Shown here one piece after another: positions 1 to 25,397 of a stretch of 25,397 bases of DNA. This DNA is from Candidatus Bipolaricaulia bacterium (lineage in GTDB: Bacteria; Bipolaricaulota; Bipolaricaulia; RBG-16-55-9). The stretch spans positions 1,650 to 27,046 of the forward strand of contig JBDGQO010000035.1 in NCBI GenBank assembly GCA_042219045.1. Direction: 5' to 3'. Every line of letters begins with the position of its first letter. Within the stretch, counting starts at the first letter, position 1. The notes under the pieces are model-generated. The model saw only the letters and a list, made by a program, of their open reading frames with translations. It had not been told where the DNA came from and ran no database searches. The translations under genes were made by a program, and so were the position numbers.

Positions 1-1
1 C

Positions 2-802
2 GTAGATCTCGCGAGACTTCAGCCCCACCGTCCGATCCTCGGTCATGTCGACGACGCCCACGCCGTGTCGGCCGGCTCGCTCGTTGAGGGAGGCGATCAG
101 ATCGATCAAGGGCATACCCACGCCGTCGAGGAAGATGGGGAGACCTTGCTCAAAGCTCAGTTCGATCGTCTCCGGGTCATCAGGCGCTTCTTCCGGAGGC
201 ACGCACATCTCGTAGACATCGCGCGGCGGCTCATGGAAGGGGTCTTCGAGGACGCCGCACTCGATGCTGCGCCCCCAGAGGTTGGCGTCAACGGAGTACG
301 TCGACTCGGGCGGAACGGGGATGCCGTGCTCGCGAGCGTACGCCACCTCGCTCTCCCGATCGAGGTTCCACTGACGGATGGGCGCAATGATCGCGAGATG
401 CGGCGCCAACGCGCCGAGTGAGACCTCGAAACGGACTTGGTCGTTCCCCTTGCCCGTGCAGCCGTGAGCGACCGCGTCGGCGCCGATCTCGTTGGCGACC
501 GCGACGGCCTGCTCGGCCATCAGGGGTCGAGCCAGCGCCGTCGCGAGCGGATAGGCGTCCTGGTAAAGCCCGTTCGCCCGAATGGCCCGCGTCAGGTACT
601 CGTCCGCGAACGCCTCGCGGGCGTCGATCACGTGGGCGTCGACGGCGCCTAGCTCAAGGGCCTTCTCGCGGGCCGCCTCGACGCCGCCTTGGCCCAGATC
701 GAGCGTCAGCGTCGTGACCTGCGCGTCGTAGTGATCCTGCAGCCAGGGCACCATGCAGGAGGTGTCCAGACCGCCGGAATAGAGCAACAACACGTTCTCC
801 AT
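2..802 (-). CDS. argG: Argininosuccinate synthase (5' part; runs off the left edge of the window)
   Basis: Not in the ORF track (no stop in window). Manual translation from ATG at 802 gives MENVLLLYSGGLDTSCMVPWLQDHY...AHGCTGKGNDQVRFE, containing both ArgG signatures (YSGGLDTS; GCTGKGNDQVRF). Confidence 0.97.
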   Translation of the reverse strand, partial: MENVLLLYSGGLDTSCMVPWLQDHYDAQVTTLTLDLGQGGVEAAREKALELGAVDAHVIDAREAFADEYLTRAIRANGLYQDAYPLATALARPLMAEQAVAVANEIGADAVAHGCTGKGNDQVRFEVSLGALAPHLAIIAPIRQWNLDRESEVAYAREHGIPVPPESTYSVDANLWGRSIECGVLEDPFHEPPRDVYEMCVPPEEAPDDPETIELSFEQGLPIFLDGVGMPLIDLIASLNERAGRHGVGVVDMTEDRTVGLKSREIY

Positions 803-899
803 AAGGATCTCTTTCTGTTCGGATAGCCGACAACCGTAACGCTCAAAACAGGACCGATGAGCGCTACGACGGACTCAACGGACGTCGGTCAGGGCTTGG

Positions 900-920
900 A
901 AAATCGCGCGGTCCGCGCGA
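900..920 (-). terminator. GC-rich hairpin plus short U-tract just after the Arg leader stop codon (candidate attenuator terminator or pause)
   Basis: Minus strand TCGCGCGG-A-CCGCGCGA-TTTT (perfect 8-bp inverted repeat at 904-920), starting 4 nt after the TAA. The U-tract is short, so it may be a pause rather than a full intrinsic terminator. Confidence 0.55.
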
Positions 921-924
921 GGGG

Positions 925-1062
925 TTATCGTCGAGCTCGTTTGGAAGGTCGTCGGAAGCGTTTGGCGGGCGTGGCGTCCAGATGGGACAGGCCGGCGGAC
1001 CGAACAGGACTGGCTAAACCGGTCTGCAGAACGGACTGCGGTTCGTCGCTCCAATGGGTCAT
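925..1062 (-). CDS. Putative arginine-sensing leader peptide (45 aa)
   Basis: MTHWSDEPQSVLQTGLASPVRSAGLSHLDATPAKRFRRPSKRARR*. GGAGG SD (1070-1074) lies 7 nt before the ATG. Six Arg in the last 11 codons, five of them CGA. Sits between a promoter and argG. Confidence 0.8.
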   Translation of the reverse strand: MTHWSDEPQSVLQTGLASPVRSAGLSHLDATPAKRFRRPSKRARR

Positions 1063-1093
1063 GTTACCGCCTCCGACTTTGAGGGTGAGCGTC

Positions 1094-1123
1094 ACTATAG
1101 AGGAAGTCGGGGAGACTTGTCAA
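1094..1123 (-). promoter_or_regulatory. sigma70-type promoter for leader-argG
   Basis: TTGACA (1123-1118) - 18 bp - TATAGT (1099-1094). Confidence 0.75.
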
Positions 1124-1173
1124 GGAAGTCGTCTTGATCCGTATCTCGCTAAGCTGGATCATCAGATCGCTCG

Positions 1174-1983
1174 CTATTCGGACTCTGTGACCTCCATGGT
1201 CTGGAGCGTCGCGGGTGTGAAGCCGAAGCTCGGTAGAGAATGCGCTTCACGGTTGGAGACGGTGAGCGTCGACTCGATCGAGGTCGTCTCGTCACGCACA
1301 CGGACCGTGCCGATGACGGATTGGTCCTGATAGTTCACGTAATCCTCGATGACGACCGTCTTGCCCAGGGAGCCAGCGGCATCGTAGGTATCCCAGCGGA
1401 TCGGCCGACCGTCGGCGTCGACCTCCACGTCAATGCGCGCATACGTCAACTCCACTTGTGTGTCAGCCGAATCCGGTGCCGCAAGCGTGATACGTAGGCC
1501 GCCGTCGCCGCGAGCAGTGTGACCAACCTGCCTATAGGCGTCCAGTTGGAAGCCGACAAAGAACTCCTCGAGACCGAGCGCGCTGCCGAGCAGGGGGCCT
1601 CTTCGTTCGTCGGACGAGTCGACGGGGACGACATCGCCTTGCTCGGGGCGGAACTGCATGAGATCCTCGCCGCGCCGCAGCCAGCGTCGATCGCTCTCGC
1701 TCATGGAGATGGCGATCAGCCCCTGGAAGCTGTCGGTGACGAGGCTGAATAGGGCGATGTCATGGGTGATCGCCTTCCCTTCGGGCTCCTGAATCATCAA
1801 GTGCGCGTTCGCGGCGATCGGCCCTGAGCCGACGAGCCAATGGCCGGGAGGAACGCCCCCGAGCGACGGCTGCGCATCGGGCGATGTCGCAGGAACCGAT
1901 GGAAAAGCGGGATCAAAGACCGCCCAAGCCAACAGCGCGGCGATAGCGCCAACAGCGATCAACAGCCAGAGCGACAGGCGCAT
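1174..1983 (-). CDS. Exported LolA-like / 'outer-membrane lipoprotein-sorting' family protein, 269 aa
   Basis: N-terminal hydrophobic signal or anchor. The pattern RRGPLLGSALGLEEF...YARIDVEVDADGRPIRWDTYDAAGSLGKTV...LPSFGFTPATL resembles the LolA_like family (GSDF.YED...YD..GKLLKT...FTP..L). SD GAGGAG. Confidence 0.6.
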   Translation of the reverse strand: MRLSLWLLIAVGAIAALLAWAVFDPAFPSVPATSPDAQPSLGGVPPGHWLVGSGPIAANAHLMIQEPEGKAITHDIALFSLVTDSFQGLIAISMSESDRRWLRRGEDLMQFRPEQGDVVPVDSSDERRGPLLGSALGLEEFFVGFQLDAYRQVGHTARGDGGLRITLAAPDSADTQVELTYARIDVEVDADGRPIRWDTYDAAGSLGKTVVIEDYVNYQDQSVIGTVRVRDETTSIESTLTVSNREAHSLPSFGFTPATLQTMEVTESE

Positions 1984-1986
1984 GGA

Positions 1987-2544
1987 TCACTCCTCGGCAG
2001 AGCGAGCCGGCACGCAATCGTCGAGCTGAAAGTCACCGACGCCTTGAATACGAAAGTCATCAGGGCAAGTGTTGAGGAAAGGCCCGAGCACGGCCTCTTC
2101 ATTGCCATCCGGCCCGATGTAGCGACCGACCAAGAGGGGCAGCTCCGCGTCAGGGAATCCGAGGATCACCGCGTCCGCAACCAAGGCAAGCGCTTGTTGT
2201 AGACGTTCATCGCCCAATCTGGATAGTCGACCCGAGCGTTGCAGCGTGAATTGAATCGTGTTGGTGACGATGACGCTCTGGACGATCGGCTGAAGACTTC
2301 CCGACGATATGCCGGAGCGCGCCTGCTCCCAGAAAGGGATGAGGTTGCTCGAAGCCTCCGGAAGTTCCTCTTGGAGCAACGCCGTCAGGTTATCAATACG
2401 ATCGTTGATCAATGTGGCGAAGTCGACGGTACGTGAAGAGGGTTGGGACATTTGGGCCGACGTCATGATCAGCATTGCGAAGATGATCAACGTGACCGTC
2501 GCGATCAACACGGTGGAACGCATGAGCGGACGCGGCTCCGGCAT
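1987..2544 (-). CDS. Hypothetical exported or membrane-anchored protein, 185 aa
   Basis: Hydrophobic N-terminal segment, SD AGGAGG overlapping the upstream stop, two C-terminal Cys, tightly packed in the operon. Confidence 0.7.
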   Translation of the reverse strand: MPEPRPLMRSTVLIATVTLIIFAMLIMTSAQMSQPSSRTVDFATLINDRIDNLTALLQEELPEASSNLIPFWEQARSGISSGSLQPIVQSVIVTNTIQFTLQRSGRLSRLGDERLQQALALVADAVILGFPDAELPLLVGRYIGPDGNEEAVLGPFLNTCPDDFRIQGVGDFQLDDCVPARSAEE

Positions 2545-2556
2545 TGCGCAGACCTC

Positions 2557-3030
2557 CTAGAGTACCTCAAATGGCCCGAATGACAACAGCGAGAGCTCGC
2601 CCTGGAACAGCGGCTCCATCCGCCACTCCACAGCCCCCTGGGCTGTGTCGACCTGTCGGAGTTCAATTCCGATTTCCGGAGGGGAGGCAAGCCTCAACAG
2701 CTGAACTTTGGGGGCGATCCGCCACCCCGACCAGTTCGGGGCCCACCCGAGCAGGACTCCCAGCGAGCGCGCTTGGATCGCGGTGGCCTCAACTGCGGAA
2801 AGCCTATCGCTCGCTACGCCGATGTACAGATGAGCGAATGTCTGTGGCCCCAGCGACTCATAAACGTGTCCTGTGATGCCGAATTCGGGAACCGCCTTCC
2901 CGGGCGTGAACGCAACACTCCCGGTCAATGAGTCTTGCTGTTCTGGTGAAAGGGCCATTCCGTCGATTCCGATCGCACCGATCAGCAAGAGGGAAATCAC
3001 GGAAACCAGAATTCTTGTTCGTATCCGCAT
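2557..3030 (-). CDS. Hypothetical secreted beta-strand-rich protein, 157 aa
   Basis: Basic N-terminus plus hydrophobic signal (MRIRTRILVSVISLLLIGAIG...), SD GAAGGTGA, amphipathic beta-strand-like segments. Confidence 0.7.
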   Translation of the reverse strand: MRIRTRILVSVISLLLIGAIGIDGMALSPEQQDSLTGSVAFTPGKAVPEFGITGHVYESLGPQTFAHLYIGVASDRLSAVEATAIQARSLGVLLGWAPNWSGWRIAPKVQLLRLASPPEIGIELRQVDTAQGAVEWRMEPLFQGELSLLSFGPFEVL

Positions 3031-3073
3031 GCGATCACCTTCTTTCCTTATCTTGGTTTAATTGCTTATACAG

Positions 3074-3310
3074 TTAAAAATCAAACTCACACTCGACTCG
3101 GATGAACACCAGCTCACCGTCTGGGGTGATGACAACGATATCAACGGTACATTTGGCTGCTTGTGCGACTAAGGCCGGATCATCTACGGATTGACCACTG
3201 ACCAATGCTGCTGGAGCTGAAGAGGCAATATGTAGTACTCCTTGCGGCCCTCCCATCCCGACAAACAGCGCCACGGCCAACACCGCAACCAGAATTCTCC
3301 TCTTAAACAT
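3074..3310 (-). CDS. Small secreted precursor peptide with C-terminal Cys-bracketed beta-hairpin, 78 aa
   Basis: Strong SD AAAGGAGGT (3318-3326). Signal peptide MFKRRILVAVLAVALFVG. C-terminus KCTVDIVVITPDGELVFIRVECEFDF. Confidence 0.8.
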   Translation of the reverse strand: MFKRRILVAVLAVALFVGMGGPQGVLHIASSAPAALVSGQSVDDPALVAQAAKCTVDIVVITPDGELVFIRVECEFDF

Positions 3311-3394
3311 CGTCTTTACCTCCTTTGAAGGTGTTTTAGGTTGCGGCCACGATACTCTTCCTTCTGGGTGGCAGCTGCGCCTTCAGTGACAGTT

Positions 3395-3437
3395 AGCCTA
3401 TCGCATTCGGGACACTTAAGTTGTCACATTCGCGACA
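3395..3437 (-). promoter_or_regulatory. Class II Crp/Fnr-family-dependent promoter: TGTCA-N6-CGACA box plus -10 TAGGCT
   Basis: Near-palindrome TGTCA-cattcg-CGACA at 3422-3437. The -10 TAGGCT at 3400-3395 places the box centre at -41.5. Confidence 0.7.
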
Positions 3438-4129
3438 TTGGCCAGCCCCCCCCCTTCGAGGAACGGCGTTGCCGTTTGCTGCAGTTGGGAAAGATCCAGA
3501 ATGGTCATCCACCCTGACTGACGTGTGAGCACGCTCCGCCGTTCGAGCTTCAGCACCGCCTCGTTGACCCGCTGGCGACTGCGACCCAGCATCTTCGCCA
3601 ATGTCGTCACGGTCAGTTTCGGTTCGATCGTGATGTCACCCGTTGAACGGTCTCGACCAAAGCGTCGCTGCAAGAACCAGAGCAGCACCGCCAGTTCCTC
3701 ATCGAGGTTGCCGGAAGAGGCTGCCAACAGCCGGGCCTGGAGCTCGAAGGACTCCTCGATCAGCAGGGTCATCAACGAGCTTAGACCTTCGTCAGATTGC
3801 GCAACGAGGGCTGACAAGTCCCGTGGATCGAATTGGAGCAGTCGAGTCGGTTGTAGCGTCTGCGCGTAGGCACGTCGCGAGGCCCCACTTAGCAAGGCCG
3901 ATTTGCCCAAGACATCGTTGGGACCGAGCAGACGAATCAGAAATGAGCGCCCGTCTTCCGTCACATGCGACAGATGGATCCAACCGTGCTGCACCACGTA
4001 GATGAGATCAGATGGATCCCCTTGAGCGAAGATGGCGCTCTTCCTCGGGTACGTCACGGGTGAGAGCGTGATCCCGGCTCGATCAGCCCACCGACGAAGT
4101 TGAGGTTCGGTGAGTTCGCGTCCCGACAT
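3416..4129 (-). CDS. Crp/Fnr family transcriptional regulator, 237 aa
   Basis: cNMP-binding-like beta-roll (IFAQGDPSDLIYVVQHGWIHL...LLGPNDVLG) and C-terminal HTH (LTVTTLAKMLGRSRQRVNEAVLKL). Confidence 0.92.
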   Translation of the reverse strand: MSGRELTEPQLRRWADRAGITLSPVTYPRKSAIFAQGDPSDLIYVVQHGWIHLSHVTEDGRSFLIRLLGPNDVLGKSALLSGASRRAYAQTLQPTRLLQFDPRDLSALVAQSDEGLSSLMTLLIEESFELQARLLAASSGNLDEELAVLLWFLQRRFGRDRSTGDITIEPKLTVTTLAKMLGRSRQRVNEAVLKLERRSVLTRQSGWMTILDLSQLQQTATPFLEGGGLANVANVTT

Positions 4130-4258
4130 GACTATAGTCTCTCTATAAACTTTGCATTCTAACAGTTAGAGCTTATCGTTGTTGTATGAGATGCTCAAGC
4201 AACCCGATCGGGTCTGCGCCTTGCGCCGCGACTGCCGAGCGCTTTTAATGAGGGCACC

Positions 4259-4627
4259 ATGGATCGACTCTTTGTCGCGCTCGGGGCCTTATTGGCGGGC
4301 ATCGGCGTCGCGGCGGGCGCCTTCGGCGCGCACGGCCTGCGCGACCGACTGTCATCGGAGATGCTGGCCATCTTTGAGACCGGCGTCCGCTATCACCTGA
4401 TCCACGCGCTGGCGCTCATGATCACGGCTTGGGCCACAACGCGCTGGGAGAGCGGGCTGATCCCTGTTGCGGGTTGGCTCTTCGTCGTCGGCATCGTCGT
4501 CTTCTCGGGCAGCCTCTATGCGCTCAGCCTGACCGAGACCCGCTGGCTCGGCGCGATCACCCCGATCGGCGGCGCGGCGTTCGTCGTCGGCTGGATATTG
4601 CTCGCTTGGGCGGCGCTTCGGGGCTGA
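4259..4627 (+). CDS. DUF423 (YgdD/TMEM256-like) small membrane protein
   Basis: GAFGAHGL...FETGVRYHLIHAL...FSGSLY...GAITPIGG motifs. Confidence 0.93.
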   Translation: MDRLFVALGALLAGIGVAAGAFGAHGLRDRLSSEMLAIFETGVRYHLIHALALMITAWATTRWESGLIPVAGWLFVVGIVVFSGSLYALSLTETRWLGAITPIGGAAFVVGWILLAWAALRG

Positions 4628-4631
4628 CCCG

Positions 4632-5618
4632 ATGACGTTGACCGTCTACTGGCCGCGCAAGGAGCGCCCAGACGCCGTCGAGCTCCTCGAAAACGGCCTC
4701 GACACGGACGTGAAACTGATCTGGGGCCCCGAGCCGCCGGAGCGCTACGACGTGCTCATCGCCGGACGACCCGATCGCGATCAACTGACCGGCTGCCCCG
4801 ATCTCGACGCGCTAGTGATCCCGTTCGCCGGGATCCCCACCTCGACGCGGGAGACCCTCAATGACTTTCCCCAGCTGCGCGTCCACAACCTCCATCACAA
4901 CGCGGAGGCGACGGCCGAGATGGCGATCGCGCTGCTGCTGGCCGCGGCCAAGAAGATCGTCCCATTGGATCGAGCGTTCCGAACCCACGACTGGCGCCCG
5001 CGCTACGCCGAGTTCACGTCGTCGATGCTGCTCGACGGGAAACGGGGCCTCGTCTTGGGCTACGGCGGGATCGGCCAGCGCATCGCCCGTGTCTTGACCG
5101 CATTGGGCGTCCAGGTCAGGGCCGTCTGCCGCCGGCCGGAGCGACATCGATCCACAGCGAAACAGGCCGGCATCGACGTGCGGGCCTCGTCCGAGCTGAG
5201 CTCGCTATGGCCTCGCGCCGACATGGTGATGATCGCGCTGCCGCAGACGCCGGAGACCGAAGGCCTGATCGGCCCCGAAGAGATCGATCAGATGCCCGAT
5301 CACGCCATACTGGTCAACGTGGGACGCGCGCCCATCGTCGACCCTGCCGCGCTCTACGACGCGCTCAAGGACGGCCGACTGGGCGGCGCCGGCCTCGACG
5401 TCTGGTACAACTACCCGAAGGACGAGGCCGAGCGCGCGAACACGCCGCCGGCCGACTATCCCTTCCATCAACTGGAGAACGTCGTCATGAGCCCCCATCG
5501 GGCGGGCGGCGGCGACGTCATCGAAGAGCGCAGGATGGCGCAACTGGCCGAGCTGCTCAACGCCCTCGCCCGCGGCGAGACCGACACGAACCGCGTCGAC
5601 CTCTCAGCCGGCTACTGA
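4632..5618 (+). CDS. D-isomer-specific 2-hydroxyacid dehydrogenase
   Basis: GYGGIG Rossmann motif, LPQTPETEGLI, VNVGRA, GAGLDVW, SPHRAG catalytic His. Confidence 0.92.
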   Translation: MTLTVYWPRKERPDAVELLENGLDTDVKLIWGPEPPERYDVLIAGRPDRDQLTGCPDLDALVIPFAGIPTSTRETLNDFPQLRVHNLHHNAEATAEMAIALLLAAAKKIVPLDRAFRTHDWRPRYAEFTSSMLLDGKRGLVLGYGGIGQRIARVLTALGVQVRAVCRRPERHRSTAKQAGIDVRASSELSSLWPRADMVMIALPQTPETEGLIGPEEIDQMPDHAILVNVGRAPIVDPAALYDALKDGRLGGAGLDVWYNYPKDEAERANTPPADYPFHQLENVVMSPHRAGGGDVIEERRMAQLAELLNALARGETDTNRVDLSAGY

Positions 5619-5640
5619 GATCGATCTATGTGAATATGTC

Positions 5641-6816
5641 CTAGGGACGCGTCACCTGATAGACGCCTCCGCCGATGTCGATCACGTACAGCTCGCCGTC
5701 GGGGCCTTCGGCGAACGAGCTGATGCGCAGGTCCGTGTCCATCAGCTGGTTCATCGTCCATTCGCCCGACTCGGTCGGGAACGTCGACCAGATTCGCCCG
5801 CTGCAGAAGTCGGCGAAGAGATAGTGGCCCACGAGATCGGGAACGTCGGAGCCGCGATAGACGTAGCCGCCCGTGATCGAGCAGCCCTGACTGTGACTGT
5901 ACTCGGCGATGGGCCGCTCCAAGCCCGTCTCGTCGCAGTCGGCCGTGCGGAAGCAGTGGTTGCCCTCCATGACGTTCCAGCCGTAGTTGCCGCCGGCCTC
6001 GATGAGATCGACCTCTTCCCAGTCGTTCTGGCCCACGTCGGCCAGGAACAGATCGCCCGTGCAGCGATCGAACGAAAAGCGCCACGGGTTGCGCAACCCA
6101 TAGGCGAAGATCTCGTCGCGCGCGTCGGCCTGACCCACGAACGGGTTGTCCGAGGGAATCCCATAGGGCTGGCCGTTCTGCGGCTCGACGTCGATCCGCA
6201 ACAGCGCCCCGAGTAGCGTGCTCAGGTCTTGCCCGTTGTCGCGCGGGTCGCCGCCCGCGCCGCCGTCGCCCATGCCGACGTAGAGATCCCCGTCGGGGCC
6301 GAACTGGAGCTGGCCGCCGTTGTGGTTGGAAAACGGCTGGTCGACGGTCAGCAGCACGCGCTCCGAGTCCGGGTCGACGCGGGACCCGTCGTCGTTGACG
6401 TGGTACTCGGCGACGACGGTCGCCCCGTCGCTAGCGCGCGTGTAGTTGACATAGAGACGACCGGTCTCGGCAAAACGGGGATGGAACGCCACGCTCAGCA
6501 GGCCGCGCTCGCCGCCGAACGACACTCGATCCCGGATGTCCAAAAACGGCGTCGATCGCAGTTGTTCGTTCGCCAAGACCCGAATCACACCGGGCTGATC
6601 CACCACGAACAGCCGGTCGGAACCGTCGCCCGCGTGGGTCAGATAGGCCGGCGTGTCGAGACCGTCGGTCGTCTGGACTAGCTCGATCTCAGGCTGGGCC
6701 ACGCTCGGCGTGACGACGTCACAGGGATCGTCCACCTGAGCCGCCAACTCCGTCCCACAGCCGGTCAGGACGCCCACCAACAGAACCGCTATGCACAACG
6801 TTCGCACCGATGACAC
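5641..6816 (-). CDS. PQQ-dependent glucose/sorbosone dehydrogenase family lipoprotein
   Basis: Lipobox LTGC; GERGLLSVAFHP, NHNGGQLQFGPDG, GDGG, YGLRNPWRFSFD, NYGW motifs; GTG start with SD GAGGTGA. Confidence 0.92.
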   Translation of the reverse strand: MSSVRTLCIAVLLVGVLTGCGTELAAQVDDPCDVVTPSVAQPEIELVQTTDGLDTPAYLTHAGDGSDRLFVVDQPGVIRVLANEQLRSTPFLDIRDRVSFGGERGLLSVAFHPRFAETGRLYVNYTRASDGATVVAEYHVNDDGSRVDPDSERVLLTVDQPFSNHNGGQLQFGPDGDLYVGMGDGGAGGDPRDNGQDLSTLLGALLRIDVEPQNGQPYGIPSDNPFVGQADARDEIFAYGLRNPWRFSFDRCTGDLFLADVGQNDWEEVDLIEAGGNYGWNVMEGNHCFRTADCDETGLERPIAEYSHSQGCSITGGYVYRGSDVPDLVGHYLFADFCSGRIWSTFPTESGEWTMNQLMDTDLRISSFAEGPDGELYVIDIGGGVYQVTRP

Positions 6817-6920
6817 CGCCGCATCACCTCATCTCAGGATAACGGCACGGTATCGCCACGACGCATCGGGCGCAATCGGCGGCGTTGAAGGATTTCGCAA
6901 CCAGAGGCAGAATAAGGGGT

Positions 6921-8333
6921 ATGCTCCGCGACAGGGTCGAACGGACGCTCCGGGAACGTGCCATGCTCCAAGGCCATGAGCCGGTGCTTGTCGCCGTCTC
7001 CGGCGGCGTCGACTCCATGACGCTGCTGCACGTTCTGCGAGAACTGGCCGACGACTGGAATTTTCAACTGAGCGTCGCCCATCTCGACCACATGATGCGC
7101 CCAGAGTCTGCCGACGACGCCCAGTTCGTCGTCGACCATGCAAGGTCACAGGATCTTCCCGTTTTCCAAGAGGCGGTCAACGTCCCGGCCCATATCGACC
7201 GTGAGGGAGGGTCGCCCGAAGCGGGCGCCCGCGAGGTCCGCTATGGGTTTCTGCGTCAGGCCGCTCGCGACGCCGGAGCATCGACGATCGCGCTCGGCCA
7301 CACGCTCGACGACCGCGTCGAGACCCTTCTCATCAACCTGTTGCGCGGCAGCGGCATCGGGGGATTGGCCGGCATGCCGCCGAGGCGCTCGGAATGTGAC
7401 CTACATTACGTTCGGCCCTTGATTGACGTCTCCCGTCGCGAGATCGAAGCGTACGCTAAGAGCCAGCACGTTCCCTACCGTGAGGACCCGAGCAACCGCG
7501 ATACGCGCTACGAGCGCAATCGCATTCGACAGCAACTGATGCCGCTGTTGGAGACGTTCAATCCCAGCGTCCGCCATGCCCTGGCTCGAGCCAGCGAGGC
7601 GTTGACCGAGGTGAGCGATTATCTGAATGGCGAAGCCGACAAGCTTCTGCAGCGGGCCTACATCGATTCCGACGACACGGGCTGTGCCTGGGATGCTCAG
7701 ACGCTGGGCCGGGCCCATCGGGCCCTCCAACTCCAAGCGCTCCGGCAAGCGATCCGTCGGGTTAAGACCGACCTTGACGCCATCACGACGGAGCACCTTG
7801 AAGCCGTGTCCGGCTTGCTCCGCGAGGCACGCTCGGGCCGAACCGTGGCGTTGCCCGATGCCTTAACGGCCCGGTATCAAGCGGATCGATTGATCGTCGA
7901 GCACGCCGCCCCGACTGACGAACCGAGCTCCCCCATCGAGGTCCCGCTCTCTCAAGACGGCATGACCGAGGTTCCCCAGCTGGGCTGGAGGTTTGCCGTT
8001 GATACCATGCACGGCTCGCATCCGCACTCGTCGGACCAGTTGGAAGCGCGACTTGATGCCGATACAATGGACGGGCCGCTCGCCATGCGCAACCGACGAG
8101 CCGGCGATCGCATACGACCGCTTGGACTGGGAGGCACAAAGAAGTTGCAGGACATCTTCGTCGACGCCAAAACTCCCCGACACCATCGCGACCAGGTGCC
8201 ATTGATTTGCGATCAGCAAGGCATTCTCTGGGTTACAGGACACTGCATCGACGAACGTGGCCGGGTCACTCAGGCCACCCGACGGACCGTGCGGATCCAG
8301 GCCGAACGCATGGCTCCACAGGAGGCGCGCTGA
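6921..8333 (+). CDS. tilS: tRNA(Ile)-lysidine synthetase
   Basis: AVSGGVDS PP-loop, GHTLDD, EDPSN...RNRIR, TilS C-terminal domain (GGTKKLQDIFVDAK). ATG 6921 preferred over TTG 6885. Confidence 0.96.
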   Translation: MLRDRVERTLRERAMLQGHEPVLVAVSGGVDSMTLLHVLRELADDWNFQLSVAHLDHMMRPESADDAQFVVDHARSQDLPVFQEAVNVPAHIDREGGSPEAGAREVRYGFLRQAARDAGASTIALGHTLDDRVETLLINLLRGSGIGGLAGMPPRRSECDLHYVRPLIDVSRREIEAYAKSQHVPYREDPSNRDTRYERNRIRQQLMPLLETFNPSVRHALARASEALTEVSDYLNGEADKLLQRAYIDSDDTGCAWDAQTLGRAHRALQLQALRQAIRRVKTDLDAITTEHLEAVSGLLREARSGRTVALPDALTARYQADRLIVEHAAPTDEPSSPIEVPLSQDGMTEVPQLGWRFAVDTMHGSHPHSSDQLEARLDADTMDGPLAMRNRRAGDRIRPLGLGGTKKLQDIFVDAKTPRHHRDQVPLICDQQGILWVTGHCIDERGRVTQATRRTVRIQAERMAPQEAR

Positions 8334-8335
8334 TC

Positions 8336-9958
8336 ATGGCCGAAATCCTGAACACGCTCCTCTCGGTGGTCCAGGCCGTGCTCATCTTCGGCGTCACGAT
8401 CAGCTTCCTCGTCTTTATCCACGAGGGCGGCCACTTCCTCGTGGCCAAGTGGGCCGGCGTCTGGGTCCACGAGTTCGCCATCGGCATGGGGCCTGCCGCC
8501 TGGCGTCGCCAGCGCGGTGAGACGGAATACACCTTCCGCATCTTGCCCATCGGCGGCTACGTCCGCATGGCCGGAGAGGACGGCCTCAGCGACGAGGACA
8601 GCGAGATCCCGGATGATCGGCTCTTCAGCAACAAGTCCGGCTGGACCCGCTCGGCGATCATCTTCGCTGGCCCGTTCGTCAACGTCGTGGCGGCGCTCGC
8701 GCTGATGATCGGCTTCGTCAGCCTGGCCGGCATGTCTTACGTCGAAGTGGCCGAAGTGGCGCCCAATTCACCCGCACAGGGCGTTTTGGAAAGCGGCGAC
8801 AAGATTGTCGAGCTCAACGGCGAGGCGATCTACAGCGACCGACAGATCCCCACGATCGTGCAGAACTCGGAGGGTAAACCGATTAGCGCCGTCATCCGGC
8901 GCGGCGACACCACCAAGCAGGTCCAGCTCGATCCCTATCTCAACGAGGACCAAGGGCGATACCTCATCGGCGTCTACTTCGCCTATCCGCTCAACCGCCT
9001 TGCGGAGGTCCCGGAGGATTCGGCGCTTGCCAAGCAGGGCTTCCAGTCCGAAGACGAGATCTTGTCCGTAGGCGGCCGGCCCGTGGGGAGCTGGACCGAG
9101 GTCATCAACGCCCTCGATCGGGCGCAAAGCGCGCACGATTCGAGCGTGACTGTTCAGATCCGCCGCGATGGGGCCCGGCAAAAGCTGACCGTTGATGCAA
9201 GCCAACTCGATCTCTCGGCAATCCAGGACTCAAGCGTGGCCATGCGCGTCCCACCGACCTGGTCGACGGTCCGAAACGTCAAGCCGGACTCCATCTGGGC
9301 GGAGGCCGGCCTTCAAGCGGGGGATCGTCTGCTGTCTGCGAACGGCCGGGCGATCCACGGATCGGTCGATCTCGTCAAGGCGATCGAGCGAGCCCGAAGC
9401 AAGGATGAGGCGAGAACGCTCCAACTGGAAATCAACCGGGACGGCCAGACCCTGACGTTGACGGTCCCCCTAGCCGGCGCCGAGCTGGAGACCGTCATGG
9501 GGAATCTCCAGTTGAATCCGGCCCGGCGGCAACCCGAGACGCTCTGGGCTGGCGTTCGAATCGGCAGCCAACAGATTTGGGACATCCTCGCCCTGACGTA
9601 CTTCGGGCTCAAGCAGGTCTTCACCGGTCAGATGGAAGCCGGGCAGGCGTTTGTCGGCCCGGTCGGCATTGCCGATCTGTTAGGCCAGAGCCTCGATCTC
9701 GGCTTCGGATATTTCTTGCGGCTGGTCGCGCTGCTCAGCCTGATGCTGGGGATTTTCAACATTCTGCCCTTCCCCGCGCTCGACGGCAGCCGCATCGTGC
9801 TGAACGGCATCAACGGGCTGCTCAAGATGGTGATCGGCAAGCCGATCCCCCCCGAAAAGGAAGGCGCGCTCCACTACGTCGGCTTTGCGCTGCTCATGGC
9901 GCTGGTGCTGTTTATCACGTGGAACGACATCGAGCGGCTGTTCAGCGGCGGCTTCTAA
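8336..9958 (+). CDS. rseP: RIP metalloprotease RseP (M50B) with three PDZ-like repeats
   Basis: HEGGH zinc motif, LPIGGYVRMAGE, AGPFVN, NILPFPALDG. Start reassigned to ATG 8336 with SD GGAGG. Confidence 0.95.
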   Translation: MAEILNTLLSVVQAVLIFGVTISFLVFIHEGGHFLVAKWAGVWVHEFAIGMGPAAWRRQRGETEYTFRILPIGGYVRMAGEDGLSDEDSEIPDDRLFSNKSGWTRSAIIFAGPFVNVVAALALMIGFVSLAGMSYVEVAEVAPNSPAQGVLESGDKIVELNGEAIYSDRQIPTIVQNSEGKPISAVIRRGDTTKQVQLDPYLNEDQGRYLIGVYFAYPLNRLAEVPEDSALAKQGFQSEDEILSVGGRPVGSWTEVINALDRAQSAHDSSVTVQIRRDGARQKLTVDASQLDLSAIQDSSVAMRVPPTWSTVRNVKPDSIWAEAGLQAGDRLLSANGRAIHGSVDLVKAIERARSKDEARTLQLEINRDGQTLTLTVPLAGAELETVMGNLQLNPARRQPETLWAGVRIGSQQIWDILALTYFGLKQVFTGQMEAGQAFVGPVGIADLLGQSLDLGFGYFLRLVALLSLMLGIFNILPFPALDGSRIVLNGINGLLKMVIGKPIPPEKEGALHYVGFALLMALVLFITWNDIERLFSGGF

Positions 9959-9978
9959 AGCCCAAGAGGCTCCAACAG

Positions 9979-10007
9979 TTGACAGGTGCGGCGGCCTTCA
10001 CTATCAT
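9979..10007 (+). promoter_or_regulatory. sigma70 promoter of tRNA-Gln
   Basis: TTGACA - 17 bp - TATCAT. Confidence 0.8.
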
Positions 10008-10021
10008 CTTCATCCAACCAC

Positions 10022-10095
10022 TGGGAGATCGTCTAATGGCAGGACGACGGGTTCTGGTCCCGTTAGTGGAGGTTCGAATCCTCCTCTCCCAGCCA
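10022..10095 (+). tRNA. tRNA-Gln (anticodon CTG), CCA encoded
   Basis: Acceptor TGGGAGA/TCTCCCA (U1-A72), anticodon arm ACGGG-TTCTGGT-CCCGT, T-loop GGTTCGAATCC, 3' GCCA. Confidence 0.97.
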
Positions 10096-10159
10096 CGTCC
10101 CACTGCCACCGAGCAGACGCTTTGCCCCATCTCGCCCTTCGGTGCGTTAAACTGGGCCT

Positions 10160-10846
10160 ATGGATGTCTGGGTCGTTGAGTGGGCGGCGTTCGACGCTGG
10201 TTCCCTCCTCCGCCATTTGAGCGACGAGGAGCGCGTCCGAGCGGAACGCGTTCTTCCTGAGTCCTCGCAATCTCACGTCGTCATTGCCCGTGCCCTCTTG
10301 CGCTGCGTGATCGCTCGAGAGCTGGATTGCGAGCCCGCCGATCTCGGCTTCGTGCGCACCCCTCAAGGAAAGCCGAAGCTCCAATCTCCCGCAAATGGCA
10401 CCGATCTGCAATTCAGTGTCAGCCACGCCCATCGGTTCGGACTCATCGGACTGGCTCGAGGCACGCCGCTCGGCGTCGACGTCGAATCTCGCCGTCCGGA
10501 GCGTCCCGTTGGTCGCTTAGCGGGGCGGTTCTTCACCGACCGCGAGGCCACCGGGCTGCGCAGCCTATCCGAACGGTCCCGCCATGACGCTTTCCTTACG
10601 ATTTGGACCGCGAAGGAAGCTGTGATCAAGGCACAGGGCGAAATGGTGCCTCGAGCGCTGCAGAACCACGAGCTGGCGCTGTTGGACGACGGCTCGATAT
10701 CGCTAATGCGGATCCATGGCGATGCGGAGAGGGCAGCCTATTGGCGGCTCGACACGGTCCGACTGGGGACCGACCACATGGCCGCCGTTGCCGTGGAAGA
10801 TCCTCAAGCCGAGATCCGCTGGCAACGCTTGAGCAACCTGCCTTAG
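10160..10846 (+). CDS. Sfp-type 4'-phosphopantetheinyl transferase
   Basis: GKP...FSVSH, LGVDVE, WTAKEAVIKAQG motifs. Confidence 0.93.
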   Translation: MDVWVVEWAAFDAGSLLRHLSDEERVRAERVLPESSQSHVVIARALLRCVIARELDCEPADLGFVRTPQGKPKLQSPANGTDLQFSVSHAHRFGLIGLARGTPLGVDVESRRPERPVGRLAGRFFTDREATGLRSLSERSRHDAFLTIWTAKEAVIKAQGEMVPRALQNHELALLDDGSISLMRIHGDAERAAYWRLDTVRLGTDHMAAVAVEDPQAEIRWQRLSNLP

Positions 10847-10867
10847 CGCCATGGACCTGGACGGCGT

Positions 10868-12088
10868 TCAGGCCGATGACGCCGATAGCATGGGGGCAAT
10901 CCGGGCCAAGATTTCGCGAGCTAACGCCCGTTTGGACTGACGCGGCAGTTCCTCAGCGTGGCCGTTGGGGTAGATCAGCGTCACGACGTTATCGTCGCTT
11001 TCGGCGCCGACATCCGATTTTGAGATGTCGTTGGCGACAACGAGATCGAGCCCTTTGGCGCTCAGCTTGGAGCGAGCCTTTTCCAGCAGGTCGTCGGTCT
11101 CCGCAGCAAACCCGACGATCAAGGGCCGCGACGATTTGCCACCGAGCGCGGCGTGAATCTCGTGCAGAATGTCCGGGGTCGGTTCCAGCTCGATCCTTCG
11201 TTCCTCGGTCGAAAGCTTGCCCGTTTTGCCTTCGGCTACGTCATTCGGCTGCCAATCCGACACCGCCGCTGCCATGACGATAACGTCATGAGACGGCAGC
11301 AAGCGGAGGACGGCATCGCGCATGTCGGCGGTGCTTTCCACGCGCTCGGTCGCCACTCCCGCCGGCTCCGGCAATTGGGTCGGCCCGCTCACCAGCGTGA
11401 CGCAAGCCGCGCCCGCGTCGCGTGCCGCCTCGGCCAGCGCATATCCCATCTTCCCTGACGACCGATTGGTGATCACGCGCATGGGATCGAGCCGCTCGCG
11501 CGTTGGGCCCGCCGTCACGAGAACCGACTGTCCCGCCAGCTGCGAGCCAAACGCCAGAATCGACTCGGCCTCGCGCGTAACGCGATCTTCACCCGGGAAT
11601 CGTCCCCGCCCGGTCCGGCCACTGGCCAACGCCCCCTCCTCGGCTTCCAGAAACCGGTAGCCACGGGCCTGGAGGATGCGCCGGTTGCGCCGATAGATGG
11701 GATTGTCGATCATCGTCGTCTCCATGGCCGGCACCACGAGCGTCGGGGCCGGGCATGCGGCCATGAGCGTGGTGAGGTAGTCGTCTGCCAACCCGTGGGC
11801 AAGCTTGCCTACCACGTCGAACGTGGCCGGCATGATGATCGCAAGATCGGCCCGGTGGGCCAACCGGACGTGCTCCAGTGGAGCGTCTTGCCACAGGTCG
11901 CCCAACACGGGCCGATCCGATAAAGCCTCGAAAGTGAGGGGGGTGACGAACTGCCGGGCAGCGTCAGTCATGACGACGTGGACGTCAGCGCCGCGCTGAC
12001 GAAGTTGGCTGACGACGCCGGCGGCTTTGTAGGCGGCAATGCCGCCGCAGATGCCGCAAACGACCGTCTTCGTCGACATATCAGTCAT
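10868..12088 (-). CDS. coaBC: Bifunctional phosphopantothenoylcysteine decarboxylase/ligase
   Basis: GGIAAYK, PAT, VTAGPTRERLDPMRVITNRSSGKMG, AAAVSD, GFAAET, VVANDI. Confidence 0.97.
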   Translation of the reverse strand: MTDMSTKTVVCGICGGIAAYKAAGVVSQLRQRGADVHVVMTDAARQFVTPLTFEALSDRPVLGDLWQDAPLEHVRLAHRADLAIIMPATFDVVGKLAHGLADDYLTTLMAACPAPTLVVPAMETTMIDNPIYRRNRRILQARGYRFLEAEEGALASGRTGRGRFPGEDRVTREAESILAFGSQLAGQSVLVTAGPTRERLDPMRVITNRSSGKMGYALAEAARDAGAACVTLVSGPTQLPEPAGVATERVESTADMRDAVLRLLPSHDVIVMAAAVSDWQPNDVAEGKTGKLSTEERRIELEPTPDILHEIHAALGGKSSRPLIVGFAAETDDLLEKARSKLSAKGLDLVVANDISKSDVGAESDDNVVTLIYPNGHAEELPRQSKRALAREILARIAPMLSASSA

Positions 12089-12195
12089 GTCGAACTGCAG
12101 CCTAAGCGCAAAAGGGGGACGGCATCAAGTGCCGATGGCACTGGCCGCGGCGAAATGCAGTCGTATCGCGGCCCCAGGGAAACGAAAGCTTGTTG

Positions 12196-13317
12196 TCAGA
12201 ACTCGAGGTCGAGGCCGAGGCTAGACTCCTGGAAGCCCTGCGGCGTCAGCAGCGTTGAAAACGTCAGCCCCTCCCAGAACGCCTCAAGCTTGAACTGTTG
12301 CTGACCCGTGTCGTTGAGAATTGAGGCTTGCCCCGAGAAATCGACCGACCCGAGCTCGGCGGTCAACTGGAAGCGCTGCTCTTTGACACCCTCACCGCGG
12401 CTGAAGGTCGTCGTGCTCTTCAGCGTGTTGGACCCGAAGTCGTAATTGACAGCGAATTTCCCTTCCTTGATCTGGACGGCATTCTCGGCGGGGTCTAGTT
12501 CCGCCTGGCTCGTGACATCGCCGTTGCTGATTTTGACGGTTACTTCCCCGACGTTGAGCGGGCTCGAAAGGTCGTGTTGTTCCCGCGTCTGCTTCAACAC
12601 CGTGGAGACGTCAAGCCCACTGACGCTTCGGCCCATGTTGAACACCAGCGTCACCTCGTCGCCTGATTCCGGCAGCGGCACCTCCGCGTTCATGAGGCTG
12701 CGCGTCAGATACTGCGTCAGGCCGGACATAAAGTCGGCTTTGGCTTCTAGCTTCGTGTTACCCAGCTGGAGCGAGAGCTTTTGTGGAACGCGCTCGCCCA
12801 GCGACGATGTGCTTACGCGTTTGTCCGACACCTTAGCAAATGTCCGAACCAGGTCTTTGGTGACGTTCGGGTAGCGTGCCAAAAGGCTGATGTTTTCGCC
12901 GAACTTCATCTGCAAATCGGAGTCGAACCCTGGGTTCGCCGGCATCTCGTTATGCTCAACAAGGCCTGAGAGCGTGTAGTTCCGGTTGAGCGGGATGTCA
13001 CGCATTGATTCCGTGGACGGCATGCTCAACGGCTTGGCGCTCCGCTTGGCGGAACGCTCAGCTTCCGATTGGGCTGTCAGGCAATCGAGGTCGGCACCGG
13101 GATTGAGGTCGAGGACCGAACGGGGCAGTAGCCAATTGACGAGCGACGTAAGCGTCTGCTGGACGTCTTCGGAACCGTTTTCTTGCGTTCCGCATTGGGG
13201 CAAGTTTGCCGAGCTTTCGGAAGCAGTGGCGAATCCTGGAGACGACGCAGCCACCATGAGTCCGATCGAAAGAGCTAAAATTGCCCAATGACGCCGATCG
13301 GGCCATGCCGTGTGCAT
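12196..13317 (-). CDS. Hypothetical secreted protein, probable beta-barrel or surface protein (373 aa)
   Basis: Start at ATG 13317 with SD AAGGGAGT; signal peptide; C-terminal half of alternating beta-strands ending SLGLDLEF. Confidence 0.7.
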   Translation of the reverse strand: MHTAWPDRRHWAILALSIGLMVAASSPGFATASESSANLPQCGTQENGSEDVQQTLTSLVNWLLPRSVLDLNPGADLDCLTAQSEAERSAKRSAKPLSMPSTESMRDIPLNRNYTLSGLVEHNEMPANPGFDSDLQMKFGENISLLARYPNVTKDLVRTFAKVSDKRVSTSSLGERVPQKLSLQLGNTKLEAKADFMSGLTQYLTRSLMNAEVPLPESGDEVTLVFNMGRSVSGLDVSTVLKQTREQHDLSSPLNVGEVTVKISNGDVTSQAELDPAENAVQIKEGKFAVNYDFGSNTLKSTTTFSRGEGVKEQRFQLTAELGSVDFSGQASILNDTGQQQFKLEAFWEGLTFSTLLTPQGFQESSLGLDLEF

Positions 13318-13339
13318 CGGAAACACTCCCTTAACCTTG

Positions 13340-13368
13340 ATTCTATCACCGCCCCTTACTCGGATCAA
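13340..13368 (-). promoter_or_regulatory. sigma70 promoter of the secreted-protein gene
   Basis: TTGATC - 17 bp - TAGAAT with extended -10 TGn. Confidence 0.65.
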
Positions 13369-13395
13369 GACCGAAGGTCACATTCGCCAACCGGA

Positions 13396-13424
13396 TTGAT
13401 ATTTGGAGGTCTCGTATCTACACT
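13396..13424 (+). promoter_or_regulatory. sigma70 promoter of the two-component operon
   Basis: TTGATA - 17 bp - TACACT, 10 nt before ATG 13435. Confidence 0.6.
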
Positions 13425-13434
13425 CCGGTTGACC

Positions 13435-14892
13435 ATGAACCCACGGTTCAGCCTGCGAAGTAAGTTTATCTGGACGCTTGCCCTGTTTACCATCGTGCTA
13501 TCGGTCTCCTTTGGCGTCATTTCAGCCTATCAGCTTCAAGGCGAGTTGGAACAGCAAGTCATCAATCGGGGTGAGCGGTTGGCGGAGTCGATAGCTCCCA
13601 CCGTCGCTAATCCAAACAATACCAGCGCCAGCGACCTCTCCATTGCCCTCAACATCCTAGGCATCGTTTCCCAACAGCCGCTGAGTCGCGAATTTCTATT
13701 TGTTCAGGCCGTGAAAGGGGACGAATCGGCCACCGTCCCTAGCGAAATCTCGAAGCGACTGAATCTGGAAACGCTTTCTGTGGACGAGCGGCGACTCACG
13801 CGGAAACACCTCCCTGACAGCGGCATGCCGTACTTTGAATTGATCATGCCCGTCGAATCGGCCAACGTGACCCCTACGTACTTGCGAATTGGGCTTTCGT
13901 TGGCGTACGTCCAGCAAGCGGTCCAGCGCGAATGGCTCCGCGTCGCGGGACTGAGCGCACTCTACATCACCGCGGGGTTGATCCTGGCGTTCTGGCTATA
14001 TAAGAACATTCTCGGCCCCGTGGAGACCCTGACCGAGTCGGTCAAGCGCTTCAAGCGCGACATGACCTCTCGAGCCCAAGTCAACAGCGGCGACGAACTC
14101 GAGACACTGGCCGAAGAGTTCAACCGCATGGCCGACACCATCCAAGAGCGTGATAAGCGCCTGGAGAACGTCAACGAGGAGCTCCGGCGCGCCAACCAAG
14201 TGAAAAGCGAGTTCCTCTCTGTCATGGGTCATGAGCTGAAAACGCCGCTTCATGCCATTCGTGGCTACGCCCAGTTGCTCAAGGAGGGCATCGACGGCCC
14301 CGTCACGGAAGCCCAGCGCGAGGATCTGGACAACATCGTGACATCTGGAGATCACCTACGCGCGCTCATTGACAACATTCTCCACTTCAGCAAGCTCGAA
14401 TCCGGCGAGGAGACCCTCCATCCTGAGGTCGTCGAAGTCGGGAGATTGATCAATGAGGCCATGCAGAACGTTCAAGTCATGGCCCGCGAAAAAGGCGTCG
14501 AATTGCGAGCTGACGGGGACAGCCTTCAAATTCAAGCCGACGCCACGAAGCTGAAGCAGGTGCTGATCAATCTGCTGAGCAACGCGCTCAAATGCACCGA
14601 CGAGGGCCACATCCAGGTGAGCGCCGAACCACACAACGGGGAGGTGGTCTTCGCCGTGCAGGATACGGGCACCGGCATTCCAGAAAGCCATCGAGAGCAG
14701 ATCTTTGAACCCTTTACCCAGATTGATTCCTCGACAACGCGTCCCTGGGCCGGCATCGGCTTGGGGCTGTCCATCGTCAAAACGTACGTCGAGATGCATG
14801 GCGGGCGGGTGTGGGTCCATAGCCACGAGGGCGAGGGGAGCGCGTTCTACTTTACGATCCCCACCGACATGAGCGAAGGGGGCGAGTCATGA
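13435..14892 (+). CDS. Membrane sensor histidine kinase (2 TM, HAMP, HisKA, HATPase)
   Basis: DELETLAEEFNRM (HAMP), KSEFLSVMGHELKTPL (H-box), NLLSNA, DTGTGI, GIGLGLSI. Start moved to MNPRFSL. Confidence 0.95.
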   Translation: MNPRFSLRSKFIWTLALFTIVLSVSFGVISAYQLQGELEQQVINRGERLAESIAPTVANPNNTSASDLSIALNILGIVSQQPLSREFLFVQAVKGDESATVPSEISKRLNLETLSVDERRLTRKHLPDSGMPYFELIMPVESANVTPTYLRIGLSLAYVQQAVQREWLRVAGLSALYITAGLILAFWLYKNILGPVETLTESVKRFKRDMTSRAQVNSGDELETLAEEFNRMADTIQERDKRLENVNEELRRANQVKSEFLSVMGHELKTPLHAIRGYAQLLKEGIDGPVTEAQREDLDNIVTSGDHLRALIDNILHFSKLESGEETLHPEVVEVGRLINEAMQNVQVMAREKGVELRADGDSLQIQADATKLKQVLINLLSNALKCTDEGHIQVSAEPHNGEVVFAVQDTGTGIPESHREQIFEPFTQIDSSTTRPWAGIGLGLSIVKTYVEMHGGRVWVHSHEGEGSAFYFTIPTDMSEGGES

Positions 14893-15554
14893 AGATCCTC
14901 ATCGCGGAGGACGATGCCCAATCGATGGAGCTGTTGACGAAATATCTCCAGTCGCGCGGGCATACGATCTTGCCCGCCGAGGACGGCCGGGTCGCGCTGG
15001 AGACGCTCGAAGCCGAGGATCCGGATCTCATCCTGTTGGACGTCATGATGCCGCATGTCGACGGCTGGCAGGTACTGGATCATGTCCGAGGGATGGGCGA
15101 CATTCCCGTCATCATGGTGACGGTCAAGGACACGACCGAGGACAAGGTCCGCGGGCTCTCCAGCGGCGTGGACGACTACATTACGAAGCCGTTTGACCTC
15201 CAGGAAGTCGAAGCGCGCATCGAGGCTGTCATGCGGCGCTACGGCGCGCCCAGCCACACGGAAGTCGGGCCGCTGGCGATCGATGACGAGACGAAGGAAG
15301 TCAAGCTGCACGGGGAATCGATCGAGCTATCGCCTAAGGAGTATGAATTGCTTTCCTATTTGGCTTCAAAGCCGGGGCGTGTGTTCTCCCAAGACGAGAT
15401 CCTCGGCCACGTGTGGTCGGATAGTCCCTACGCGGGCGCCGAGGACGTCAAGAAATACGTCTATCTCCTGCGGAACAAGCTCAAGGAACGCGGCGCCGAG
15501 GAGCTCGTTAAGACCGTCCGCGGGTTCGGCTATAAGCTGAACGTCTCGGAATGA
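14889..15554 (+). CDS. OmpR/PhoB-family response regulator
   Basis: ILIAEDD, LLDVMMP, DDYITKPF, winged helix (LSPKEYELL...KTVRGFGYKL); ATGA overlap with the kinase. Confidence 0.96.
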   Translation: MKILIAEDDAQSMELLTKYLQSRGHTILPAEDGRVALETLEAEDPDLILLDVMMPHVDGWQVLDHVRGMGDIPVIMVTVKDTTEDKVRGLSSGVDDYITKPFDLQEVEARIEAVMRRYGAPSHTEVGPLAIDDETKEVKLHGESIELSPKEYELLSYLASKPGRVFSQDEILGHVWSDSPYAGAEDVKKYVYLLRNKLKERGAEELVKTVRGFGYKLNVSE

Positions 15555-15562
15555 GCAGTGCG

Positions 15563-16573
15563 TCAACGGACGCGCCGCATGAGCCCGAGTAACCCAATCC
15601 CAAGCATCAGCCCGGCCGTCCCGGGTAGCTCCGCGCCCGCTTGATCGGTCTGTGAATCAGCGTCGCAGACGGGATAGAGGAACTCGCGACCGCCAAGGTC
15701 GTCCGGTCGCAGACGGGCCCGATCCTGCCCGAGCTGACGATGGAAGTAAGTCGATTTATACCCGCGCGCCATGATGGCGGTGGCATCGTAGCCGTCGATG
15801 ATGTGGAGGCCCTGCTGAGGGTTCTCGCAGTCGATATCGATCGGTTCGGTGGGATCGTTCCCGCTGTGATAGTTGGGATTCTCAAACGGGTGATCCAAGC
15901 CCAGCGTATGGCCGATTTCGTGCATCATTAACCCTGGGAAGTACGAGCATGTCTCCGCGAACGTCCCGGTCAATGACGGATCGATGTACCAACATCGGCG
16001 GGTGTCCACGACGATATCGGCGCCCGTAATCGTCCCTCCCGGAAGCTGCCTCCCATTGGTGCCGCGTGGCGAACTTTGCGCCAACTTAACCCGAGCGTAC
16101 GCACCGGCGTCCCGGTTCCTCGGATTGTGTTCCTCAAACCGCTTCGACGCGAAGACATCGATCTCCGCACCGCCGCTGTTCGGGTTGTCGCGAGTGGCCA
16201 GACGGGGCTGGACTTGCTCGCTCACGTCAACGAAGTTGATCCTCGGATGATCGGCTGCCCAATTGGTGAAAGCTTGGCCGACGGCCGCGTGGATCTCTTC
16301 ACAACGAGGCGTCGGCTCATCTGCGAAATAGGGCTGCATCCAATTGCAGAACGGATCGTCGATTGCGTATTCAAGGCCCCCGCCCAGTCCACGCGCACTG
16401 GTGTCGACGAAGGCGTTGTCGGTCATGGACCAGCGTTGGGCGTGGTCGAGTCCTCTTCGTTCTTCGACGACCGAAAACCCGGCTGCCTGGGGTGCCGGAA
16501 TGGCCATCAACGCAAGCGCCAATCCGACGACGACCCCCCGGCTGAGTCCTCGTCTCGCGATCGTTGTCGCCAT
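15563..16573 (-). CDS. Secreted matrixin-like (metzincin) zinc metalloprotease with C-terminal sorting signal
   Basis: HEIGHTLGLDH zinc motif, Met-turn AIMARGY, signal peptide, C-terminal LPGTAGLMLGIGLLGLMRRVR. Confidence 0.85.
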   Translation of the reverse strand: MATTIARRGLSRGVVVGLALALMAIPAPQAAGFSVVEERRGLDHAQRWSMTDNAFVDTSARGLGGGLEYAIDDPFCNWMQPYFADEPTPRCEEIHAAVGQAFTNWAADHPRINFVDVSEQVQPRLATRDNPNSGGAEIDVFASKRFEEHNPRNRDAGAYARVKLAQSSPRGTNGRQLPGGTITGADIVVDTRRCWYIDPSLTGTFAETCSYFPGLMMHEIGHTLGLDHPFENPNYHSGNDPTEPIDIDCENPQQGLHIIDGYDATAIMARGYKSTYFHRQLGQDRARLRPDDLGGREFLYPVCDADSQTDQAGAELPGTAGLMLGIGLLGLMRRVR

Positions 16574-16646
16574 GTTGCCCCCTTTCTGCTCGGACGGAGG
16601 CTAACATACCATGGCGCCGAGGATGGGCAAGGGCGTACGGCTGGCT

Positions 16647-17672
16647 TCAAGGGATGAGGACAAGCTTGCCGAAGACGTCGCCGGCGGCCATCGCCTCATG
16701 TGCCGCTTGGGCATCCGACAGCGGAAACGTCCGGTGGACGATCGGCTCGAGCTTGCGATCCCATACCAAGTTCATGACGTCATCGAACTCGGCGCGCGTG
16801 CCCATCGTGGAGCCGATCAGTTCCAGCTGCTTCCAGAACAGCACGCGCAGGTCCATTTCGCCCTGGGGGCCCGTCGTGGCGCCACAGCAGACGAGCCGAC
16901 CGCCCTTGCGCAGACAGCGTACGCTGCCCGGAAACGTCGCCTCGCCCACGCTTTCCACGACGACGTCGACGCCGCGCTTGCCGGTCCGATGGTAGACGTC
17001 CTTGCTGAAGTCGACCTCGTTATAATTGATGAGCTCGTCGGCGCCGAGTTCTTGGAGGCGTTGGAGCTTCTCGTCACTGCCAGCGGTAACGAACACCCGG
17101 GCGCCGGCCAGCTTCGCGATCTGCAACGCGGCCGTGCCGACGCCGCCGCTGGCGCCCAAGATGAGAACGTCTTCGCCCGTCCGTAGCCGAGCGCGCGTCA
17201 TGAGCATCCGCCAGGCCGTGAGGAACGTCAACGGCGCCGCCGCGGCCTGCTCAAACGAAAAGCCGTCCGGCATTCTGGATAGGTTGCGCGCGGGCACCTT
17301 GACGAGTTCGGCGTAGCCGCCGTCGCCGTGCTCGCCGACGATGCTGAACGAGGCGCACAGCGAGTCCTCGCCCATGCGACAGAACTCGCAGTTCCCACAG
17401 CTCAGGCTCGGATTGAGCACGACGTGATCCCCCGGCTGGAACCCGTCGACGTCCGCCCCGACGTCCTCGAGGGTTCCCGCCACGTCGCTGCCCGAAGTGT
17501 GCGGCAAGTCCAAGCCGGGCACGGCTCCGGCCCGAACGAAGAGATCGAGATGGTTGAGCGCGCACGCCTTCACCCGGATAAGGGCTTCGCCAGCGCCGAT
17601 CTCGGGATCGGGCGCGTCCTCGTACTGGAGCACCTCCGGGCCGCCGTGCTCGTGGATACGGACGGCTTTCAC
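16647..17672 (-). CDS. Zinc-binding MDR alcohol dehydrogenase / quinone oxidoreductase-like protein
   Basis: MKAVRIHEHGGPEVL, ALNHLD, structural Zn CGNCEFC...C, GASGGVG, FGKLVL. Confidence 0.93.
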   Translation of the reverse strand: MKAVRIHEHGGPEVLQYEDAPDPEIGAGEALIRVKACALNHLDLFVRAGAVPGLDLPHTSGSDVAGTLEDVGADVDGFQPGDHVVLNPSLSCGNCEFCRMGEDSLCASFSIVGEHGDGGYAELVKVPARNLSRMPDGFSFEQAAAAPLTFLTAWRMLMTRARLRTGEDVLILGASGGVGTAALQIAKLAGARVFVTAGSDEKLQRLQELGADELINYNEVDFSKDVYHRTGKRGVDVVVESVGEATFPGSVRCLRKGGRLVCCGATTGPQGEMDLRVLFWKQLELIGSTMGTRAEFDDVMNLVWDRKLEPIVHRTFPLSDAQAAHEAMAAGDVFGKLVLIP

Positions 17673-17704
17673 GATATCACCTCAGCGCAAGTTCGTGGAA
17701 TCAA

Positions 17705-18304
17705 CTAAATGTGGGTTCGACCCTCGAGCGCGCGCGTCAGCGTCAGCTCGTCGGCAAATTCCAAATCACGACCGATGGGGACACCCTGCGCAATCCGGCT
17801 GGCCTCAATGCCCATCGGCTTGATCTGTCGCGCAAGATACATCCCGGTCGCCTCGCCCTCGACGTTCGGATCGAGCGCCAGGATCACTTCGTTGACCTCG
17901 CCGCTTTGCAGCCGTTGAAGCAGCTCCTCAATGTGGAGATCCTCCGGATTGACGTCGTTGACGGGCGAGATAAGCCCGCCGAGGACGTGATAGAGCCCTT
18001 GATAGCTGCTCGTCTGCTCGATCTTCCACAGCTCTTGCGGATGGCTGACCACGCAGACCACCGACGCGTCGCGCCGATCGTCACGGCAGATGGGACAGAG
18101 CTCCCCTTCCGCAAAGTTGAAGCACCGCGAGCAGAGCTGGATCTTGTCCTTGAGATCGAGCAGGGCCTTTGCCAGCGGGGTCACCTCGGACTTCGGCTCA
18201 TTCAGGAGGTGGAACATGAGCCGCTCGGCGGTCCGCTGCCCCACGCTCGGCAGCTTCTGCAGCTCGTCGATGACGCGTTGGATCGGGTCCGGGTATCCGC
18301 TCAT
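17705..18304 (-). CDS. recR: Recombination mediator RecR
   Basis: LPSVGQRTAERL (HhH), C4 zinc finger CSRC...CPIC, YHVLGGLISP, EGEAT, Toprim domain. Confidence 0.98.
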   Translation of the reverse strand: MSGYPDPIQRVIDELQKLPSVGQRTAERLMFHLLNEPKSEVTPLAKALLDLKDKIQLCSRCFNFAEGELCPICRDDRRDASVVCVVSHPQELWKIEQTSSYQGLYHVLGGLISPVNDVNPEDLHIEELLQRLQSGEVNEVILALDPNVEGEATGMYLARQIKPMGIEASRIAQGVPIGRDLEFADELTLTRALEGRTHI

Positions 18305-18312
18305 GCAACCGT

Positions 18313-18341
18313 ATTATCGGTGATCGGCGACGGGCAGTCAA
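18313..18341 (-). promoter_or_regulatory. Internal promoter giving a near-leaderless recR mRNA
   Basis: TTGACT - 17 bp - GATAAT, 8 nt before the ATG; no SD. Confidence 0.6.
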
Positions 18342-18400
18342 CGGGATTGGCCGGCCACTGGGCCCCTCGACGTCCCATGCCCATCAACCGACCGATCCGT

Positions 18401-18733
18401 TTAGCCGAACAGTCCCGGAATGTTCGGCAGGTTCATGTCCCCCATGACTTCGTTCATCTTCTCTTGGGCGGTCTCCTTCGCCTTGGATTGGGCCTCTTTG
18501 ATGGCGGCCAGGACCAAGTCCTCGAGCATCTCCGTGTCCTCGGGGTCGATGACCTCGGGATCGATGTTGATGTCGACGATCTCCTCGCGCCCGTTGGCCG
18601 TCACGGTGACCATGCCGCCGCCGGCCGTCGCCTCGACCGTCAGCTCCGCCAGCTCCTCCTGCTTTTTCTGCATGGCCTCTTGGGCCTCCTGGACCTGCTT
18701 CATCATGTTGCCCATCTTGCCGGAAAACTGCAT
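18401..18733 (-). CDS. ybaB: YbaB/EbfC nucleoid-associated protein
   Basis: MMKQVQEAQ...[12 protein letters not shown]...[21 protein letters not shown] 7 nt before ATG 18733; canonical dnaX-ybaB-recR order. Confidence 0.96.
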
Positions 18734-18761
18734 GATTTGCCCTCCTTTGCCTATCTCGGCC

Positions 18762-18790
18762 ATTATAGGCGGGCCGGACAGCCGGATCAA
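18762..18790 (-). promoter_or_regulatory. Internal promoter for ybaB
   Basis: TTGATC - 17 bp - TATAAT. Confidence 0.65.
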
Positions 18791-20484
18791 TCCAAAATGT
18801 GTCCGTCGAAAATTCGCCGAACGAGCTCGACCTTTTCATCCAGGTCGCTTTCGGGAGCTGACGGCTCTGACGGCGCTGAGTCGGGCGACGTCGATGCAGG
18901 ATGCCCATTCCCGGAACCGGGCGCCCCAGCAAAGTCGATCTTGACGGTGACGTCGCCGTAGACCTCGTGGACAAGCTTGCGGACAAACTCGAGGTTGGCC
19001 GGCTGCTCCAGGCGCTCCTTGTGGAAGCCGTATTCGGGCGGAAACTCGATCGCGAGCGTCCCCTCGCGCTCGTTCGGGCGCCCCTCCGTCAGCAGCGCAT
19101 AGATGCCGATCTTTTCGTCCTTGCTGCGCGCCAACAGTTGCTCCCACAGTGAGCTGCTGGGCTCGGGGCTCGGCGATTCAGACGACGTCTCGGCGGATTT
19201 TTCCTGAGCCCCCGGGGGGGGCTGAGGCGCGGGCTCGGCCGCAGATGCTTCATCAGTGGCTTCATCCTGGCTCCTTTCGCGGTCATCGCCCGCGCTCGAT
19301 TGAACAGCGGCATCGGCCGTATCGACCACATCGGAGGGATGGGATGTATCGGGGTCGGTCGATGATTCGGACTCTGAGGACGATGACTGCGAAGTTGACG
19401 GCGCCGTTGCCTCCACGTCGGGATTGGGCTTCTCTGGAGCGGGCGACGTCCATTCGAGCACCTTGACCTCGAAGAGCATCCGCTTGTCGAACGCGCCGTT
19501 CATCGCCCGCTTGATCTCCAGGAGCTCGCTCGTGAGGGAGACCCACGCGTCCGAGGACGATCCATCTTCCATCGTTTCAATAAGTCGATCACGGCTGCGA
19601 TGGAGCAGTTCGTCGAGGAAAAGCTCCAGATCTCGACCTCGCTCGGCTAAGTCCGCAATCATCGCGATGGCCGTCTGCGCATCGCCGTCGTTGAGCGCGT
19701 CCAGGAACGCATCCAGCGTCTCATCAGGCGGAACACCCAGGACTTCCGACAGATCGTCGTCCGTGATCGTGCGTCGGCCCGTGTAGGACACGAGTTGCTC
19801 AAGCAGCACGAGCGCGTTGCGTAGCGCGCCGCGCGCGTGACGCGCCAGCGCTTGCAGGGCGCCATCTTCGATGCTGATCGCTTCGACCTGCGCGATCGCC
19901 TGCAGCCGTTCGACGATCAGCGATTGCGGAATGTTTTTGCATTCGAACGACTGGCAGCGCGACAGCACCGTCGGGGGAACTTTGTGGGGTTCGGTCGTGG
20001 CAAAGAGGAAGATGACGTGAGTGGGCGGCTCCTCCAGCGTCTTGAGCAGCGCGTTGAAGGCCTCGTTCGTGAGCATATGGACTTCGTCGATGATGTAGAC
20101 TTTGTATCGATTCTGCGTCGGCGCGTAGGTCACTTCCTCGCGCAGTTGGCGGATTTGGTCGATGCCGCGGTTGGAGGCGCCATCGATCTCGATGATGTCG
20201 AGCGCGTTGCCGCGCGCGATGCGCGCGCAGCTGTCGCACTCGTTGCACGGCTCCCCGTCGCTCGGGGTCTCGCAGTTGACGGCTTTGGCCAAAATGCGGG
20301 CGAGGCTCGTCTTGCCCGTGCCGCGGGGACCGGCGAAGAGGTACGCATGCGCGATCTCGCCCTGAGATACCGCGTTTCGCAACGTCTGGACGGTGTAATG
20401 CTGATCGACGACGTCGTCGAAACGCGACGGCCGCCACCTGCGGTAGAGCGATTGATGGGTGCGCACGCGTGCCTCGGATGTCAA
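18787..20484 (-). CDS. dnaX: DNA polymerase III subunit gamma/tau
   Basis: [16 protein letters not shown], zinc [30 protein letters not shown] start with SD AAAGGAG; acidic S/D/E/P linker. Confidence 0.98.
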
Positions 20485-20722
20485 GTTGCTCTCCTTTGCC
20501 CAGAAAACTGGCTTACAGACCGGATCTACGGTGTTTGCTTTCGGCTGGATAAACCCCGATTTGTATCTTGATCATCCAGGGCGGACGTGTCAACGGACAG
20601 ACGTCCGTCGAGGCGAGGAGACCCCCGCATATAGGCTTTGAAGATGCTTTCAGGACATTGGTCCGTCCCGTGGGTTGTAACTGTGGGAGGCCCACTAAGA
20701 GAGTTGAGCGTGGCCGAGCGGG

Positions 20723-20797
20723 TCGGAGAGGCCGGATTCGAACCGGCGACCTCCTGCTCCCAAAGCAGGCGCGCTAGCCAGACTGCGCCACTCTCCG
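20723..20797 (-). tRNA. tRNA-Pro (anticodon TGG), CCA not encoded
   Basis: CGGAGAG/CTCTCCG acceptor, CCTGC-TTTGGGA-GCAGG anticodon arm, GGTTCGAATCC; discriminator A followed by CCC. Confidence 0.97.
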
Positions 20798-20807
20798 AAT
20801 CTTCCAA

Positions 20808-20836
20808 ATTATACGGGGTCAACCTCGTTGACTCAA
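20808..20836 (-). promoter_or_regulatory. sigma70 promoter of tRNA-Pro
   Basis: TTGAGT - 17 bp - TATAAT. Confidence 0.8.
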
Positions 20837-20912
20837 TAGCGGCCAGTGGCGATCCATCGGCTGCCAAAGTACACTTTGGCCATCCACATGCCTGCTTGAG
20901 GAGGCGATGTCC

Positions 20913-22637
20913 ATGGCCGTCGACCCGGCCCGACTCCCCCGCGAATACCCGCGGCGATTTGTCCCTGAGGATGCCGATCTCGGCGACTGGACCCACATTG
21001 AACCGCTGTTTGACCAACTGGACGAGCGCCCCATCGACACTCGCGATCAGTTGGAGAGCTGGCTCGTCGACTGGTCGGAGCTGATCGCCTGCATCCATGA
21101 AGAGGGCTCGCTCCGTCACATCCGCATGACGATCGACACCGACAACGAGGAGTTCGAGAACGCCTATCTCCACTTCATCTCCGAAATCCAACCGAAGCTG
21201 AAGCCGCGCAACCATGCGCTGCAAGCGCGCTACGTCGACAGCCCCGCCCGCGGCGAACTGTCGGATTATTATCGCGTCATGGATCGCTCGACCGAGAACG
21301 ACGTCGAGCTGTTCCACGAGGCCAACGTCCCGCTCGAGACCGAGGACCAGAAACTCGGCCAGCGCTACCAAAAGCTCACGGGCGCGATGACCGTGACGTT
21401 CCAAGGCGAGGAGCGCACGCTGCAGCAGATGGCCCGATTCCTGGAAGAGCCCCAGCGTGACGTGCGCCAAGAGGCTTGGGAGCTCGTCGCGGAGCGACGC
21501 CTCCAAGATCGCGACACGATCAACGAGCTCTACGACGAGATGCTGCAGAATCGCCAACAACGGGCGGAGAACGCGGGATTTGACAACTTCCGTGATTACG
21601 CGTTCCGGCAGCGGGAGCGGTTCGACTACACCCCGCAAGACTGCGTCGAGTTCCAGAACGCGGTCGAAGCGCATATCGTGCCCCTCAAGCGCGAACTGGA
21701 AGGGCAACGACGCGATGCGCTCGGCGTCGAGACGCTGCGCCCTTGGGACCTGGAGGTTGATCCGCACAACCGCGCCCCACTGCGCCCGTTCAACGACGCC
21801 GACGAACTCGTCGACGGCTGCGCCAAGGTCTTCGGCAAGGTGGATCTCGAACTGGGCAGCCAGTTCCAGCAGATGGCTGATCTTGGGCTTCTCGATTTGG
21901 AAAGCCGCAAGGGCAAGGCCCCGGGAGGCTATCAGGCGATGCTGGCCGAGCGGCGCTTTCCGTTCATCTTCATGAACGCCGTCGGCCGCAACGGCGACCT
22001 GCGGACGCTGTTGCACGAGGGGGGCCACGCGTTCCATACGTTCGCGGCACGCGACGAGCCCTTGGTCGGCTATCGCCACGCGCCCACGGAGTTCGCCGAG
22101 GTCGCCTCGATGAGCATGGAGCTGCTCAGTCGTCCGTACTGGGAAGTCTTCTACGACACCGAAGGCGCCGAGCGCGCACGCCGCGATCACCTGGAGCGCA
22201 TTGTCAACATTCTGCCGTGGATTGCCACGATCGACGCCTTCCAGCACTGGATCTATACCAATCCCGGCCACAGCGTCGACGAGCGCGAGGACAAGTGGCT
22301 CGAGCTGCGCGAGCGCTTCGGCGGGATTGACGATTGGAGCGGGCACGAAACGGCCCGCCGGAACGAGTGGCACCGCCAGCTCCATCTCTTTTTGATCCCC
22401 TTCTACTACATTGAATATGGGATCGCGCAGTTGGGGGCGCTCGGCGTGTGGCTCCAAGCCCAGGAGAACCCACGGGAGGCGCTCGGCAACTATCGCAGCG
22501 CGCTGGCGCTCGGCGGCTCGCGGCCGCTGCCCGAGCTGTTCCAGGCCGCGGGCCTCGAGTTCGACTTCGGCGAAGGGGCCGTCAAGCGGGCCGCTCACGG
22601 CCTGCGCGAGGCGTTGGCGTCCGTGGAGTCGAAATGA
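20913..22637 (+). CDS. M3 family oligoendopeptidase (PepF-like)
   Basis: KGKAPGGY, HEGGHAFH, EFAEVASMSMEL, HLFLIPFYYIEYGIAQ. SD GAGGAGG spacing favours ATG 20913. Confidence 0.95.
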   Translation: MAVDPARLPREYPRRFVPEDADLGDWTHIEPLFDQLDERPIDTRDQLESWLVDWSELIACIHEEGSLRHIRMTIDTDNEEFENAYLHFISEIQPKLKPRNHALQARYVDSPARGELSDYYRVMDRSTENDVELFHEANVPLETEDQKLGQRYQKLTGAMTVTFQGEERTLQQMARFLEEPQRDVRQEAWELVAERRLQDRDTINELYDEMLQNRQQRAENAGFDNFRDYAFRQRERFDYTPQDCVEFQNAVEAHIVPLKRELEGQRRDALGVETLRPWDLEVDPHNRAPLRPFNDADELVDGCAKVFGKVDLELGSQFQQMADLGLLDLESRKGKAPGGYQAMLAERRFPFIFMNAVGRNGDLRTLLHEGGHAFHTFAARDEPLVGYRHAPTEFAEVASMSMELLSRPYWEVFYDTEGAERARRDHLERIVNILPWIATIDAFQHWIYTNPGHSVDEREDKWLELRERFGGIDDWSGHETARRNEWHRQLHLFLIPFYYIEYGIAQLGALGVWLQAQENPREALGNYRSALALGGSRPLPELFQAAGLEFDFGEGAVKRAAHGLREALASVESK

Positions 22638-22751
22638 TCGACGGTCGCGGACGTTGATGGCCGACCTGATGGGGATCGTTGAGTCATCCATTGAGACGGC
22701 CGTACACTGGCTGTCAACTGCGGAGAGCGTCGATACGAAAGGGGATCATTC

Positions 22752-23921
22752 ATGAATGCCGACATCGTCATTGTGGATGCGGTGCGCACGCCCATTGGAA
22801 AATTCCAAGGGCGCGTCTCGCGCTTCAGCGCCACGGAACTGGGGGCCCACGTCGTCAAGGGGCTTGTCGAGAGGAATGAGCTTGAAGGCGACGAGATCGA
22901 CGAGGTGATCCTGGGCAACGTCGTCCAGGCCGGCGTCGGGCAGGCCCCCGTGCGCCAAGCGTCCATTCGCGGCGGATTGTCCGCCCGCGTCCCCGGCGTA
23001 ACGATCAACAAGGTCTGCGGCTCAGGGCTGAAGGCCGTCGTCCAGGCCACTCAAGCCATCAAGGCCGGCGATGCGACGACGGTCGTGGCGGGCGGCATGG
23101 AGTCGATGAGCAACGCGCCGTTCCTGCTCAACGGCGCGCGCAAGGGGATCAAGTTCGGCCATCAGAAGCTCGTCGACGCGATGCTCGAGGACGGGCTGTG
23201 GTGTGCGTTCGAGGATCATCATATGGGCAACTCCGCGGAATACACGGCCCAACAAGCGGGCCTGACGCGCGAGGATCAGGACCAATTTGCGCTGCGCAGC
23301 CACCAGAACGCGGTGCGGGCCACGGACAGCGGCAAGTTCCGGAACGAGCTCTTGCCCCTGGAAGACAAGGAGGGGCCCATCGATCGGGACGAGTCGCCCC
23401 GCGCGGACACGTCGCTGGAGAAGCTCGGCACGCTGAAGCCGGCCTTTGAGAAGAACGGCACGGTGACCGCCGGGAACGCGCCCGGCCTCAACGACGGCGC
23501 CTCGGCGCTCATCGTCACGACGGCGGCGGAAGCTGAACGCCAAGGCTGGACGCCCGTTGCAAAAGTCGTCGACTACGCCGTGGCCGCCACCGAGCCGCTG
23601 GACCTGTTCTTTGCGCCGATCCACTCCACGAAGGCCCTCATGGCCAAGATGGACGTCGACGTCGACCACTTCGACCTCATTGAGGTCAACGAGGCGTTCG
23701 CCTCACAGACGTTGGCCGACGGCAACGAGCTCGGTTGGGACTGGGACCGCGTCAACGTCAACGGCGGCGCGATTGCGCTCGGCCACCCGATCGGCGCCAG
23801 CGGCGCGCGCATCCTGACGACGCTCACGTGGGCCATGCACGACCGCGACGCCGAGACCGGCCTCGCCACGATCTGCATGGGCGGCGGCAACGGCCTCTCG
23901 TTGGCCCTTGAGCGCATCTAG
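22752..23921 (+). CDS. Acetyl-CoA C-acyltransferase (thiolase)
   Basis: NKVCGSG, GGMESMS, NEAFA, GHPIGASG, CMGGG catalytic motifs. Confidence 0.97.
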   Translation: MNADIVIVDAVRTPIGKFQGRVSRFSATELGAHVVKGLVERNELEGDEIDEVILGNVVQAGVGQAPVRQASIRGGLSARVPGVTINKVCGSGLKAVVQATQAIKAGDATTVVAGGMESMSNAPFLLNGARKGIKFGHQKLVDAMLEDGLWCAFEDHHMGNSAEYTAQQAGLTREDQDQFALRSHQNAVRATDSGKFRNELLPLEDKEGPIDRDESPRADTSLEKLGTLKPAFEKNGTVTAGNAPGLNDGASALIVTTAAEAERQGWTPVAKVVDYAVAATEPLDLFFAPIHSTKALMAKMDVDVDHFDLIEVNEAFASQTLADGNELGWDWDRVNVNGGAIALGHPIGASGARILTTLTWAMHDRDAETGLATICMGGGNGLSLALERI

Positions 23922-23930
23922 GGGACTGGC

Positions 23931-24764
23931 GTGAAGATCGCGTTCCAGGGCGAGCTCGGCGCCTACAGCCACGAGGCGATCGTCGAAGGCCTCGGAACCG
24001 AGCCCGAGGTCGCCCCCTCGGACTCGTTCCAGGACGTCTTCCGTCTGACAACCGATGGGACGACCGACGTTGGGCTCGTCCCGATTGAGAACGCCCTGAC
24101 GGGCAGCATTCACGAGGTCTACGACCTCCTGTTGGCGCACGACTTATCCATCGTGATGGAGGTCACCTTGCCGATCCGCCATGAGCTGCTCGGCGTGCCG
24201 GGCTCGTCGCTGGACGACATTGAGGCCGTCTATTCCCATCCACAGGGGTTGTGGCAGTGCAGCCGCTTCCTTGACGACCTCAACGTCGAACGGGTGGCGG
24301 TCTACGACACCGCCGGAGCAGCTAGATGGGTCGCGGAAGGGAACGACGCCGCCCATGCTGCCATAGCCGGCCCCTTGGCCGCCGACCTCTATGGACTTGA
24401 CACGCTGGCGCGCGATATCTCGACCCAGCCCCACAACGCGACGCGCTTCGTGGTCCTCGGCGAGCCGTCGGCCGCACTGGCCAAGAACGCGCCCTATAAG
24501 ACGTCCCTGGTCGTTGAGCTGGCCCACGAGCCGGGGGCGCTCTACGACGCGCTGTTGCCCTTCTCCCGGAATGGGATCAACTTGACCAAGCTGGAGTCGC
24601 GGCCCATGGGCGACGCGCCCTGGCAGTATCGGTTCTATTTGGACTTCGAGGGTCACGTGACAACCCCCTCGGTGCAGACGGCGTTGGACGAGCTAGGGGC
24701 CCGCGTGGCAAGCTACCGAGTGCTCGGCACGTATCCGAGCGTCCAGGGAGGCGATGGCGCATGA
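23931..24764 (+). CDS. pheA: Prephenate dehydratase (monofunctional, PDT + ACT)
   Basis: AFQGELGAYS, VPIEN, SHPQ, NATRF, INLTKLESRP, YRFYLDFEG, LGTYP. Confidence 0.95.
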   Translation: MKIAFQGELGAYSHEAIVEGLGTEPEVAPSDSFQDVFRLTTDGTTDVGLVPIENALTGSIHEVYDLLLAHDLSIVMEVTLPIRHELLGVPGSSLDDIEAVYSHPQGLWQCSRFLDDLNVERVAVYDTAGAARWVAEGNDAAHAAIAGPLAADLYGLDTLARDISTQPHNATRFVVLGEPSAALAKNAPYKTSLVVELAHEPGALYDALLPFSRNGINLTKLESRPMGDAPWQYRFYLDFEGHVTTPSVQTALDELGARVASYRVLGTYPSVQGGDGA

Positions 24765-25195
24765 GTGACTACCAATGGACCCAGCTGGTCCAGCGCGAAT
24801 ACCATGAGGCCGACAGCCATTTCATCCGTGATGTTCTGCCGATGGGCTCGGTCGACGGGTCCTCGTTCGGGCTGATCGCCGACGCGACCCACTATCGCCT
24901 GGTCGACGAGGGCGAGGCGGTCCACATTCGTCCGCAAGTTGCCGAACTGGAAGGGATCATCAAGTCCCTCGGCCAAGGCGGCATGAGCGTCAACGCGGCC
25001 GACGCCAAGGCCAGCGTCCATCGGTTCGCCGAGATCTGGGAAGAGCGCATCCGCGCCGCCAACAAGTGGGAGCAGGTGCTTGAGACCGCCCGCGACGCGG
25101 ACGAGATCCGCCAACCCGACGACGACGCCTCGGCCAACGGCACGGTTGAAGCAGGGGTGCTAAGCCGATTGAAACGGCGCCTGTTCGGCGAATGA
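24761..25195 (+). CDS. Hypothetical protein, 144 aa
   Basis: ATGA overlap with pheA, SD GGAGG, typical codon usage, C-terminal amphipathic GVLSRLKRRLFGE. Confidence 0.75.
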   Translation: MSDYQWTQLVQREYHEADSHFIRDVLPMGSVDGSSFGLIADATHYRLVDEGEAVHIRPQVAELEGIIKSLGQGGMSVNAADAKASVHRFAEIWEERIRAANKWEQVLETARDADEIRQPDDDASANGTVEAGVLSRLKRRLFGE

Positions 25196-25203
25196 GCGCG
25201 GTC

Positions 25204-25233
25204 TTGACTCGCCTAGCCCGCTCGTGCTATGGT
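25204..25233 (+). promoter_or_regulatory. sigma70 promoter upstream of the Phe-rich leader
   Basis: TTGACT - 18 bp - TATGGT with extended -10 (TGc). Confidence 0.7.
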
Positions 25234-25262
25234 CGAGGCTGGAAAAGAGGGAGCTAAGCGAT

Positions 25263-25382
25263 ATGGACGCGATTCTCAAGCAGCGCGCCGTTGCCCATGC
25301 GAGCGTGAGTCCGCATAGCCCCGTCTTTTCGTTTTCCTTCCGCTTTGTCGTTCCGCCCTTTTGGACCCCTCAGGGGTCCTAA
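25263..25382 (+). CDS. Putative phenylalanine (aromatic amino acid)-sensing leader peptide (39 aa)
   Basis: MDAILKQRAVAHASVSPHSPVFSFSFRFVVPPFWTPQGS*. SD GAGGGAG. Five Phe (four TTT) plus one Trp in codons 22-34. The regulated gene lies outside the window. Confidence 0.6.
   Translation: MDAILKQRAVAHASVSPHSPVFSFSFRFVVPPFWTPQGS
25363..25379 (+). other. Hairpin abutting the Phe leader stop codon
   Basis: GGACCCCT-C-AGGGGTCC, a perfect 8-bp inverted repeat directly before TAA. Confidence 0.6.
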
Positions 25383-25397
25383 TTACGCCACACCGCC

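Follow-up and report, generated by a model that had tools for sequence, protein, structure and literature searches.

The classical leader-peptide attenuators are trpL, hisL, leuL, thrL, pheL and ilvL/ivbL of Proteobacteria, and the mycobacterial Cys-codon leaders are further examples of leaders with cognate codons. Arginine is the standard example of a pathway that is under the control of a protein repressor and not of attenuation.

Several published systems bear on an arginine-sensing leader. Leader attenuators of trp, leu and ilv operons have been described in Actinobacteria (PMC1262725), and the accessible part of the same 2005 survey reports no RNA element in front of actinobacterial arg operons and names T-boxes alone for arginine elsewhere (PMC1262725). 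In Salmonella, the upstream ORF orf34 of speF carries two consecutive Arg codons, where ribosome pausing at low arginine selects between mRNA structures; its translation also interferes with Rho (PMC6386406, in the sections available). The fungal arginine attenuator peptide (arg-2/CPA1) senses free arginine via the nascent chain in the exit tunnel, according to the available text of PMC11550727. Cognate-codon upstream ORF candidates have been listed for cysS (uORFC-8-2) and aroF, in the portion of PMC8632094 at hand. Full-text searches, with subscription journals outside their range, and Rfam, Pfam and NCBIfam yielded no description of an Arg-codon leader for bacterial arginine biosynthesis. 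This agrees with the original prediction for the locus presented here, which knew of no textbook Arg-codon attenuator, yet an upstream ORF that senses arginine through its Arg codons has been published in the case of speF.

Here we analyse a short ORF with an Arg-rich tail in front of argG, found in a window (the whole stretch of DNA that was analysed) of 25,397 nucleotides. Its features, all on the minus strand, are the following.

1094..1123, minus strand: sigma-70-type promoter, TTGACA at 1123-1118 and TATAGT at 1099-1094, spacer of 18 nt
1070..1074, minus strand: Shine-Dalgarno sequence GGAGG, 7 nt 5' of the leader ATG (1062-1060)
925..1062, minus strand: leader ORF, 45 codons plus TAA (927-925), tail KRFRRPSKRARR
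947..960, minus strand: Arg cluster 1, CGC at 960-958, CGA at 954-952 and CGA at 951-949
928..939, minus strand: Arg cluster 2, CGA at 939-937, 933-931 and 930-928, adjoined by the stop codon
900..920, minus strand: hairpin T1, TCGCGCG at 920-914, loop GAC, CGCGCGA at 910-904, then TTTT at 903-900
844..890, minus strand: candidate terminator T2, GACCGA at 890-885 pairing with TCGGTC at 857-852, then CTGTTTTG at 851-844; -13.9 kcal/mol
836..867, minus strand: hairpin H2, 10 pairs, 867-858 with 845-836
827..835, minus strand: GGTTGTCGG, distal complement of Arg cluster 1 (bases 955-947)
2..802, minus strand: argG (argininosuccinate synthase), ATG at 802-800, continuing beyond the window edge

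The promoter, the GGAGG, the 45-codon ORF with its Arg codons, the hairpin with U4 and the distance to argG were all re-read as first described. A promoter scan of positions 600-1400 returned this single site, with 11 of 12 matches where 0.1 sites are expected from shuffles, and promoters of equal strength occupy the corresponding position in relatives. The GGAGG is kept in the alignment with the leader of a sister genus (genome G003). Genome-wide, the combination of a strong promoter, Shine-Dalgarno sequence, ATG and an ORF of 5-60 codons occurs at 8 sites, this leader among them. The leader peptide, MTHWSD...AKRFRRPSKRARR, matches no Pfam or NCBIfam family. Arg occupies 6 of its final 12 codons, CGC once and CGA five times. 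T1 consists of 7 G-C-rich pairs (-11.3 kcal/mol alone) and is present in every unconstrained fold; the argG start lies 98 nt 3' of its T run. The identity of argG is given by Pfam Arginosuc_synth (4.5e-63), and an argH-like frame lies 3' of argG on the contig, past a masked stretch.

The gene upstream of the leader encodes a LolA-like protein. On the plus strand, a 157-aa ORF at 857-1330 has no family match and is probably a high-GC artefact.

The whole 301-nt leader folds no better than shuffles (z -1.04), and an Rfam search of 600-1400 with E up to 10 gave nothing but one chance-level sRNA match on the opposite strand. That no T-box is visible in the leader had been stated from the sequence by eye; Rfam likewise gave no match to the T-box model on the window leader, nor on the loci of 17 relatives (E up to 0.1).

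One explanation for such an ORF is that it regulates nothing: the promoter would drive argG-argH with a long structured 5' UTR, and the ORF would be a by-product of high G+C or would encode a small basic protein. Arg-rich frames are common in this genome of 64 % G+C, which speaks for that explanation, and the relatives were therefore examined to test chance. Within the order we searched for ATG-initiated ORFs of 8-70 codons with at least 3 Arg among the last 8 residues, at most 350 nt upstream of argG. Such an ORF is present in 7 of the 8 same-order loci and in 0 of 8 reverse complements, with 500 dinucleotide shuffles per locus giving 2.8-8.2 %. A ninth order locus, that of the sister genus, is split in one contig and was recovered from another (L013); it is also positive, so that the Arg-tailed upstream ORF is found in 8 of 9 loci and 7 of 8 genera of the order. 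Each positive locus has its own near-consensus promoter. The sister genus, which belongs to the same family, has a homologous ORF of 42 codons with the tail KRPTRTRLKRRA. Within this family, locus L005 has a short ORF of 15 codons, two of them Arg. Locus L010 has no leader ORF. The leader peptides of the order have only Arg residues in common, and the Arg codons themselves vary (CGA, CGC, CGG, CGT, AGA), which suggests that selection acts on codon meaning. Conserved short ORFs with 3' Arg clusters upstream of argG, by which the original prediction would stand or fall, are thus present in relatives.

The pattern extends to the class. Leaders ending R-x-R-T-x-G are found at a fixed distance from argG in 28 of 29 usable loci of families f8/f9, and leaders containing ...SPLRR(G/E)... 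in 9 of 9 usable loci of families f10/f7; the single locus of family f6 has no leader. Altogether 45 of 48 usable class loci have an Arg-containing leader before argG, a count for which different motifs were used per group and in which related genomes are non-independent samples. A match to argG itself is found in 51 of the 149 searched class genomes (at least 80 % complete) and in 9 of 35 within the order. argG was not matched in the one further genome of this genus, which leaves the locus without a close relative for a covariation analysis.

As controls we used argG loci from relatives of at most 58 % identity, among the matches listed, on genome and metagenome contigs. Among the matches listed, 15 of 80 unrelated argG loci are positive, 11 of which form one Coriobacteriia leader family whose members end CGA CGA CGA; the remainder is 4 of 69. 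For the metagenome argG loci among the matches listed, 10 of 74 are positive, two of them of the Coriobacteriia family, and the remainder is 8 of 72. These remainders, 4/69 and 8/72, are the rate at which such ORFs arise by chance at unrelated loci, and count in favour of a by-product.

The choice of codons bears on the same question. CGA makes up 12.0 % of the Arg codons in 586 long ORFs of the genome, and the probability of at least five CGA among six Arg codons is about 1e-4 (binomial, our own arithmetic). The emphasis first laid on CGA is borne out: it is a minor codon here, and the sister-genus leader favours it too, using it for 4 of the 5 Arg codons of its tail. The tRNA-Arg anticodons in the genome are GCG, CCG, UCG, CCU and UCU; with tRNA-Arg(UCG) present, CGA has a dedicated reader. 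Elf et al. reportedly proposed in 2003 that attenuator leaders use codons whose tRNAs lose their charge first.

Whether the genome encodes ArgR had been left as a question by the original prediction. The ArgR domains PF01316 and PF02863 were not found in the genome itself (89 % complete), and none of the 149 class genomes, 71 of them of good quality, gave a match to PF01316, with control genomes positive. The genome also encodes argF, plus a lysX-like gene with argC; ArgJ was not found in it. The upstream region of the lysX-like/argC operon is interrupted by a contig end. No Arg leader of the argG kind was found in the argF upstream region. A frame reading RRRTVGP is present there (contig C105), has no Shine-Dalgarno sequence or ATG, lies ahead of a likely promoter and was judged a chance match; it illustrates how a frame of this kind can arise without function.

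Against a by-product stand the leaders with their own start signals across the order and the class, compared with 3-8 % in shuffles and none in reverse complements, and the CGA bias, which speaks against chance. The peptide also matches no protein family and is unconserved outside its Arg tail. We consider a non-regulatory origin very improbable. Judged by sequence comparison, the leader is not a chance frame and appears to be a real, conserved regulatory element.

We hypothesize, with a probability of roughly 0.6, that argG-argH is regulated by a leader-peptide gene, the ORF at 1062-925, which gauges charged tRNA-Arg. Ribosome stalling, the sign of the response and the output step are what we infer for it. 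The promoter at 1123-1094 would drive transcription of the leader, with GGAGG-N7-ATG as its translation start. Under arginine shortage, the ribosome would stall on the Arg codons, mainly CGA, and hold the leader RNA in a form that permits expression into argG. When arginine is ample, the ribosome would reach TAA and depart, and downstream structures would curb most expression. These structures would be T1 (920-904) with its TTTT, and the helices joining the Arg clusters to 881-868 and 835-827.

The leaders of the relatives indicate what such structures may look like. In the sister families f8/f9, 2-4 Arg codons lead into segment 1, which is separated from segment 2 by a loop containing the stop codon; 3' of segment 2 come a pyrimidine-rich spacer, segments 3 and 4 and, in low-GC members, a T-rich tail. 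The median duplex energies are -22.9 (1:2), -22.0 (2:3) and -10.8 kcal/mol (3:4), and the 2:3 antiterminator pairing is better than 95 % of shuffles in 21 of 28 loci. These duplex tests were done per sequence; with the hairpin arms displaced by indels, RNAalifold recovered no more than 5 pairs from a MAFFT alignment of the 28 f8/f9 leaders. In constrained folds of loci L125 and L130, a ribosome on the Arg codons leaves the terminator with 0 pairs, and one on the stop codon leaves it with 7. As modelled here, the f8/f9 leaders are of the trp-type four-segment layout. Terminators guessed for loci L004 and L007 formed in no ribosome state and were rejected. In family f10 the hairpin is contained entirely in the ORF, its 5' arm including AGG AGA; at two loci a long T run comes next.

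In the sister genus, segments 1-4 can be drawn. The final CGA CGA lie in the loop of a small hairpin whose 3' arm includes the stop codon; 3' of this hairpin come a CU-rich spacer and a 10-pair hairpin with TTTCC, with whose 5' arm the stop-codon region can pair. In folds, placing the A site on the CGT that precedes the stop by six codons abolishes this terminator, which is retained at the other Arg codons.

It is conceivable that the sensor is not the codons but the nascent peptide, which would detect free arginine or an intermediate of the pathway in the ribosome tunnel, with codon starvation irrelevant. The Arg-rich tail does adjoin the stop codon, and families f10 and f8/f9 retain non-Arg residues (SPLRRGLTSL, RTAG). 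Those residues of f8/f9 and f10 are encoded by hairpin arms, however, so RNA pairing explains their conservation. In the order, the leader peptides share Arg residues alone, and no conserved arrest-peptide sequence (fungal type, TnaC or SpeFL) was found. Arrest at high arginine beside T1 would, moreover, switch the biosynthetic operon on at the wrong time. We regard sensing by the nascent peptide as the least probable of all the explanations given here.

With codon-based gauging of charged tRNA-Arg as the preferred reading of the sensor, the output step can be considered separately, beginning with T1. Compared with the sister-genus leader, the window ORF is about eight codons longer, has three more CGA and ends with its stop codon 4 nt from T1. 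The sister genus also has a hairpin at the place of T1, which differs from T1 in sequence but shares its TTTCCAGCC-like tail (TTT(T)CCA-GCC), and the retention of place and tail argues for a conserved function. On these models T1 is a candidate terminator or pause signal. A terminator scan with a criterion of at least 5 T in 8 found 0 terminator-like sites, T1 with its four T falling below that threshold.

A simple picture of the original prediction, with T1 as the regulated terminator, is not supported. No antiterminator above chance was found, the best upstream partners of the T1 arms (-13.2 and -14.2 kcal/mol) being no better than shuffles. In constrained folds, a ribosome placed at codon -9, -8, -4 or -2 leaves T1 intact. 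T1 is lost at -1, at the stop codon and, by an unrelated refold, at -11; apart from this refold, only a ribosome on the last Arg codon or on the stop removes it. T1 would remain free if the ribosome stalled at any of the four Arg codons further upstream. Since T1 is lost at the stop codon, masking by a finished ribosome would be no weaker than by a starved one; simple occlusion would thus need a release at TAA that is faster than the escape of RNA polymerase from the T run, which is possible. We give termination or pausing at T1, relieved by a ribosome on the terminal CGA CGA, somewhat less than an even chance of being the output step. From the proposed CGA-stall switch for argG we retain the Arg-codon sensor, given the leaders in the relatives and an ArgR that was not found; the simple regulated hairpin-U4 terminator is the part without support.

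T2 is a weak candidate for the regulated terminator. Its base stem has a probability of 0.07 in free RNA and 0.08-0.17 with a ribosome at the stop codon; constrained folds give 0.64-0.94 only with a ribosome at codon -4, and at most 0.26 otherwise.

A broader version of the preferred reading connects the relatives with this locus. An ArgR-less class would control argG by Arg-codon leaders, and this lineage would have lost the antiterminator, the stalled ribosome acting directly. The ORF would have grown by about eight codons to touch the hairpin, the sensor would be the CGA run read by tRNA-Arg(UCG), and the stalled ribosome would either occlude the hairpin or free the distal strand at 835-827. 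Taken as a whole, we hold this scenario to be doubtful.

The distal strand belongs to the most distinctive pairing in the leader. The duplex of CCGACGACC (955-947) and GGTTGTCGG (835-827) has -16.3 kcal/mol; shuffles give -7.8 +/- 1.8, and 0 of 300 are as good. A second test of the duplex gives z -4.0. The helix belongs to the minimum-energy fold, which extends to CAGA at 817-814 near the Shine-Dalgarno region; the distal strand itself lies 13 nt 5' of the argG Shine-Dalgarno region. Among the modelled structures this helix is the best-supported feature involving Arg codons. Arg cluster 2 can pair with 881-868 at -15.3 kcal/mol, a value reached by 5 % of shuffles. The distal strand may be comparable to segment 3 of the f8/f9 attenuators, which it resembles.

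The same sensor could have a long-range output, in which a ribosome on CGA CGA frees 835-827 and alters mRNA stability or how accessible the argG start is, a translational attenuation like that of the erm or speF leaders. Such an output would draw on the duplex described above, requires no kinetic coupling and has a published counterpart in the mechanism of speF orf34 (PMC6386406, in the available sections). In the sister-genus leader, too, a 9-bp complement to the terminal Arg codons lies some 50 nt ahead of argG (z -2.1), although the strand freed there could equally pair beside the Shine-Dalgarno sequence. In this window the helix ends short of the Shine-Dalgarno sequence, no significant distal partner was found in the other five order loci, and the complementarity between the leader ORF and the whole argG initiation region exceeded that of shuffles in 0 of 8 loci. 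We consider a long-range output clearly unlikely.

Alternatively the output may involve Rho, which would load on C-rich RNA after the ribosome departs, end transcription ahead of argG or within it, and be blocked by a ribosome stalled close to the 3' end of the ORF, as in tnaC. The genome encodes Rho (579.9 bits), no antiterminator would be required, and a pyrimidine-rich tract lies 3' of the first hairpin in many relatives. The C/G ratio in the leader peaks at 2.19 (C 45 %, G 21 %) at 996-919, the 3' half of the ORF with both Arg clusters. This C-rich stretch is inside the translated ORF, however, and the 122-nt spacer has 32 % C and 27 % G and is structured (T1, H2). We think a Rho output quite improbable.

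If the Arg-codon leader is what we propose, arginine joins the amino acids that are sensed via ribosome stalling, and the regulation of the arginine pathway in a group of small-genome, mostly uncultured bacteria would be explained. If the version with a directly acting ribosome is true, it would be a case of single-hairpin or long-range attenuation for an amino acid that textbooks exclude. The preference for CGA together with its own minor tRNA renders the idea of codons read by the first-discharged tRNA testable. Around one sensor there appears a series of layouts, from the trp-type (f8/f9) through a terminator within the ORF (f10) to a hairpin abutting the stop codon (here), and this variety would offer a natural series for attenuator evolution. 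A look-alike leader in cultured Collinsella (C. aerofaciens, locus L070) makes bench testing feasible.

By function, we group the leader with the ribosome-mediated leaders; full membership of the trp/his type would require an antiterminator, which was looked for in the window and not found. Like the classical attenuators it has a short ORF, presumably translated, in the 5' leader of a biosynthetic operon; codons for the end product cluster towards the 3' end of this ORF, and a hairpin plus T run separates it from the first gene. The full 1:2, 2:3, 3:4 layout is seen in f8/f9. Unlike them, it concerns arginine, its window yielded no antiterminator and its ORF ends within 4 nt of the hairpin.

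With speF orf34 it shares Arg codons in an upstream ORF as an arginine sensor. As described in the available sections of the speF work, orf34 differs in controlling ornithine decarboxylase, for polyamine synthesis, with RNase G sensitivity as the output, and the sequences are unrelated. The fungal arginine attenuator peptide likewise is encoded by an upstream ORF before an arginine-pathway gene; in the available text, it is conserved in sequence and arrests at the stop codon, either repressing scanning or setting off mRNA decay (PMC11550727). In the leader described here, by contrast, Arg codons alone are kept, the logic would be that of codon starvation, and the host is a bacterium. The candidate uORFC-8-2 was found by comparative genomics and has its regulatory codons in the first stem, and like the present leader it stands outside the textbook set; it and the similar candidates in the accessible part of that source concern another amino acid and other genes, none of them argG. 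ArgR and its ARG box perform the same task, the feedback control of arg genes, but do so by means of a protein repressor.

The window's proposed Arg-codon leader upstream of argG lies opposite a longer reading frame on the other strand:

Window 857-1330, plus strand: 157-aa ORF, which overlaps in antisense both the leader and the end of the upstream LolA-like gene.

No Pfam family was found for this ORF, and it is probably a high-GC artefact.

A tRNA scan of all contigs of the genome holding the window returned 46 tRNAs, among which tRNA-Arg(GCG) is present and tRNA-Arg(ACG) was not found. This combination would be unusual for a bacterium unless it reflects an assembly gap, the genome being 89 % complete. 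The distribution of argG itself is patchy, with a match in 51 of the 149 genomes searched across the class and none in the sole other genome of the genus. On contig C80 of the own genome a lysX-like ATP-grasp gene adjoins argC, and a search of this genome for ArgJ did not find it. This hints at a carrier-protein (LysW-type) route or at partial pathways.

Across the own genome, a strong promoter is found together with a Shine-Dalgarno sequence and a short ORF at only 8 sites, among them the following one outside the window:

Contig C29, about 104958-105080, plus strand: strong promoter, GAGGTGAT and a 17-codon ORF (MDIVTKGGRLWSGSQRR).

A trpE-like gene is located directly downstream of this ORF, which contains one Trp codon and is possibly a Trp leader.

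Within the class, the argG loci of two families show arrangements of their own. In family f4, the distance from the -10 box to the ATG of the Arg leader is only 15 nt in L006 and only 9 nt in L009, with TATAGTGTGCGC common to both loci; translation of these leaders probably takes place on mRNA that is leaderless or nearly so. In family f10, an additional mini-ORF of 8 codons with its own GAGGTGAT precedes argG:

50-85 nt upstream of the aligned ArgG start: mini-ORF MKLGRR.. (L008, L014, L015, L017, L018, L021).

The Shine-Dalgarno sequence of argG coincides in part with the Arg codons of this mini-ORF, whose TGA in turn shares bases with a TTG resembling the argG start; these overlaps suggest that the mini-ORF and argG are translationally coupled.

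Outside the class, a conserved 24-codon leader with the C-terminus RRQRAISRRR precedes argG in Collinsella and other Coriobacteriaceae among the matches listed:

About 286-211 nt upstream of argG: 24-codon leader (L070, L073, L074, L076, L077, L079, L082, L085, L087, L088; also L163 and L186).

Its final codons are CGA CGA CGA, immediately followed by the stop. At one argG locus (L101), the complement TCGTCGTC pairs with the three CGA codons of the leader and TTTTCC comes after it. The Coriobacteriaceae argG leader is a look-alike of the window's leader in cultured organisms, where it is open to testing.

Follow-up and report, generated by a model that had tools for sequence, protein, structure and literature searches.

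A narrowly distributed gene cluster encoding a Crp-family regulator, a LolA-like protein and three further putative exported proteins

Introduction

The question raised by this locus is whether a Crp-family regulator gene and four adjacent genes for putative exported proteins work as one envelope system and, if so, what this system handles. They lie in the window, which is the whole stretch of DNA analysed (25,397 nucleotides). The initial annotation had read them as a Crp/Fnr-controlled export cassette, in which an abundant small subunit is handled by a beta-rich partner and a LolA-fold carrier. This interpretation is partly supported: the cell-envelope gene cluster is real and very narrowly distributed, and its function remains guesswork.

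Results

Organization of the cassette

ORF translation shows five co-oriented genes placed as initially annotated, all in the minus strand, which the initial annotation does not state:

3416..4129, minus strand: Crp-family regulator gene (237 aa; PF00027 and PF13545)
3074..3310, minus strand: p78 gene (78 aa, from the ORF translation; strongest SD)
2557..3030, minus strand: p157 gene (157 aa; predicted beta-rich by model)
1987..2544, minus strand: p185 gene (185 aa; predicted four-helix bundle by model)
1174..1983, minus strand: LolA-like gene (269 aa; PF17131)

The cassette is flanked by argG, located downstream in the same strand (also left out of the initial annotation), and by a DUF423 gene, and a Pfam scan of the 21 other ORFs of the window identified argG, DUF423 and a 2-hydroxyacid dehydrogenase gene (2-Hacid_dh) as housekeeping neighbours, as had been described. 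Intergenic gaps are 105 nt between the regulator gene and p78, 43 nt between p78 and p157, 12 nt between p157 and p185 and 3 nt between p185 and the LolA-like gene, and the range of 3-43 nt previously given is right for the last four genes. The SD of p78, first gene after the regulator, shows a pairing energy of -13.2 kcal/mol and is, as claimed, the strongest among the 22 starts tested in the window. Energies for p185, p157 and the LolA-like gene are -11.4, -9.3 and -8.8 kcal/mol, respectively, and the regulator gene, with -3.5 kcal/mol, has no SD. The SD favours the 185-aa start of p185, since the alternative start at M8 pairs far more weakly (-5.8 kcal/mol). By reading of the sequence, p78, p157, p185 and the LolA-like protein all have charged N-terminal residues ahead of a hydrophobic run and lack a lipobox cysteine; the SD and the export-type N-terminal segment attributed to each of the last four genes are thus both present.

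A terminator scan found no terminator-like site between cassette genes, including the space between the regulator gene and p78, and its two matches lie inside coding sequence, a number within chance expectation. No sigma-70-like promoter was found for the cassette operon, the sole consensus match between positions 700 and 4400 being that of argG. Rfam searches of the whole window (gathering score) and of 700-4400 (E<=1) gave just two tRNAs.

The AT-richer zone noticed around 3030-3420 is real, with GC of 0.455-0.545 across 2901-3500 vs 0.60-0.72 in the flanks (200-nt windows). GC3 is 0.48 in p78, 0.67-0.76 in the other four cassette genes and 0.85-0.87 in argG, DUF423, 2-Hacid_dh and GSDH. No integrase, transposase, tRNA junction or flanking direct repeat was found around the cassette, and a tblastn search of a plasmid collection with p157 and the LolA-like protein gave no match; a mobile element was rejected on the lack of flanking direct repeats and integrase.

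Pfam, NCBIfam, PADLOC and PHROGs confirm that the cassette encodes no modifying enzyme, ABC transporter or peptidase domain, and neither these collections nor PDB and literature searches gave a match to a described system, in agreement with the initial annotation. PHROGs showed no match to the cassette proteins. Of the five proteins, the regulator and the LolA-like protein alone could be assigned to a known family, and the other three are close to orphans. The PADLOC models gave chance-level rows alone (E 0.03-0.06), and a known anti-phage defence system was rejected for lack of a match above chance. A RiPP or bacteriocin cluster was also rejected, because no modifying enzyme, leader peptidase or dedicated transporter is encoded by the five genes or their neighbours.

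The regulator and a candidate operator

The regulator contains a cNMP_binding domain (PF00027; E 2.3e-19, residues 25-111) and an HTH_Crp_2 domain (PF13545; E 9.4e-9, residues 148-218), the same two-domain architecture as the actinobacterial Crp-type regulators, and aligns along its full length with solved Crp-family proteins. The best of these are 3h3u/3mzh/3d0s (E 1.9e-18), labelled 'probable transcriptional regulatory protein (probably Crp/Fnr-family)', which we take to be Mycobacterium tuberculosis Crp, and further solved relatives are 4cyd/4byy/3r6s (E about 6e-15), presumably Corynebacterium GlxR. Scores against the NCBIfam CRP/NtcA/FNR equivalogs are far below every cut-off. Because its 237 residues include no cysteine, the regulator is not of the oxygen-sensing Fe-S FNR type. 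A Gly-Lys presumably replaces the ribose-contacting Gly-Glu (E. coli CRP numbering) and the recognition helix reads RSRQRVNE, so ligand and DNA site probably differ from those of its Crp relatives.

A box, or its TAACTGT part, recurs at three sites of the cassette:

4158..4178, minus strand: candidate operator before the regulator gene; box CGATAAGCTCTAACTGT (4162-4178) overlaps the 13-bp palindrome TCTAACTGTTAGA (4158-4170)
3389..3403, minus strand: second copy of the box, CGATAGGCTAACTGT, 78 nt upstream of the p78 ATG
3070..3076, minus strand: third TAACTGT, overlapping the p78 stop codon, within the 43-nt spacer ahead of p157

The candidate operator ends 33 nt upstream of the regulator ATG, and the candidate box (TAACTGT; palindrome TCTAAC-T-GTTAGA) differs from the CRP-type TGTGA-N6-TCACA site. 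TAACTGT is present in all three cassette intergenic regions, with four sites in the window vs 0.27 expected; it was noticed post hoc and relies on three sites of one genome, and any shared 7-mer arises in 66 of 20000 shuffles. The long box, CGATARGC-N0-2-TAACTGT, was found only upstream of the regulator gene and of p78. This location before both genes favours, with modest support, local control through a putative operator. The Crp/Fnr control proposed initially thus gains modest support from TAACTGT and the long box.

The LolA-like protein

The 269-aa protein shows an N-terminal hydrophobic helix, a Pro-rich linker and a PF17131 (LolA_like) domain, matched with E 1.4e-8 and 35.1 bits vs a cut-off of 30, over residues 96-261 (profile positions 15-183 of 184). 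PF17131 is matched in five of six family members (best E 5.3e-11), and the family profile finds PDB 3bk5, a 'putative outer membrane lipoprotein-sorting protein' (E 4.7e-5). The label LolA-like is therefore justified, and by sequence the protein belongs with 3bk5 and PF17131 within the LolA/LolB/LppX superfamily. From this match and similarity a half-barrel with a hydrophobic cavity would be expected. Proteins of the 3bk5 type are themselves described as without known function (PMC6394551).

The cassette protein is apparently tethered N-terminally through its Pro-rich linker, whereas canonical LolA is soluble in the periplasm, and it has no NCBIfam match, LolA equivalog included. The canonical Lol lipoprotein pathway was rejected, as there is no LolA equivalog and no LolCDE/LolDF ABC transporter among the 21 other ORFs scanned.

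The proteins p157, p185 and p78

p157, which founds a tiny family (148-157 aa), gave one match (98%) in a word-indexed search of 5.8 billion proteins and four by exhaustive HMMER; the three distant relatives found among 1.84 billion representatives show 36%, 32% and 43%. Its alignment shows a conserved block, LGxxLGWxxxW(S/T)GWxxxPxVxLxR...SPxExG, and every relative has a signal-like N-terminal segment. No Pfam or PDB sequence match was obtained for the family. The AF2 model shows eight up-down strands (pLDDT 54.8, pTM 0.47), in which a hydrophobic face alternates with a small/polar face in 4/4 distinct members. Foldseek with this model gave no match at E<=0.001, and the rows of top probability were the OmpA TM domain 1qjp (prob 0.95, TM 0.38/0.43) and PagP; the protein-atlas feature matches, weak at 0.92-0.93, were to OMP_b-brl, TraO and Autotransporter clusters. 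A beta-barrel-like reading is suggested because these two weak leads agree and the strands show the dyad pattern. With its putative signal peptide, about 130 mature residues and predicted eight-strand dyad pattern, p157 weakly resembles the small outer-membrane barrels (OmpA TM, PagP, OmpX class), but it lacks a significant sequence or structure match to them and only one of four distinct family members has the C-terminal Phe. The low-confidence model thus suggests a secreted beta-rich protein, weakly OmpA/PagP-like.

Two matches were obtained with p185, including one relative at 57% identity. The protein shows an N-terminal signal or anchor helix, a four-helix bundle at about residues 42-129 and a C-terminal region with two cysteines, C160 and C177, both conserved in the alignment with the relative. 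The AF2 model has a pLDDT of 57.3 overall and 65-88 across the bundle; no Foldseek match reached E<=0.001, with generic four-helix bundles alone at E>=0.08, and the protein-atlas search gave no usable feature match and structure rows all with TM <0.5. At this low model confidence, p185 may be a four-helix bundle with a disulfide tail. Neither hhalign nor BLASTP related p157 and p185 to the LolA-like alignment or to each other. A regulatory role of the anti-sigma/RseB type, in which a LolA fold regulates a membrane anti-sigma factor, was rejected, since only some 10 residues of p185 are cytoplasmic and the neighbourhood lacks a sigma factor gene.

Reading of p78 shows a hydrophobic segment at the N-terminus, then a linker of Ala/Ser/Pro and, at the C-terminus, a hairpin of 21 residues, C-TVDIVVIT-PDG-ELVFIRVE-C-EFDF, closed by C54-C74 and, in the register assigned by eye, with one face fully hydrophobic. 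It reads as an exported or membrane-anchored peptide with a disulfide-closed amphipathic hairpin. No family match was found in Pfam, NCBIfam, PADLOC or PHROGs, and PDB sequence searches with p78, the p157 family and the p185 family gave a best E of 0.17. Complex prediction of p78 (31-78) with the LolA-like protein (45-269), p157 (27-157) and p185 (35-185) gave ipSAE values of 0.01 and 0.00 (mark 0.32), a result that counts neither way.

Distribution and allelic variation

All four genes p78, p157, p185 and LolA-like are found on one 120,384-bp contig of a near-identical relative, where p78 and p185 are 100% and p157 98% identical, and the LolA-like body drops to 54%. In this relative the regulator is recorded apart from the other four, together with a 2-Hacid_dh relative, on a contig of 40,208 bp. 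Co-occurrence elsewhere, whose absence the initial annotation had named as refuting its reading, was seen in just this relative. The 90% cluster of p78 has a single member, with an identical copy on a second contig. One contig of 521,741 bp is listed with a LolA-like relative (90% cluster of P0007, 71%) and with no p157 or p185 match, and a 411,419-bp contig carries relatives at >=90% identity of four window housekeeping proteins and none of the cassette matches. For the more distant LolA-like, p157-like and p185-like proteins the recorded contigs differ in length, and these diverged relatives keep motifs and cysteines.

A profile search of genome contigs with the LolA-like alignment gave 30 pattern matches, none confirmed. 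An ArgG search gave 80 loci (<=58% identity), in which tblastn of nine window proteins (the five cassette proteins, DUF423, 2-Hacid_dh, GSDH and TilS) found no match at E<=0.01, and chance rows alone at E<=10.

The LolA-like alleles are mosaic and change abruptly at a breakpoint near residue 105. The window protein is identical to P0006 at 105/105 positions, then at 80/149 and then at 15/15; with P0005 it shares 64/105 positions, followed by 164/164.

Discussion

Tentatively, and with confidence well short of even, the cassette can be read as a lineage-restricted accessory envelope operon, separately regulated, that handles a hydrophobic ligand. The Crp-family regulator would probably bind the shared box before its own gene and before p78, and thereby control a putative four-gene transcript, p78-p157-p185-LolA-like. 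The four products would exit the cytoplasm through Sec; an extracytoplasmic setting is suggested by the signal-like N-termini, shown by the four proteins and all p157 relatives, and by the paired cysteines of p78 and p185, conserved in the latter. The 269-aa protein would be anchored in the cytoplasmic membrane by its N-terminal helix and proline-rich linker, displaying a LolA-fold half-barrel. The LolA fold shields hydrophobic or acylated cargo from water, and the LolA-like protein may hand a hydrophobic or lipidic molecule from the membrane to, or from, an outer envelope layer, with p157 as putative acceptor or conduit, p185 as accessory or adaptor and p78 as stoichiometric accessory or as the cargo itself. 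If this scheme is true, a LolA-fold carrier of an uncultured lineage would work with its own small partners and with neither an ABC nor an RND pump, which would bear on the passage of hydrophobic molecules in envelopes without classical Lol, Lpt or Mla machines. As it stands, the cassette is one among very many lineage-specific operons of exported orphans, and its value is a small defined set of four genes, one regulator and one candidate operator.

Precedents exist in which LolA-superfamily proteins act on hydrophobic substrates together with an outer barrel and periplasmic accessory proteins: AmeABCD and Borrelia BBJ23-29 (PMC6394551; PMC13078400, respectively). These systems carry an ABC or RND pump, but Pfam showed neither a membrane transporter nor any other energy source across the 25-kb window, cassette included. 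AmeABCD comprises a DUF1302 outer-membrane barrel, a DUF1329 LolA-superfamily protein, a periplasmic accessory and an HAE3 RND pump (PMC6394551), and the cassette resembles it in having a LolA-superfamily protein, a beta-barrel-like putative exported protein and a further exported accessory in one operon. In contrast to AmeABCD, the cassette lacks the RND pump; p157, roughly one quarter as large as AmeA, has no DUF1302 match, the LolA-like protein matches PF17131 and not DUF1329, and the host may be without an outer membrane. An AmeABCD-type RND cassette was rejected for lack of HAE3 RND, DUF1302 and DUF1329 Pfam matches.

The same genes might instead be fast-evolving exported orphans that share a transcript and a compartment but no joint mechanism, the LolA-like protein being the sole broadly retained part. 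This reading is about as probable as the first: the homologues are very few (one or four for p157 depending on the search, two for p185, six for the LolA-like protein), distant relatives of these three proteins are recorded on contigs of unequal length, the flanks exceed the cassette in GC3 and no family or defence system is matched, yet the genes are as close as 3 nt, each of the last four has an SD and the box is shared by the regulator gene and the first gene. Moreover, p78, p185 and p157 are kept near-identical where the LolA-like body diverges, which argues for maintenance and not decay. The mosaic alleles, the low GC3 with its AT-rich core, the split of the regulator and 2-Hacid_dh from the other genes in the near relative and the missing cassette matches on the 411,419-bp contig of a close relative would also suit a horizontally acquired, strain-variable surface module, such as a phage or neighbour receptor or shield, under diversifying selection and with the LolA-like body swapped by recombination. 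We consider this unlikely: integrase, transposase, tRNA junction, direct repeat, PADLOC or PHROGs matches and plasmid matches for p157 and the LolA-like protein were all missing, and metagenome assembly could have produced the mosaics by joining co-existing strains into chimeras.

It is similarly improbable that p78 is the main product, acting as fibre or amyloid, oligomeric pore, signal or toxin, with p157, p185 and the LolA-like protein as chaperone, carrier or immunity. The p78 gene comes first and carries the strongest SD, p78 is identical on a second contig, and its hairpin, with a hydrophobic face and a closing disulfide, must pack against something. It also ends in an alternating EFDF with a terminal aromatic residue, a pattern typical of strands inserting into or adding onto beta sheets. 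However, no relative of p78 is known at >=90% identity and nothing points to selection on it, its GC3 departs widely from the genome norm, it is accompanied by no peptidase, transporter or modifying enzyme, the acidic hairpin (net about -5, by hand count) is unlike cationic hairpin antimicrobials, and neither Pfam nor NCBIfam matches it to curli or other amyloid families. Nothing supported the original proposals, in which p78 is abundant and is handled by p157 together with the LolA-like protein, or in which it forms a fibre, pore or signal. A highly improbable variant is a pump-less trans-envelope device with peptide cargo, in which the LolA fold would cover the hydrophobic side of the p78 hairpin and bring it to p157, whose barrel the hairpins would extend or complete into a composite or oligomeric pore, in a lineage whose single placed gene, ArgG, falls with Actinomycetota; if true, this would be a new route to a channel in the outer layer and would give LolA-fold carriers a new class of cargo.

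In a single-gene ArgG tree (quick method, long branch) the window falls among Actinomycetota, and this grouping, together with the presumably mycobacterial closest solved relatives of the regulator, counts against an outer-membrane reading; in a single-membrane host, the reading of p157 as an outer-membrane barrel falls. The Pfam scan of the window gave no envelope-biogenesis gene. An exported ORF of 390 aa ending in LGLDLEF is the sole hint of outer-membrane-type proteins.

Gene organization of the cassette

The cassette is a real gene cluster with a very narrow distribution that matches no described system, and it would be a LolA-fold module with partner proteins outside known families. It contains the five ORFs proposed in the initial annotation, all of them on the minus strand, and these and the adjacent genes are:

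3416-4129, minus strand, ORF encoding a Crp-family regulator of 237 aa
3074-3310, minus strand, ORF encoding p78 (78 aa)
2557-3030, minus strand, ORF encoding p157 (157 aa)
1987-2544, minus strand, ORF encoding p185 (185 aa)
1174-1983, minus strand, ORF encoding the 269-aa LolA-like protein
2-802, minus strand, argG, on the same strand as the cassette and downstream of it
upstream of the cassette, divergent, genes encoding a DUF423 protein and a 2-hydroxyacid dehydrogenase

From the regulator gene through p78, p157 and p185 to the gene encoding the 269-aa protein, the gaps are 105, 43, 12 and 3 nt. The AT-richer core claimed for this region was also found, with a GC content of 0.455-0.545 at approximately 2900-3500 and 0.60-0.72 in the flanks. 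GC3 is 0.48 in p78 and 0.67-0.76 in the other four cassette genes; the directly adjacent genes have 0.85-0.87 and the remainder of the window 0.71-0.88. Shine-Dalgarno (SD) strength at 22 starts across the window was computed as pairing energy with a generic anti-SD: p78 shows the strongest (-13.2 kcal/mol), as the initial annotation had it, and p185, p157 and the 269-aa protein show -11.4, -9.3 and -8.8 kcal/mol, respectively. The regulator start has no SD (pairing energy only -3.5). Annotation sources differ in the start of p185, which gives 185 aa or, from Met8, 178 aa, and the pairing energies (-11.4 versus -5.8 kcal/mol) strongly favour the 185-aa start. As read from their sequences, the four products downstream of the regulator show N-termini with basic residues followed by a hydrophobic stretch of 15-20 residues, and none of them has a lipobox cysteine.

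Regulator and LolA-like protein

The regulator shows a cNMP_binding domain (E 2.3e-19) and an HTH_Crp_2 domain (E 9.4e-9), and the solved structures most closely related to it are Crp-family entries: 3h3u/3mzh/3d0s (1.9e-18), which we take to be mycobacterial Crp, followed by 4cyd/4byy/3r6s (~6e-15), presumably corynebacterial GlxR. All NCBIfam equivalogs score far under their cut-offs. Since none of its 237 residues is a cysteine, it is not an FNR-type sensor.

The 269-aa protein matches PF17131 (LolA_like) over the gathering score, as do five of the six members of its small family in total, and the family profile finds PDB 3bk5 (E 4.7e-5). Its hydrophobic N-terminus, followed by a proline-rich linker, suggests that it may be tethered to the membrane.

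Rarity and distribution of the cassette proteins

No match to p78, p157 or p185 was found in Pfam, NCBIfam, PADLOC or PHROGs, nor among PDB sequences. A word-indexed search of 5.8 billion proteins gave one protein at 98% for p157, itself and one protein at 57% for p185, and five others for the LolA-like protein (85, 74, 71, 33 and 33%). The 90% cluster of p78 is one sequence, found on two contigs. For p157, searching 1.84 billion representatives exhaustively with HMMER gave four proteins, including the 98% one; the three distant relatives, of 148-157 aa, show identities of 36%, 32% and 43% (E 1.4e-10, 1.6e-7 and 2.5e-4, respectively). All p157 relatives have signal-like N-termini and a common Trp/Gly-rich block.

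In a close relative, a 120,384-bp contig encodes identical p78 and p185 and a 98% identical p157. The LolA-like relative on the 120,384-bp contig (P0006) is identical to the window protein at residues 1-105 and 255-269 and shows 80/149 identities between them, and another relative (P0005) shows the reverse pattern, 64/105 and then 164/164. The mosaic breakpoint in the gene (1174-1983) is sharp, near codon 105 (~nt 1668), and reflects either allele recombination or a chimeric assembly of strains. For the 90% cluster of the regulator and for a relative of the dehydrogenase next to it, the recorded contig is not the 120,384-bp one but one of 40,208 bp, from the same source type. A 411,419-bp contig contains relatives, at least 90% identical, of four window housekeeping proteins (CoaBC, RecR, thiolase and ADH), and none of the cassette matches is recorded there. 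The 71% LolA-like cluster has a member on a 521,741-bp contig, a length at which no p157 or p185 match is on record. These recorded contig assignments point indirectly to an accessory cassette that is not kept together as a block.

Predicted folds of p157, p185 and p78

The AF2 model of p157, from a five-sequence alignment, shows eight up-down strands (pLDDT 54.8, pTM 0.47). It has no Foldseek match in PDB at E<=0.001; the rows of highest probability are the transmembrane domain of OmpA (1qjp, prob 0.95, TM 0.38/0.43), PagP, the EspP barrel and designed transmembrane barrels. Independently of Foldseek, an Atlas feature search gave nearest clusters carrying OMP_b-brl, TraO and Autotransporter (scores 0.92-0.93, few shared features), a result rated by the Atlas tool itself as a lead only. 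In all four distinct family members, each predicted strand shows hydrophobic residues on one face, alternating with Gly/Ser/Thr/His/Tyr and charged residues on the other. If the host has a single membrane, p157 would not be an outer-membrane barrel.

The AF2 model of p185, from two sequences (pLDDT 57.3), shows an N-terminal helix and a four-helix bundle at approximately residues 42-129 (pLDDT 65-88), for which Foldseek gave generic bundles only. The unmodelled C-terminus contains two cysteines, both kept in the 57% relative.

The C-terminal 25 residues of p78 read as a putative hairpin with a PDG turn; if C54 pairs with C74, one face would show V56:V72, I58:I70 and V60:V68 and the opposite face D57:R71.

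Host

Across 185,579 species representatives, ArgG identity to the window protein reaches 57-58% at best, and a quick ArgG tree shows the window on a long branch within 18 Actinomycetota and one unplaced row (SH-aLRT 98); this one gene is weak evidence for placing the window in Actinomycetota. A 390-aa exported ORF (12196-13368, minus strand) shows a signal-like N-terminus, a beta-rich alternating sequence and the ending LGLDLEF, which we take to resemble the C-terminus of an outer-membrane protein; searches of Pfam and of PDB sequences gave no match for the ORF. This ORF might encode an outer-membrane-type protein and, if so, bears on the envelope type of the host.

Candidate regulatory site

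The window contains four copies of the heptamer TAACTGT, versus 0.27 expected, and three of these copies lie on the coding strand, one in each of the three cassette intergenic regions; any 7-mer shared among these regions appeared in 66 of 20000 mononucleotide shuffles, for a pattern noticed post hoc in one genome. The longer box CGATARGC-N0-2-TAACTGT, a candidate regulator site noticed likewise, has two occurrences only: one precedes the regulator gene (4162-4178) and overlaps the palindrome TCTAACTGTTAGA, and the other precedes p78 (3389-3403). The fourth TAACTGT (20678-20684, plus strand) is intergenic, between dnaX and tRNA-Pro.

Functional interpretation

Tentatively, the cassette may be an accessory module of the envelope under separate regulation, centred on a LolA-fold carrier. 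The 269-aa protein, anchored in the membrane, would carry a hydrophobic ligand, with p157 as the acceptor or conduit for this ligand, p185 as an adaptor, and p78 as either an accessory protein or the cargo. Precedents are AmeABCD (PMC6394551) and Borrelia BBJ23-29 (PMC13078400), in which a LolA-superfamily protein is combined with an outer barrel and with periplasmic accessory proteins; a pump is included in both systems, whereas the cassette has none. Just as likely as this carrier module, and equally doubtful, is a set of co-transcribed orphan exported proteins with no joint mechanism. A promoter/terminator scan found neither a terminator-like site between the cassette genes nor a sigma-70-like promoter for the operon, and the five genes may share one transcript, or the last four may be transcribed with the help of an activator.

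The initial annotation had described a Crp/Fnr-controlled export cassette with p78 as the small subunit; its gene layout is confirmed, its interpretation is supported in part only, and the p78-centred model is unlikely. A strain-variable surface module is similarly improbable.

Other features of the window

The region ahead of argG (803-1173, minus strand) may contain a leader-peptide attenuator based on arginine codons. A promoter of argG's own, close to consensus (1123-1094, minus strand, TTGACA-18-TATAGT), precedes a GGAGG SD and, after 7 nt, an ORF of 45 codons (925-1062) with six Arg in its last 12 codons, five of them CGA; the CGA share of Arg codons is 15% across 17 window genes. Four nt past its stop there is a 7-bp GC hairpin followed by UUUU (~896-918), and a second hairpin (835-868) lies between the first one and argG. 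The leader region has no Rfam match, and the exact 45-codon ORF is absent from the protein collection.

RseP-type M50 peptidases usually carry one or two PDZ domains; the one encoded at 8207-9958 (583 aa) has more, with two full PDZ_2 stretches and further partial PDZ matches.
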